NCBI GenBank assembly: GCA_963666055.2
Contig: CAXWPH010000002.1
Coordinates: 344,266-408,265 of the forward strand
Direction: 5' to 3'
Length of the DNA: 64,000 nt
DNA from: Acidobacteriota bacterium
GTDB taxonomy: Bacteria; Acidobacteriota; UBA890; WLXD01
Position 1 is the first letter of the stretch. Every line of letters begins with the position of its first letter. The notes beneath the pieces are model-generated. The model ran no database searches and was not told the origin of the DNA. It was given only the letters and a program-made list of their open reading frames with translations. Below are positions 1-64,000 of this stretch, piece after piece. Position numbers and translations under genes: made by a program.

Positions 1-35
1 AGTCGCTGAAGCGGCTCACGCCGCCGGACCCGTAG
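1..35 (+). CDS. 3' end of a Ser/Thr kinase-TolB-like beta-propeller family gene running in from outside the window
   Basis: Reads SLKRLTPPDP*, matching the family C-terminus seen at 29361 (ELKRLVPTDP*) and 41195 (ELRQRVPTGQ*). Confidence 0.55.
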   Translation, partial: SLKRLTPPDP

Positions 36-60
36 CTCCGTCAGCCGAGAGTTGGACCTA

Positions 61-188
61 GCCGTCTCCAAAACGTCTCCACGACTGGGGTTCACTCCAG
101 TAGACGCCAGTGGACTGGAGTCGACTACCTGAGCCGCTGTAAGTGGATTGCTGTCAACGAGAAACGGCGAAAGCCGCGCGCCATCAAC
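61..188 (+). repeat. Integrative-element att arm-like repeat, copy 1
   Basis: ~128 bp closely similar to 2408-2535; starts with the direct repeat GTCTCCAAAACGTCTCCA; contains the inverted repeat ACTCCAGT..ACTGGAGT; lies just before an RNA-gene 3' fragment. Confidence 0.7.
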
Positions 189-208
189 AAGTTACAGGGA
201 TTCGTTAC

Positions 209-235
209 AGCGGGTTCAATTCCCGCCGCCTCCAC
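209..235 (+). other. tmRNA(ssrA)-like 3' end fragment (att core scar)
   Basis: GCGGGTTCAATTCCCGCCGCCTCCAC is a T-arm plus the acceptor end typical of tmRNA (..CTCCACCA); no 5' part present. Confidence 0.65.
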
Positions 236-312
236 TTCGGAGCTGGACTTCGCCCGCGTAGGCTACGGAGCTTCCCATGCGTTGCTGCAGTCGGCTTCCC
301 TGGATCTTCTGG

Positions 313-2211
313 CTACTGCTCTATGGCCGGCGACGACGCAACCGGTAGCTCGCCGTGCACTAGCACGCCTTCCATCATCACCGCCGTGGGCTGCACCTCG
401 GGGATGTCCGCGGGATCGAGCATGAAGAGGTCCTCGTCGAGCACCACGAGGTCGGCGAGCTTGCCGACCTCGAGGGAGCCAATGCGGTCCTCCATGCGAA
501 ACGGATAGGCGCCATCGACGGTGAAACCGCGCACGATCGTGCGCAGATCGATACGCTCGGTCGCCGGCGGTCGAGCTGGCGGTGGCGGGCTCGCGTCCTC
601 GCCCCGGGGCGCCTCCCGCGTATGGGCGCCGTGCATGGTCAGATAGGGGCTGATGACCGATAGCCGCCAGTCGTCGCTCGAGAAGGTCACGCGGCCGCCG
701 GCGTCGAATAGCGACTTGGCCATGTAGGTACGCGTCACTCGCTCCGGGCCCAGCGCCCGCGCCCCTGAGCTGCCGGGGTTGGCGCCGCCGAACCACCAGG
801 CGGTGAAGTTGGCGGAGACGTCGAGTGCCGCGAAGCGCGTCATGTCGGCGCGATCGATGATCTGCAGGTGCGACAGCGTGACACGCGGGTACAGCTCGCC
901 CGAGACCGCCGCCCTCGCCGCCTCCACAGCGTCGAGCGCGATGCGAACGGCGCGGTCGCCGATGGTGTGCACGTGCAGGTCGAGCTGCGCCTCGTGCAAC
1001 TCGAGCAGGAAGTCGCGTAGCTCGGCCATCGACAACATGGTGTCGCCGGCGAAGCTCGGATCATCAGCGTAGGGCTCGAGCATGGCCCCGGAGCGGTTCG
1101 CGTTGATGCCGTCCATGAACAGCTTCACCGTGCGGAACCGCAGCCGCTCGCCGCCGTACTGCCGCCGTAGCCGCCGCATCTCCTGCACCGCCTGAGTGCG
1201 GCGCTCGGGAACGAACACCTGGTAGGTGCCCTCATAGCGCAGCGGCAGCTTGCCGGCGCGTTCGAGACGGGCCAGCAGGCCGTAGACGTGGTCCTCGTAG
1301 CCGAAGTTGCCGCCGTCGTAGACCGTCGTAACGCCGTTCTCCAGCAGCGTCTGCAGAAACGCCACCACGGAGGCCTCGTGCACGTCGGTATCGACGTCGA
1401 ACTGCGAAGCCAGGTGCTGCCAGCCCGCCCCCTCCTTGACCCAACCGGTGGGGTCACCGTTGGCGTCGCGAACGTACGTGGCGACCCCGGGTCGCGGGTC
1501 GGGCGTGCTGGCGTCGATTCCGAGCACCTCCAGCGCCTTCGAGTTGAGCCAGTAGCTGTGCCAGGAGCCGCTGGCGATCCACACCGGCCGGTCGGCAACG
1601 ATGCGGTCGAGGTCGCGTCGGTGCGGCCCCCTGGACCCGTCGACGAACAGCCGGTTGGGCCAGCCATACAGTCGGATCCACCCCTCCCCTGGGTGGCTCT
1701 CGACGTGCTCGCGTACCGCCTCGAGGAACTCCTCGCGGCTCGAGCCGGTGAGGAACGCGTCGTAACCCTCGAGGTCGATGTAACCCGGATGCGTGTGGCC
1801 GTCGATCAGGCCCGGGATTACCAGACGGCCCGCCAGATCGACTGTGCGCGTCGCGTCCGACACGAAGGCCGCGGCGCCGGCGTCGTCCCCAACGTAGGTG
1901 AGCTCGCCGTCCTCGATCGCGACCGCAGTAGCCGACGGGTTGCCGTCGTCCATCGTCACGATGTCGCCGCCGGTGAGCACCCATTCGGCGCCGGCGGCGG
2001 ATCCACCGCTCCCGTCGTCGCCGGCGTCGCAGCTCACCGTCAGCGCGATCGTTCCCACCAGAGCCAACAAGAGGCTACCCGAGAGGATCGCGCCGCGCGC
2101 TCGCGTCCATACGGTCGTCGGTCTCAGTAGGCGGACTGCTGCGAGATGCCGTTCGCCGGGCTCTTCGCCACGACGCTCGAGGTTGGTGGCTTCATCGCTC
2201 TTCCTGCTCAT
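313..2211 (-). CDS. Amidohydrolase family 3 (YtcJ-like) metallo-hydrolase, probably exported
   Basis: PGLIDGHTH, VKLFMDG, HVHTIGDRA, GSLEVGKLADLVVLD motifs; hydrophobic N-terminal segment; start chosen at MSRKS. Confidence 0.9.
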   Translation of the reverse strand: MSRKSDEATNLERRGEEPGERHLAAVRLLRPTTVWTRARGAILSGSLLLALVGTIALTVSCDAGDDGSGGSAAGAEWVLTGGDIVTMDDGNPSATAVAIEDGELTYVGDDAGAAAFVSDATRTVDLAGRLVIPGLIDGHTHPGYIDLEGYDAFLTGSSREEFLEAVREHVESHPGEGWIRLYGWPNRLFVDGSRGPHRRDLDRIVADRPVWIASGSWHSYWLNSKALEVLGIDASTPDPRPGVATYVRDANGDPTGWVKEGAGWQHLASQFDVDTDVHEASVVAFLQTLLENGVTTVYDGGNFGYEDHVYGLLARLERAGKLPLRYEGTYQVFVPERRTQAVQEMRRLRRQYGGERLRFRTVKLFMDGINANRSGAMLEPYADDPSFAGDTMLSMAELRDFLLELHEAQLDLHVHTIGDRAVRIALDAVEAARAAVSGELYPRVTLSHLQIIDRADMTRFAALDVSANFTAWWFGGANPGSSGARALGPERVTRTYMAKSLFDAGGRVTFSSDDWRLSVISPYLTMHGAHTREAPRGEDASPPPPARPPATERIDLRTIVRGFTVDGAYPFRMEDRIGSLEVGKLADLVVLDEDLFMLDPADIPEVQPTAVMMEGVLVHGELPVASSPAIEQ

Positions 2212-2407
2212 CGGACCCGGCTCCGCTAGCTGCGCCTCGTCGCCCGCGCCATGCAGCTGCGATCCTATCGTGCCGCAAGGGGGACCCGTTCGGCCCTGCA
2301 GAGCCCCCGACTCTCCCACGGCGGCTGGCACTATCGCTACCCCGCCGATCACTTCGACCAGCAAGATTGCAGACCATGCCCGGGCCACGGTTGTCCTGGC
2401 GACGTCC

Positions 2408-2535
2408 GCCGTCTCCAAAACGTCTCCACGACCGGGGTTCACTCCAGTAGACGCCAGTCCACTGGAGTCGACTACTTGAGCCGCCGTTAACGGTTACCTG
2501 CCAACGAGAAACGGCGAAAGCCGTGCGCCATCAAC
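2408..2535 (+). repeat. Integrative-element att arm-like repeat, copy 2
   Basis: Direct repeat of 61-188. Confidence 0.7.
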
Positions 2536-2558
2536 CACTTAGCAGAATCCGCTAGATC

Positions 2559-2584
2559 GGGTTCGAGTCCCTCCCTCGGTACTA
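2559..2584 (+). other. tRNA 3' end fragment, Leu-like (att core scar)
   Basis: GGGTTCGAGTCCCTCCCTCGGTACTA is a T-arm plus 3' acceptor strand; no D-arm or anticodon upstream. Confidence 0.6.
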
Positions 2585-2701
2585 TTGTTTTCAACAGCTT
2601 ACGAAGATTCGTTGTCAACGATCGCCTGGCAGTTGAACCGGCGCGCTGCCAGCAGGTAGGTTTGCGGTGATGTGTGAGGTGCCCTTGGGCGCAGGAGATC
2701 T

Positions 2702-4978
2702 TTGGTGAAAGATCGTGAGCACGCAAATCGGTTCTTCGGCTTCGTCCTGGCGTTGACCATCACCGGGCTACCGGTTGCGAGTGCCGGCGCGGTGGCCGGC
2801 GCGAGCTGGAGTGCGGCGTCTTTCGTAATGCTGGCTCAGGAGGCGCTGCCGGCGCAGATGCCGACGTTTCGGTCCGCGGTTACGCGCGTGCGTGTCGACG
2901 CCATCGTTGCCGACAAGGACGGCAACTTCATCGACGACTTGAAGGCGGACGACTTCCGGGTCTTCGAGGATGGGGTCGAGCAGGAGATCTTGAACGTCCA
3001 GTTCGTCAGCCTGACAAGAGGACAGGTCACCAACGTGGCCTCTCACGACGAAACGGTCACGGCGCGCGAGGAATCGCTCGCTGTGCCGGCGGAGCCCACA
3101 CCCATCCGGCGAAGCCCTGCAAGTCTCGGGGCTGTTGTCTATCTCGTCGACCTGCCGAGCCTGGATCGAAGGAACAAGCAACGGCTAACCAGGACTCTCG
3201 AGAGTTTGTTCGAAGGGGAGGGTGACCTGCAGGTGCCGCGCAGCATGTTCATGATCGATAGCACGGGCACTGTTCGGGAGATGGCCCCGTTGACGACCGA
3301 TCGTGAAGTGCTTCGCGATGCGGCGGCGTCGGTGACGGCGGAAGGGCTGACGAGCACGTCTATTTTCGCCCGCATGGAGCAGGAGTATCAGCCGATCATG
3401 CAGGTGGCGATCGACGCGGCGAATTCGCCGTCAGCGGGGGGGAACCCCGACGATTTGAACCCGATCATGGTGCGCCAGATTCTCGAGAACCTCGATCGAA
3501 AGGCCGAGGTAGATGGCGAGCTCCAGCGTCTGCGCGGCGAGCAGACGCTTCGGACACTTCTTTACTTCACCAACGCCTTGTCGGCAATGGAGGGCCGTAC
3601 TGCCCTCGTGTGGATCTCCTCCGGTGCGATGATCACCAAGGGGGGACCCTACTCGGCTTTCTCAGCAGCGGTGCGTGAGGCGGTCGACGCTCCGATGGGA
3701 ACTTCGACTCTGGACGGGTTGGAACTCAGCCAGCCCATCCTCGACTTGATGGAGGAGGTGTTCGAAACCGCGAACACGGGCAACGTGAGCATTTACACGG
3801 TCGATCCGCGCCCGACCTCGGAGCTCAACAGCCTCGGCAAGAGTGCCACCGTCGGCAGCGGCGTGCTTTCCAGAGCCATGCGACGCTATGTGCGGCAAGC
3901 CTATCGCGATCTCACCATACCGCTCGTGGACCTGGCGGCCAAAACTGGCGGCCGGGCGTTCATCGGCTGGAGCGATCTCGACCGAGCGTTCGAAGAGCAG
4001 TACAACGACTCGACGCGATTCTACTTGATCTTCTATGAGCCACCGGCGCCACACGAGGATGGCGAGTACCACGAGATCGAGGTGCAGGTGAGCTACCCGG
4101 AGGCGGAGGTGCGAGCCCGCGCAGGCTATCGAGAGCTGCCGGATTCGGAGCTCAGGGCTCGCAAGTTCGCCGCAGCCTTGGCGCTACCGGGCTCAGTTAT
4201 GGGACGCCCGGTGCCCGCCGCCGCGTTCCACCGCTTTGAGCCCGACGGCGCGCCCAAGATCCTACTGGTTGCCGGGTTACCGCGGCCCGCAGAGACGATC
4301 ACCGGTAGCTGGGCGCCCGCGTTCGGGGGAGTCGATCCCGCCGAGGATATCCCCGAGGAGCTGATCGACGTGCTCGGCATCCCGTACTTCCTCGTGCATG
4401 CCATCGTGTTGGATCGTGCGGGCGAGATCAGCGGCGAGACTCACTCGTTGGTTCGGCCACGCGCCGATCTGGCCGAGTACGCACCCGGTGCTGCGTTCCG
4501 ACACTTCCGGTACACGACGGAGTGGTCAGTCGAGCCGGGAACCTACGATATCCGGCTGCTGATCGCTGAAGGCGGCGGTGACCGATTCGGCACGTCGAGG
4601 CTACAGGTGCAGGTTCCGTCAAGCGACGGGTGGACGATGGCGGATCCGATGCTCGGCATTCTGGACGCCGATGCCGCGTTCAGACCGCTGCTAGACCAGG
4701 GCGTATCCGAGGGCTTCCAGATCTTCGCGAGCGTTCAGGTTAGCGGCGCGACGGACCCCTACGTTTCTGCCTTGATCTTCCAAGAGGCCACACGAAACTC
4801 CATCGCCTGGGTACCGCCCCAACCATTGCGGTCCGAGGGTCCGGGCGTATACGGCGGGCTTCTGCGGCTGCCGTATCTCGCCCCCGGCGAGTACCTGGTC
4901 GAGCTGCAAGTAGTGGATACGACCCCCGATGGCCAGGCGGTCCGGCTGATGCCGCTGCGCGTGGTGGAAGGCCACTAG
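2702..4978 (+). CDS. Acidobacterial-type VWA domain protein
   Basis: PTFRSAVTRVRVDAIVADKDGNFIDDLKADDFRVFEDG, GRTALVWISSG, LAAKTGGRAF, DGEYHEIEVQV..VRARAGY motifs; signal peptide. Confidence 0.88.
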   Translation: MVKDREHANRFFGFVLALTITGLPVASAGAVAGASWSAASFVMLAQEALPAQMPTFRSAVTRVRVDAIVADKDGNFIDDLKADDFRVFEDGVEQEILNVQFVSLTRGQVTNVASHDETVTAREESLAVPAEPTPIRRSPASLGAVVYLVDLPSLDRRNKQRLTRTLESLFEGEGDLQVPRSMFMIDSTGTVREMAPLTTDREVLRDAAASVTAEGLTSTSIFARMEQEYQPIMQVAIDAANSPSAGGNPDDLNPIMVRQILENLDRKAEVDGELQRLRGEQTLRTLLYFTNALSAMEGRTALVWISSGAMITKGGPYSAFSAAVREAVDAPMGTSTLDGLELSQPILDLMEEVFETANTGNVSIYTVDPRPTSELNSLGKSATVGSGVLSRAMRRYVRQAYRDLTIPLVDLAAKTGGRAFIGWSDLDRAFEEQYNDSTRFYLIFYEPPAPHEDGEYHEIEVQVSYPEAEVRARAGYRELPDSELRARKFAAALALPGSVMGRPVPAAAFHRFEPDGAPKILLVAGLPRPAETITGSWAPAFGGVDPAEDIPEELIDVLGIPYFLVHAIVLDRAGEISGETHSLVRPRADLAEYAPGAAFRHFRYTTEWSVEPGTYDIRLLIAEGGGDRFGTSRLQVQVPSSDGWTMADPMLGILDADAAFRPLLDQGVSEGFQIFASVQVSGATDPYVSALIFQEATRNSIAWVPPQPLRSEGPGVYGGLLRLPYLAPGEYLVELQVVDTTPDGQAVRLMPLRVVEGH

Positions 4979-5009
4979 CCGGGAGAACCGCCGCGTGGGT
5001 TCGTTGGCA

Positions 5010-5090
5010 GTGCCTTCAACGCGTACCGCTCGCTTGGTATCGCTGGATGCCCTGCGCGGCTTCGATATGTTCTGGATCCATCGGCGGCGT
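5010..5090 (+). pseudogene. N-terminal scrap of a DUF5009/HGSNAT-like acyltransferase
   Basis: Translates RLVSLDALRGFDMFWI then (+1 shift) IGG; the rest of the gene is absent. Confidence 0.65.
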
Positions 5091-5229
5091 CAACGAACAA
5101 GAGATTGTTGTCGCTACGGCATCCGCGCCATACAAAAGCTTCGCGTACACCTCTAGGCGCTGGTGATTGAACGCCGTTCTTTCGGCGTGGACCCTCGAGG
5201 GGCTTCTACGGCCATCCTGGGGACACTCT

Positions 5230-5400
5230 TTAGGCCCTGGCGGCCTCAGCGACCAGACTTGCCACTGTACCGGCCAAATCGGTGCGGTTGTCGTCGTAAA
5301 GCTGGACCGTCTCGAGCATCGCGTGCCGTGAGTGACGCTGGACGGCCCGCGCGTCGCCGCCCATCCTGTCGAGAGCAACCGTGATCGACGCATGCGCCCT
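5230..5400 (-). pseudogene. C-terminal fragment of a tyrosine recombinase
   Basis: HASITVALDRMGGDARAVQRHSRHAMLETVQLYDDNR carries box-II His and a catalytic Tyr pattern of Xer/Int family proteins. Confidence 0.65.
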
Positions 5401-5612
5401 TCGAGTAACTGAGAACCAGTCACCCATAAAGAAGGGGGCCGGACGGCCCAACATCCCAAGAAACAGCCGTCGGCCCCCAGCAACCCCTACGAGTGTACTG
5501 TCAAGTTAAGCTGATTCTTGCCCGCTTGGGCGCCTCGCCCAGACCGCAAAGGCCCGAATACCAGGGGTTTCCTGTCCTACGGGTCACGCGTTTCTTGCAG
5601 ATTTCGAGTTAA

Positions 5613-6781
5613 GGAACCTCTGATCAATTCGGGTTCGATGGGATAATGCACGCGGATCCGATCACGCCGCCAGAGGGAGAAGGGAATGCGCCAGCAGACG
5701 CTTGCCGAAGGGTCCTTTGAGCAGTACCGGAAGGTGACCCGCCGGGAGCGGTTCCTGGCAGAGATGGATCAGGTGGTGCCGTGGGCCCAGCTGTGCGCTT
5801 TGATCGAGCCGGTGTATCCGAAGCCGAAGGGAGCGGGACGGCGCCCAGTCGGGCTGGAGAGGATGCTGCGCATCTACTTCATGCAGCAGTGGTTCAACCT
5901 GTCGGACCCGGGGGTGGAGGAGGCGCTGTACGACTCGCGGGCGATGCGTGCCTTCGTGGGGATCGATCTGGGACGGGAGCCGGCGCCGGACGAGACGACG
6001 GTGTGCAAGTTCCGGCACCTTCTGGAGACCCACGAGCTGGGCGTGCAGGTGTTCCACATCGTTGCCGAGCACCTGCAGGGGCGGGGGCTGAAGGTCAGCA
6101 CGGGCACCATCGTCGACGCGACGATCATCACCGCCCCGTCATCGACCAAGAACAAGGCCAAGCAGCGGGATCCGGAGATGCGCTCGACCAAGAAGGGCAA
6201 CCAATGGTACTTCGGGATGAAGGGACACTTCGGTGTGGACAGCAAATCCAAGCTCATTCACTCGGTCGTGGCCACCGCCGCCAATGTCCATGACAGCCAG
6301 GTGCTAGAGGATCTGCTGCATGGGCAGGAGACGCGGGTGTGGGGAGACAGCGCTTATACGGGCCGACGGGAGGTCATTGTCCGGTGTGCTCCCGGTGCCA
6401 AGGACTTCACCAACAAGAAAGGGCACCGTCACCGGCCACTGACCGAGCGAGACCGAGCTCGAAACCGCACCAAGTCGAAGGTGCGGGCCAAAGTCGAGCA
6501 CCCGATGCTGGTGATCAAGCGCATCTTCGGCTTCAGAAAGGTCCGATACCGAGGGCTCCACAAGAACGCGCACCGGCTCTTCGTGACCTGCGCGTTGGCC
6601 AACCTATTCATGGCACGCAAGGTGCTGCTCGCGCACACCTGAAACAGGCACCCTGAGAGGCCGCCGTCGCGGTTGAACCCGTCGGCAGCAGCTCGGAGGG
6701 CGACTGCATTCCCACCCTTATGCCGACCAGTTCCTCCAATCAGGCTCCATCCTGACTGACGGCCAATTGATCAGACCTTCC
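5613..6781 (+). mobile_element. IS5-family element (IS5 subgroup), complete
   Basis: IRs GGAACCTCTGATCAATT / AATTGATCAGACCTTCC (15/17 match); TTAA duplicated at 5609-5612 and 6782-6785. Confidence 0.93.
5686..6642 (+). CDS. IS5 family transposase
   Basis: TRRERFLAEM, QQWFNLSD, IVDATII, KKGNQWYFGMKGH, GDSAY, RAKVEHP. Confidence 0.95.
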   Translation: MRQQTLAEGSFEQYRKVTRRERFLAEMDQVVPWAQLCALIEPVYPKPKGAGRRPVGLERMLRIYFMQQWFNLSDPGVEEALYDSRAMRAFVGIDLGREPAPDETTVCKFRHLLETHELGVQVFHIVAEHLQGRGLKVSTGTIVDATIITAPSSTKNKAKQRDPEMRSTKKGNQWYFGMKGHFGVDSKSKLIHSVVATAANVHDSQVLEDLLHGQETRVWGDSAYTGRREVIVRCAPGAKDFTNKKGHRHRPLTERDRARNRTKSKVRAKVEHPMLVIKRIFGFRKVRYRGLHKNAHRLFVTCALANLFMARKVLLAHT

Positions 6782-6891
6782 TTAACTTGACAGTGCCCCC
6801 CAGAGGCCAGACTGCGGAACAGGCCGGTGCGCTTGATCACCGTCCGCCTCCTTGAATTGCTTCTCGGCAGCCACAGTGATGTCCTCCACGG

Positions 6892-7419
6892 CTACCTGCT
6901 GCGGGCCTTTGTTTTCTGCGCGGCGCGTGGCGGCGCAGGACTCATGTCGCCCTCGGCCAGCTCCGTCAAGACTTGGTAGACGGCTTCTTCCAGAACGAGC
7001 TCGATAGCCTCGACACCGTCGCGGCTCGCGCCCAGGACCCGGTTTGCAAGGATCGGCGGCCACGACAAGAGCTTCGTGCGCACCGCGGCGATATGGTCGC
7101 CCCACGTCTTCGCCACGTCCTCGACCTCGAGCAGCTCGCCGGCGCGGAGTCGATACTGCTGTTCCGCCAATAGCGCTTGCGCGTGTTCCTTCCGTGCCCG
7201 CTCGCGCGCCACGTCGACGAACTCGCCGGCACCGCTGGCAGAGTCGCGCGCCCGCTTCCACGCCAGGCACGGCTCGACCTCGAAATCGGTCGCTTGACCG
7301 CGCCCGCGTTTCCGGCTTGGCATTCCGTCCGCTTCAAACTTGTAAGTCGTCCGCGGATTCACGTCGAGCGCCGCGGCGATTGCTTTGCGCGTGACCCAAC
7401 CTCGCCGCCGCCGCGCCAT
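6892..7419 (-). CDS. Terminase small subunit, lambda Nu1-like
   Basis: N-terminal wHTH (VTRKAIAAALDVNPRTTYKFEADGMP), then ERARKEHAQALLAE..RAGELLEVEDV..AVRTKLLSWP. Confidence 0.75.
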   Translation of the reverse strand: MARRRRGWVTRKAIAAALDVNPRTTYKFEADGMPSRKRGRGQATDFEVEPCLAWKRARDSASGAGEFVDVARERARKEHAQALLAEQQYRLRAGELLEVEDVAKTWGDHIAAVRTKLLSWPPILANRVLGASRDGVEAIELVLEEAVYQVLTELAEGDMSPAPPRAAQKTKARSR

Positions 7420-7689
7420 CTAGTCGTCGAGCCCCCACGATTTCAGCAGCGCGTCGATTTGCTTGATCGCCGCCCGCTCGGCTCCGATCGCCGGATGGTC
7501 GACGGTGTTGTTCTTTCCGTCCGTCACGATGAGCCCGTCGGCGTCGATGAGCTCGCGAGCGGCGCGCGCCGTTTTCATCTGTACCGCGAGCGCCTCCATA
7601 ATCGCCGGCGGCGCGTCCTCGAAGAGCGTCGGTTCGACCTCGCGCCATATCTTCGCGCGCTTCGGCGACAGATGCGCCGGCGGCTCCAT
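7420..7689 (-). CDS. Terminase small subunit, P27 family
   Basis: PPAHLS..AKIWREV, ELIDADGLIVTD, HPAI..ERAA, ..LLKSWGL pattern. Confidence 0.8.
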   Translation of the reverse strand: MEPPAHLSPKRAKIWREVEPTLFEDAPPAIMEALAVQMKTARAARELIDADGLIVTDGKNNTVDHPAIGAERAAIKQIDALLKSWGLDD

Positions 7690-7917
7690 GTCTTGATCAT
7701 CGCGCCCCTGGATGCTTGCTCACCGACACGGCTTCCCCTTCGTCGCCGTTCCGACCGTGCTCAGGCTTCGAGCGGTCGCGGGCCCGTAATGGGGCGCGCC
7801 GCCGACCTCGACGTTTCGATTCGTTCGAGCTCCGGAATTTCACTGGTGAACGCGCCGGCGTCATGCTCCCGGAAGACTTCGTCGGCGAGCGTGTCGTCGA
7901 CGCTGCTTGATTTCGGG

Positions 7918-8646
7918 TCAACTCTGCTTACCTCCGCAATGGTGCACGACGATCGCGTCAACTGATTCGCGGAGACGATCGCTGGGGGCTCTCAGCTGCG
8001 TGCGAACCCGATCCCAATCGATCTCCGTGAGGGATGCGCGAACGGCCACCGCGACCGCCTCCCAGAACTCAACATGACTCAAACCGGCGCCGTTCAGAGC
8101 TGAGCCCTGGTGTGCATATCGGATGGACCAGGCAACCGACATGGCCTCACTGCACGAGAAATCGTCCGGTAAGGCGGCAACGATGTCGACAGCGAGCTCG
8201 GCGATGGGACGCCATCCCGTCATCGCGAGTCGGTAGCGTCGCTCGAACGGGTCCGAGGGGAGCTGCTCATCATCCGGGTCGACTGCGTCCGGGAGGGTGA
8301 ACTCCTTACCCCGAAGCTGTGCCCACAACAGCTCAGCGACGTAGTAAGGAACGAGGTCGCCCTTGTAGGTATCGGTAAGGGTGGTTGGCGGTGACGGATA
8401 CGGAATCTGAGAGATGCACACGGATCTAGGCCAGTGCATGGGTATCTTTAGGTCCCCCATGATTCCTTCGATTTCTGCCACGACGGCTCGGGCCTGCGAA
8501 TAGGCGGGGTCAGACAATGGGTTGATCTTGCCCTCCCCGCCGAGTCTCACGATCGCTTCATGGTCGTATCTAGGTAGATCGTCGAGTTGGTCCAGTAGAT
8601 TGTCTAGCCGACTCCTGTTCTCGGTCGTCAGTGGCTCTAAGTTCAT
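7918..8646 (-). CDS. Hypothetical satellite cargo protein
   Basis: 242 aa ORF with GGAGGAG RBS; lower GC; N-terminus paralogous to the next ORF. Confidence 0.7.
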   Translation of the reverse strand: MNLEPLTTENRSRLDNLLDQLDDLPRYDHEAIVRLGGEGKINPLSDPAYSQARAVVAEIEGIMGDLKIPMHWPRSVCISQIPYPSPPTTLTDTYKGDLVPYYVAELLWAQLRGKEFTLPDAVDPDDEQLPSDPFERRYRLAMTGWRPIAELAVDIVAALPDDFSCSEAMSVAWSIRYAHQGSALNGAGLSHVEFWEAVAVAVRASLTEIDWDRVRTQLRAPSDRLRESVDAIVVHHCGGKQS

Positions 8647-8684
8647 CGTGTACTCCTCCGTTTCTTAGGGGTGTCGGTTGTGAA

Positions 8685-9551
8685 TCAGCTGAAGCGGGTA
8701 ACCGATTCCTCCCGTGCAACGCTGCTGCTTGCCGCTGGAAGTGTTCGCCTCCGATGGGCGTGCGCGACGAGCTTTCCGTTCTTGTACGTGTAGGCCGCCC
8801 GCCCGCCCCTACTGGGCGGTGTATGCGGATGCCAGGGGTTGTGAATCAGGACCACCGCGACGTCTGAGGGTGCGCACGACTGGACTGCTGCTGGCATCGC
8901 TTCATCGACACCGCCCACAATGAAGAACTGTTCGGCTTCCTCGTTGAACTGCATAACGACGTAGCGGCTCACGCGCCAGCGCTCTAGCCTCAGAAGGAGT
9001 TCATCACCTCCATCTTCAACACTGAGAGGCAAGGATTCACGGCTCCAGCACTCGTCAGCATCGTTGCCCGTTCGCGGCGGAGGCTCTCCAGTTGTTGCAA
9101 CCGAATATGCGGTCTCGCCTAACGCTGCGAGCGTGTGCCACGCTTCACCGTCAGGTTCATGCTGGAAATAAGCTTGCGGGTAGGGCTCAAATACCTCTCG
9201 ATCCGGGTCGTAGATCCACTCGCACCGCCCCCTCGTCCTGTTCACAGCGATCAGGTGCAGTGGCCGCTGTTCGCTCCAGCTCGGTTCAATTGCAACTGCA
9301 GGCTGTCTCAATGCGTCCAGCAATCTGTCGGTGTCTCCGTGTACCGACTGGATATCGGACAGCGATACGCTAGCCTGCCGCCGGACGAGGTCGACGGCGA
9401 CCAGAACGTGCGTTGGCATTCTCCCGCCTCTTTGGTCGTCAGTTTTCGGCGATGGCGAGTCTTCCCACTTGAGCTTAGGCAGATCGTCATGCCGGCCCAG
9501 CAAATTCTCTAGCCGACTCATGTTGTCGGTCGTCAGTTGCTCTACACGCAT
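8685..9551 (-). CDS. Hypothetical satellite cargo protein
   Basis: 288 aa ORF with AAGGAG RBS; N-terminus MRVEQLTTDNMSRLENLL resembles MNLEPLTTENRSRLDNLL. Confidence 0.7.
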   Translation of the reverse strand: MRVEQLTTDNMSRLENLLGRHDDLPKLKWEDSPSPKTDDQRGGRMPTHVLVAVDLVRRQASVSLSDIQSVHGDTDRLLDALRQPAVAIEPSWSEQRPLHLIAVNRTRGRCEWIYDPDREVFEPYPQAYFQHEPDGEAWHTLAALGETAYSVATTGEPPPRTGNDADECWSRESLPLSVEDGGDELLLRLERWRVSRYVVMQFNEEAEQFFIVGGVDEAMPAAVQSCAPSDVAVVLIHNPWHPHTPPSRGGRAAYTYKNGKLVAHAHRRRTLPAASSSVAREESVTRFS

Positions 9552-9749
9552 TGCTTACTCCTTCGTGTTTGCAGGGGAATCGGTTGTGAATCAGGCGAAA
9601 GGGGCGTATCCGACCGTCCTCGTGCGTCAGCCACCGCAACGCCCTCGGGGCGTTCCGTGTTCCACCGTTCCGCGTGTTCCTTACCCCCCAGACGCAGAAG
9701 GCGGAACAGGCAAGTCGCCGGCGATGGACCCGAACCCGAGCGCCGCCGT

Positions 9750-10328
9750 TCATGTTGTCCGTTCGAGTTTGTAGTTCCCCTTATTGACGCCGGGAATTTC
9801 GAAATCGTCGTAACGGATCCAGGTGTTCCGGAGCGAACCGTGCTCGTTTTTGCACCGCGCCTTGAACTTGTAGTCCGTGTAAACGACGACGATCGAATGC
9901 CAACCGCTCGCGGACTTACCTTGGACCTTTCGGAATCTCCATCGGCGATCGCCGGCGCGGATATGCGACCGGCAGCGCGCCGTGTGAGATTTTTCGTGGT
10001 CGCTTAGGTGCTCGTATTCCTTGTTCGCTCGCGGCGCTCGCGGCGCGACGCCCGGAGTCGGAACCAGACGGATGAACGGATGCGGAGCCGGCTTCGAGTC
10101 GGTCCCGTACGCGCCGAGCTCCATCGCGGCGGCTTCGACCGTCGCGATCCGAGCGCCGTATTCCTTCTGGCACGCGAACACGACCATGTCGTCGACGGTC
10201 GTATCGTCCGCGACGGCGAGCACACGGAGCCCGCGAAGAAGCGCCGGCGCGAGTGTTAGTTGGCGCGGTTCCGGGGTTTCGTCGTCCATGCGTCTTCCCT
10301 CCGTTCGGTTTGTTTGCTTATCGACCAT
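9750..10328 (-). CDS. Hypothetical protein
   Basis: ORF in the satellite operon; plausible starts MVDKQ or MDDET (GGAGG upstream). Confidence 0.55.
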   Translation of the reverse strand: MVDKQTNRTEGRRMDDETPEPRQLTLAPALLRGLRVLAVADDTTVDDMVVFACQKEYGARIATVEAAAMELGAYGTDSKPAPHPFIRLVPTPGVAPRAPRANKEYEHLSDHEKSHTARCRSHIRAGDRRWRFRKVQGKSASGWHSIVVVYTDYKFKARCKNEHGSLRNTWIRYDDFEIPGVNKGNYKLERTT

Positions 10329-10566
10329 GATTCGCCAGCGGATTATCGGGCGGCCACTCTTCGAGCTCGTCGCCAGCGTTTTCGGGTTCGTCGTCCGACC
10401 TCGACGCCTCGGCGGCGTCGACGATCGCCGCGACCAGGTCCGCGCGGCGGAACGCGGCGCCGACGAACTCGCGGAAGACAACGCCGGACGATAGACCCCG
10501 GACCCTCGCGATCCGCTGGAGCGTGAGTTCTTGCGTCGTGTCGAGTGCTATTCGTCGAATCATCAT
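10318..10566 (-). CDS. Small putative DNA-binding protein (ribbon-helix-helix-like)
   Basis: RRIALD..LTLQRIARVRGLSSGVVFREFV pattern; operon position. Confidence 0.45.
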   Translation of the reverse strand: MMIRRIALDTTQELTLQRIARVRGLSSGVVFREFVGAAFRRADLVAAIVDAAEASRSDDEPENAGDELEEWPPDNPLANHGR

Positions 10567-11035
10567 CTGCTAGTGCCCCCTAGAGGCGCCCGAAAAAAAC
10601 CGAATCGCTGGAGCCCTCGATTCCCCTCAAGAGAGATGCCGGCAGGAGAACCTTCCGCCCCCCCCTTTGTCGACGAGCACGACGTGAATGTTTCGATCGC
10701 CGCGTCGGCGGCGGCGGAAGTGAATTACTCATCGTTGCGCCATCCTTTCGCGCCGCCGTTGCGCCGGCATCGGCATTGATCGGGGTTGCGGCGCTCCGGC
10801 GAACCGCTCCGGAAACACGCCGCGATAGTTTTGTTCCATCGACCCTTGCAACGCTCGGACCGCGATCGCCGCGCCGAACTTCGCCAACATCGTCAGTTGC
10901 TTCCGCGCCCACGGCGCTTTCCGCGGCCAGCCGTTCGAACTCCGAAACAACAGCCACTCCGACCAGGCTTTCCGAAATTCCGGGGTCGCGAGCTCGGCCG
11001 GGAGCTCGACGTCAGCGGCGGTAGCCGCTCTCTTA

Positions 11036-11224
11036 TTCTTCCTTCTTCCTTCTTCCTTCTTCCTTCTTCCTTCTTCCTTCTTCCTTCTTCCTTCTTCCTT
11101 CTTCCTTCTTCCTTCTTCCTTCTTCCTTCTTCCTTCTTCCTTCTTCCTTCTTCCTTCTTCCTTCTTCCTTCTTCCTTCTTCCTTCTTCCTTCTTCCTTCT
11201 TCCTTCTTCCTTCTTCCTTCTTCC
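11036..11224. repeat. Simple sequence repeat (TTCTTCC)27
   Basis: 189 bp = 27 perfect units. Confidence 0.95.
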
Positions 11225-11230
11225 TTAGGG

Positions 11231-11286
11231 TGCCCTCGGTCGTGCCCTCGGTCTGCCCTCGGTCTGCCCTTGGTCTGCCCTCGACC
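11231..11286. repeat. Five 11-bp iteron-like repeats (TGCCCTCGGTC), putative replication origin
   Basis: Near-tandem copies at 11231, 11243, 11254, 11265, 11276 in the middle of the rep gene, as in lambdoid O-type origins. Confidence 0.75.
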
Positions 11287-11710
11287 GCGTCGCCACCCTG
11301 ATAAGTCGAGTATTTGCAGACAGTTATCAATAGACCGCGGTTTGCCCGATTTGCGCGCCGTAACATACCCGCGGTCTGAAGCTTTTTTGCGGCTCGACGG
11401 AGTTGTTTCACGGTCAATCCGGTATCGGCCGACATCGACGACCAGGCAGCGAAAAACTGTCCGGCGTCGAGCTCCAGGACGCGCCCAGCGACATCCCACG
11501 GCGTCGGCTGGTACGCCGCGCGCTCGATCGCATAGCGGAAGAAGAGGCCGGTCGCGACGTCGCCCCGTAGAATGGGGTTTTGGCCGAGCGACCGCCATAT
11601 CTTCACGAATCCGCAAGTCTTGACCGATGATCGCGCCTCCGAAGCGGACTGCATTGGCGCTTGTGGGACAGCCAAACGAGCGTGAGCGCGTCCCACCTTC
11701 GCGTACTTCC

Positions 11711-11908
11711 TCACGACGCCTGGCCCGGGCTTGTGAGCTGTTGGCGCAGATACACCTCGATCGCTTCTGTTGAGAATCTGCGGTAGTGACCCAGCTTGAA
11801 CGAGGGCAACTCGCCGGCTTCGGCCTTTTGATAGACGCAACTCACGGGCACAGCCAGGCGCTCCGCGACCTCCTGAACCGTCAAGAGCGGCGAAGCTGTC
11901 TGGGTCAT
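11711..11908 (-). CDS. Excisionase-like HTH protein
   Basis: LLTVQEVAERLAV..VYQKAEAGELPSFKLGHYRRF. Confidence 0.88.
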   Translation of the reverse strand: MTQTASPLLTVQEVAERLAVPVSCVYQKAEAGELPSFKLGHYRRFSTEAIEVYLRQQLTSPGQAS

Positions 11909-12147
11909 CGGCGCGCCCCGCAGACGGCCCGTAGCAGGTCAAGATAGGCAACCGCCCGAGCGCCCCCAGGAAGTCGCTGCCCGGTTTCCCAACGGGAGAC
12001 CGCGGCCGGGGACACACCCAAGACGTCGGCCACATCGGCCTGGGTGAGGCCAGCCTGCTCCCGCAAAGCACGGGCTGCCGCCGGTGCCGATCGGATCTGC
12101 TGGCGAGCCCGGGCTCGCTCAATAACAACAGTGGCTTTCTTGGTCAT
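11905..12147 (-). CDS. Cro-like XRE HTH regulator
   Basis: RALREQAGLTQADVADVLGVSPAAVSRWETGQRLP; divergent from the repressor. Confidence 0.88.
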   Translation of the reverse strand: MTKKATVVIERARARQQIRSAPAAARALREQAGLTQADVADVLGVSPAAVSRWETGQRLPGGARAVAYLDLLRAVCGARR

Positions 12148-12242
12148 CGTATTCGAGTACCTCTTTGATTGGCACACCAACCTGTTACCATGCAACGTAC
12201 ACTTTTGTACCGATCCACACAATTGTTGGAGTGTTCCTGTTT

Positions 12243-12839
12243 ATGGCACATGAGAAAGAACGGTCACCTGAGGAGCGCCTGCACGCCAGAGCGCAGGCAA
12301 TCGCCGCCGCAGTCAGACATGCCAGGAAACGGCGCGGCTGGTCAGTTCGCCGGCTCGCCAAGGCAGCCGGGGTGTCTCCGTCGAGTCTCTCCAGAATCGA
12401 GAATCCTGACTCCGCGGGGTCGCCGAAGGTGGAGACGATGGAGACCCTCGCGGAGGCGCTGGACTGCCCGCTCTGCGAGCTTGTTGGAGAGCCAGCGGTG
12501 ATCGAGTACCGCGGCCTGGGAGACTGGCCAGCAGCGCTTCAAGACGTGCTGGCCGAACGGGGTGGCTTTGTAACGGTGGCCGAGAGGGCTTTCCTAGAGG
12601 ATCGCCTGGAGACGATCGTCCCGGACCCTCTGCGGGTCGCGCAGGGGTGCCCAGAAGTGCAGGACGATCCTCAGTACTGGCGATCACAGCTGAAGCTGTT
12701 CCGCGACTCCCGGGTGTGGCGGATCGTCGAGAACCTGGTGACCGACGGCTGGCGGCTCGACCATGACGTCCAGGTGGGTCTCGACCTGATCGTGCGAGCA
12801 ACGATCGGACGAATCGGAGAGGAGGAGGCAAGCCGATGA
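12243..12839 (+). CDS. CI/Stl-like XRE repressor
   Basis: ARKRRGWSVRRLAKAAGVSPSSLSRIEN..PKVETMETLAEALDC; stop overlaps the int start (ATGA). Confidence 0.85.
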   Translation: MAHEKERSPEERLHARAQAIAAAVRHARKRRGWSVRRLAKAAGVSPSSLSRIENPDSAGSPKVETMETLAEALDCPLCELVGEPAVIEYRGLGDWPAALQDVLAERGGFVTVAERAFLEDRLETIVPDPLRVAQGCPEVQDDPQYWRSQLKLFRDSRVWRIVENLVTDGWRLDHDVQVGLDLIVRATIGRIGEEEASR

Positions 12840-13999
12840 GAGGCACCATTCGCAAACGCACTCTCGACGACGGCACCCGCCGCTACGATGTCCGCTACCG
12901 AGCTGCGGGCCGGCAACGCACCAAGACCTTCCGCCGACGCAAGGATGCCGACCGCTTCCTCGCCAAGCAAATGACGGCGGTTCATGACGGCTCGTATGTG
13001 GAGATGCAGCCCACGCGAATGGGAGATGTCTTCGACTCCTGGCTCGATGACGTCGACACGCGCGTCATGGAACGCAACCTCAAGGCGTCCACCGCAGCGA
13101 CGTATCGCTCCGGCATCAACAAGCACCTCCTCCCCGCCTTCGGCGACTTCCGCAGCGACCAACTAACTCCGGCCGTCATGAGCAAGTGGCGCCGGTCCTT
13201 GGCCACGAGAATCGCCGCCGGCACGATGGCCCGCAAGACGTTCAACAACATCTTCAACCAGCTGCACGTAATACTGGAGTGGGCACGTCTCCCTGCACAG
13301 AGCTTTCTCGCCCATGATCCATTGATCGGGCAGAAGCGCTTCAAGCGCGAACGCCGCGAGGCCGAGTTCTGCGAGGACGACGACATCACGGCCCTGCTCA
13401 AGGCCGCCGCCGACGCGCCGGAAGGAAACGCCATCATTCACCTGGGCCTGTTCGCGGGGCTCCGCCGCGGTGAGATATTCGCTCTCCAGTGGCGCGACAT
13501 CGAAGGCGGCAACGGTGAGGTCGGCGGCCGGATTCGAGTGCGCCGCTCCCTCTATGCGGGCGAAGTGACGACGCCGAAGACTGCGGCCGGTGAGCGCACG
13601 GTGGACGCCCCCCAGCGCGTCCTCGATGTACTGGCAGCACACAGGGCGACGTGCCCGTCGATTGGCCAGGGATTCATCTTCCGTACCCGCACCGGCGCCC
13701 CGATCGATCCGAGTTGGTGGTACAGGGAGACGTTCGTCGAGATTCGAAAGCGCGCGAAGCTGCGGCCGACCGTGAGCTTACATTCGTTGCGACACACGTA
13801 CGCGTCGCTGCTCATCCGGCAAGGCGAGAATCCGAAGTACGTCAGCCGCCAACTCGGGCACGCCTCGACATCGTTCACGATGGACGTTTACGGGCACTGC
13901 TTCGAGACGACCAGCACCGAGGCGATGCAACGACTCAACTGCATCATCCCCGAACCGATGCTCCCGGAGTTGCGCGTCGTCGAGGCGCGTGGCGCCTGA
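12836..13999 (+). CDS. int: Tyrosine integrase, intact
   Basis: GLRRGE (R), TPKT (K), HSLRH, LGHAS, DVYGH (Y); N-terminal arm-binding region. Confidence 0.95.
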   Translation: MRGTIRKRTLDDGTRRYDVRYRAAGRQRTKTFRRRKDADRFLAKQMTAVHDGSYVEMQPTRMGDVFDSWLDDVDTRVMERNLKASTAATYRSGINKHLLPAFGDFRSDQLTPAVMSKWRRSLATRIAAGTMARKTFNNIFNQLHVILEWARLPAQSFLAHDPLIGQKRFKRERREAEFCEDDDITALLKAAADAPEGNAIIHLGLFAGLRRGEIFALQWRDIEGGNGEVGGRIRVRRSLYAGEVTTPKTAAGERTVDAPQRVLDVLAAHRATCPSIGQGFIFRTRTGAPIDPSWWYRETFVEIRKRAKLRPTVSLHSLRHTYASLLIRQGENPKYVSRQLGHASTSFTMDVYGHCFETTSTEAMQRLNCIIPEPMLPELRVVEARGA

Positions 14000-14146
14000 T
14001 CTATGCCACGTTTATGCCACCAAATGAGGAAGAACAGCACGAATCAGCTCGAAATGAATTCGCATCCCGTTCGCTGTAAGCTGTTGATTCTACGAATCTT
14101 GTAGAGCGATCCGGATTGAGCCGTAATGAGCCGAGAACGACCTCGA

Positions 14147-14203
14147 TGGGTTCAGGACCTAGTGGGGGCAACCCCGTGGAGGTTCAAGTCCTCTCTTGGG
14201 CAC
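14147..14203 (+). other. 3' half of tRNA-Leu(CAG), att core duplication
   Basis: Anticodon loop TTCAGGA, long variable arm GGGGCAACCCC, T-arm GGAGGTTCAAGTCCTCT, acceptor CTTGGGCA; 5' half missing; arm repeats TATGCCACGTTTATGCCAC lie just after int. Confidence 0.85.
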
Positions 14204-14888
14204 TTGATGTAACCTGTTGACAGATAACGAGTTGCGGGAGGGAATCGACTGGCGCGGCCAGGTTGCCTTTCCGCGTTTCAGGCCAGAAAGTAACGAACAG
14301 GTAACGGGACGCGTGTGTCCCGGCAGCGTAGCTCCAAACTGGAGCATCGCTCCTACTCCCACCGGGCCGCCCCAATCACCCCGAGTTGGAACCGGATACG
14401 AGAGGAACTCCGGGGGCTGGATCGGCTGCTCGCCTGATTCGGAGGGGCGGCTGAGCGCGCTACGGGCCCGTCGGCACGACCGCTTCAGCTCGTCGAACCA
14501 GTTGGTGACCAGCGTCAGAGCGCCGCTGCTGCTCTGGCTGGCGGATCTGATGGATGCGCACATGCGCAGCGCCGACGTGACCCTGAACGAAGCGCGGCGG
14601 GCGATCGAGCACACGGCATGAACGCGGAGGCGGAAGTAGGTTCTAGACCTTCCGCTGGCTCCAACTTTCCCTTGTCCGCAACACCCCTATTGAGATAAGA
14701 CTTCTCGCCTAGGGGGGAGAGGCCGAAAACACAGCCTCATCTTCAGACGAGCACGGGCTAAGGAGGGAAACTCGGATGTTCTCGCCCATACCCCACCGAC
14801 CCATGCGCTACTGCCTCGTTCTCATAGCTGTCTTGTCGAGCTCCTCCGCCGGTGACCTGAGTTCCTCGACCACTGCGCAAGGGGCTTC

Positions 14889-17540
14889 ATGAGCCGCCCT
14901 CTCGAGACGGTACTCCACGATCGACACGTTGCTCTCGGGGCGAAGATGGTCGACTTCGGCGGGTGGCACATGCCGCTCCAGTACCCCGACGGGATCCTGA
15001 GCGAGCACCTGGCGACTCGCAAGCGCGCCGGCATGTTCGACGTCTCTCACATGGGGCGGTTCGTCTTCCGCGGGCCGGGGGCACTCCCATTCCTGCAGCA
15101 TGCCCTGACCAACAATGCAGCGGGCCTCGAGGTAGGAAGGAGCCAGTACACGCTCATCCCGAACGAGCGGGGTGGAGCAGTCGACGACGCCTACCTCTAC
15201 CGGTTCGAGGAAGCCGAATACCTCCTCGTCGTCAACGCGGCCAACCGCCGGAAGGACTGGGATTGTCTCCAGGCCCTGCTCGGCGCCTTCGACGGGGTGG
15301 AGCTCGAAGACCGGACCGCCGAGATCGCCATGATCAGCCTGCAAGGGCCCCTATCGAAGGACGTCCTCTCGGCGGCACTCGACGGCGGGACGCTTCCCGA
15401 GCCCGTGCGCAACGCGCTCGGTACGCTCGCGATGGGCGGCACCGACGTCAGAGTGGGCCGGACGGGGTACACGGGGGAACCGCTCTGCTTCGAGCTCCTT
15501 GTCGACCGGGAGGCCGCGGGTGAGCTGTGGGAGCGACTGCGTGACAGAGGGGCGGAGCCCGTTGGCCTCGGTGCACGCGACACCCTGCGGCTCGAAGCGA
15601 GCCTGCCGCTCTACGGGCACGAGCTCGGTCTCGATCCGCAGCAACAGGAGATCCCGATCTTCGCCATCGCCCTGGCCCGCCTTGCCGTGAGCTTCTCGCC
15701 CCTGAAGGGGCAGTTCGTCGGCAAAGATGCGCTCCAGCAGCAGTTCGAGGCCCTGGAAGCGATCGAGCGCGGCCACCACGCAGCCGCCGAACGGCTGCCG
15801 TGCAGGGTCCGATCTCTGGCCCTCGCCGGCAAGGGGATCGCAAGGGCCGGAAACCCCGTCTATCAGGGCGAGAGGCCGGTTGGTTTCATTACCAGCGGGA
15901 CCATGGTGCCCTACTGGCGCCACGAGGGAGAAGGTATCGCTTCCGTGCTCGGCGACGAAACCCAGAAGCGGGCCATCGCGCTGGCGCTCATCGATAGCCG
16001 GCTCGTCGACGGGGACCACCTGGCCGTCGAGATCCGCGGGCGCCGAACCGATGCCGTGGTGGTTCCTTACCACTTGCGCAGTGAGGCCCCTCCTTACTCG
16101 CACCCCATTACCTACGAAGAGCTCTTCGACCGAGACGAGGCCGCGCTGCTGAGTGTCACGGCATTCGAGAAGGCGCGCGTCCTTCTCCAGAAGGCCGCCG
16201 CAAACACGATGTGGCGCCAGCGAGACTGCGTGAACCTGATCCCCTCGGAGCAAATGGCGTCGCCGGCGGCGCGCCTGCTCTCGATCATGGATCCGGTCGC
16301 GCGCTACGGCGAGCACAAGACGATGAAGGCGTTCGCCGACGCCGAGGTCTTCTACTACCAGGGCACGGACTTCATCGCCGAGGTGGAGAAGCTACTGGAG
16401 CGCGAGCTCAGAGAGTACCTGGGCTGCCCCGAGGTGGAAACGCGGCTTGTCTCCGGCCAGATGGCGAATGCCGCCGTATTCAGCGCCATGGTGGATTTCA
16501 TCAACCGGACCGACCGCAGGAGCGAACAGCGGCGCCTCTGCCCGGTGATGAACAACCACATCATTCGTGGCGGTCATCTGAGCGCGCAGCCCATGGGCGC
16601 ACTGCGCGACTTCGTCGCCCGCGATCCCGTGACCGAACGGCCCGCCGTGGTGAACTTCCCCGTCCTGCCCGACAACCCCTACAAGGTCGACATGGCGGCC
16701 TGCGCCGAGCTCATCGCCGAGACCCGGCCCGAGCTGATCATCCTCGGCAAGAGCATGGTCCTGCACCCGGAGCCGGTGGCGGCGGTACGGCAGACCATCG
16801 ACGAGCTGGCGCTCGACTGCGTTCTCATGTACGACATGGCCCACGGGCTCGGGCTCGTCGGCCCCCACTTCCAGGAGCCCTTCAAGGAGGGAGCGAACAT
16901 CGTCACCGGGTCGACACACAAGACCTACTTCGGCACCCAGCGCGGCATCGTCGCCGCCAGCTACACCGAAGACGCCGTCGACTACCCCCTCTGGGAGGCG
17001 GTACGGCGCCGCGCGTTCCCCGGCAGCGTCAGCAACCACCACCTGGGAACCCTTGTCGGTCTGCTCCTGGCCGCGTACGAGATGAATGCGTTCAAAGACG
17101 AGTACCAACCGAGGGTCCTAGCCAATGCCAAGTCATTCGCGCGAGCCCTCGACGAATGCGGCGTCGACGTTGCCGGTGATGCCGCGGTTTCGTTCACGGA
17201 GACGCATCAGGTCATCGTCAACGTGGGGTATGCCCGCGGGCCAGAGGTGGCGCGACGGCTCGAGGAGAACAACATCATCGTCAACTACCAGGCGACCCCC
17301 GTGGAGGAAGGCTTCACGGCCTCGGGCGCGTTGCGCATGGGAGTCGCGGAGATGACCCGCTTCGGCATGGAAGAGGCGGACTTCCAGGAGCTCGCCCAGC
17401 TGATTCATGCGGTCGTCCTCGAAGACAGGACCATCAAGAAAGAAGTCGCCGCTTTCAGAAGACGGTTCCTCGAGCTCAGGTACTCCTTTACGGGCGGAGA
17501 ATTCGACCAACTGGTGCAGCGGCTGCATCAACTTGTCTAG
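14889..17540 (+). CDS. gcvT-glyA: GcvT aminomethyltransferase - serine hydroxymethyltransferase fusion
   Basis: GcvT motifs [26 protein letters not shown]; SHMT motifs NLIPSE, GGHLS, YDMAH, GSTHKT (PLP Lys), LRMG. Confidence 0.92.
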
Positions 17541-17599
17541 GCCGCCCCACCCCCTCCACCGTTGCAGCCGGACTGGTTCGACGAGCTGGAGCGGCTCGT

Positions 17600-17752
17600 C
17601 GAACCAGTTGGTGACGAACGTCACATAGCCGCTGTTGCCCTTGATGGCCACCTTGCGGCCCAGGCGCGTGTCCTGCGCCAGGTAGACCTCTCCCATGCCA
17701 CCCGCGCCGAGCTGCTCGGTGATCTCGTAGGGGCCTAGTTTGGTGCCGATCA
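17600..17752 (-). pseudogene. Collapsed kinase gene: N-terminus joined almost directly to the C-terminal motif
   Basis: [53 protein letters not shown]. Confidence 0.8.
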
Positions 17753-18172
17753 TCCTCTTCAACTCACTGGATGTAGCCAAGTGCCCGAAGAGACCGTAGC
17801 TGCTCAGGGGTCAGTGGCGAATCCTCGCCCGGCGTGAAGTACTCTCCCCGTCCTCTGTCGCCTCCAGCCGGATACGCACTCGGCCGCGCTTGTCGCGCAG
17901 TTCCAGGGTTTCATTTACCATCGTTCCAGCCCTCGTAGGGGTTAGAGCCCGCCTCGGGTTCCTGCCAAGTGGTATCGCGGCGGGCTCGTCTGTTTATGGG
18001 GACATCTCAGTCGCTTGGCTGATCTCCTTTTCTCTTCGCCCGTCGGCGGCCGTTCTTGCTAGCCGTCTTCTTTGCTATCATCGTTGCGACTCTCTTTCTC
18101 TCCAGACTGGGGGCTGTTGGGGCCGACGGTTCCTTTTCCTCGATGGATGTAGCCGCCCGGCCCCTTCTTTTG
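17704..18172 (-). repeat. 469 bp inverted repeat, copy 1
   Basis: Reverse complement of 41631-42099; identical translated ORF segments in the track. Confidence 0.92.
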
Positions 18173-18189
18173 TGTCTGGGGTGACTGGT

Positions 18190-18360
18190 TCTCAGTCGCT
18201 TGATGGGCCTCCTTTGCTCTGCTGTCGGGGTGCGCTCAATACGCGCCATAGCCTGACGCGCTGCGAAGATGCCTAGCGGGCTTGGCGATCGCTGGCCGGA
18301 CAACCAGTTTTGAACCGTGCTCGGGTTGACGCCGATCGCTACCGCGATCATCGCCAAACA
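18190..18360 (-). pseudogene. Cro/XRE-like HTH fragment
   Basis: IAVAIGVNPSTVQNWLSGQRSPSP. Confidence 0.55.
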
Positions 18361-18459
18361 CCAGCAGCAGGCCGGCGGGTCATCGGCGGATCGATCGCAC
18401 AATGGAGGCCCACGAACGCGGCACTACCCGGTTGGGGTGCGACGGGTCTAGGATGGGTG

Positions 18460-18570
18460 GTTACCTCTCGGCGCGGGACGCGCCTGAGAGCCAGCAACCC
18501 GCCGCTAGCGGAAGAGCACTCAGACTGTCAGATGATGCCCCTGGCGGCGATGGTCCCGCGCTGAGGGGCC
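18460..18570 (+). ncRNA. Candidate structured RNA, unit 1
   Basis: TAGGAT at 18449; 18464-18479 pairs 16/16 (WC or GU) with 18553-18568; inner stem CGCCGCTAG/CTGGCGGCG. Confidence 0.6.
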
Positions 18571-18708
18571 TCGCTTGTAGCCGCGCTTGGATCCGGTGCC
18601 CCTTCACGGCTGCGGCGCGTCCCGTCCCATGACCCCGACCACCTACCGAGTCCTCCAGTGAGAGGCCGAGCCGCCACCAAGCCGCGGCCTATCGCCTACC
18701 CCCGCTGC

Positions 18709-19014
18709 ATGTTCGGCACCTACCTCGGCGAGTTGGTCGACGCACACCCTACCTCAAGACCCAGGCTAGCCAAGCGAATCGGCGTGTCTCCGGGGAACCT
18801 CAGCAACTACCGCCACGGCCGCTACCTCCCGCCGGACCGCAAGGCTATCGGCGTGATCGCTCGAGTCCTTGCACCGACCAGGGCAAAGCAAGCCGCAGTC
18901 CGAGCCGAGCTCACGCGCCGCTGGTTCGCCGATCTGCTTGATGCGCACCTACGCGGGGGCGGCGTGTCGCTGGATGAGGCGCGGTTGGCAATCCGAGATC
19001 TGGCGGGGAACTGA
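18709..19014 (+). CDS. XRE-like HTH protein, copy 1
   Basis: SRPRLAKRIGVSPGNLSNYRHGRYLPP; near-identical paralog at 21091. Confidence 0.8.
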   Translation: MFGTYLGELVDAHPTSRPRLAKRIGVSPGNLSNYRHGRYLPPDRKAIGVIARVLAPTRAKQAAVRAELTRRWFADLLDAHLRGGGVSLDEARLAIRDLAGN

Positions 19015-19180
19015 CGTCACGCCGGCGGAGGCGCGGCGGGCGATCGAGGATACGGCGGGGGTGCGGAGGCGTAGGCAGAGGAAAAGCCAGGAGGCCGCCC
19101 GCCACAGCCTCAGGAACATCGCGGCGAAGTCAGAGTTTGCTAGGCACTACCCGGTTGGGGTGCGGTGATTCTAAGATGAT

Positions 19181-19293
19181 GTTGCCTCTTAGCGTGGGAT
19201 GCTACGTCACCCGCCGCTGGCGGGCACGCGAGCGTGCGCATTGCTCCCCGGCTCCGCGATCACAGCGGCGACGGTGTTTCGCGCTGGGGGGCC
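19181..19293 (+). ncRNA. Candidate structured RNA, unit 2
   Basis: TAAGAT at 19172; 19184-19202 pairs 19/19 (many GU) with 19274-19292. Confidence 0.6.
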
Positions 19294-19384
19294 TCGTATC
19301 TAGCCGTGTCCGAGTTGCTCCGTGCCCCCCCCCCCCCCCCCCCCCCCGCTGTAGCCTAGTCGCCCCCGTTGCGACTAGGATGGT

Positions 19385-19482
19385 GTTGCCTCTCGGCGCG
19401 GGACAAAGTCGCTCGCAACGACCGCCGTTAGCAGGCTTCCCGAGAGCCTGCACCTCTCGCAGGTCAATTAGCGGCGGGTGTC
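19385..19482 (+). ncRNA. Candidate structured RNA, unit 3 (3' arm truncated)
   Basis: TAGGAT at 19376; 5' arm GCCTCTCGGCGCGGGAC; inner stem CCGCCGTTAG/TTAGCGGCGG; breaks off after TGTC. Confidence 0.5.
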
Positions 19483-19524
19483 ATTACGGCCCCACTTGGA
19501 AACGCAAAGTAGAGGAGGGGCGTG

Positions 19525-19791
19525 ATGCCGTTCACCAAACAGCAATATGAAGCCGCCATCGAGAAAATGGAAGCCACCATCGACCGCCTACGCGACGAGG
19601 CGCGGGAGGCAGTGAGCAAATTAGCCGGCGTCACGATGGCCCGCGACGTGGATATCGGCCTGCTGGAAGCATGCACCGAGAAGGTTGAGGCGCTAGTGCG
19701 GGCGGTGCGGGCAAGCGAGGATATTCACGCCAGGCTCAAACATGCTATCGACGGCGCCCTCGCCGCCCGACAAGAGAACGGTACTAAGTGA
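19525..19791 (+). CDS. Hypothetical coiled-coil phage-like protein
   Basis: GAGGAGG RBS; followed by an overlapping xis-like scrap (MTDPKSEQLWTAHDAAEY). Confidence 0.55.
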   Translation: MPFTKQQYEAAIEKMEATIDRLRDEAREAVSKLAGVTMARDVDIGLLEACTEKVEALVRAVRASEDIHARLKHAIDGALAARQENGTK

Positions 19792-19957
19792 CTGATCCGA
19801 AGAGCGAGCAACTGTGGACGGCCCACGACGCAGCCGAATATCCGAAGCCGCCTCCTCCTCCTCTTCCTCCTCCACCTCCGCCGGCGCCGCCCACTCGGCG
19901 ATGGCATGCGACTACTTCGACCACTACCAGAAATAGGGAAAGCCGCAACTTTGAAGG

Positions 19958-20155
19958 TCAAACACCTTCAAGCGGTGAACGACTGAAGGGGGTCACGGCC
20001 CCGCCCGCCTGTCCGCCGACGTTGTCAGCAATGCGTTCGACTGCCTTGACGAGGCGCGTGGCTAGCCCGATTAGGTAGATGAATAGGCCGATCCAGATCA
20101 GCCCGAACAGCAAAGGGAACAGTCCCATCGCAGCCATCATCGGCATGTCCATCAT
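19958..20155 (-). CDS. Small single-TM membrane protein
   Basis: GGAGG RBS; hydrophobic run followed by RLVKAVERIAD. Confidence 0.7.
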   Translation of the reverse strand: MMDMPMMAAMGLFPLLFGLIWIGLFIYLIGLATRLVKAVERIADNVGGQAGGAVTPFSRSPLEGV

Positions 20156-20717
20156 GTCGCTACCTCCGTAGGGATTAGTGATTGACGGCCTTCCTCAGTG
20201 GACGGTTACGTTGTTCCTGGCGTTTTGCCAGCTTCAGTCGCTGCTCGCCCCCATGGCTTGCCTCCCTCGTTCACTCGCCAGCGCGTTTCTTGCTTAGTTC
20301 CGACCTCAGCCGACCCCCGTCCTCTGTCGCCTCTAACCGGATACGGACTCGGCCTTCCTTGTCGCGCAGTTCTTGTATGCCATCGCTTTTGGTAGCCGTT
20401 CTCTTTGCCATCCTTACGCGACTCCCTCCTGGGGTCGTGGGGGCCGACGGCTGATTGTCTTCCAGGACCTATTAGCCACACGGCCCCCTTCTTATGTCTC
20501 GGTGACACCGTCCGCCACCCTGGGGCGCTGATCAGAAGCGACCGAATAGCCAGCGAGGCTGCGGTGGCTGCGACGCGTCCCGGCGGGCAAGCGGTGGGTA
20601 GTGATGAGCGCAGACTCATTTCATTCCCGAACCAGCGACCGGCGATCTATATTGGCCGAGACTGATCGACCATGATGCCTACCACCTACCGAGTCCCCGA
20701 GTGAGAGGCCGCCGCGC

Positions 20718-21044
20718 ATGAGCAAGCCGGGATTCGTCGACGGACGGCACTACGCGACCTACGTGGTGGAGGTTCGTCGCCTCAAGCGGGTGGGCGACCT
20801 CGATGGCGCGAAGGAGCTTCTCCTGCGCCTAGTGGACGCCACAGAGGCCGAGGCATCCGCCCGAGGCGAAAGCTGGGTTGCTCGGTACTACGAGCAGCTT
20901 GCGATCATCTACCGGAAGAAGAAGCAGCCAGCCGACGAGCTCGCGATCCTCGAGCGGTACGAACGACAAGCGAAAGCCCCTGGGACCGTTCCAGAGAGGC
21001 TGGCTAATCGCCTGGCCGGCCTGCGACCCAAGGCGAACCAATGA
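20718..21044 (+). CDS. Helical TPR-like protein, copy 1
   Basis: GRHYATYV..LKR.G..AKELLLRLVDATE..YYEQLAIIYRK..ILERY; paralog at 24018. Confidence 0.8.
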   Translation: MSKPGFVDGRHYATYVVEVRRLKRVGDLDGAKELLLRLVDATEAEASARGESWVARYYEQLAIIYRKKKQPADELAILERYERQAKAPGTVPERLANRLAGLRPKANQ

Positions 21045-21090
21045 AAGGCCGCCGCAGCGCCAACCCCCGCCTGTCGCCTACCCCCGCTGC

Positions 21091-21408
21091 ATGTTCGGCT
21101 CCTACCTGGGCGAGTTGATCGACGCGCACCCTACCTCAAGACCCAAGCTGTCCGAGCGCATCGGCGTGTCTCCGGGGAACCTCAGCAACTACCGCCACGG
21201 CCGCTACCTCCCGCCGGACCGCAAAGCCATCGGCGTGATCGCGCGCGTCCTCGCGCCGACCAGGGCAGAGCAGGTGGAGATCCGCGCCGAGCTCACGCGC
21301 CGCTGGATCGCCGACCTGCTTGATGCGCACCTGCGCGGGGGTGGCGTGTCGCTGGATGAGGCGCGATTGGCGATCCGCGATCTAGCGGGGGCACGGAGGC
21401 GTAGGTAG
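21091..21408 (+). CDS. XRE-like HTH protein, copy 2
   Basis: Near-identical to 18709-19014. Confidence 0.8.
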   Translation: MFGSYLGELIDAHPTSRPKLSERIGVSPGNLSNYRHGRYLPPDRKAIGVIARVLAPTRAEQVEIRAELTRRWIADLLDAHLRGGGVSLDEARLAIRDLAGARRRR

Positions 21409-21511
21409 AGGAAGAGCCAGGAGCCCGCCCGCCACAGCCTCAGGAACATGCGCGGCGAAGTCGGAGTTTGCTAGGCACTACCCGGTTGGGGTGCGGTGAT
21501 TCTAAGATGAT

Positions 21512-21623
21512 GTTGCCTCTTAGCGTGGGACGCTACGTAACCCGCCGCTGGCGGGCACGTGAGCGTCGGCATTGCTCCCGGCTCCGCGATCACAGCGGCG
21601 AGGGTGTCTCGCGCTGGGGGGCC
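21512..21623 (+). ncRNA. Candidate structured RNA, unit 4
   Basis: TAAGAT at 21503; 21515-21533 pairs with 21604-21622; differences from unit 2 keep the pairing. Confidence 0.6.
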
Positions 21624-21699
21624 TCGTATCTAGCCGTGTCCGAGTTGCCCCGTGCTCCCCCCGCTGTAGCCTAGTCGCCCCCGTTGCGACTAGGATGAG

Positions 21700-21821
21700 G
21701 TTACCCCTCGGCGCGGGACGAGGAGCGTAGCGCTACGAGCCGCCGCTAGCGGGCTGGCCAGCATGCACATGACGGCCTGGTTCCGAGATCACAGCGGCTG
21801 CAGCGTCCCGCGTTGGGGGGC
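21700..21821 (+). ncRNA. Candidate structured RNA, unit 5
   Basis: TAGGAT at 21691; 21705-21720 pairs 16/16 with 21804-21819. Confidence 0.6.
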
Positions 21822-21922
21822 CTTGCATGTGGTGGGCGCACGGTGCTCACGGTGTTCAGAGTTCACCGGTGGAACGGAGAGAAATCAGCGGCGAATTCGC
21901 ACCTCTGGCATAGATCACACGC

Positions 21923-23645
21923 ATGGCAATCAACCACCTGTACTACGGCGACAACCTGGATATCCTGCGGCTGCATGTAGCGGATGAGAGCGTGGATCTC
22001 GTGTATCTCGTGTATCTCGATCCGCCGTTCAACAGCGACCAGAACTACAACGTCCTCTTTGCGGACCGGTCGGGTGAGAAAGCGCCTGCGCAGATTCAAG
22101 CGTTCGAGGACACATGGCGTTGGGATATGGCTGCCGCCGCGGCCTATGAGGAAACGGTAGAGATAGGCGGCCAGGTATCGCGTGTCATGCAGGCATTCCG
22201 CACATTCCTGGGCGAGAACGACTTGCTTGCCTACCTAGCGATGATGGCGCCGCGTCTCGTCGAGCTTCATCGCGTTCTCAAGTGCACAGGCGGCCTCTAC
22301 CTACATTGTGATCCAACGGCGAGTCACTACCTGAAGATCATCCTGGATGCCGTCTTCGAACCCAAACGCTTTTGCACGGAGATCGTCTGGAAGCGGAGCG
22401 GCGCTCATAGCGACACGAAACAGGGAAGCAAGAAGCACGGCCACATCCACGACGTAATTCTCTTCTACACAAAGGGCGACGGCTGGACTTGGAACGAGGT
22501 CTATACCCCCCTATGAGGAGTCCTACATAGGTCGGGACTACAAGCTCGTCGACGATGACGGCAGACGGTTCCGACGCGACAACCTGACGGCGGCGCGCCC
22601 TGGCGGGGATACCGAGTACGAATGGCGGGCGAAGAAGCGAGAGGACGTGCGCGAACGCTGGGTCGCTGACCTCGACGACGAGTACAAGAATCCGAAGCCG
22701 GGCTGGGAGTACGTTGGTGTGCCGCCGTACAAGGGCCGCTACTGGGCGTACTCCAAAGACAACATGCGTAAGTTCGCGCGAGAGGGCCGTCTGCGACACA
22801 CGTATGGCGGGATGCCCGAGTACAAGCGATACCTCGACGAGATGCCGGGTGTACCGCTACAGGATATCTGGACCGACATCACGCCAATCATCTCTGGGCA
22901 GTCCGAGCGTCTCGGGTACCCAACACAGAAACCGGAAGCGCTGCTGGACCGCATCATCACGTCTAGCAGCAACGAAGGTGACCTCGTCCTCGACCCGTTC
23001 TGCGGGTGCGGCACTACGGTCGCTGTTGCTCAGCGACTGAAGCGGCGCTGGATCGGCATAGACATCACACACCTAGCTGTATCGCTGATGAAGCACCGGC
23101 TCCGAGACTCCTTCGGCGACAACGTAGCGAATGAGTACGAGGTGATAGGAGAGCCTGTTGCGGTGTCCGGTGCTCAGGAACTAGCACACGATGATCCTTA
23201 TCAGTTCCAATGGTGGGCATTGGGGCTGGTAGGTGCGCGGCCGGTCGAGCAAAAAAAAGGGCGCCGACAAAGGCATCGACGGACGAATCTATTTCCACGA
23301 CGACGGGAGAAAAACGAAGCAGGTCATCCTCTCCGTGAAGGCCGGCAAGAGCAGCGTCGCACATCTTCGCGACCTCCGCGGTGTCATTGACCGTGAGAGC
23401 GCCGAGATTGGCGTCTGATCTCCATGCAGGAGCCAACGGCTCCGATGCGGAAGGAGGCGGCCTCAGCCGGCTTCTACGAGTCTCCCTGGGGCAAGCACCC
23501 GCGCCTACAACTCCTCACCGTGGGCGAGCTGCTCGAGGGCAAGGAGATCGACCGGCCACGGTCCCGAGCGGACGCGACCTTCAAGAAGGCGCCTAGGCAG
23601 GGGCCGGCTGAACCTGCGACCGGCGATCTGTATGGCCGAGGCTGA
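21923..23645 (+). pseudogene. N6/N4 DNA methyltransferase with C-terminal Mrr-like restriction endonuclease domain, frameshifted
   Basis: LYYGDNL, YLDPPFNS, GYPTQKPEALL, VLDPFCGCGTT, then FQWWAL..GADKGIDG..SVKAG; breaks near 22510 (C run), 23250 (A8) and 23415. Confidence 0.88.
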
Positions 23646-24017
23646 CCCCCTCGCAAATCGGCCGGCTGGAAGTAGCTACTCTGACGGACGGCTACATTCG
23701 CGGCCCAATGTCGCCAGCGATTGTCAATTCACTTCCACTGTGTGCGAATCGCTAGCTGGCCGTCATTACCCAGCGCTGACAATTCTTTACGGCTCAGTCC
23801 CTGGTTGGCGGCGGCTGCGGTCGATAGCTTTCTCGCGTCGTTCGTGTTCGATGCTTGAGCCGACCGATGCCTGACAGCAGGCAGTGCCCCTCCCCTCGCA
23901 AATCTCCCGGCTGCGCGCTTTCTAGTAGTAGAAGAAAATTGTTCCGCTTGGCCACGGCTGCGCGCAAGCTCAAACGTGCCGCAGGTCGCGCCCTGCGCGC
24001 GAAGGTAGTGCCCAACA

Positions 24018-24353
24018 ATGTGCACCCCCGGCTTCATCGATGGCCGGCACTACTCAACCTACGTCCTGGAGTATCGCCGTCTGAAGCGAGAGGGCGAGCT
24101 TGATCGAACAGAAAAGCTCCTGATCCGAATCGTCGGCGCAACGGAGGACGAGGCCACGGCCAACGGCTGGGATGATGTAGGGCCCACTTACTACGAGCAG
24201 CTGGCCATCATCTACCGGGAAAAGAAGCAGCTGGCCGAAGAGATCAAGATACTCGAGCGGTACGAGCAACAAGCAAGAGCCTCGCACACTCCTTCCGCGA
24301 GACTCGCCGAGCGCCTAGCAGAGCTGCGCGCCAAAGCCGGTAAGAACCCATGA
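24018..24353 (+). CDS. Helical TPR-like protein, copy 2
   Basis: Diverged paralog of 20718-21044. Confidence 0.75.
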   Translation: MCTPGFIDGRHYSTYVLEYRRLKREGELDRTEKLLIRIVGATEDEATANGWDDVGPTYYEQLAIIYREKKQLAEEIKILERYEQQARASHTPSARLAERLAELRAKAGKNP

Positions 24354-24398
24354 CCCCGACCACCTACCGAGTCCTCTAGCCCGAGAGCACAAAGCCAC

Positions 24399-24677
24399 GT
24401 GACCAACGACGAAGCGGACCAAGAGCCCGAGCGCCTTCGGTACACGAACGACATGGCTCCGGTTCTGCTCGCGGAGGTCGTGCATCTGGGAGCTCGCCTG
24501 AACGCGCTGATCAACCGGCTGCGCGAGCAGGGACATCTTTCAGAAGCGGATATGGAATCGCTGCTGGAAGACGAAACGAGAATCCGCAATCAACGAAGTG
24601 CTGAGTTTCTGGCCCTCGTGTCCGCCTATGACTCCGCGGAACATATGCGAATCGCCAAGGAAGAACATGATGCGTAG
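24399..24677 (+). CDS. Hypothetical protein
   Basis: 92 aa ORF co-oriented with its neighbours. Confidence 0.5.
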   Translation: MTNDEADQEPERLRYTNDMAPVLLAEVVHLGARLNALINRLREQGHLSEADMESLLEDETRIRNQRSAEFLALVSAYDSAEHMRIAKEEHDA

Positions 24678-24753
24678 CCGGCTTGCCCTGGTGATCATCG
24701 TCGTTCTGTTAGCGCTTGCCGTGGCAGTCATCGTCGTTCGAATCATCTACTGA
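24667..24753 (+). CDS. 28 aa hydrophobic peptide
   Basis: MMRSRLALVIIVVLLALAVAVIVVRIIY*; AAGGAAG upstream. Confidence 0.45.
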   Translation: MMRSRLALVIIVVLLALAVAVIVVRIIY

Positions 24754-24861
24754 TCTCCCGTGGTGAGAGCCGATCTATTCCGCTAAGCTGAGCAGCCTTT
24801 GCCGAGATCCGGTGCGGTGCTGAGTAGTCAGGACCGGGCCGACAATCGAGGAGCCGATGAC

Positions 24862-25139
24862 ATGCCCAAGTACGTGATCGAGCGAGAGATACCGGGTGCC
24901 GGCGACCTGTCGGCTGACGACCTCAGGGGAATCTCGCAGAAGGGTTCGAGTTGATGGTCGACGGGTTCAACATGCTCAACAACTTCTCCCCGACCAGCGT
25001 CAGAGATCGAATCGACCGAACGTTCAGCCTTCAGCGCGACGCCGAAGGCAACAGACTCTCCAACGTCGGGCTGCCCCGGGACTCTTCAAGACTGCTGCCC
25101 GGACGGCAGTTTCGGTTCGGGGCAGGACTTTCCTTCTGA
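24862..25139 (+). pseudogene. Fused scraps: DUF4242-like N-terminus and TonB-dependent receptor-like C-terminus
   Basis: MPKYVIEREIPGAGDLSADDLRGISQK with GAGGAG RBS; then DGFNMLN..PGRQFRFGAGLSF*. Confidence 0.6.
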
Positions 25140-25286
25140 TTGGCTGACACGCAACGACAAACTGGGGTGCGGTGATCCAGGGCCGGGAGCCGGCCCTGCG
25201 GATCGACGATGACCTCGAGGGCCATCGCTGACTGAGCCGCACCCTGCTGGTGCTGTCGTTCGATCTGCTGACGCAGACGCAGCTCG

Positions 25287-26519
25287 TCAGTGCTGTCTCT
25301 CGATCCGCTGGCGCAGCTCGTCGATGCGCTGTGCATCGCCCGCCCGGCCCAGCGCACGGTAGGCGGCGGCGAGAACCTCGTACGTCTCCGCACGCTCCGG
25401 CTGGAGCTGGCGCGCCCGCTCCAGTGCCGTGATCGCACCTTCGTGCTGGCCGAGTGCTGCCCTGCACAGGCCGATGTTGAAGTGGATCAACGCGTCGTCG
25501 GGCGCCAACTCGACCGCGGTCTCGAAGAGCTCCAGCGCCTCGGCCGGATGGTCTCGGCGGAAGTAGTAGAGCCCCTGCGCGTTCAGCATGCCGATCTGCA
25601 TGGCGCGATTCTGCTGGAGCTCGCGCTGGCGCTCGGCCCTGGTCATCTCCTGGAAGCGCTGCATCAGCTGTCGGGCCTGCTCCCGCTGACCGCTGTCGCG
25701 AAGGGCCAGCGCCAGGTTGTAGTGGGCCAGTTTCAGCCCGGCGTCGAGCTTGATTGCCTCGCGCCCGTGCGTCACCGCACCCTCCAGGTCCCCGGCCTTG
25801 TACAGAACGGAACCGAGCAGCTGGTGCGCCTGCGCGGCGCAGCATGCCTGCATCCCGAGGACACGTCGGAGCAGCTCCTCGGCGGCCGAGAGCTCCTGGC
25901 GATCGATGTACACCTCGGCAAGGCGCACGTATGCCAGCGCTTGGCGCGGGCGCATCCGGATCATCGCTTCGAGCTGCTCCACCGCGCCGTCGAGATCGCC
26001 CTCTGCCCGCGCCAGCATACCGAGATCGAAGCGCGCTTCCACGGCGCCCGCCATCGTGGCCGCCTCGAAGGCGGCTCGCGCCTCCGACCCCATGCCCATC
26101 TGGAGCAGCGTACGACCCCTCAGCAGCTCGAGGTTCGGTTTCCCGCCACCCCCTGCCTGACACTCGTCGACGAGCGCGATCGTCTTGTCATGGAGGGTGA
26201 GACGGCGGTAGGCGCGACCGAGCGCCAGGCAGGTTTCGATACTCTCGGGACGCAGCTCGTGGGCGCGCTCGTACGCCGTCGTCGCCCTGAGAAGCGACTC
26301 GAAGTCGCCGTTCTCCAGCGCCGCCGCACCGGCCTGCATCGCCTCGTCGAACTCCTCCGCTGGCGTCTGCGCGGTCTCCGTTTCCTGTCCGGTTACCGGG
26401 CGCGCATCCAACCCACCCGGCCAGGCCGACGCCTCCGGAGTCGAGCCGCGGAGGATCGGAGCGGCCAGGAAAGAGCAGACGACGACGTGCAAGCTGATTC
26501 GCACTACCGTCGCGTGCAT
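25287..26519 (-). CDS. Exported TPR protein
   Basis: Signal peptide; multiple TPR units (AHYNLALAL, IHFNIGLC). Confidence 0.88.
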   Translation of the reverse strand: MHATVVRISLHVVVCSFLAAPILRGSTPEASAWPGGLDARPVTGQETETAQTPAEEFDEAMQAGAAALENGDFESLLRATTAYERAHELRPESIETCLALGRAYRRLTLHDKTIALVDECQAGGGGKPNLELLRGRTLLQMGMGSEARAAFEAATMAGAVEARFDLGMLARAEGDLDGAVEQLEAMIRMRPRQALAYVRLAEVYIDRQELSAAEELLRRVLGMQACCAAQAHQLLGSVLYKAGDLEGAVTHGREAIKLDAGLKLAHYNLALALRDSGQREQARQLMQRFQEMTRAERQRELQQNRAMQIGMLNAQGLYYFRRDHPAEALELFETAVELAPDDALIHFNIGLCRAALGQHEGAITALERARQLQPERAETYEVLAAAYRALGRAGDAQRIDELRQRIERQH

Positions 26520-26521
26520 CG

Positions 26522-28939
26522 TCAGCGCTGTGTCCCGGTACGCAGCTGCATCCCAAGACGCGCGTGCTGGTTGGACAGCTCGTTTCTTCCGAGTCGATTG
26601 TAGATGTCCGCGAGCAAGAGATGGCCCAGCACCTGGTCCTGCCTGATGATCTCCTGCGGTACCCCACGCGCCTTCGACAACTCGAGTCGCTCCAGCGCCC
26701 CCTCGACGAGCGACACGGCCTCGTCGAGACGCTCGTTCTTCACCAGGTAGATGCGGGCGAGGAACAGGCGCCCACTGGCGAACTGCGGGTCGATTTCGAG
26801 GGCCATACGCAGGTAGCGCTCCTCCTCGACGAGGTTGCCGCGGTCGCGGTAGATGACGCCGAGTTTGAAGGCGGCATCGACGTTGCCCGGCGTGTTCTCG
26901 AGCTCGCGGCGGTAGGCGGCGATCGCCTCGTCCGGCTGTCCTCGGGTCTGGAACAGCAACCCGCGCTGGTAGTGCAGATCGGCGAGGGTATCGTTGAAGC
27001 CGCGCGCCAGGTTCAGGTGTTCCTCCGCCAGGCTTTGGCGGCCTGCGGCCAGGTGGATGGCTCCGAGCCCCACGTGCGCCGCGGCCATGATGTTGTTCGT
27101 CGGCGTGTCTCCGCTGATGCGCAGCGCCTCGTTGAAATAGGTCGCCGCCTCGTCGTATGAGCGCCTGGCCTGCTTGATGCGCCCGAGGCTGATGTACAGC
27201 CGGGCATCCTGCTCCAGGACGTCGATGAAGTCCAGCAACACCTTCTCGGCCTCGTTCATCCGGCCGGCCTGCATCTGCGTGCTGGTGAGAAAGAGCACCA
27301 GGGCCGCATCTTCGGGCCGCATCGAGAGTGCGGTCTCGAAGGCCTCGATCGCTTCGTCGTAGCGGAGCTGCTCGAAGAGCAGGTTGCCGAGCGACTGGTG
27401 CGCGTCGACCACTCCGGCATCCTCGGCGATGACCCCCCGCAGGAGCATTTCGGCCTCGGCCAGTTCGTTATTGACGGTCAGACCGCGGGCCAGGAGCAGG
27501 TCGTTGTAGATCTCGACTTTGTCCTTCGGGTTGGCGCGCTCGACCTCCGGGTCGTCTGCATCGGCGCTGTAGCCGCCGATGTACCCGAGCGCGGCGAGCC
27601 GCTGGAGAGTCTCCTGGTCGAGCGTGACGGTGTTCGCCGGGTTGGCGTTCTCCTCGAACTGCGCCACCAGCTCTTCGGCCTCCCGGCGCAGCGCCTCTGC
27701 CGTGGCGGCGCGCTCTGATGCGAGGTTCTGCCGCTCCTCGGGGTCCTGCAGAAGATCGTAGAGCTCCGGCTCGGACGAGATGATGAGCTTGTGGGTGGGC
27801 TCGAGGATCGCCTGGAGCTCGCTCCAGCCGAAATGCAGGCGCGGGTAGAAGGTCTCGGCATAGACGCGCTCGTCGGGCCTACCCTCGACCTCGGCGTCGT
27901 TGGTAAACAGCGGTACCAGGCTCCTGCCATGCACCTCTTCGGGGGTCTCCAGCCCGGTCAGCTCCAACACGGTCGGCATGACGTCGATCAACGAGACCAG
28001 CTCGTGGCGCTGGATGCCCTGCGGCTCGTCGAACGGCGTGGCGATGATCAGCGGCACCCGGATGGCCGACTCGTACAGCAGCAGCCCGTGCTCGTTCTCC
28101 CCGTGCTCGCCGAGGCTCTCGCCGTGATCGGCTGCCACCACCACGTAGGTGTCGTCGGATCGGCCGGAGTCGTCCAGCCACGAGATCAGCCTGCCGACCA
28201 AGGAGTCGGTCCAGGCGATCTCACCGACGTAGGGCCGGTCGGCGTATCGCGACCTGAAGGGCTCGGGCGGATCGTACGGAGTGTGCGGATCGTACAGGTG
28301 CACCCACATGAAGAACGGGGTCGTGTCGTCCTCGCGGGCCCACGCCAGGGCGGCGTCGATGACCTCCGATCCGGGACGCTGCACGCGGCCCAGAAAGATC
28401 GCTCGCTGCTCGGGCACCTCGAACTCGTCGAAGTACCGGTCGAACCCCTGGGCCAGGCCCCAGCGCGAGTCGAGCACGAAGGCTCCGACGAACGCGCCAG
28501 TTCGGTAGCCGGCCTGCTGGAAGCTCTCGGCCAGGGTCTGCAGCCCTTCTGGCGCGATGTGGGCGCCGTTGTCGCGTACCCCGTGGTAGGGCGGGTGGGT
28601 TCCGGTGAATAGCGAGGTGTGCGAGGGCAGCGTCAGCGGCGTCGAGGCGTAGGCGCGCATGAAGGTGACGCCGCGGGCGGCAAGCCCATCGATGACCGGT
28701 GTGTCGACCTCGTCGAAGCCGTACACGCCGAGTCGATCGGCGCGCGTCGTGTCGAGCGTCACCAGCAGGACGTTGAGCTTGCGGTCGCCGCGGAGCTCGT
28801 CGAGCCGCGCCCCCGGGGACGCTCCCGGGCCACAGCCGATCGTCAGCAGGACGATCGCCCACACGGACGCGACAGCGGCGAGCGCTGCCAGTACCCTGCT
28901 ACGTCGCGGCGCACGCCGACCGCGCTCGAAGCTCGGCAT
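26522..28939 (-). CDS. Sulfatase-like hydrolase with C-terminal TPRs
   Basis: NVLLVTLDTTRAD, PLTLPSHTSLFTG, WVHLYDPH, ADHGESLGEHGE, LAALGY; GGAGG before MPSF. Confidence 0.92.
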   Translation of the reverse strand: MPSFERGRRAPRRSRVLAALAAVASVWAIVLLTIGCGPGASPGARLDELRGDRKLNVLLVTLDTTRADRLGVYGFDEVDTPVIDGLAARGVTFMRAYASTPLTLPSHTSLFTGTHPPYHGVRDNGAHIAPEGLQTLAESFQQAGYRTGAFVGAFVLDSRWGLAQGFDRYFDEFEVPEQRAIFLGRVQRPGSEVIDAALAWAREDDTTPFFMWVHLYDPHTPYDPPEPFRSRYADRPYVGEIAWTDSLVGRLISWLDDSGRSDDTYVVVAADHGESLGEHGENEHGLLLYESAIRVPLIIATPFDEPQGIQRHELVSLIDVMPTVLELTGLETPEEVHGRSLVPLFTNDAEVEGRPDERVYAETFYPRLHFGWSELQAILEPTHKLIISSEPELYDLLQDPEERQNLASERAATAEALRREAEELVAQFEENANPANTVTLDQETLQRLAALGYIGGYSADADDPEVERANPKDKVEIYNDLLLARGLTVNNELAEAEMLLRGVIAEDAGVVDAHQSLGNLLFEQLRYDEAIEAFETALSMRPEDAALVLFLTSTQMQAGRMNEAEKVLLDFIDVLEQDARLYISLGRIKQARRSYDEAATYFNEALRISGDTPTNNIMAAAHVGLGAIHLAAGRQSLAEEHLNLARGFNDTLADLHYQRGLLFQTRGQPDEAIAAYRRELENTPGNVDAAFKLGVIYRDRGNLVEEERYLRMALEIDPQFASGRLFLARIYLVKNERLDEAVSLVEGALERLELSKARGVPQEIIRQDQVLGHLLLADIYNRLGRNELSNQHARLGMQLRTGTQR

Positions 28940-29360
28940 CCTACTCGCCTCCATCGTCAGGGGTCGCGGCGATCGACCGGGCGGTTGCGGGACGCTATCC
29001 GTGGGCGGGACGCGGCGCCGCCCTGCGAGAATCCTCCCAGATATAGTGTCGCCTGAAGCGTATCGCCGGAGCGTGCGAGATCCAACGGAGGCACCGTCAG
29101 GAGCCTCCCCAGCGTCAACCGGCCTGGCCCCCAATTCGGGAAGGGTACCATCCCGTGCGGAACCATCCCGTGCGGGGTGGTTCCGCGCGTTAGGGGCCGT
29201 CCTGGGGATATGCACCAGCGCTCTACCCCACCGCCTGACGGTCGCGCTCGTCAGCCGTGAGTGGTTACCCCGATACCCGCCCTGGCCAACCCAAGAGCGT
29301 GCCGCTACGGACGAGCGAAATCGAAGGACGCTAGGGCTTGTCGAGTCTCGGCTGTCGGCG

Positions 29361-30520
29361 CTACGGGTCCGTCGGCACGAGCCGCTTCAGCTCGTCGAAC
29401 CAGTTCGTGACGAACGTCACATGGTCGCTGTCGCTCTGGCTGCTCTGGCCGGTGTCGGGGAACATCACGAACCGCTGACCGTCGCCCGTCACGTCGTAGT
29501 CGGCAAAAGCGCCCGCACCGACGATGGTTATTCCATCAGGCCCACCAAGAAAACTCCCCTCGAAAAGCTGCTCGCCCATGCTGTAAGTGAAGGAATCACC
29601 TTCCTTCTTTACAGCAACCGCCATGATCCCTGTATCGGAGCGGTAGAACAGCTCCCGACCGTCGGCTGACCAGCTGGGCTGGCCGCCACCGCTGCTGGAG
29701 AGCTGCCACTTGCCCGGCCTAGGAGGATAGGGCCGGGCATAGACTTCCTTGCTTCCCGACTCGAAAAGAGTCGTACGCTATCCAGCGACCGTCCGGTGAG
29801 AAAGCCGACCACTCGTCGGCAGCATCGGTGCTCACAAAGACTTGCGGCTCCCTATCCTCCTCAAGCGGCAACACCAAAATGTCCCAGCCGGTCTGTAGTT
29901 GGAACTGGCTGTATACCAGGAACCTGCCATCCGCAGACCACGACAACGGGTACTGCGCCCTGTCGCTCTCTATCAGCCGCTCGACAGTTCCCGAGCCGTC
30001 GGCACGAGTCCGATAGATGTTCTGTGTTCCGTCGCAGTTCGACAGGAATGCGAGAAACTGCCCGTCGGGCGACCAAACAGGTTAGCTGTCGACCGCTTCA
30101 TCAAACGTCAGCCTTGTCGGCACACCCCGCTGGATGTCATAGATCCACACGTCAGCGTTTTCGTTGCGCAAGGCTTTTGCCACGGCCAGCCGTGTGCCGT
30201 CCGGAGACACCCGAGGAGAACTGTAGAAGCCAGGCTCTTCCCACAGCGGTGTCGTGTTGCCCTGCCGGTCTACCCATACGACGGGATACCCCTGAGCAAC
30301 GGCCTCGCTCAGATAGGCCAGTGTTCCTGTACTTGAGAAGCTGAACTGTCCGATATCCAATCGCCCAAAGGTGGCAAGCCCCTGCACGATGGATACCGCC
30401 GAGCCCTTCACTTCCAGCTCTCCCAGATCAAACGCGACGGCAAACAGGGTGCCCGCTCGTGATACACGAGATGCCCCGTAGGTACGTAGCGTCCCTGTCC
30501 ACCCTGCTGCACGACCCGTC
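29361..30520 (-). pseudogene. Kinase-associated TolB-like beta-propeller, degraded C-terminal half
   Basis: WVDRQG, PRVSPDGTRLAV, SWSADGRFL, FSPDGRWIAY, VTNWFDELKRLVPTDP* spread over several frames. Confidence 0.85.
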
Positions 30521-30631
30521 GGCTCCTCGAAGGGAGCGCCAGCGGCTCCGTGTCCACCTGGAACCGGGCGGCCGAGCCGGTCACGAACAACGCGGCTAGC
30601 GTGGCCGCGAGCGCGCCGCGAGCGCCGGGTG

Positions 30632-31795
30632 TCACGAGATCATTACCGCGCGCGCGAACTGGGCGTTGTTCTCCCAGCTGGTCCTCTTCTCGGCCAGGTC
30701 CTCCAGCACCGGCTGTACCCTGCCATTCGCATCGATGGCGCGCGACACGACGGTGTGCTCCCCTGCCGTGGCACCTTCCCAACGGTATACAAAGAGCTTC
30801 CAGGAGTACTTCGTATTGCGCGGATCCAGCGTCGCTTGCTCCCAAGGTCCGTCGTCGATTTTCACCTCCACCCGAGCCAGCGGCGTCCCGTCGGTCAAGG
30901 CGAACCCGTGCACGGTGTGATGGTCGGCAGCGCGCGTGACCCGGGCGATGGCCGACTTCAGCTGGATGCGGGTGACCGAGGTCTCCATGTACTTGAGGCT
31001 GCCTCCCACCTGCTTGGCCGTCAACGTGACGTAGTGGTTGGCCATGAACTTGCCCATGAATCGGCCTTCCTGCACGTGGATCTGCTTGAGCCATTTGACC
31101 TGGGCAACGCCGTACCAGCCCGGGATGATCAGCCGCAGCGGCGCTCCCTGATGGATGCTCAGCGGCTCGCCGTTGAGCTCGTACACCAGCACGGTGTCCT
31201 CGCGCATGGCGTCTTCTAGCGACATGCTGCGGGCGTATTGCTGATCGACCAGCCAGCTACTACCCCGCTTCTCGATCGTCTCGGTTCCCACATCGGCACC
31301 GAAGAAGACCACTTCCTTGCCGGCCGGCTCGACGCCCACCTCGTCGAGCAACGCGCGCAGACTCGTACCGCCCCAGCGGCCGTTGCTGACCAGCCCGTGG
31401 AAGCGGCGGCGGCTGTTGCCGGAGCACTCGAACGCACAGGCCAGCTCCGTGCGCGGGCGTCGACGGATGTCCGCCATCGACAGCTTCTGAGGCCGCGACA
31501 CTTGCCCGCTGATCTCGAGCTCGTGGGTCGCAGCGTCCACTTCAGGATGCCCGTAGTGCTGAACGGTGAAGAACTGGTCGGCCGGCGTAAAGAATTCGTC
31601 GATCTCGCGGATATCTACGAGCCGAACGATTGGCGTCGGGTTGGTTTCGAACCCGTCCGGCATGTCGGTGAACGGAACCGTTTCGTCTTGCGACATCGCG
31701 GCCAGCGCCCAATTCGGCACACCGACCACCATCGATCCGGCGACGATCGCACCGGCCTTCGTCGCGTCGCGGCGCGTCATGCGCTCAGACATCAT
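30632..31795 (-). CDS. Tat-exported sulfite oxidase-family molybdoenzyme
   Basis: TRRDATK signal; FECSGN (Mo-Cys), GAPLRLIIPGWYG..VKWL, SRAID..GRVQP. Confidence 0.9.
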   Translation of the reverse strand: MMSERMTRRDATKAGAIVAGSMVVGVPNWALAAMSQDETVPFTDMPDGFETNPTPIVRLVDIREIDEFFTPADQFFTVQHYGHPEVDAATHELEISGQVSRPQKLSMADIRRRPRTELACAFECSGNSRRRFHGLVSNGRWGGTSLRALLDEVGVEPAGKEVVFFGADVGTETIEKRGSSWLVDQQYARSMSLEDAMREDTVLVYELNGEPLSIHQGAPLRLIIPGWYGVAQVKWLKQIHVQEGRFMGKFMANHYVTLTAKQVGGSLKYMETSVTRIQLKSAIARVTRAADHHTVHGFALTDGTPLARVEVKIDDGPWEQATLDPRNTKYSWKLFVYRWEGATAGEHTVVSRAIDANGRVQPVLEDLAEKRTSWENNAQFARAVMIS

Positions 31796-31995
31796 CCTCC
31801 TCCTTCGGAAACCCGGCGAATCGGCATCCCGGGCCGGTTCCCAGTGGTCTCTCCGTTTTGGTACACGATCTGCCCGTTGACCCAGACAGTATCAATTCCG
31901 GCCGACGAAAGGTGCGGCTCTACGACGGTCGAACGATCGATGACCGCCTCCGGGTCGAACAGCACCAGGTCGGCGTAGGCGCCTTCCTCGATCGG
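31792..31995 (-). pseudogene. C-terminal fragment of an N-acyl-D-amino-acid deacylase-like amidohydrolase
   Basis: IEEGAYADLVLFDPEAVIDRST..GIDTVWVNGQIVY..TGNRPG; its stop overlaps the next start. Confidence 0.75.
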
Positions 31996-32460
31996 GATAG
32001 ATCAGGCACGTTACTCGTGTCACAATTTGTCCGAGGTGTCACGATGCCCAACCCCGGCGAGCGATAGAGCCGGACAGTCCAACAAGTTGACGATGCCGAC
32101 GAAACCCGACCCATCCCGACAGAAGGAATTGTCAGTCCGCCAAACGAACGCCATCGATCTGCTGTTGGCAGAAAAAACGGACAGCCAGGTCGCGAAAGCC
32201 GTCGGTGCTGTAGGCCGTACTTGCGGGAGAGCCGCGCCAGTCGCGCCGTCAGCGTCAGGGTCAGGCCTTTGTTCAGCGCGGCGATGGCGGGATCCATCTC
32301 CCCCTGCGGTCACGATGGGCAGGACAGCGATAACCCAGTCAGTAGGATCGAGGGGGATAGACGCCGTGCGATGTAAGGGATCACAGCACGGGGCGGCCGG
32401 TGTAAGAAACCGGCTGTGCTCGGTAGCAACCATTGCAAAGACCACGGCCAGACCACACCG

Positions 32461-32880
32461 GTGCGGAGATACGTCAAACTTGACGACATTAAAAAGAACG
32501 ATGTCGTCAAAGCGATCAAAGCCGGCATGGGGAAGGCTGAAGCTGCGGCCGTCGTCGGGGTGTCACGCCAGACGCTATACGACCATGAGCAGAAACACCC
32601 CGAGTTCAGAGAACAGGTTGGGGATGCCCAGCGGGGTGCTGTCGGTGCGGTTGAGAACGCTCTGCACGCCAAAGCGTTGGGTGGCAACGTAACGGCGATG
32701 ATCTTCTTTTTGAAGAACCGCTCGCCGGACCAGTGGCGCGACATGAAGACGGGCGAGGTCGTGCGTGCGATGGAAGCCCGGCTTCGACCTGCGCTATTCC
32801 GCGCGATGGAAACCGCTGGTATCTCTCGCCAGCAACTCGAAGCCGTCGCCGTCGCCTTAGATGACGCTGTAAACGCGTGA
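32461..32880 (+). CDS. Phage HTH protein, terminase small subunit-like
   Basis: AAAVVGVSRQTLYD..HPEFRE..VENALHAKALGGNVTAMIFFLKNR.PDQWRD. Confidence 0.65.
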   Translation: MRRYVKLDDIKKNDVVKAIKAGMGKAEAAAVVGVSRQTLYDHEQKHPEFREQVGDAQRGAVGAVENALHAKALGGNVTAMIFFLKNRSPDQWRDMKTGEVVRAMEARLRPALFRAMETAGISRQQLEAVAVALDDAVNA

Positions 32881-33360
32881 CCGGCGTGGAGTCCGTTTAC
32901 TCGGATTGGCCGATCAAACGGCCGATATCTTCGTCGAGACCGAGACAATCGACCTCGGGAGTCCAGCGGCGCGCCGCCACCTCGTTGATGGCTGGTCGCC
33001 CATCGACGAGCGCTGGGCCCAGCGCGAGGACGAGACGTTCGTGTGGGCGCGCGGGTCGCAGGCCTCGATTCGGTTCTTTCAGATCGAATCCCAACCGCAT
33101 CGCCTGCGGATCCGTGCGCGGCCACACGTGGTCGGTGAAACGCCGGTAGTCTCGACCCTTTTCTTGCCGGCACAACGGCGTGACGCTGCCCACGTCCGTG
33201 GACGTGCTGGCGGGTTGGCAAGACTACGTGGTGCCGTTGCCGACCCGTTTCCTGAGCGTGGGTGCCAACGAGCTCTCCCTGGAGTTCGACCGACCTCCCG
33301 ACGACGAGCGCTCCACCGGCACCTCGTTACGAACCCCGGTTCCTGAACGGTCGGGAGGCC

Positions 33361-35703
33361 CTAGAGGCGGAATAGCTGGGTCACCTTGAGGATGATCGAG
33401 CGGTCGATCAGCGTCGGATCTTCGATCAACCGGCGCTCGTTGTACACGAGAAACAGGTCCGCCCCCGGCGTGTGGATGAAATTCACGCGGACGTTGCTGA
33501 GGAACCGATCGGTGATGTTGTCGTACTGGAACAGCCCGGACAGAAACAGGCGGGTGTTGAAGTCATAGCCGATTCGAGCGCGCCAAATGTCGGCGACGAA
33601 GTCGCCGCCCGGGAGCTGTACGTCGTTGCGATCCAGCGACACTCGCGCCGCGAAGCGAGCACCGATGCGCGCACCGGCCTCGAGCTTCCAGACATCCCGG
33701 GTTCCGTCCCAGAAGTCGCCGAACGTGTAGTTCACCGTTCCCCAAACTGGGCGGCTCTTGTCCGATTGCGCCTCCAGGTGGATCTCGTTGAAGTGGTAGG
33801 CGCCCGGCGGTATGACCACACCCGGGACGATCTCGAAGGGCAGGTCGAGCTGCTCGAAGCGCCGGTTGTTCTCGATGCTGAGCTTGTCGCCGCGGCGCAG
33901 GAACAGGTCGAAGTCGTAGTGCTCGCGCCGTGTGATCAGCCGGTTGGCACGATCAGTCACATAAGACAGCCCCACGTGTGGGGCCAGGTTGCGTACCCAC
34001 GGGGATTCCGGGTAGTAGGGCGACCAGGTCGCCGTGGTGCTGTACGAGCGCAGCCCGACGCGGTTGACGAAGCCCAAACCGGGGTTGAAAGCGTCGCCGA
34101 CGTCCATCGCCGATCCGTTGACGGTGAATCGCGAGTTGGCCCACTCGAACTTCACCGCACCGGCCGAATCGGTGCCGGACTCGACGCCCGGCGTCTCGGT
34201 CTTCATCCACCACCCATCGACGGTTGCCCCCGAGCCGATCGCCCAGCGCCCGTCGAAGCCCAGGGAGCGGTTGTAGCTCGTGCCGCTCTCGTGCCGGTTG
34301 GTGAACAGCATGCCGATGCTGGAGCGGCTGCCGAGCTCGCGGCGCACTCGCAACACGCCGTGGTTCTCGGATCCCAGCTGCAAGCTATCCACGGCGTCGG
34401 TCTGCATGGTCAACGCGCCGATGTTCCAGCCGCCGGCCTTGCCGGTCAGGCGTACCCCGCCGAGGATCGGCACCTCGCCACCCTGAAAGATCCCGATTGT
34501 GCGCGAGTGAAACCCGATCACCCTGGCACCGTCGCGGACACCGCTGCTGCCGAACTGGAAGAGGCCGGCGTTCTCGAGGAAGAACTCGCGTTTCTCCGGG
34601 AAGAACAGCGGAAAGCGCGTGAGGTTGACCTGCACGTCGTCGGCCTCGACCTGCGCGAAGTCGGTGTTGAGCGTCGCGTCGACGGTGAGGTTCGGGGTGG
34701 CGATCCACTTGATATCGACGCCCGCATCCGCGGAAGAGTCGGTGAAGTGCGATGAGAACGGGCCCGTTACCGGCCCGTTGGCGATCTGTCCGACATCGCC
34801 GAGCGCGAACGGCTTGACCTGGAGGTTCCGCGGTCGGTCTACCGCCTGCATGCCGACCAACATCCCCGACATCGACAGCCGGGTGGCATCGTATTGCCGT
34901 GGCACCGGCGCCCAGAAGGCCTGCTCCGAGTTGCGCTTGAGCGTGCGCCGGAAGTTGATGCCCCACGCCCGCATGTTGTCGCGATCGAAGCGCAGCACCC
35001 AAAACGGGATGGCGAGCTCGACCGACCAGCCCTCGTCGTCGCGATGTCCAGCCGCCGACCAGACCGCATCCCAGTCTCTGTTGAAGGTGGCGCTGACCCC
35101 CCCCCAAAGTGCGGTGCCGCCCTCGCCGATGATCTGCGCATCGAACCGCGCGCCCAACGCGTTGGTCTCGAAGAAGTAGCCGTTGCGATGGTCGTGATAG
35201 GTATCGAGGGTTACCGCGAACGCGTCGTTGTCTCTGTGGTCCTCATCGCGCCGCAGCACCGAGGCGACCACGTTGCGCGGCGACGAGTCCCACAATCGAG
35301 CGCCGATGTAGATCGCCTCGTCGTCGTACAGCACACGAACTTCCATGCGCTCGCTCGCATCCGCGCCTTCGTCCGGCTGAGCCTGGACGAAGCGCGCCAG
35401 CGGCTCGGCTTCATCCCACACCGTGTCATCGAGCAGGCCGTCGACGTCCGGCGGTGCGGATGCCCGCACCGCGACGACCTGATACAGACGGTCCGCCTCG
35501 GTGACCGCGAGGTCGTTCCACTCGTCGCTCCCCGCGGGCGCGACCCGAGAGCTGTTGCCGGCCCCGTCCGTCTGCGCCGGCGGCTTGGACTGAGCCTCCG
35601 ACGCGGCGGGTACGATCAGCGCGGCGGCCAACCAGGCGATGACGAGGCGCCTGGCGGGCGCGTGCCGAGGGACTGTTTCAGGTGTGCAGAACACGGTGGC
35701 CAC
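33361..35703 (-). CDS. CBM9-like / DUF5916 outer-membrane protein
   Basis: PDVDGLLDD, LDTYHD, WSVELAIPF, WGINF, NTDFAQVEAD, RFPLFFPEKREFFLE. Confidence 0.88.
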   Translation of the reverse strand: MATVFCTPETVPRHAPARRLVIAWLAAALIVPAASEAQSKPPAQTDGAGNSSRVAPAGSDEWNDLAVTEADRLYQVVAVRASAPPDVDGLLDDTVWDEAEPLARFVQAQPDEGADASERMEVRVLYDDEAIYIGARLWDSSPRNVVASVLRRDEDHRDNDAFAVTLDTYHDHRNGYFFETNALGARFDAQIIGEGGTALWGGVSATFNRDWDAVWSAAGHRDDEGWSVELAIPFWVLRFDRDNMRAWGINFRRTLKRNSEQAFWAPVPRQYDATRLSMSGMLVGMQAVDRPRNLQVKPFALGDVGQIANGPVTGPFSSHFTDSSADAGVDIKWIATPNLTVDATLNTDFAQVEADDVQVNLTRFPLFFPEKREFFLENAGLFQFGSSGVRDGARVIGFHSRTIGIFQGGEVPILGGVRLTGKAGGWNIGALTMQTDAVDSLQLGSENHGVLRVRRELGSRSSIGMLFTNRHESGTSYNRSLGFDGRWAIGSGATVDGWWMKTETPGVESGTDSAGAVKFEWANSRFTVNGSAMDVGDAFNPGLGFVNRVGLRSYSTTATWSPYYPESPWVRNLAPHVGLSYVTDRANRLITRREHYDFDLFLRRGDKLSIENNRRFEQLDLPFEIVPGVVIPPGAYHFNEIHLEAQSDKSRPVWGTVNYTFGDFWDGTRDVWKLEAGARIGARFAARVSLDRNDVQLPGGDFVADIWRARIGYDFNTRLFLSGLFQYDNITDRFLSNVRVNFIHTPGADLFLVYNERRLIEDPTLIDRSIILKVTQLFRL

Positions 35704-35777
35704 TGGCGAGATGATCCGAGAGGGTGCCTAACGCTACCGCATCGCGGCATGCTGCACAGCATGTCGCGGCGTCGCGA

Positions 35778-36080
35778 TCAACCCGCCGAACCGCCCGGCT
35801 TATGGAACTTGAGCAACATGCGGTCGGTCATGAAGCGCGGCTTGCCCGCCTGCATGAACACCGCGTAGTCGGGCTCGGGCGACATGTAGGGCACCGTGCC
35901 GACTGCTACTCCCTCGCCGGTGAGGGCGCGTGTCGGCATCTGCGTGGCCTGGTGAGCATCGTCAGGGGCCAGGAGCTTGGCGAGTCCGCAGTCGAGCACC
36001 TTGACCCGACCATCGCTGCTGAGCATGACGTTGGCCGGCTTCAGATCGCGATGCGTGATGCCGCGATCGTGCGCTGCCAC
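35778..36080 (-). pseudogene. Kinase catalytic-core fragment fused to an unrelated C-terminus
   Basis: [37 protein letters not shown], then ..[11 protein letters not shown] (methyltransferase-like end). Confidence 0.75.
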
Positions 36081-36676
36081 CCCGGACTGGTGCCGTGCTT
36101 TCGGCCTGCGCCGACTCGGAGCTCGCCGAGACCAGGATTCCGGGCGCCTTCTTCCAACTGGGTGACCCACACGATGAGTCGGTCCCCGATCTGCGTGATG
36201 AAGTCGAGCGCTGGGTCGTGAACAACGGTATTCGGGACTTGGCGGAAGCCCTTCAGCCCCTGCTCGTAGAAGTCCTAAAAGGGCTACGTCTATGGAGACT
36301 GTCTACCTGCGACGTGGTTTCGGGCGACAGATGGATGGAGTTCGAGCGTGAAGTCGCTGAGCTAGAGAGGCAAGGGCTTGCCGAGCTTCTGAAAGCCGTA
36401 TCGATAGAGATGGGTGACGAAAGCCCCGACAGTACCTTGGACGACCTGCGATCACTAAATCGCCTCAGGCGCTGTCTTGTGCATATGGACGGGAGAGGTG
36501 GACCCCATTCTTTGGACAGGTTTTCGTCACGTGTGGATGTTCTCCGGCGAGGTGATTCTGCGCGACGGAAGTGCATTGGCTCTCGATGAGGCTAAGTTCA
36601 TTCTGACGAACATGGGCGATCGCCAACGCCGGCCCCTACGTCGAGACTCTCTATCGAGCCGGCCGAGCACTACCCT

Positions 36677-37054
36677 TTGGGCGATCTATCAGAAGTGCCC
36701 TACGGTGGTGGGGTGAGCCCTTCGACGCAGGAAGTGGCGGACAAGCTGCTGCCCAGGCACTCGGTCGAAGTCATCCACGAGAATAACGCCAACACCCCGG
36801 CTTTCAATACGCTGCGCGAGAAGCTGGCGACGGCATCGAAGATTATGTTCTTGGGCTTTGGGTTTCACGCCTCGAACATGACCAAGATCGGTCCGATCCC
36901 CAATCCCCCAAGCCGGGGTGAGGGAGGGCCGATCATAGCGGCGACACACAAGGGGATCAGGGCCGACCCCTGGGGAAGGCTGTGCATGGAACACTTCGGC
37001 CAGACGGCGCTCAGTCGCAACACGAACTCTGAGTTGATACGCGATCTGCTCTAG
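36677..37054 (+). pseudogene. Possible SIR2-like/Abi-type protein C-terminal fragment
   Basis: ASKIMFLGFGFHASNM resembles SIR2-like C-terminal motifs; weak. Confidence 0.35.
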
Positions 37055-37187
37055 CGTTCCCGGAAGCCCCCTGCCAGGACCAGCCCTTGGGGGTGGACTG
37101 GCGCCCGTGGGCGCTAGAGAGGCGCTGGTAGAAACGCCGCGCTAATGGATCCCATGGGATCCGCCGCTGACCAAGTTGAAGACTCCG

Positions 37188-37216
37188 TTGGATCTCACAC
37201 GCTCCGGCGATAGGCT
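37188..37216 (+). promoter_or_regulatory. Sigma70-like promoter of kinase leader module, copy 1
   Basis: TTGGAT-17 nt-TAGGCT, followed by a conserved leader and the MDPGSKLG scrap. Confidence 0.6.
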
Positions 37217-37456
37217 TCAGGCGCTCACCCACACCCCTCTGGAAGAGCCATGGACCCCGGCAGCAAACTAGGCCACTACGGGATCCTCTCCCCGCCTGGT
37301 GCGAGTGGACGGGAGTCACGCAGGAGTAATGTCCAGATCGACTTGGCATCCCGAATCAACTCGAGGAGGACGGGGCGGCCATCGCGGCGCTCATGTGCGT
37401 GTTCGTGGCCCGCCACGTCTATGCCACCGACTGAACCGAGAACACACACCCTGACC

Positions 37457-38440
37457 ATGGACACGAAGACAATGAAAGCGGCGGTGATGCGCAAGCCAGG
37501 CGCACCGGAGGTGCTGGCGATTGAGGAGTTGCCGGTTCCTCAGCCAGCGCCCGGGTGGGTACTCATCCGAGTGAAAGCGTTCGGGCTCAACCGCTCCGAG
37601 CTTTTCACGCGACAGGGTCACTCACCGGGGGTGACGTTTCCCCGTGTACTTGGCATTGAGGCGGTGGGAATTGTGGAGGAAACGCTGGGCGGCGAGTTCA
37701 AACCCGGGCAAACCGTGGCCACCGCGATGGGAGGCATGGGTCGGCAGTTTGATGGCGGCTACGCCGAGTACACCTGCGTACCTGCCATGCAGGTACAAGC
37801 GATCAACACGACGTTGGATTGGCAAACGTTGGGCGCACTGCCCGAGATGGTCCAGACCGCCTGGGGCTCGCTCACCAGTGCCTTGCGGCTGCAACCTGGT
37901 CAGAGCTTGCTGATTCGCGGTGGCACCACGTCGGTGGGCTTGGCCGCCGCGGCGCTGGCCAAACAGCAAGGCGCGACCGTCGCCGCGACGACCAGAAAAG
38001 CTGACCGTCAAGCCATGCTCGAAGGCAACGGCGCGGATCATGTGTTTATCGACAGCGGTGAGATCGCCGACGATGTACACGGCGTCTTCCCCGACGGTGT
38101 GGACAAGGTGCTGGAGCTCGTCGGAACCACCACGCTACTCGACTCGCTGCGGTGCGCTGCGCGTTTCGGCTCCGTGTGCATGACCGGCATGGTCGGCAAC
38201 GCCTGGGAGCTTGAGCGATTCAGTCCGATGGGCGCGATCCCGTCCACGGTGAGCCTGACCACTTATGCGGGCGGCGACCGGGACTTCATTGACACACCGC
38301 TACAGACGGTGGTGAACGACGTAGAGGAGGGTCGTATAACACCTAAGATCGGACGAGTCTTTCAGCTCGACGAGATCGTGGAGGCGCACCGCTGTATGGA
38401 AGACAACGCAGCTGGCGGCAAGATCGTCGTCCTGACCTGA
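37457..38440 (+). CDS. MDR-family NADPH:quinone oxidoreductase-like protein
   Basis: [45 protein letters not shown]. Confidence 0.93.
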
Positions 38441-38472
38441 GACAGGGGATCGCGACTCTAGGCAATACTCCG

Positions 38473-38501
38473 TTGGATCTCGCCCGCTCCGGCGATAGGC
38501 T
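38473..38501 (+). promoter_or_regulatory. Sigma70-like promoter of kinase leader module, copy 2
   Basis: TTGGAT-17 nt-TAGGCT. Confidence 0.6.
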
Positions 38502-38534
38502 TCAGGCGCTCACCCACCCTGCCTCGGGAGCGCC

Positions 38535-41195
38535 ATGGAACCCGGCACCAAACTAGGCCCCTACGAGATCCTCGGCCGGCTCGGCGCCGGGGGAATGGGC
38601 GAGGTCTATCGCGCCCGTGACCGCAACCTCGAACGCCACGTCGCCATCAAGGTACTGCCCGCGGCGTTCGCCGTGGACTCGGAGCGGATGGCCCGCTTCG
38701 CCCGGGAGGCCAAGCTGCTCGCCTCGTTGGAGCACCCGAATATCGCCGTCGTCTACGGCCTGGAGGAATGGCAGGGTACCCGCTACCTGGCACAGGAGCT
38801 GATCGACGGCGAGAGCCTGGCGCAGCGCATCAAGCGTGGGCGACTCGGGGTCGATGAGGCGCTCGAGATCTGCCGGCAGATCGCCGCGGCTCTCGAGGCA
38901 GCGCACGCCAAGTCGATCGTGCACCGCGACCTCAAGCCAGCCAACGTCATGCTGACGTCCGAGGGGCGCGCCAAGGTGCTCGACTTCGGCCTCGCCAAGC
39001 CGATCGTCGGAGATCAAGAAGGGGACCCGGAGGTCGATCTCGGGGAGTCACCAACGCTGACGACGACGCGGGTGAGAGAAGGGGTCGTCATGGGGACAGC
39101 CGCCTACATGAGCCCGCGCCAGGCGCGCCGACATCTGGGCGTTCGGGTGTGTCCTCTACGAGGCCCTCACCGGGGCTTGCGCGTTCTCCGGCGACACTCT
39201 GCTCGACATCCTCGCCGCGGTCGTGCGCGCCGAGCCCGATTGGAGTGCCCTGCCGGAACAGACGCCGTCGCGCATCCGGCTGCTGCTGAAGCGTTGCTTG
39301 CAGAAAAAGCGGCAGCGGCGACTGCAGCACATCGGTGATGCCCGTATCGAGATCGACGAGGCGCTCACCGACCCCGACGGCCACGCCGTCCCATCCTCGT
39401 CGGGGCACCGGCCCCGGCTTCGCGCCGTCCGCTGTGGTATCTCGGCATCGTCGCCGTTGCCATGACCGCCCTGGCGCTGTGGAGCCTGGCGACCCGCCCC
39501 GGTGCAGCGCCCCCGGGACGGGTGACGCGAACCTCCATCGTGCTGGCGCCCGGACAGTACATCAACGTGCAACCGTCCGCCTCGCTGGCGCTCGCGAGGG
39601 ACGGCAAGCACCTCGTCTACGGCGCTGTCTCCGACGAGGGTCAGCACCTCTACCTGAGGAGCATCGACAGTTTCGAGACCACGCGGATCCCGGGGAGCGA
39701 GGGAGGTAGAAGCCCGTTCTTCTCGCCGGACGGGATCTGGATCGGCTTCTTCAGCGGCGACTTCAAGATGAAGAAGGTGCTGGTGGCGGGGGGCGGGCTG
39801 CTGCCGATCTGCGACGTCCCGGTCGGCGACAGCGGCGCGGTGTGGCTGGAGGACAATCGCATCGTCTACGGGCTGGCGTCGACCTCGACCGGTCTGATGA
39901 GCGTGTCTGCGGACGGCGGCATCCCCGTGGACCTGACGACTCTCGACCTGGAGGCCGGAGAGCTGCGGCACGGGCGGCCGCATCCTCTACCCGGCGGGCG
40001 CCACCTGCTCTTCACGGTCTTCACGTCGGAGGCTGCCAGGGTCGAGGTCCTGTCGCTAGAGACCGGCGAGCGCAAGGAGATCCTGCAGGGGACCGAGGGA
40101 GCGCAGTATGTGGAGGGCGGCTACCTGGCGTACGGACAGTCGGGGTCGTTGCTCGTCGTGCCGTTCGACCGGGAGGGACTGGACACGACGGACTCTCCGA
40201 CTCGTATCCTCGACGGCGTCTACATGGACTCGACCAACGAGCGCGCCTACTTCGTCCTGGCTTCGGACGGCACCCTCGTCTACCTGCCGGCCGCCGCAGG
40301 TTCCTACGAGACCACTCTGGTCTGGGTCGACCGTCAGGGCCGGGAGGAACCGACCGAGGTCGAGCCGGGACAATATGCGCACCCGCAGATCTCCCCCGAT
40401 GGCACGCGCGTCGCGGTCAACAGCAACAGCCACATCTGGATCTTCGACCTGGATCGCGGCGGTAGCGGCACCCGCTTGACTCGCGAGGGCTACAACTCGA
40501 TGCCGGTCTGGTCGCCGGACGGAGAGAGGATCGCTTTCTCGTCGGCCCGTGTCGGGCCCGCGGCCGTGTACGCGAAGCGTGTCGACGGCGTCGACGAGGC
40601 CGAGCTGTTGATCGAACACGACCACGCCGCATGGCCTCGCTCCTGGTCCGCGGATGGCAACTCGCTGGCCTTCTACGAGCTCAATCCGGCCGCCGGGGCG
40701 GGACGCGACGTCTTTGCGTGGAGCTTCCGCGAGGAGGATAAGATCCCGGTCGTCACCAGCCCGGCAAACGAGCGCTCGCCGATATTCTCCCCCGATGCTC
40801 GATGGATCGCCTACACGTCGGACGAGTCGGGTCGCGACGAGGTCTACGTACGCTCCTTCGTCGGGGTCGCCGGTCAGTGGAAGATCTCGACCGAGGGCGG
40901 GCGCGAGCCGCTCTGGTCGCCGGATGGCATAGAGATCTTCTACCGGAACGGCAAGCGCGTCATGGCGGTGCGGGTGAGCACGACGTCGGGGTTCAGTCCC
41001 GAGGCCCCCGTCCGTCTCTTCGAGGGCGAGTACGCCATCGAGAACCAGGCGCACAACCAGTTCTACGCCATCGCACCAGACGGCATGCGGTTCCTGATGA
41101 TCCGCGAGAGCCAGCCGCCCTCGAGCCGCACGCGAATGCACGTGGTGACGAACTGGGTCGAGGAGTTGAGGCAGCGCGTGCCGACCGGACAGTAG
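38535..41195 (+). pseudogene. Hanks-type Ser/Thr kinase - TM - TolB-like beta-propeller, frameshifted
   Basis: [35 protein letters not shown]; small deletion and frameshift near 39125 (ADIWAFG in another frame) and another near 39420; propeller ORF 39462-41195. Confidence 0.9.
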
Positions 41196-41372
41196 AGCCT
41201 CGGCTGGCTTCCTACCTCCGCACGATCGTCTCGGGCGGCGCCGCCGTGATCTGACCTCCCCCCCCAATCCGTAGGCGGATCAGGAGGAGAGAGGGGACGC
41301 CAGCGACATCCGGGTAGCAGCCAGAAGGCACCTCCCACGCGAACATGTCGCTAATAGTGCTGCTCGCATCCA

Positions 41373-41401
41373 TTGGATCTCGCCGACTCTGGCGATAGTC
41401 T
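41373..41401 (+). promoter_or_regulatory. Sigma70-like promoter of kinase leader module, copy 3
   Basis: TTGGAT-17 nt-TAGTCT. Confidence 0.55.
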
Positions 41402-41434
41402 GCAGGCGCTCACCCACCCCTCTCTGGTAGCGCC

Positions 41435-41622
41435 ATGGACCCCGGCACCAAACTAGGCCCTACGAAATCTCCGAGCAGCTCGGTGCTGGCGGCATGGGAG
41501 AGGTGTACCTGGCGCAGGACACGCGCCTGGGCCGCAAGGTGGCGATCAAGGTGCTGCCCGCCGAGTTCGCCTCTGACCCCGAGCGCCTCGCCCGGTTCGA
41601 GCAGGAAGCCCGCGCTGCCGCC
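41435..41622 (+). pseudogene. Kinase N-terminal fragment
   Basis: [39 protein letters not shown], cut off at the inverted repeat. Confidence 0.85.
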
Positions 41623-41630
41623 ATGACAAC

Positions 41631-42099
41631 CAAAAGAAGGGGCCGGGCGGCTACATCCATCGAGGAAAAGGAACCGTCGGCCCCAACAGCCCCCAGTCTG
41701 GAGAGAAAGAGAGTCGCAACGATGATAGCAAAGAAGACGGCTAGCAAGAACGGCCGCCGACGGGCGAAGAGAAAAGGAGATCAGCCAAGCGACTGAGATG
41801 TCCCCATAAACAGACGAGCCCGCCGCGATACCACTTGGCAGGAACCCGAGGCGGGCTCTAACCCCTACGAGGGCTGGAACGATGGTAAATGAAACCCTGG
41901 AACTGCGCGACAAGCGCGGCCGAGTGCGTATCCGGCTGGAGGCGACAGAGGACGGGGAGAGTACTTCACGCCGGGCGAGGATTCGCCACTGACCCCTGAG
42001 CAGCTACGGTCTCTTCGGGCACTTGGCTACATCCAGTGAGTTGAAGAGGATGATCGGCACCAAACTAGGCCCCTACGAGATCACCGAGCAGCTCGGCGC
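41631..42099 (+). repeat. 469 bp inverted repeat, copy 2
   Basis: Reverse complement of 17704-18172; ends in a kinase start ([17 protein letters not shown]). Confidence 0.92.
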
Positions 42100-42173
42100 T
42101 GGCGGCATGGGCCAGGTGTATCGAGCACGCCGCCATAGTTTTCAGGAATCTGGCGCGGCAAACGGGTACGGGC

Positions 42174-43526
42174 TCAGCGTTCCCCGATATCCAGCGCCTT
42201 GATCGTTTGCCGGTCTCGCAGGTAGAGGATCGTGCCGACAAGGGTCGGCGCCGTCCATGATGTACCGGTCAGCACTTCAGCCGTGGAGATGACCGTCAGG
42301 CCCTCCGGTGAAACCTCCGTCAGCGCCAGGTTGCCGTCCTCGTCGAGGATGATCGCCTTGCCATCGGCGTAGAGAAAGTGCGACCGGGAGAAGCCTCGCT
42401 CCCGCCACGCCGCGGTGCCCGTTCGCAGGTCGAGCGCCGTGATGAACGCCGGGCCGAAGCCGCCGCTGCTTCCGTAGATGAAGTCGCCTACCCGAATCGT
42501 GCTACCGAACATGATCTGCATGTCGCGAGTAAACCAGAGCTCGTCGACCTCGGTGCCGTCGCCCGCCTTGGACAAACGCATGCCGCGGCTGCCCCCGTTG
42601 TAGGCCGATGAGACGAACAACACGTTGTCCTGTCCCCACACTGCCGTCGTGTTGTTCATGTCGCCATTGGTGTCGTGCGGATAGCTCCAGAGGATCTCAC
42701 CGGTGTGCGGGTTCAGCCCGTTGACTGTCTGGCCTCCCACGACGACGAGCTGGGTCTCGCCTTCGAGCTCGATCAGGATCGGCGAAGACGGCGCCACCAG
42801 GAAATCACCGCTCTTCCAGACCAGCGAACCGTCGCTCTGGTTGAAGGCCATTACCGATTGGCCGTCGCCACCGGCGGTCACGATCACCGTGTTGTTGTAC
42901 GCCAGGGGGCTGCAGGCGTAGCCAGCTGTTACGGCCGGCCGGATCAACGTCGGCGGCGCACCGTATTCGGCGACGAGATCGTGCGACCAAAGAACTTCGC
43001 CGGTGCGCTTGTCGAAGGCGTGGATCTGCTTGTTCGTGCCGGAGGTAAACAGCCGATCACCGACGATGAGCGGCGTCGCGTGCGGCCCCGCCCCAAAGTT
43101 GAAGTTCAAGGGCTGAGCGCCGTAGGCGTACTCCCAGATCGTCTCTCCGGTGGCGGCGTCTAGCGCGATGACGCGCTCCTCGCCCGCCCATTGGTTGCGC
43201 CGTGCCCCCTGCAGGTGCGGCCGGTACATCGTGTAGAGGTGGGCGTCGTCGACGACGATCGTCGAGTGGCCCAGACCGAGCGGTCGGCTCCAGATTTCCC
43301 TGGGACCCCCTTCCGGCCAGGAGTCGGCAAGGCCTGTCGCGTCGGAGATGAAGTTCCGGTGCGGCCCGCCCCACTGCCGCCAGGTGGCTTCCTCGGTCGG
43401 TGATTGGGCTGCTAGCCCGGCGACTGCCGCGAGAGCGAGAGAAGCCGCCGGCAGCAGCAAGAATGCGATGCGCGTTGCTTGCGAACGCGCCCGATATCGG
43501 GGTGCTGGCAGCGTTGGCCGGCTCAT
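42174..43526 (-). CDS. PQQ-like/BamB-like beta-propeller protein
   Basis: WRQWGGPHRN, ALDAATGETIW, GPHATP, WTAPTL..LYLRD; signal peptide. Confidence 0.88.
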   Translation of the reverse strand: MSRPTLPAPRYRARSQATRIAFLLLPAASLALAAVAGLAAQSPTEEATWRQWGGPHRNFISDATGLADSWPEGGPREIWSRPLGLGHSTIVVDDAHLYTMYRPHLQGARRNQWAGEERVIALDAATGETIWEYAYGAQPLNFNFGAGPHATPLIVGDRLFTSGTNKQIHAFDKRTGEVLWSHDLVAEYGAPPTLIRPAVTAGYACSPLAYNNTVIVTAGGDGQSVMAFNQSDGSLVWKSGDFLVAPSSPILIELEGETQLVVVGGQTVNGLNPHTGEILWSYPHDTNGDMNNTTAVWGQDNVLFVSSAYNGGSRGMRLSKAGDGTEVDELWFTRDMQIMFGSTIRVGDFIYGSSGGFGPAFITALDLRTGTAAWRERGFSRSHFLYADGKAIILDEDGNLALTEVSPEGLTVISTAEVLTGTSWTAPTLVGTILYLRDRQTIKALDIGER

Positions 43527-43870
43527 TAAGATCCGTCGTCGCCCAAGGCGACGTAGCCCAGCTTGTGAAGGAGCGTCAAGCGACGACACTCCGGCACCTG
43601 CACCGTCAATTCGTGCCACCCGGTCCCGCCCCTGGAGTGATTAGCTTCTCTCGACAAGTTTCGTCGTGACCGTCCCGTTTACGCTGGCCTTGCGGAAATA
43701 GGGTCCCCAGCGCTCGCGAATAGTGTTGACCTTGTCGATCGCCTCCTGCGAGGGTGCCTTTCCCTCACGGCCCACGATGATGAAGGCTATCTTGAAACGC
43801 TTTGGGGCGTCCGTGCTGCTCGGCACCCGCTCACCCTCGATCGCGATGATGTTGTCGACGCTGAGGTCCA

Positions 43871-44022
43871 GCCGAAGCGACGATACAGCCACACGCCGAA
43901 GCGACGATACAGCCACACGGCGTGGCTGATGATCTCTGGCGGGAAACGGGTGTCGAGGGTAGCGCTGCCGACCGTCACTCATCGCCGGGATCTGCCAGAC
44001 ACGTCGTCAACTTGCCGATGCC
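43871..44022 (-). pseudogene. IS6 left-end remnant with a 24 bp tandem duplication
   Basis: RFPPEIISHAVWLYRRF as in 63193-63945; GCCGAAGCGACGATACAGCCACAC twice; degenerate IR GTCAACTTGCCGATGCC. Confidence 0.8.
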
Positions 44023-44054
44023 CTCAAGGGCGTGACCCAGTACCCGACGCCGCG

Positions 44055-47000
44055 CTAGGCGACGGAAGCCTCGGATTGCACAGGTTCCCGCTCTTGAGCT
44101 CCGGTATCGCCGCTGGCCGGCGCGACCTGCCAGAACTGGCAGCTCGAGACCTCCCAAGAACCGAGTATGCGCTCACCGATCGAGCTGGCTGTCAACTCGG
44201 TGTGGCGTTCGATCAGCCCCCGCAAGAGCTCGAGATCTGTGGATTTGGCGAGGGGGCCGAGGATAACGGTGGAGGAGTTGCAACGAGCGACGAACTTCTC
44301 GTGCTCGTCGAGAACATAAGCCATCCCACCGGTCATCCCGGCAGCAAAATTGCGGCCTGTACGACCGAGGACCACGACGACACCGTTGGTCATGTACTCG
44401 CACCCGTGGTCGCCCACACCTTCGACAACCGCGTGCCCGCCGCTGTTGCGAACGGCAAAGCGTTCGCCGGCTGTTCCGCGGGCGAACAGATACCCGCCGG
44501 TGGCGCCGTACATGACGCTGTTTCCCATGATTACGTCCTCCTCGGACCGCCGCTCGACCCCCGGAGACGGTCTGAGTACGACCTCTCCACCGCTCATGCC
44601 CTTGCAGACATAGTCGTTGGCTTCGCCGCGGAGAATCAGACGCATGCCATTGACACACCAAGCCGCGAAGCTCTGGCCAGCGCTGCCATCGCACAAGATC
44701 TCGATGGTCCCCGGAGGCAGCCCTTGCTCACCGTATCGGTGGGCAATCTCTCCTGCCAACGTCGCCCCTACCGTACGGTCGGCATTGTCGATCTTGTAAC
44801 GCAGCTTCACCGGTGTGCCGCCCTCGATGGCGCCGCGAGCGTGACGCACCAGGCGTTCGTTTAGCGGTGCCTCCAGCCGGTGGTTGCGTTTCCACAGCCG
44901 TCGCCGAGCCACGCCGTCTGGCGGCGGCGGCGTCAACCGCCATAGATCCACCAGAGCAGTTGCCGGGTATCCGTCGACGCCTATCTGCTCGAGAAGGTCA
45001 GCGCGACCCACGATCTCGTCGAGGGAGCGAACGCCGATCTGCGCCAGGATCTCGCGGACGTCCTGGGCGATCTGCGTCAGATAACCGACGAGCGCCTCCG
45101 GCCGGCCGTGGAATTTCTTGCGCAACGCCGGATCCTGGGTCGCGATGCCTACCGGGCAGGTGTTGAGATGGCACTGGCGGACGTAGACGCAACCGAGAGC
45201 AACAAGGGCTGCGGTTCCGAAATTGAATTCCTCGGCGCCGAGCATCGCCGCGACAACGATGTCGCGACCGGTCTTGAGGCCACCATCCGTTCGCAGCGTC
45301 ACTCGCTCGCGAAGGTTGTTGAGCATCAACACCTGCTGGGCCTCGGCCAAGCCGAGCTCCCAGGGCCCGCCAGCGTGCTTGATCGAGGCGAGCGGCGATG
45401 CTCCTGTGCCGCCATCGTGACCGCTGATGAGGATGACATCTGCCAACGCCTTGGCGACACCGGCGGCGACGGTTCCTACTCCCGTCTGGGCCACCAGCTT
45501 CACGCATATTTTCGCTTCGGGGTTGACCTGTTTGAGGTCGTGGATGAGCTGGGACAAATCCTCGATGCTGTAGATGTCGTGATGTGGGGGTGGTGAGATC
45601 AACGTCACCCCTGGTGCCGAATGGCGCAGCCGCGCGATTAGGCCATTGACCTTGTGGCCGGGGAGCTGACCACCCTCTCCTGGCTTGGATCCCTGTGCCA
45701 TCTTGATCTCGATCTCGGTGGCGTGCACCAGGTATTCGGCGGTAACACCGAAGCGCCCCGAAGCGATCTGTTTGATGGCGCTGTTCTTGCTATCGCCGTT
45801 GGGCAGCGGATGGAAGCGCTCCGAGTCTTCACCGCCCTCTCCAGTATTGCTTCTCCCGCCAATACGGTTCATGGCGACCGCCAGGGCCTCGTGGGCTTCG
45901 GGAGAAAGGGCGCCGAGCGACATGCCAGCAGTGGTAAAGCGCGTCCGGAGCGACTCGACGGGCTCGACCTCATCGATCGGCAGCGGCTCCTGAGTGCACC
46001 TGAAACGCAGCAGGTCTCGAATAGCGATCGGCGCATGGTTGTTGGCGGCCAGCGCAAACTTCCGATAGTGCGATGCCGAGTCGGGCTCCCGGCGAAGGCC
46101 GATCATCGCCCGGTGCATCGGGGGCATCCAGGCGTGCGCCTCACCCTTCCTCTTGAACCGGTAGAAGCCGGCGTCGGGCGGAGCGCTAAGCGCGCTGTCG
46201 CCAAAGGCATGCCGATGCCGAACAAAGGCGTCGGTGAGAATCTCTTTGAGGCCGACGCCGCTGATACGGGATGGTGTGCCGGAAAAACAACGGGCGATCA
46301 CACCGCGGTTAATACCCACGGCCTCGAAGATCTGGGCGCCACGGTAGCTCGAGAGGATCGAGATGCCCATCTTCGAGAGGATCTTGAGCAATCCGTTGTT
46401 GAGCGCTTCACGATACCGGGACAGCAACTCCGCCGGTCGGCGTCCAGGCGTCTCGTCGCTGGCAAAGTGCTCGAGGATCGAGCGGTAGGCAAGGTACGGA
46501 TGAATGGCTCCCGCCCCATACCCGATGAGGGTCGCGAACTGATGAACGTCTCGAGGCTCGCCCGATTCGGCGACGATGTCGCACTGGAGTCGCTCACCGA
46601 CTCGCAGAAGGTGGTTGTTGACGGCTCCAACGGCAAGCAGGATCGGCAGTGGAACGTTGTCGGAGTTGACGCCACGATCGCTCAAGATCAGCAACTCGCA
46701 ACCGTCTTTGGCGGCCTCCTGGGCGGCGAACGAGACCGTATCGAGGTGCTCGCGCATCGCTGACACACCTCCGGTCACGTCACAGAGCAGCGAGATCACC
46801 CTGACCTTCTCCGGTGTGAAGCGACTTCGCATGAGGTCGAGGTCGGCATCCGAGATGATCGGGCTAGGTAGCCGCACCTGGCGAGCGTGCTCGGGTGTCT
46901 CGGCGAGCCAGTTCCGCCGCCGTCCGAGGTTGCTCGAGAGCGTCATTACCGCCCGCTCGCGAATGGAGTCAATAGGCGGATTGGTTACTTGAGCGAATCG

Positions 47001-48557
47001 CTGCGCGAAGTAGGAGCTCAGCAACTTGGGCTTGCCTGACAGCACCGCCAACGGTGTGTCATCGCCCATCGAACCGACGGGCTCCTTACCCTCGAGCACC
47101 ATGGGTTCGAGAACCAGCCTGAATTCCTCGGCACTGTAGCCAAAGCAGATCTGCTGCTGGACGGTGTCGGCGGCCTCTCGATCCCGCCCCGTCGTGTGCA
47201 CCTCTACCGGCTGCTCCGGCAGTCGTGTCAAGTTCTCCGCCACCCAGCTCCGGTAAGGACGGCGGGCCGCCAGCTCGCGCTTGATCTGCTTGCCCTTGAT
47301 GAGCCGTCCGTTCAGCAGATCGACGGCGATCATGTTGCCCGATCCCAGTCGACCCTTTTCGACGACCTCGGAATCGTCCAGGTTCAACAGGCCCACCTCG
47401 GATCCCAAGACGATGAGGCCGTCGCGGGTGATCTTGTAACGTGCCGGACGCAGGCCGTTCCGGTCGAGAATAGCTCCCACAACATCGCCATCGCTGAAGA
47501 CCACAGCCGCTGGTCCGTCCCACGGCTCGTTGAGACAGGCGTGGTACTCGAAGAACGCACGCACGTCCTCGTTGAACACCGAATGAGCCTTCCACGCTTC
47601 CCGGATAAGCATCACCATTGCATGCGGCGCCGACCGCCCCGACAGCGTCAACAGCTCCAGAACATTGTCGAGGTTTGCCGAATCGCTCGCCCCATCCGGG
47701 ATCACCGGCCGGATGTAATCGATATCGTCACCCCATACGTCGGAGGCTATGCGCCCTTCACGGGCACGGGTCCAGTTCTTGTTGCCCTGGATGGTGTTGA
47801 GCTCGCCGTTGTGCGCCAACATTCGAAAGGGCTGCGCCAGATGCCAGTTCGGAAAGGTGTTGGTGCTATAGCGCTGGTGGAACATCCCGAAGGCTGACTT
47901 GAACTCCGGGTTGCGCAAATCTGGAAAGAAGTCGGCCAGCGACGTCCCCGTAAGGAGACCCTTGTAGACGATCGTCCGGCAGGAGAAGGAAACAACATAC
48001 AGCCCGATATCCACTGTTTGAGCGGCTCGAGCCTCGATCTCTTTACGCGCTGCGTAGAGCTTTCGATCGGCCTCGAGCGGCGGCGTTTCCTCCGGGAAAA
48101 CGACCAGAAGCTGTTGGATCGCTGGCTTGGTCGCGAGTCCCTTGTCACCCAGGACACTGTCGTCTGTCGGTACGTGGCGCCAGACGAAGCGGGTCATGCC
48201 GCGCTTCAAGAAGACTTCCTCCACCAGATTCTTGAAGACCGGGTGTGCCGCCTCGCTACGAGGCGGCAGGAACAGCATCCCGACACCGATGGGGCCGGTC
48301 GTAGGCCGCAAACGCGTTAGACGCTCGTACTCCTGGCGAAAGAGCGTGCTCGGAACCTGGAGCATCAGCCCGGAGCCGTCACCGGTCTTGGCGTCCGCGT
48401 CGAATGCACCACGGTGAGCAACGCGGCGGACAGCCTCGATCGAGTGTTCGACGATCTCGTGCGTCCTGTTGGCGGCGATGTTGGCTACAAAGCCGACACC
48501 ACACCCATCATGCTCGAATTGGGGGTCGTAGAGCGGTGCTGTGGCCCCAAGAGGCAT
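44055..48557 (-). CDS. gltB: Glutamate synthase large subunit
   Basis: EHDGCGVGF, HQRYSTNTFP, EPWDGPA, GMSLGALS, KMAQGSKPGEGGQLPG, CHLNTCPVGIATQ, GERFAVRNSG. Confidence 0.97.
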   Translation of the reverse strand: MPLGATAPLYDPQFEHDGCGVGFVANIAANRTHEIVEHSIEAVRRVAHRGAFDADAKTGDGSGLMLQVPSTLFRQEYERLTRLRPTTGPIGVGMLFLPPRSEAAHPVFKNLVEEVFLKRGMTRFVWRHVPTDDSVLGDKGLATKPAIQQLLVVFPEETPPLEADRKLYAARKEIEARAAQTVDIGLYVVSFSCRTIVYKGLLTGTSLADFFPDLRNPEFKSAFGMFHQRYSTNTFPNWHLAQPFRMLAHNGELNTIQGNKNWTRAREGRIASDVWGDDIDYIRPVIPDGASDSANLDNVLELLTLSGRSAPHAMVMLIREAWKAHSVFNEDVRAFFEYHACLNEPWDGPAAVVFSDGDVVGAILDRNGLRPARYKITRDGLIVLGSEVGLLNLDDSEVVEKGRLGSGNMIAVDLLNGRLIKGKQIKRELAARRPYRSWVAENLTRLPEQPVEVHTTGRDREAADTVQQQICFGYSAEEFRLVLEPMVLEGKEPVGSMGDDTPLAVLSGKPKLLSSYFAQRFAQVTNPPIDSIRERAVMTLSSNLGRRRNWLAETPEHARQVRLPSPIISDADLDLMRSRFTPEKVRVISLLCDVTGGVSAMREHLDTVSFAAQEAAKDGCELLILSDRGVNSDNVPLPILLAVGAVNNHLLRVGERLQCDIVAESGEPRDVHQFATLIGYGAGAIHPYLAYRSILEHFASDETPGRRPAELLSRYREALNNGLLKILSKMGISILSSYRGAQIFEAVGINRGVIARCFSGTPSRISGVGLKEILTDAFVRHRHAFGDSALSAPPDAGFYRFKRKGEAHAWMPPMHRAMIGLRREPDSASHYRKFALAANNHAPIAIRDLLRFRCTQEPLPIDEVEPVESLRTRFTTAGMSLGALSPEAHEALAVAMNRIGGRSNTGEGGEDSERFHPLPNGDSKNSAIKQIASGRFGVTAEYLVHATEIEIKMAQGSKPGEGGQLPGHKVNGLIARLRHSAPGVTLISPPPHHDIYSIEDLSQLIHDLKQVNPEAKICVKLVAQTGVGTVAAGVAKALADVILISGHDGGTGASPLASIKHAGGPWELGLAEAQQVLMLNNLRERVTLRTDGGLKTGRDIVVAAMLGAEEFNFGTAALVALGCVYVRQCHLNTCPVGIATQDPALRKKFHGRPEALVGYLTQIAQDVREILAQIGVRSLDEIVGRADLLEQIGVDGYPATALVDLWRLTPPPPDGVARRRLWKRNHRLEAPLNERLVRHARGAIEGGTPVKLRYKIDNADRTVGATLAGEIAHRYGEQGLPPGTIEILCDGSAGQSFAAWCVNGMRLILRGEANDYVCKGMSGGEVVLRPSPGVERRSEEDVIMGNSVMYGATGGYLFARGTAGERFAVRNSGGHAVVEGVGDHGCEYMTNGVVVVLGRTGRNFAAGMTGGMAYVLDEHEKFVARCNSSTVILGPLAKSTDLELLRGLIERHTELTASSIGERILGSWEVSSCQFWQVAPASGDTGAQEREPVQSEASVA

Positions 48558-48595
48558 GCCGCGTCGATCGTGAGGGCCCTCCCGGCTACAAGACA

Positions 48596-48870
48596 CTAGA
48601 GTTTCGGCCTCTCTTCGAGCTCGCGATTGGAGACATGGAGCCGGTAGCCATCGTACTCGTCGATCTTGGTTTCGACCAACTTGTCGATGACCTTCGTGCC
48701 CTGGGCCTCCCGCAGCAAATCAGATTCGCGCGCACATTTGACCGCGTCGAACAGATCGCGTGGCAGCGCTTCGATACCCTTTTCGACACGATCCACCGCC
48801 GACAGATGGTACAGATCCTCGGGGCTCGGATCGTGCAGCGGCAGCTCACGCTCCATGCCGTCGGGGCCCG
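48596..48870 (-). pseudogene. glnA: Glutamine synthetase (type I-like) C-terminal fragment
   Basis: DGMERELPL..EDLYHLS..GIEALPRDLFDAV..KIDEYDGYRLHVSNRELE. Confidence 0.7.
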
Positions 48871-49024
48871 CGTTGCTGAAGGGGCCATACATCAACCTGT
48901 GGGGTTACTCGTGGGAGCTCTCGAGCAACGGCGAGCCATCGTGCGCAATGCCACGGCGTTGCCGGAGTCCACTGCCCTCAGAAGGGACTCGACACTCGGC
49001 TCGCCTCAAGTTAAGCGGCACTCA

Positions 49025-49534
49025 CTAGAACACCTTGTCGTACACGACGACGTTGCCGGGCGTACCGTCCATGTCCTTGTACGTCATTGTCATGGTCTTG
49101 CCGTCTTTCGAGACGGCAAAGGTGATAATCAGGAATGGCTTGTCTTGGTCCGCAACGCGATCTATCACCTCTTTCGTGTAGGGATCGATCACTTTGGCCG
49201 AGAGCCAGTACGTCGGCTCCGCCCCGGATTCCCTTGAATATTCCGGGTGCTCCTTGCCGTCGAATCCCAAGTACCAGTGGAGAAATGAGCGGCCACGAGC
49301 GTCCACGGTCTCGAGCATCACGAGAATCAGCCCGTCTTTGGTGTAGTCGAACGTCCTCGTCAGACTGGTCGGCGGAGGCGAGTTCCCGCGAAAGACCGAC
49401 TTCTCGGCGTTGAGTGTCCAGGTGCCGATCAACGGATCCCGCGACTCAGTCTGGGCGTGAGCGCTCGCGGCCGAACCGATCAGGATCAGCGCTACCTGCA
49501 ACATGGTCAGGCGTTTTGGCATTGGGATCCCCAC
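49025..49534 (-). CDS. Secreted hypothetical protein
   Basis: Signal peptide (SAHA-Q); DPLIGTWTLNAEKS, VSKDGKTMT, VVYDK. Confidence 0.8.
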   Translation of the reverse strand: MGIPMPKRLTMLQVALILIGSAASAHAQTESRDPLIGTWTLNAEKSVFRGNSPPPTSLTRTFDYTKDGLILVMLETVDARGRSFLHWYLGFDGKEHPEYSRESGAEPTYWLSAKVIDPYTKEVIDRVADQDKPFLIITFAVSKDGKTMTMTYKDMDGTPGNVVVYDKVF

Positions 49535-49797
49535 AGTGTAGCCTCCCTCGAACTTGGCTGGACGGGCAAATGAGACGACAACATCGCAAGACTAAGTCAT
49601 CGGTGTTCCTAACACGAAAACGGTACAGGAACACCCCGCCTTCGACACCCTCAGCCACCAATCGCTGTCGAGTTCAAAACAGCGCTCATTGGGGCTACTA
49701 ATCACCTCAAACCCCCACATTTCAAACGCATGCGACTTGAAGTGCATATCAACAATCCTGGGTAAGTTGTAGTTTGCACAACTGGGAAGCGGCCCTC

Positions 49798-51048
49798 ATG
49801 ACGAAATACTCCTTCTTCAGCTTGGCGTGGAATGCCATTAGCCACCACGAGAATTGGCCACGCGTCTGGCGCAGCCCAGAGCCGAAGGCAGAATACGACG
49901 TCGTCATCGTGGGGGCGGGGGGCCACGGCCTGGCCACCGCCTACTATCTCGCCAAGGAACACCGGATCACCAACGTCGCCGTGCTCGAGAAGGGATGGCT
50001 GGGCGGCGGCAGCGTCGGTCGAAACACGACCATCGTCCGTTCGAACTACCTGTGGGACGAGACGGCCCAACTGTACGAGATGTCGTTGAAGCTATGGGAG
50101 GGCCTCAGCCAGGAGTTGAACTACAACGTGATGTTCAGTCAGAGGGGGGTGCTCAACCTGGCGCATAGCCTGGGGGATCTGCGCGAGCTCTCGCGTCGCG
50201 TGCATGCCAATCGGCTCCATGGCATCGACGCCGAGCTGCTCGATGTCGAGCAGATCAAGAAGATGGTGCCGTGCATCAACACCTCGTCCGAGGCTCGCTA
50301 TCCGATCCTCGGCGCTTCCCTGCAGCGGCGGGGGGGCACCGCCCGCCACGATGCGGTCGCCTGGGGCTTCGCGCGCGCCGCCGATCGCCGCGGCGTCGAC
50401 ATCATTCAGCGTTGTGCGGTAACCGGGATCCGGCGCGAGGGCGGCCGGGTGCTCGGCGTCGATACCGTCCGCGGTTTCATCAAGGCGCAGAAGGTGGGGA
50501 TGGTCGTGGCGGGTCACTCCAGCGTTCTCGCGGAGATGGCGGGGTTTCGCCTGCCCATCGAAAGTCACCCGCTGCAGGCGCTGGTCTCCGAGCCCGTCAA
50601 GCCGGTGCTTGATACGGTGGTGATGTCCAACGCTGTCCACGCCTACGTGTCGCAGACGGACAAGGGTGAGCTGGTGATCGGCGCAGGAATCGATCCTTAC
50701 ACGGGCTATGGCCTGCGCGGCAGCTTCTCCGTCATCGAGAGCACGATGTCGGCGATCGTCGAGCTGTTCCCCATCTTTGGCCGCATGCGAATGTTGCGCC
50801 ATTGGGGTGGCGTCGTCGACATCTGCCCGGACGCCAGCCCCATCATCGGCGCGACGCCCGTGCGGGGCCTGTACATCAACTGCGGCTGGGGCACCGGCGG
50901 CTTCAAGGCAACGCCGGGGTCCGGCTGGGTCTTCGCCCACACGATCGCCCACGACCGACCGCATCCCCTCAACGAGCCGTTCTCGCTGGAACGCTTCACG
51001 ACGGGCTACCTGATCGATGAGCATGGTGCCGCCGCGGTGGCCCACTAG
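49798..51048 (+). CDS. soxB: Sarcosine oxidase beta subunit
   Basis: [58 protein letters not shown]. Confidence 0.96.
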
Positions 51049-51126
51049 AGCCTGTACGAGGAATAGGAGGGGTGGCGCGCATGGGTCTTGTGAGGCGACC
51101 TAGTAGCTACGAGCGGGAGCACTGAC

Positions 51127-51408
51127 GTGTTGCTCATCGATTGCCCATGGTGTGGGCCGCGGGAGGAGACGGAGTTCACCTATGGAGGTGAGGCGCACAT
51201 CGAGCGCCCCCAGGATCCGGACGCGCTTTCCGGCGAGGAGTGGGCGGACTACCTCTTCATGCGCACCAACTCACTGGGTCGACACCGGGAACAATGGCTG
51301 CATGCGGCGGGATGCAGGCGCTGGTTCAACGTCGAGCGTGACACGCTGACGTACGAGATCCTATCGGTGTACAGGATGGGTGAGAGCCCGCCTGGAGGCG
51401 ATCGGTGA
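51127..51408 (+). CDS. soxD: Sarcosine oxidase delta subunit
   Basis: CPWCGPREETEF..HAAGCRRWFNVERDT. Confidence 0.96.
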   Translation: MLLIDCPWCGPREETEFTYGGEAHIERPQDPDALSGEEWADYLFMRTNSLGRHREQWLHAAGCRRWFNVERDTLTYEILSVYRMGESPPGGDR

Positions 51409-54400
51409 CCCAGCCGCGTCGGCTGGCCCAGGGCGGTCGCATCGATCGCGAGAGGCCCATCTCGTTCACCTTCAACGGTCGAGTCTATGGGGGGTATGAA
51501 GGCGACACGTTGGCCTCGGCGTTGCTGGCCAACGGGGTCGGCATCGTCGGTCGCAGCTTCAAATACCATCGTCCCCGCGGCATCGTCGGAAGCGGTGCCG
51601 AGGAGCCGAACGCGGTCGTTCAGCTGGGCAGCGGCGCGAGCACGCTTCCGAACCACCTCGCCACACAGGTCGAACTCCATGAAGGCCTCCGTGCCGCCAG
51701 CGTGAACTGCTGGCCGAGCGTCGAGTACGACGTCCATGCCGTGATCGGCCTCTTCTCCCGCCTCTTGCCGGCCGGCTTCTACTACAAGACCTTCATGCGA
51801 CCGAAACGCATGTGGAGGACGTACGAGCACCTGATTCGACGAATGGCCGGCCTGGGGCTTTCGCCGCAGGAGCCGGACCCCGATCGCTACGACAAGGTCA
51901 ACGCTCATTGTGAGGTGCTGGTGGTGGGCGCCGGCCCCGCCGGCCTCGCCGCAGCGCTGGCAGCCGGTAGTACGGGCGCGCGGGTCATCCTCGCCGACGA
52001 GCAGTCGGAGCTCGGTGGCGGCCTGCTGAGCGGTCGCCAGCTCATCGATGGCGTCCCTGGTATGGAATGGGCGACGGCGGTGATAGAAAGGTTGCGCGGG
52101 ATGGCGGAGGTTCGCCTGCTGCCGCGCAGCACGGCCTTCGGGTTCTACGACGAGGGCTTCGTGGCGATCCTCGAGCGGTCGAGCGACGGCCTCGTGGATG
52201 GCGACCCGACTCGGCCGCGTGAAAGGCTCTGGCGGGTGCGCGCCAAGCAGGTCGTCCTCGCCGCGGGTGCGATCGAGCGCCCTCTCGTCTTCCCCAACAA
52301 CGACCGGCCAGGAAACATGCTGGCGTCGGCGGCATCGACCTACTTGAACCGGTATGCCGTCGCGTCGGGCTCGCGGGCCGTCGTCTTCACCAACAACGAC
52401 GGCGCCTATCGGACGGCGTTGGATCTCGCCCGCGCCGACATTCCGGTGGCCGCGGTCATCGACGTTCGGCTGCAACCGGGTGGTGATCTACCGGCCCGGA
52501 CGAGGCGGCGGGGCATCGAGGTGATCGGTGGTCACGTCATCGTCGATGTGCGAGGCAAGAAACGCGTCAGGGGCGTCGACATCATGCGCCTGAATGCGAA
52601 GGCGGACGGGGTGGAAGGAGACGCCCGAAAGATTCGCTGCGATCTGGTTGCGGTTTCCGGTGGCTGGACTCCAACGGTTCACCTGCACTCGCAATCGGGC
52701 GGCAGGGCGCGCTGGCATGAGGAGAAGGCCTGTTTCGTGCCGGGCGAGTCGGTCCAGGCCGAACGCTCGGCCGGCGCCTGTAATGGCACCTTCACACTGC
52801 GTGGGTGCCTGCGGGAGGGCTTTGCCGCGGGCGCCGCGGCGGCCGAGGCCGCTGGTTTTGCCCGCGGCCCCGAGGCGAAGGTCCCCGCCACCGCCGACGA
52901 AGTGGAAGAGCAACCGATACCCATGTGGCTGGTGCCATCGCGCCTTCCGATCGCCCGCGAGCACAAGCAGTTCGTCGACTTGCAGGAGGACGTCTCCGCA
53001 GCGGACATCGTGTTGGCCGTGCGGGAAGGGTTCGATTCGGTCGAGCTCGTCAAGCGATACACGACGCTTGGGATGGGCACGGATCAGGGCAAGCTCTCCA
53101 GCATCAACGCCATGGGGATCCTGGCCCAAGCCCTGGGGGTGGACATCCCTTCCGTTGGCACCACCAAGTTCCGGCCGGCGTACACCCCGATCAGCTTCGG
53201 TGCACTGGCGGGCCGTGATCAGGGGCCCCTGTTCGATCCGGTACGCAAAACGGCGCTCTATCAGTGGCACGTCGAGGCCGGCGCCGAGTTTGAGGACGTC
53301 GGGCAGTGGAAGCGACCCTGGTACTACCCGCGCCCCGGCGAGTCGATGCACGATGCGGTGAATCGGGAGTGCCTCGCGGCGCGCAACGGCGTGTGCCTCG
53401 TCGATCAGTCCACCCTTGGCAAGATCGACGTTCGGGGTGCGGACGCCGCCGAGCTCTTCAATCGGGTGTACACCAACGATTGGAGCAACCTGGCGGTCGG
53501 TCGCTGCCGCTACGGTCTCATGCTGGGCGAGGACGGCATGGTCATGGACGATGGCGTCACGGCTCGGCTCGCCGAGGACCATTACCTGATGCACACGACG
53601 ACCGGCGGGGCGGCGTCGGTAATGGCCTGGCTGGAGCGTTGGCTGCAGACGGAATGGCCGGAGCTGAAGGTCTATCTGACCTCGGTGACGGACCACTGGG
53701 CCAACATCGCGGTCGTGGGACCGCATAGCCGCAGCGTGATCGCCAAGCTGTGCGATGATATCGATTTTTCGCGCGCGGCCTTTCCCTTCATGGCGGTTCG
53801 GGACGGCACGGTGGCGGGCGTGCCGGCGCGGGTCTGTCGCATCAGCTTCAGCGGTGAGCTCACCTACGAGGTCAACGTCTCGGCTAACTACGCACGGACC
53901 GTCTGGGAGACGCTCCTGGAAGCCGGACGACAGCATGACATAATGCCGTACGGTACCGAGGCCCTGCACATCCTGCGCGCCGAAAAAGGCTACATCGTCG
54001 TGGGGCACGACACGGATGGTTCCGTCAACCCCATGGACCTCGGCATGGAGCGGCTCGTCTCGACGCACAAGGACTTCCTGGGTAGACGCTCGCTCTCGCG
54101 CCCGGATTCCGTTCGCGAGGACCGCAAACAGCTGGTCGGCCTTCTGACCGACGAGCCCGCCGAGGTGTTGCCGGAGGGTGGACAGATCGTCGAGACTGCA
54201 TCGGCTTCGATTCCGACGCCGATGATCGGCCACGTTTCGTCGAGTTATTTCAGCGCCTGTCTCGGCCGCTCGATCGCCCTGGCGCTCATCGTGGGCGGGC
54301 GAGCCCGCATGGGCGAGAGGGTCCACGTGCCGCTATTGGATGGCGGAACCGTCGGGGCGGAGATCGCAAGCCCGGTCTTTTACGATCCGCAGGGAGCCCG

Positions 54401-54413
54401 GCAGGATGTGTGA
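51405..54413 (+). CDS. soxA: Sarcosine oxidase alpha subunit
   Basis: GDTLASALLANG, RSFKYHRPRG, KRYTTLGMGTDQGK, RISFSGEL.YE. Confidence 0.96.
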   Translation: MTQPRRLAQGGRIDRERPISFTFNGRVYGGYEGDTLASALLANGVGIVGRSFKYHRPRGIVGSGAEEPNAVVQLGSGASTLPNHLATQVELHEGLRAASVNCWPSVEYDVHAVIGLFSRLLPAGFYYKTFMRPKRMWRTYEHLIRRMAGLGLSPQEPDPDRYDKVNAHCEVLVVGAGPAGLAAALAAGSTGARVILADEQSELGGGLLSGRQLIDGVPGMEWATAVIERLRGMAEVRLLPRSTAFGFYDEGFVAILERSSDGLVDGDPTRPRERLWRVRAKQVVLAAGAIERPLVFPNNDRPGNMLASAASTYLNRYAVASGSRAVVFTNNDGAYRTALDLARADIPVAAVIDVRLQPGGDLPARTRRRGIEVIGGHVIVDVRGKKRVRGVDIMRLNAKADGVEGDARKIRCDLVAVSGGWTPTVHLHSQSGGRARWHEEKACFVPGESVQAERSAGACNGTFTLRGCLREGFAAGAAAAEAAGFARGPEAKVPATADEVEEQPIPMWLVPSRLPIAREHKQFVDLQEDVSAADIVLAVREGFDSVELVKRYTTLGMGTDQGKLSSINAMGILAQALGVDIPSVGTTKFRPAYTPISFGALAGRDQGPLFDPVRKTALYQWHVEAGAEFEDVGQWKRPWYYPRPGESMHDAVNRECLAARNGVCLVDQSTLGKIDVRGADAAELFNRVYTNDWSNLAVGRCRYGLMLGEDGMVMDDGVTARLAEDHYLMHTTTGGAASVMAWLERWLQTEWPELKVYLTSVTDHWANIAVVGPHSRSVIAKLCDDIDFSRAAFPFMAVRDGTVAGVPARVCRISFSGELTYEVNVSANYARTVWETLLEAGRQHDIMPYGTEALHILRAEKGYIVVGHDTDGSVNPMDLGMERLVSTHKDFLGRRSLSRPDSVREDRKQLVGLLTDEPAEVLPEGGQIVETASASIPTPMIGHVSSSYFSACLGRSIALALIVGGRARMGERVHVPLLDGGTVGAEIASPVFYDPQGARQDV

Positions 54414-54533
54414 AGCGGTCTTCAACGATCGGAGGCAGCCCAACAGGATGTCTGAGGCGGCCTCTGGAGATTGGGAGTGGGCCCGACACAATGTCTGAGG
54501 TGATCTCTTACGATCCGCGGGGAGCCCGGCGAC

Positions 54534-55211
54534 ATGCCTGAGGACGGGATGTTCGGGACGATTCGTCGAGAAACGCCCCTGCACGAGTTCAACGCCGCCG
54601 AGGTCGGCCGAGACCAGGTCGGAGTTTGCGCACCGGTGAACTCAGGTTCCGCAGCAACCCCCGCCGCAGGGGGCGTGCAGCTGCGCGAGCGCCCCTTCCT
54701 CGGCCATCTCAACCTGCGGGGGGATCCAACCGACGAGGCCTTCCGAGGGGCGGTGCGGGAAGTGCTCGGGATCGGCCTGCCGTTGGAGCCGAACAGCGTG
54801 GCGGCAGACCCCGAGGCGACGGCTCTCTGGCTCGGACCGGATGAGTGGCTGCTCCTGACACCGCCGGAGCAGAAAGCCGGCATCGCCCAAGGCCTCGAGG
54901 ACGCCTGCGTCGGCACGTTCGCCGCCGTCACCGACGTGAGCGGGGGCCAGACGGTCATCAACGTCCGGGGTCATCGCGCCCGCGATGTGCTGGGCAAGGG
55001 TAGCCCCGTGGATTTTCATCCGCGCGCTTTCGGCGCTGGCCGCTGCGCCCAGACCCATCTCGCTAAGGCGATGGTGATCGTGGGGCAGCTGGATGAATCG
55101 CCCTCCTTCGATATCATCGTGCGGCGCTCCTTCGCCGACTATCTTGCGCGCTGGCTCAAGGACGCGGCCCGGGAATACGGCGTGCTGGTCGTCGAACCCT
55201 CGAGCGGCTGA
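54534..55211 (+). CDS. soxG: Sarcosine oxidase gamma subunit
   Basis: LWLGPDEWLL, DFHPRAF, VRRSFADYLARWL. Confidence 0.94.
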   Translation: MPEDGMFGTIRRETPLHEFNAAEVGRDQVGVCAPVNSGSAATPAAGGVQLRERPFLGHLNLRGDPTDEAFRGAVREVLGIGLPLEPNSVAADPEATALWLGPDEWLLLTPPEQKAGIAQGLEDACVGTFAAVTDVSGGQTVINVRGHRARDVLGKGSPVDFHPRAFGAGRCAQTHLAKAMVIVGQLDESPSFDIIVRRSFADYLARWLKDAAREYGVLVVEPSSG

Positions 55212-55220
55212 CCACGTCTC

Positions 55221-55292
55221 GTGCCAACCCGGTATGACGCGATCGTCATCGGCGCCGGCCACAACGGGCTGATCTGCGCGCAAACGATCTAG
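55221..55292 (+). pseudogene. N-terminal scrap of a phytoene-dehydrogenase-like FAD oxidoreductase
   Basis: RYDAIVIGAGHNGLICA then stop. Confidence 0.7.
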
Positions 55293-55525
55293 CAGACGGA
55301 CCAGGAGTCGCCCCAGCGCCCCGGCCGCCGGGTGATCGACGGCCTAACGCTGGCTGTCGTCAACGGCGTGCGCCGATCGTGTTGGGACCTACCAGCCGAT
55401 GGGCGGCCGAGATCCCGTCGCACGTGTATCCGCGCGGCTCGTACCGTCGGCGAAGGGCGGGTCCGCGCGCACGGCGATGCCGATGTCCGGCGTGAAAGGC
55501 CGTACATCGTACAGGCCAAGTACCG

Positions 55526-56090
55526 ATGAATAAGCGAGATACATCTGTAGCTGACGCGCCGCGTAGCCAAGGTGTAGCCGCGTCTGGTCCGTCTGGCACT
55601 CACGGCCCGACGACGGAACCGAGTTCGGGGACTGTCGAGTGCTCGGCATGTGGCCATATCGGCGCGCCCTTGGGCAAAGGACAGTGTCCCCGGTGTAGGG
55701 CATGGGTTCGCGGCAACGTTGCGGCCATGACGCACGGGCTGCGGCGGTACGTAGATGTCGGTGTCTTGCCTGATGACCTGCGCTCGTACCTGATCGCCTT
55801 CCGGCGCGAGGTGACCGAGGACCTCGGCGGCGAAGCCGAGCTGAGTCGAGTGCAGCTTGGCCTGGTCGACAACTTGGCGGACTTGGAGGCGGCGCGCCTG
55901 CTGCTGCTGGACTTCGCGCTCCGGCAGGGTACCGACACGAAGCGCGGCAGGGCGGCGCTGAGCGACCACGGCTCTACGGTCGATCGCTGCGGCCGGGTGG
56001 CAAAGATGTTGGGGCTCCGGCGCAAGCGGCGGGAGATAAGCCTCACCGAGGCCCCTCGCCGATGCGCCGGAGGTGGCAGATGGCTAAGCT
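55526..56090 (+). CDS. Phage protein with Zn ribbon, terminase small subunit-like (3' end uncertain)
   Basis: CSAC..CPRC, GNVAAMTHGL, DLGGEAELS..Q, LGLRR; immediately upstream of terL fragments. Confidence 0.5.
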
Positions 56091-57104
56091 GCGTTGGCCC
56101 GCGTTCCTGCGCCGCCTGCGGTGGCTGGACGGCTCGCCCATGTCGGGGCGCGTCGAACCCTACCGATCGCGGATCTTCTCCGCGTTCCTGGACACGTTCG
56201 AGAAAGATGGTCGACCCCGTTACAACCTGATCCTCACGGGTCGGGCGAAGAAAAACTGGAAGTTGGCAGACTTGGCGCTGGCGAGCTTGTTCGCTGGGCG
56301 ACTGGTTGGAACTCAAGCGCGACGCCATCGAGCGCAAGGATGGCCACGGCGTCCTGGAGGTGCTGCCGGCCGGCGACGGTGTGGGCATGCACGGCGTGAG
56401 CTATCGGTTCGTCGGCTACGACGAGATCCACAGTTACCGGAACTGGGATGTCTTCGAGGCGATGCAGCCCGATCCGCACCGGATCGACGCGCAGCAGTGG
56501 GTCACGTCCTACGCCTCGATCTTCCACCGACCCGGCGTGCCGCTGTTCGACTTGTTCCACCAGGCCAAGGTCGGAGACGACCCGAGGATGCTGTTCAGCT
56601 GGTACGCCGCCGACTTCACCACCGACCCCGACCTTGCGGACGCGACACCGGAGGAGCGCGCCAATCCGAGCAAGGACAGCTGGGCGAACCCCGACTACCT
56701 AGCCAAGCAGCAACGCCGCCTCCCCGCTCACAAGTACCGCAGGCTGCATCTGAACCTGCGGACTTCGAGAGGGTCACGAGATCAGCTACGACGTTTCCAA
56801 GTGGACAGCGCACCAGCTATACGAAGCGCTCGAACCGCGCCTGAACGCTCACGAGGTGGTCCTGCTCGACGCGCCGAAGTTAGAGCAGCAGCAGCAGCTC
56901 GGCCTCATGTGGCGAGGCGGCAAGATCGACCACCAAGCAGGGGAGCACGACGACTACTCGAACGCGGCGGCCGGCGTCGTGCAGGTGCTCGCCGCCAGGG
57001 CGAGCTACGTGCCGTTCGAACTGCTGTTCACCGGGTCCTCGGGCGAGATCGCGGAGTTGGATGCCGAGATCGCGCGACTCAAACAGGAGCTGAACCTGAC
57101 ATGA
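56080..57104 (+). pseudogene. Terminase large subunit, internally deleted and frameshifted
   Basis: Walker A-like GRAKKNWK, Walker B VGYDEIH, ANPS, YRRLHLN, nuclease end KIDH..EHDDYSNAAA in three frames. Confidence 0.75.
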
Positions 57105-57422
57105 CTGATCGGCGACGGGCGAGGCCGGAACGACCGCTATCGGATGATCCAGAGGAGAAGCGCTCGGCGGACGACGGGCAACACGAAACGAGATGACGAG
57201 GCCGCGCGCAAACGCGCCCAGCTCGAAGTATTGCGACGCATCCGTGAGGTCGGCTGGTGGTGGCCCGATGGCTCGTGATTCGCATGCGGGCGGTGGACGC
57301 GAACTAGGAGCAGCACCGTTCACGGTTCCTTCGAGGAAGACTGGACGCTCAACGACCAGCCGAAACGGCCTAGGAGCCGGCGGCCGGTGCGCCGCGACTG
57401 AGGGCCCAGAGCTTCCGTACCG

Positions 57423-57819
57423 TCAGGTAATCTGACCCGGAAACGCGTAGTGTCGCTCGCGTCGGTACAGTCCCGGCGCAACGAACATCCAAACCTGGTA
57501 GATGATCACCGGGGACGCGACCAGGAACCCCGACAGCGCGGCGACCTTCAAATAGAGCATGAACGGCTCGGTAAGCGAAAGGTACGCGGGCCGTGCGTCG
57601 CCGGGGAGCAGCTCGACGATCGGCCGGGTCAGAAGGCTGTAGATTTCCGCCGCGAACGCCCAGCACACCACCATCCCGATAGACGAAAGCCACCAAGCTG
57701 ACGACGAGGCGTCGGCGGAGTTCGGTCAGGTGGCCGAGCAACGTCATTTCCGGTAGCGTCTCGCTCCGGCCAGCTCCAGGCTGGTCGTCGGCCACCGTCG
57801 CGCCTTCAGACTCGCTCAC
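57423..57819 (-). pseudogene. tatC: TatC N-terminal part, frameshifted and truncated
   Basis: MTLLGHLTELRRRL, TEPFMLYLKVA, PVIIYQVWMFVAPGLY..ER. Confidence 0.88.
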
Positions 57820-57860
57820 CGCGCGGTTACTCCGACCACTCGTTCAGCCGGTTCACTCGC

Positions 57861-58076
57861 TCAGTCAGTATCGCGAGAACCCGCCTGCTCGCTACGGTGC
57901 TCATCGAGCATGATCTCATCTTCAAGCGAGCGTTTGAGGTCGTTGGAGGCTCGTCGGAATTCACGCAGGCCCTTGCCAATCGTGCGCCCCAGCTCCGGCA
58001 GACGCTTCGGGCCGAACATCACGAGCGCGATCACCAGGATGATGAGGAGCTCTGTACCCCCGATCGAGCCGAACAT
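57861..58076 (-). CDS. tatA: TatA/TatB translocase subunit
   Basis: MFGSIGGTELLIILVIALVMFGPKRLPELGRTIGKGLREF. Confidence 0.88.
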   Translation of the reverse strand: MFGSIGGTELLIILVIALVMFGPKRLPELGRTIGKGLREFRRASNDLKRSLEDEIMLDEHRSEQAGSRDTD

Positions 58077-58179
58077 AATTTCCTCACGACGATTTTTCGA
58101 GACCGGATTAGCGACATCATATTGGCCCTTGGGCTGTAGCGACACTCCCATTACGACCGGCGCTCGCAACGCTCGTCGG

Positions 58180-59260
58180 GGCGTTGGTGCATGGCTCCTG
58201 ATCTCAGTGCATCATCGTGGCAAGGTCCCCGATCTGGAGTTGCCGCCCATGAAGTACCCGAAACGGTGCCAGTACAAGTACGCGAAGTCTCGATATCGGA
58301 TTCGCAATTGGCCTGAGTACGAGGCGGGCCTACAAAGACGAGGCAACGTTACGGTATGGTTTTCCGCCGATGCCCTCGACTCCTGGCGGGCTCCACCCAG
58401 CGGGAAACCCGGTGGCCAACGCACCTACGCGGACATCGCAATCGAGGCAGCTCTCACGATCCGCATGGTCTTCCACCTTCCGCTCCGGCAGACCGAGGGC
58501 TTCCTGCGTTCTCTCGCAGACATGCTGCACGTGGAGATCCCTATTCCCGACCATACGACTCTGTCCCGACGGCTCAAGAAGCTTGGCGAGATCCCGTTTC
58601 GTGCGGTCGCGAGCGATCAACCTATCCACCTGCTCATCGACAGTACGGGGCTCCGAATTCATGTCGGCCATCTGCGCAAGCCACCGAAGCACAGAGCCTG
58701 GCGGAAGCTGCACCTCGCGGTCGACGCGAATACGGGCGAGATCGTTGCCTCGGATCTGACCGGTCGTCGGACGTGTGACTGTGCTCGGGCTTCCGTGCTG
58801 CTCGAACAGATCGACGATCCGGTGGCGTCCATCTCTGCAGATGGTGCCTACGACACCGAGGGGGTCTACGAAGCGGCTCAAGCAAGGGGCGACGGGCGAG
58901 CAGTCAGAGTGGTCATTCCACCTGGACGCAACGCCCGGTTGCGTCCAAGACCGTCGGCTGCATTGAAGGAGAGGAATCGGAACGTCCGCTCCATCAGGAG
59001 ACTTGGCCGACGCGAGTGGCACAAGCGATCCGGCTACAGCAAGCGCGCCATGGTCGAGAACGCGATCTATCGTTACAAGACGATCATCGGCCGAGACATG
59101 CGGAGTCGCGCGTTGGTGGGCCAACGCGTGGAAGTGCGACTTGCGTGCAGGATCCTCAACACGATGACCCGTCTCGGGATGCCCGACAGTTACCGAGTGG
59201 CGTGAACCCCTCTCGGAGGACGGGGAAGCTCCCCTTAGCTCCGAGCCATGCACCAACGCC
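58180..59260 (+). mobile_element. IS5-family element (IS903 group)
   Basis: Perfect 18 bp IR GGCGTTGGTGCATGGCTC; no flanking target duplication. Confidence 0.92.
58249..59205 (+). CDS. IS903-group transposase
   Basis: YRIRNWPEYEAGLQRRG, LRQTEG, IDSTGL, WRKLHLAVD, ADGAYD, SGYSKRAMVE. Confidence 0.94.
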   Translation: MKYPKRCQYKYAKSRYRIRNWPEYEAGLQRRGNVTVWFSADALDSWRAPPSGKPGGQRTYADIAIEAALTIRMVFHLPLRQTEGFLRSLADMLHVEIPIPDHTTLSRRLKKLGEIPFRAVASDQPIHLLIDSTGLRIHVGHLRKPPKHRAWRKLHLAVDANTGEIVASDLTGRRTCDCARASVLLEQIDDPVASISADGAYDTEGVYEAAQARGDGRAVRVVIPPGRNARLRPRPSAALKERNRNVRSIRRLGRREWHKRSGYSKRAMVENAIYRYKTIIGRDMRSRALVGQRVEVRLACRILNTMTRLGMPDSYRVA

Positions 59261-59262
59261 AC

Positions 59263-61227
59263 TTAGATCCGCGGGAACCAGCCGTGGCGCATCTGCACGA
59301 GCTCTCCGACGGCGCGGTGCGCCTCGTCGAAGGCGGTCTGGGTGAGATCGATCCCCGAGGCATCGGTGTTGGCGATCGTGATCCGCCCGAAGGGCTGACT
59401 GGCGACCTTCCAGGGCTCCTCGCCGGGAGGCGACTCCGGATCGAACAGCGTGTTGGTCGCCAGGGCGTAGCCGTGCGGCCAGCGGTTCACGGTGATCGCC
59501 TCGATGTCGCGCGCCGGGTCGAAACCCGCCGGCGACAGCACCCGCGCCATCTGGTCGCGGATCCGTCGTTCGAAGTCCTCGAAGGATGTCTCCAGGAGCG
59601 CTTGTCGCACCGCTCGCATCTGCTCCCGAACCGGTGTGCCCGGGGGGATCGGCTCGCCGCGGCGTAGGCCGCGAACCATCGGTTCCCAGGAGAGCACCCC
59701 TCCGCCAGCCCCCAGCGAGACGACGATCGGGTCGGCGGGCGTGCGCGGTGGATCGTAAGTCCCGAGCGTGATCGGTGCGCGAGGGCGGATGGCGCTGTAG
59801 AACGAGCCCGGACACGAAACGCTGGAGACGCCGAGCTCCTCGAGTGCCCGCCAGTCGCGCACCAGGACGTTGGTGGACATATTCACGGCGCGTGCGGCGA
59901 GGCTCAGCGCTTCCTTCTGCTCGGATGGAAGCTCGGGACACAGGTGCGGGATCATGGTGTGGTAGCAGGCCAACACACAGCCCTTGCCGCGCACCCGGTA
60001 GGCCTTGCCACCGCGGACGTAGGTGATCTCGGTCTCGCGGGAGTCCGAGCTCAAGACCTGCGGTGGATCGCCGACATGCTGCGCGCGGACGGCGGCGCTG
60101 TTGAGCCGCAGACGCACGGGCGAGCGCGGCTCGTCGAGCTTCGAGTAGTCGGTTCGCCGGAGCTCGACGCTCGCCATCGATCCCGCTGGTAGGGCCGCCG
60201 GGATCAACGAGCGCACGATCATCCGCGCGATGTCGGAGTTGCCGGCCGGGAAGTAGACGTCGGTGGTGTCGTGGTCCGGGTGGGCCGGTGACTCCGGCGG
60301 AACCTCGAAGCCGAGCCCCTGGAAGCCCGGCAGGCCGCGATAGAGGGCGAACCACGCGCTCGAGGTATCGGCGCCCAGACACCAGACCCCACCAACCAGC
60401 GGCAGCACGTCCGGATGCACTTGGACGACATCCAGCAGGTAGTCGCGGTAGCTGATGCGTTGCAGCCGTTCGATCTTCTCCTCGCGGGACAGCCCCGGCA
60501 GATAGTCGCGCCGGTCGTTCCAGAGCCGCAGCAGGTCCCGGCGTATCGGCTCAGTGAGCGGCGTCTTGGCGAGGAACTCCGCCGTGGGTCGGCGGACGCT
60601 GCCGTTGACGAGGACGTCTTTCCCGAAGCTCTCCTTGCCAAAGAAAACGGCTGGCTCCAGCCCCAACTCCCTGAACATCCCTCGATGGACGTTGTTGGTA
60701 GGATGATCCAGCTCGACGCCGATGTCCTCGAGCATCTCCCGCGCCGGCAGCGGATAGCGGTCGGGCGCCACCATGTAAGACGTGCCGCCGGTCACCAGCA
60801 GCACTTGGCCGTCGTGCTCGAACTCGTTGCGCCTGGCGTGGCCGCCAAAGTCGTCGTGGTTCTCGAGAATCAGCACGCGGGCGTCAGGGCTCGTCGCCTT
60901 GCGGAAGAAGTACGCCGCCGCCAGACCGCTGAGGCCGGCGCCGACCACGATCAGGTCGTAGGTCTCGCCGGTGTCCTCGGCGTCATCCCACGTGACGCCG
61001 TCGCGGGCGGCGTGGGCCGCCTCGAACGAACCGGGGTGCGAGCCGCGCATACCGGTACGGGCCGGCGGGTAATAGTCGGCTGCCTTCTCGGGGCCGTGGG
61101 CCTGGCTGACGCCTGCGGCGCGAAGCCTGGCCGGCAAGGCCATCGCACCGCCGACCGCGACGCTCACGCCGTTGACGAAGTCGCGCCGGGTGATATTGCG
61201 GTCCATTCCGAGTCCACGATCGCGCAT
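59263..61227 (-). CDS. Tat-exported FAD oxidoreductase, spermidine dehydrogenase (SpdH)-like
   Basis: ITRRDFVNG, YYPPARTGMRGSHPGSFE, NHDDFGGHARRNEF, ITVNRWPHGYA. Confidence 0.85.
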   Translation of the reverse strand: MRDRGLGMDRNITRRDFVNGVSVAVGGAMALPARLRAAGVSQAHGPEKAADYYPPARTGMRGSHPGSFEAAHAARDGVTWDDAEDTGETYDLIVVGAGLSGLAAAYFFRKATSPDARVLILENHDDFGGHARRNEFEHDGQVLLVTGGTSYMVAPDRYPLPAREMLEDIGVELDHPTNNVHRGMFRELGLEPAVFFGKESFGKDVLVNGSVRRPTAEFLAKTPLTEPIRRDLLRLWNDRRDYLPGLSREEKIERLQRISYRDYLLDVVQVHPDVLPLVGGVWCLGADTSSAWFALYRGLPGFQGLGFEVPPESPAHPDHDTTDVYFPAGNSDIARMIVRSLIPAALPAGSMASVELRRTDYSKLDEPRSPVRLRLNSAAVRAQHVGDPPQVLSSDSRETEITYVRGGKAYRVRGKGCVLACYHTMIPHLCPELPSEQKEALSLAARAVNMSTNVLVRDWRALEELGVSSVSCPGSFYSAIRPRAPITLGTYDPPRTPADPIVVSLGAGGGVLSWEPMVRGLRRGEPIPPGTPVREQMRAVRQALLETSFEDFERRIRDQMARVLSPAGFDPARDIEAITVNRWPHGYALATNTLFDPESPPGEEPWKVASQPFGRITIANTDASGIDLTQTAFDEAHRAVGELVQMRHGWFPRI

Positions 61228-61312
61228 ACCTATTCCTCGAGTACAGGGCGCCCCTTCGGTTGTGAGCTTCAGAGCACGCCTGCGGTGATGGACCAAGCGA
61301 ACGGAGGCCGGC

Positions 61313-62857
61313 TTACGCGTGCGGTGCGATCTCGGTCATGTACCACTTGATAAATCCGGCCGGTCCCCCTTCTCGCGTGGCGTACGGTTGCCCGCCGCGG
61401 AAGTTGTAGCGACTGTTCTGGATCCCGTGCTGGTTGTTCTCGACGATCCATAGATCCTCTCGGTAGGTGACGTCCCAGAGCTCCATCATGCGCTCCACGT
61501 CCACCTCTTCATCCTTGGCGTCGCCCTTGACCAGCCAGAAGATCTCGACATCGGTCGACTGTATGTCTCGTGGGGTGAAGCGGGCAACCGCGATGTGGTC
61601 GTCGTAGGCGGCGAAGAACGACGTCGAGAAACCGGTCGTTGCGCCGCGCCGCTGATGCGTCCACTCGTCGAGGATGAGCGGCGCCACCGGCTTGCCATCG
61701 AGGCTGCCGGTGACGAAGCCGGGTGAGAGGTGGCGGTTCATCGTGTAGCTGTTCTGGTTCGCGTTGTCCTGTTGCCGCTCCGTGTGCTCGTGGCTCACCA
61801 GTTCCTGCTCGAGGTTGGCGCGTTGCTCGGGGGTCATCACGTGCGCTTGCTGCCACCACTGGACCATCACCAACGACTTGTGCGCCGGCTCGCAGTGATA
61901 GCACTCCTGGAAGTTCTCGACCGCCAGCTTCCAGTTCGCCTTCGTCGGGTACTGCTTGCGAGCTACTACTTTCAGATTCGCGGTTCCATAGAGCTTGGAG
62001 ACCCCTCGCCACCTGGCCACGAAGTCGTCGAAGCCCGCTGGTTCTTCGTCGGCCAGGCTGACGAAGATGAAGCCTTCGACCATCTGCACGTGGGCCGGGT
62101 GCAGGCCGTGCTGGTCTTGTTCGAACCCCTCCGGCATCCCGGTTGGCAGCGAGATCAGCTTGCCGTCGAGATCGTAGGTCCAGGAGTGATACGGGCAACG
62201 AAAGACCGCTGTGTTACCGCTCGGTCCCTGTTGTGCTACCGACAGCCGCGAGTCCGCCGGCTTGCCGTCGAGCGTCGCCTCGCCGGGCAGGTCCTTGTCG
62301 AAACCGTGCAGGCAGAGCCGCGATCCGCGGTGTCGACAGACGTTGTGGTAGGCCTTCACGGCACCGTCGTTGGCCCGCAGGATGATGAGACTGCCGCCAC
62401 GGCCGAACTCGAAGACGAAGTAGTCGCCCGGATTGGGAATGCGGCTGTCATGGTCGGCCATGAACCAGAACTGCTCTTGCAGGAAGCGCTCTTCGTTCAG
62501 CCAGTGCTTCTCGGCGAGGTAGTACTCGGCCGGAATCGTGGTGCCTTCTTGCCAGCCGCCCGGATAGCTGGGGGCCTCGCCGGGTGGCGACATGATCTCC
62601 TCCAGCAGCACATCGCGACCGTCAAAATCCTCGCCGCCATACGTCACTTCGGGCGGCATCGTGATCGGACCCCGAGCTGCGGATGTCGCGGCCTTTGCTG
62701 CCTCCGACGTTCCCTTCTCCGTCAGCGTTTCACCACGCAGCACCTTGGGAAGCGCCACCGCGGCCGCTCCCGCCGCAACCGATGTCTTGGCGAAGTCGCG
62801 ACGGCTGACCTTCTTGCGCTCGGTGTCCTTGTTCTTCTTGCCCCCTCTCTTGCTCAT
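61313..62857 (-). CDS. Rieske non-heme iron oxygenase alpha subunit with Tat-like signal
   Basis: SRRDFAK; NVCRHRG..CPYHSWTY; NWKLAVENFQECYHCEPAH; EDLWIVENNQ. Confidence 0.9.
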   Translation of the reverse strand: MSKRGGKKNKDTERKKVSRRDFAKTSVAAGAAAVALPKVLRGETLTEKGTSEAAKAATSAARGPITMPPEVTYGGEDFDGRDVLLEEIMSPPGEAPSYPGGWQEGTTIPAEYYLAEKHWLNEERFLQEQFWFMADHDSRIPNPGDYFVFEFGRGGSLIILRANDGAVKAYHNVCRHRGSRLCLHGFDKDLPGEATLDGKPADSRLSVAQQGPSGNTAVFRCPYHSWTYDLDGKLISLPTGMPEGFEQDQHGLHPAHVQMVEGFIFVSLADEEPAGFDDFVARWRGVSKLYGTANLKVVARKQYPTKANWKLAVENFQECYHCEPAHKSLVMVQWWQQAHVMTPEQRANLEQELVSHEHTERQQDNANQNSYTMNRHLSPGFVTGSLDGKPVAPLILDEWTHQRRGATTGFSTSFFAAYDDHIAVARFTPRDIQSTDVEIFWLVKGDAKDEEVDVERMMELWDVTYREDLWIVENNQHGIQNSRYNFRGGQPYATREGGPAGFIKWYMTEIAPHA

Positions 62858-63180
62858 GTCACCCTCCTGCGGCCCGCGGACAGGACGTCCGGATGCCTGC
62901 AATGCAAACACAAGTACGCCGCTTTTACCACGGCATTGTCAGGTTAAGCGACGCGTTTGGCAGATTGCACCGGGAGTGTGATTCGTCGTCGCCACCCCTG
63001 CGTCGCCCGCTCAATGCCTGGTTCGTCTTCCGGGCCCATAGATCGGTCGTCCGGGCCGTGCACCGGTGTGCTCTCCGTCGTCGAAGACGACGACATCGGC
63101 CCAGTAGCCCTGGAGTAGCCGGCCCCTGTCCTCGAGCCGCAGAACCTTATTCGGCTCGTGAGATATCGGCCCGTTGACAG

Positions 63181-63985
63181 GGCACTGTCAAGTTAAGGAC
63201 GCGACGCTCGGCTCCGGGCGAGCTGCGGCCTAGAGCCGCCTTGCCTCAGGCGGTGACTACCTCGCCCCAGGTCCCAAAGGACCGCCCCTCGAAGCATCCG
63301 ATAGTTCACGCATCGTAATCGATGCCGGCTCAGGCTGAAGAGGTTCCGGATAGCGCCGTGCACGGACAGAAACCGCTGAGCTTGAGCAGCGGATTTAAAC
63401 CCGCGCATCTGCCTCTCTCTTTGCCGGGTCGGCTGATGCGAGACCTCTGCTCGGTTGTTCGCGTAGCACGCTGTGACATGCTCCACCGAAGGCATCACAC
63501 TCCTGTGCGCCGCCCCGTAGCTTCCGAGCTTGTCGGTGATCAACCATCGAGGTTCGCTCCCCTGCCCCTTCAACAGCTTCCGAAAGAAACGCTTGGCAGC
63601 GTAAGCGTTGCGACGTCGTTGGACCAAGATGTCGATCACGTCGCCGTCTTGATCGACTGCACGCCACAGATAGTGGCGTTCCCCGCGGATCGTGACGAAC
63701 ACCTCGTCCAGAAACCACGTGTCACCCAGCCGGCCCTGCCGACGCCGTAGCCTAGCCGCATACTTGGGCCCGAACTTGACGCACCAGCACCGGATTGCCT
63801 CGTGCGAGACTGTCACACCTCGCTTCGCCAAGAGATCCTCGACGTCGCGGAGGCTCAGGCAGAAGCGGTGATATAGCCACACGGCGTGGCTGATGATCTC
63901 TGGCGGAAAGCGATGTCGATGGTAGCGTTGCCGGTCGTTGCTCATCGCCGGACTGTGCCAGGCTGCCGGTTAACTTGACAGTACC
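63181..63985 (-). mobile_element. IS6-family element
   Basis: IRs GGCACTGTCAAGTTAA / TTAACTTGACAGTACC. Confidence 0.93.
63193..63945 (-). CDS. IS6 family transposase (C-terminal tail possibly frameshifted)
   Basis: HRFPPEIISHAVWLY, WFLDEV, LWRAVDQDG, ITDKL.SY, NNRAEVSHQ. Confidence 0.93.
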   Translation of the reverse strand: MSNDRQRYHRHRFPPEIISHAVWLYHRFCLSLRDVEDLLAKRGVTVSHEAIRCWCVKFGPKYAARLRRRQGRLGDTWFLDEVFVTIRGERHYLWRAVDQDGDVIDILVQRRRNAYAAKRFFRKLLKGQGSEPRWLITDKLGSYGAAHRSVMPSVEHVTACYANNRAEVSHQPTRQRERQMRGFKSAAQAQRFLSVHGAIRNLFSLSRHRLRCVNYRMLRGAVLWDLGRGSHRLRQGGSRPQLARSRASRP

Positions 63986-64000
63986 AGGCGAGGAGCTCCG

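Follow-up and report, generated by a model that had tools for sequence, protein, structure and literature searches.

An uncatalogued, dispersed element of about 110 bases in two sister species of Acidobacteriota, and its possible role as a promoter and RNA-leader cassette

What are the five repeated, G-U-rich units that lie between small genes at 18420 to 21821 of a 64,000-nucleotide stretch of an Acidobacteriota genome (hereafter the window), and what could they do? A preliminary description took them for an array of individually promoted small RNAs partnered with an XRE-like protein, possibly immunity, antisense or guide RNAs. The five units are genuine copies of an uncatalogued element of about 110 bases. 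The array itself is not special to the window. Its units are members of a dispersed family with 14 copies in the host genome (G000), 12 of them distinct, and 8 in a congener, the sister species G002, scattered at low copy number across the accessory-gene islands of both.

The units in the window and their relatives

All features of the window given here are on the plus strand, except where noted. Unit 1 has an upstream palindromic motif at the -35 position (18420..18440), a candidate regulator site or hairpin, a -10-like box (18449..18454) and a predicted RNA of 107 nt (18463..18569) with closing helix 18464-79/18553-68. Its 3' tail and second hairpin (18570..18617), common to five other copies, stand before a repeated short leader ORF and then the cargo gene; XRE-family HTH gene a, of 118 aa, lies at 18658..19014. 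Unit 2 has its upstream motif and box at 19143..19177 (box 19172-77) and a predicted RNA of 109 nt at 19184..19292 (closing helix 19184-202/19274-92). A tandem linker (19293..19381), with a run of 23 C (19325-47), the palindrome of unit 3 (19355-79) and its -10-like box (19376-81), leads into unit 3 (19388..19480), which is truncated as first described, keeping the 5' arm and inner stem and lacking the 3' arm of the closing helix. Immediately 3' of it is an 89-aa cargo ORF without family (19522..19791), also found behind a unit in the sister species, followed by a 65-aa hydrophobic cargo ORF on the minus strand (19958..20155) that recurs in these islands. The TPR-like cargo gene (108 aa, 20718..21044) has 11 matches in the host genome, 5 in the sister species and none in three other congeners. 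In XRE-family HTH gene b (21041..21408), the body is in frame from 21091, but not with the ATG at 21041. Unit 4 has its motif and box at 21474..21508 (box 21503-08) and a predicted RNA of 108 nt at 21515..21622 (closing helix 21515-33/21604-22), and a second tandem linker (21623..21696), holding the palindrome (21670-94) and box (21691-96) of unit 5, joins it to the predicted 119-nt RNA of that unit (21703..21821; closing helix 21705-20/21804-19). Behind unit 5 is an N6/N4 DNA methyltransferase gene split across several frames (21923..23645). The TAGGAT or TAAGAT boxes (18449, 19172, 19376, 21503 and 21691), the upstream 21-mer common to units 1, 2 and 4 and the palindrome common to units 3 and 5 are all where they had been reported. 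Note that the five units are not independent, because units 2 and 4 are copies within a duplication of about 790 bp, 82% identical overall and 93% between the units.

The stretch was recovered in contigs of other public DNA runs, one of which may be where the sample came from: X2 covers 18106-18619 with no difference, X7 spans 21308-24711 with two, and X11 has an exact piece of 151 nt. One RNA run gave a single 40-nt piece, which lies outside the units and is no evidence either way.

How far does the element extend? It is present in 2 of 101 genomes searched, namely the host and its sister species, and in a second sample of the phylum, overlapping the first, the sister species alone matched (1 of 149). 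A relaxed covariance model search of five relatives reached a best E of 0.25. Exact-pattern scans of genome and metagenome contigs, from which close genomes are possibly absent, gave no match, and three pattern matches in viral contigs were dropped at 12 bits or less under the covariance model. There is no similar DNA among 50,697 phage records or among plasmid records, and no description was found in the literature covered, to which most subscription journals do not belong. With Rfam 15, nothing fell on any unit of the window better than E 1.6, and the units of 12 further loci had no match.

Several specific candidates were also rejected. As to IS110 bridge or seek RNA, IS110 occurs in both genomes, but the model finds nothing at five IS110 loci (best E 2.2). 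No TROVE gene for a Y RNA/Ro60 system occurs in either genome, the true SRP RNA is at C15:2007641 while no Rfam match falls on the units, and RF00013 (6S RNA) finds nothing in three genomes. HDV-like ribozyme, attC, sigma54 and ECF promoter were rejected by inspecting the alignment for their motifs. An 11-mer shared with kinase coding DNA was set aside as well: among 100 kinase starts, 5 have it, and 9% of random GC-rich 17-mers have some 11-mer in common with that set. Nor are the units taken as coding, since their side segments, 12-24 nt long, break the frame.

Fold, strand and promoter-like box

Do the units fold as an RNA of the plus strand? The closing stems proposed for units 1, 2, 4 and 5 pair without a mismatch, and 19 of their 70 pairs are G-U (14 Watson-Crick and 2 G-U in unit 1, 11 and 8 in unit 2, 13 and 6 in unit 4, 13 and 3 in unit 5). 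Of the side hairpins assigned to units 1, 3 and 5, that of unit 1 has only 2 bp in the MFE structure. Across the family, a copy is laid out as a TAnnAT box, 6-8 bases and a rod starting with a 16-17-bp helix, and the rod is 104-119 nt long in 18 of 19 copies, which is tight although the loops are unalignable. The closing helix is 95.9% paired, against 38-54% for the whole structure when slid, and a second conserved inner helix is 89% paired. Both helices conserve sequence as well as pairing; identity is 0.75-0.86 in the constant stems and 0.33-0.38 in the variable loops. G-U states occur in 10 of the 16 closing-helix columns and A-C states in 2, and of 19 copies, 13 have the helix at a mean p>0.5 when folded as sense RNA, compared with 5 as DNA and 3 as antisense RNA. 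GC skew reveals no apparent orientation bias of the copies. Pairing, G-U bias and sense-strand folding thus agree with a constant helical scaffold that carries variable loops and folds as plus-strand RNA. The word "covarying" needs qualification: pairing is kept, mostly by one-sided changes from Watson-Crick to G-U, and significant two-sided covariation is not supported, two-sided change being thin, at 4 of 25 pairs across 19 copies.

The thin covariation and the restriction to two close species would also suit a decayed miniature inverted-repeat element (Correia- or ERIC-like), or a repeat amplified passively along with its islands that itself does nothing as RNA. Many copies have a left-end CTAG and a partly complementary right-end CAT(C/G)TAG, and the size, about 110-150 bp, is near that of the Correia repeat-enclosed element (about 105-155 bp), which also has an end-associated promoter and whose inverted ends, in RNA, form a fold to which RNase III binds (as described in the available text of PMC2649163). 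The same text gives that element TA insertion with target duplication, more than a hundred copies and a conserved core. In our element the core varies and conserved sequence runs past the ends, for about 30 bp beyond the would-be left end in every copy; a search of the host genome, the sole one covered, revealed no empty site, and no terminal inverted repeats with target duplication and unrelated flanks were seen. Close matches of the upstream motif in the host genome are at units, while looser ones with two mismatches lie elsewhere without the joined tail. The copies are few and confined to islands, and the 10:2 bias of G-U over A-C is strand-specific. We regard a decayed miniature element or passive repeat as quite unlikely.

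Could the fold act as single-stranded DNA instead, as a promoter or origin of the Frpo, ssi or sso kind active in conjugative transfer? Multi-copy hairpins before small genes, a methyltransferase among them, do recall plasmid leading regions (as presented in the available text of PMC9849209). However, the strand that folds has the sense of the downstream genes and is not their template, the closing helix appears in only the 5 of 19 copies noted above under DNA energies, the -10 box is unpaired in the DNA folds (mean p 0.07), and there is no -35 box. A search of the host genome for TrwC, the one relaxase family covered genome-wide, found none, nor was a relaxase seen among 77 neighbouring ORFs. 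We judge a single-strand promoter or origin very improbable.

As for the box, its T, A, A and T are invariant in all 19 aligned copies while the middle positions vary (12 TAGGAT, 2 TAAGAT, 2 TAAAAT, one TACGAT, one TACAAT and one shortened). A spacer of 6-8 nt separates the box from the helix, which begins with a purine in 19 of 19; by comparison, TAnnAT stands at equal distance from a random base at 0.12% of sites. The earlier proposal of a -10 box is upheld in this respect, a -10-like box standing at transcription-start distance from the helix base. The promoter is nevertheless unproven, because a TTG -35 or TG extension is found in none of 20 copies, compared with 14 of 28 TAnnnT boxes upstream of host tRNAs. 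No U-tract terminator follows the units of the window.

Variable loops and their possible targets

If the stems are constant, what are the loops for? One explanation is that each unit yields a stand-alone RNA of the C4/CI type, for antisense or immunity, which is processed from an operon leader, acts in trans and pairs through its loops with the transcripts that related mobile elements make. The P4 CI RNA belongs with the C4-type RNAs as a comparable system. C4 of P1/P7 (RF01695) and the Acinetobacter Group 1 sRNAs are likewise multi-copy and borne on mobile elements, with paired ends, constant stems, variable loops and a place in the leader of a longer transcript, and 21 C4-like RNAs with a variable loop are a precedent in Acinetobacter (in the available text of PMC5320573, PMC12197685; the count from PMC5320573). 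The contrast between stem and loop identity fits this explanation, and so does the dissimilarity of tandem partners, which are as unlike as random pairs (48-59% identity versus a mean of 57%). Phage-satellite-like elements near several islands also count in its favour. On the other hand, the available text describes C4 as about 77 nt long, with cis targets, three stem-loops and a b' loop that is conserved, while our element is 104-119 nt, varies in both loop regions, and has no Rfam match and no flanking target. The RF01695 model found nothing in the two genomes, a weak test of uncertain sensitivity, since in none of 14 genomes did its control reach the cut-off. Flanking targets of the P4 CI/P1 C4 type, or guide targets, gained no support from complementarity: the loops match their own flanks as well as other loci (7.8 versus 7.7 nt), bipartite targets among 19 copies number 5 upstream and 3 downstream against 3.3 and 3.6 expected, and translation starts in the islands offer no better targets than background. 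On balance, antisense RNAs of this type seem rather unlikely.

Another explanation is that the rods are bound by a protein, as decoy, antitoxin or guide RNAs of an undescribed ribonucleoprotein, with a protein such as the XRE or TPR-like one binding the rod and each set of loops giving its own specificity. The tight length with unalignable loops and the double conservation of both helices speak for it. RNA, XRE and TPR-like genes also occur together in 2 of 5 congeners, the host counted, and a scan of IMG/VR with five side segments gave one of them a full match of 21 nt. That match, however, is one sequence in two contigs, in mRNA sense, and the other four scans were blank. Genome-wide loop matches of 11-16 nt are about what chance gives in 11.4 Mb, a comparison with no shuffled control. 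As the preliminary description had said of nucleases and reverse transcriptases, no linked nuclease, recombinase, reverse transcriptase or TROVE partner was found, and no single protein gene adjoins all copies. We judge this explanation unlikely, slightly more so than antisense RNAs. A bolder form would make the units individually promoted specificity RNAs, a constant rod read by a lineage-specific protein, with interchangeable loops that would be collected as unlike tandem pairs, traded between species and used in RNA-programmed immunity or as decoys against other mobile elements; this we consider fairly improbable. There is no sign so far of variable loops acting as guides.

Much as in retron ncRNA, short side hairpins and a longer one that varies lie within the closing helix, after which a G often comes. 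Might the units then be ncRNAs of the orphan retron or UG27 type, serving as templates for short hairpins of cDNA? UG27 systems do have variable ncRNA arrays (in the available text of bioRxiv 10.64898/2026.09.22.753630). But the host genome has no RVT_1 match, the two reverse transcriptases of the sister species have no tblastn match in it (E<=1) and no unit beside either, and UG27 motifs were not seen in the alignment. The chance of a retron or UG27 identity appears very small.

Cargo genes, recombination and the preferred reading

What, then, do the units adjoin? A same-strand ORF lies within 135 nt of 11 of 16 terminal units (by our own ORF caller), and the units are multi-copy intergenic elements that precede small orphan genes where the genome is variable. 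The pool of small accessory genes includes TPR-like, XRE and methyltransferase genes and an extra bS21. Of the 16 terminal units, five are without a same-strand gene close by, and four tandem pairs have no ORF between their unlike partners, which fits stand-alone RNAs better than leaders. A fixed XRE partner, as first suggested, is not seen, the adjacent XRE gene being absent at 10 of 20 distinct copies, and loci of distant XRE homologues have no unit. The XRE family and the RNA element share one common distribution. The nearest PDB neighbours of the XRE fold are XRE regulators such as ClgR and controller proteins of restriction-modification systems, at a non-significant best E of 0.015. Copies C8 and G2c have cores 97% identical, yet their upstream and downstream sequences differ. 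From such mosaic flanks, recombination at the helix arms may be inferred, while contigs of other runs show no joint across a unit that paralogues would not account for, and no clear excision joint.

The explanation that we favour, tentatively and at a little under an even chance, is a portable cassette of about 150 bp, a promoter and structured leader placed at the head of cargo genes and used as a point of recombination. Each unit would provide a promoter and then a folded RNA leader of about 110 nt before whichever small cargo gene comes next, with transcription probably starting at the purine at the base of the closing helix. The helix would close off the 5' end of the cargo mRNA and give RNase III, whose gene is present in both genomes, a double-stranded target, so that the mRNA would be stabilised or processed; a stable RNA of about 110 nt would be left behind. 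As no -35 box is present, the promoter would need a regulator; the candidate is the XRE protein, which shares the distribution of the element and would bind the upstream palindrome. The conserved arms would act as recombination points that reshuffle cargo genes, and the variation of the loops would reflect weak constraint rather than a role as guides. Copy number, distribution, box position, sense-strand G-U folding, tight length, variable loops and shuffled flanks are observed; against the cassette, the conserved inner helix exceeds the need of a plain stabilising hairpin.

Two known systems come near to such a cassette. PeSL cassettes of T4-like phages are multi-copy intergenic promoters with a stem-loop before small orphan genes in hyperplastic regions, where recombination between copies shuffles modules; they have consensus -35 and -10 boxes, AT-rich upstream sequence, a single terminator hairpin and an SD (all in the available text of PMC2839356). 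Our element has the -10 part only, with a two-helix rod of about 110 nt from the predicted +1, and its host is a bacterial chromosome. EGeRS1 and EGeRS2 of pLS20-family plasmids are also repeated regulatory sequences before small accessory operons, EGeRS1 structured and EGeRS2 under an element-encoded repressor, though the available text of PMC8708921 and PMC6294495 describes EGeRS1 as 400-750 bp with no promoter and EGeRS2 as a strong promoter with an RHH repressor. No conjugation genes were found here.

The weight of the finding is limited for now by its narrow range, two close species, and by transcription being predicted. Twenty natural variants with exact predicted starts make it testable by simple reporters. 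Should the loops carry specificity after all, the units would be a new RNA-programmed system. If the cassette reading is true, the element would be a chromosomal counterpart of the phage PeSL cassettes with a far more elaborate RNA leader, and it would explain how small accessory genes are switched on and reshuffled in this uncultured lineage.

Pairing and distribution of the units

All five units of the preliminary description are present in the window (about 18421-21830). Across the four complete ones the stems comprise 51 Watson-Crick and 19 G-U pairs, 70 in all, without a mismatch, and unit 3 is indeed truncated, its 3' arm being gone. A duplication of about 790 bp contains units 2 and 4 plus the XRE gene, a small XRE-family HTH gene, so the window offers about four independent variants. 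The stretch recurs almost letter for letter in contigs from other public DNA runs (one possibly the source sample), which rules out an assembly artefact; among the runs listed as carrying it, none is an RNA run. As anticipated, Rfam gave no match to the units (best hit in the window, E 1.6), nor to units at 12 other loci. A search for 6S RNA (RF00013) in this genome (G000), the sister species (G002) and another genome of the genus (G004) found no match.

Is the array peculiar to this place? The five units are real, but copies are dispersed through G000 and G002. An iterated profile found 14 full and two half copies in G000; segments more than 99% identical hold three of the 14, leaving 12 distinct. 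A covariance model was built from 19 copies, 11 from G000 and eight from G002, omitting unit 3 and two duplicates. With stricter filters and 31 candidates scored per genome, its search of 101 genomes returned 14 copies in G000 and eight in G002; the remaining 99 had none. In a second sample, overlapping the first, only G002 was positive (1/149). Phage and plasmid records yielded nothing, and pattern scans of metagenome and genome contigs no family copy. Over shared core-like stretches the two genomes are 88-99% identical.

Upstream of each copy lies a conserved palindromic motif of about 30 bp, of one of two types, followed by a TAnnAT box, 6-8 variable bases and a purine opening the 16-17-bp closing helix. 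Within this helix come a side segment that varies (12-24 nt), an inner helix of 8 bp and an apical part that also varies. Measured from purine to helix end, 18 of 19 copies span 104-119 nt and the remaining one 90. Between pairs of copies, identity averages 0.86/0.81 in the outer arms and 0.81/0.75 in the inner arms, 0.33 in the side segment and 0.38 in the apical part; the paired fraction is 95.9% in the outer and 89.3% in the inner helix. The claim that substitutions keep pairing stood only in part: two-sided change occurs in just 4 of 25 pairs, a count matched by 35 of 500 shuffles in a kind of test that kinship inflates, but one-sided change carries the real pairing signal, 10 of the 16 outer columns showing G-U states and two A-C, the bias originally reported. 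Folding favours a + strand RNA: of 19 copies, 13 form the outer helix when folded as sense RNA with 45-nt flanks, five as DNA and three as antisense RNA, and mean z-scores are -3.3 for the sense and -1.4 for the other strand. Beside these folds we give a single-strand promoter hardly any credence. For the inner helix, only 8 of the 19 single folds give p above 0.5, in part because of alignment offsets.

T, A, A and T of the box are fixed in 19/19 copies, its middle varying, and it stands from the helix base at the distance of a transcription start, where its background frequency is 0.12%. It speaks against a promoter that a TTG -35 or TG extension was sought in 20 copies and found in none; ahead of host tRNA genes, 14 of 28 TAnnnT boxes have one. 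The palindromic motif occupies the -35 place. We infer that the candidate promoter would depend on a regulator.

Tests of trans-acting and mobile alternatives

Four tandem unit pairs have no ORF between partners, whose internal identity (48-59%) is no higher than that of random pairs (57%). Such pairs, and gene-less copies, would fit a trans-acting RNA of antisense or immunity type, and multi-copy C4 RNAs (compare PMC5320573) look somewhat alike. The searches lent this reading no support: complementarity to a copy's own flanks averages 7.8 nt versus 7.7 at other loci, C4-like bipartite sites in the flanks of 19 copies number five upstream and three downstream (expected 3.3 and 3.6), and a C4 model, whose control was weak, found no match. 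We regard it as unlikely, if still a serious candidate. The same pairs and gene-less copies would fit a protein-binding decoy or guide, which we think quite unlikely; the longest genome-wide loop matches, 11-16 nt for 24 segments, do not support the guide targets once suggested. For 2 of 22 segments, an island translation start beat all 500 background starts, about chance given 88 island starts. Among five side segments scanned against IMG/VR, only the 21-nt side of unit 1 matched, by 21-nt identity in mRNA sense to one sequence in two contigs (L117:501-521, and L116); the ORF holding it is presumably nuclease-like, and the match is probably chance.

The lack of a reverse transcriptase noted near the units extends to the whole of G000, and a retron or UG27 RNA has next to no chance in our estimate. 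G002 has two Abi/UG-like reverse transcriptases (L057:1108-2241 and L058:961-2679). An IS110 bridge-type RNA was rejected, the units not being linked to IS110 ends; IS110 matches number 38 in G002 and one in G000. No TROVE gene was found in G000 or G002. No empty site was found in G000 for a MITE, and we hold a passive repeat or MITE to be decidedly improbable. The units fail a defining test of each known family checked, and a literature search, mostly outside subscription journals, found no description of the element.

Islands, cargo and neighbouring repeats

What lies around the copies? They are located in mosaic islands of small genes, and a Ser/Thr-kinase 5' end lies within 5 kb of 12 of 16 hits, which are not independent, versus 11.6% of random positions. 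Of 16 terminal units, 11 are followed within 135 nt by an ORF on the same strand, according to our own ORF caller. Four of these ORFs are TPR-like, two are an 89-aa ORF and two encode a membrane protein; the others are XRE, a methyltransferase and bS21. Flank types are shuffled; two 97%-identical cores differ in both upstream and downstream sequence. The XRE protein (118 aa; predicted structure, pLDDT 87) has just weak XRE-fold neighbours, and close copies occur in G000 and G002 only. A unit lies within about 1.1 kb downstream of 6 of 10 near-full XRE copies. The proposed partnership with XRE was not supported as a fixed one, 10 of 20 distinct units having no adjacent XRE gene. Among five congeners, the TPR-like gene is likewise confined to these two genomes. 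RNA, XRE and TPR-like genes thus appear to belong to a shared pool of cargo rather than to form an obligate pair.

Several further features were observed. An extra ribosomal protein bS21 gene lies directly 3' of a unit at L006:8501-8701 (G000:C15:2114533-2114691), with three bS21 matches in G000 and one in each of three congeners. A short leader ORF of about 8-10 codons (18627-18668, 20670-20711, 24348-24380) joins many cargo genes and has 15 copies genome-wide. The methyltransferase gene at 21923-23645 is broken up among several reading frames and carries a short duplication within it near 22000, reflecting either decay or long-read error. A second repeated hairpin, with constant stem and unrelated loop of about 21 nt (18119-18160 and 20440-20495, minus strand), sits upstream of small minus-strand ORFs. 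A phage-satellite-like element (9750-14400) comprises a replication protein gene with an EEGRRKK-coding tandem repeat (11036-11226), an excisionase, a Cro/CI-like pair and a tyrosine integrase; after it, by eye from ORF translations and integrase context, comes an apparent tRNA 3' fragment near 14370, and ARAGORN found no tRNA in the whole window. Kinase 5' ends form 100 repeats genome-wide, many of them fragments, with end fragments at 14448-14540, 17572-17748, 29349-29442, 38543-38652 and 41443-42120. A 490-bp inverted duplication, 99% identical (17683-18172 and 41631-42120), contains a kinase start together with small ORFs on the minus strand. Accessory islands are bounded, and their genes truncated, by kinase 5' and 3' end fragments, which suggests that these act as recombination ends.

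A proposed portable leader cassette

The reading we tentatively favour, at somewhat less than even chance, is a portable cassette of promoter plus structured leader. Transcription would begin at the base of the closing helix, which would seal the 5' end of the transcript and present a site for RNase III, whose gene is present; the helix would in this way govern the cargo mRNA, leaving a stable RNA. PeSL and EGeRS cassettes would be closest in mode of working, PeSL copies in T4-like phages recombining and swapping cargo according to PMC2839356. The family, a structured element with a narrow range, is uncatalogued, and its function we only infer: its conserved arms would let copies recombine, swapping cargo.
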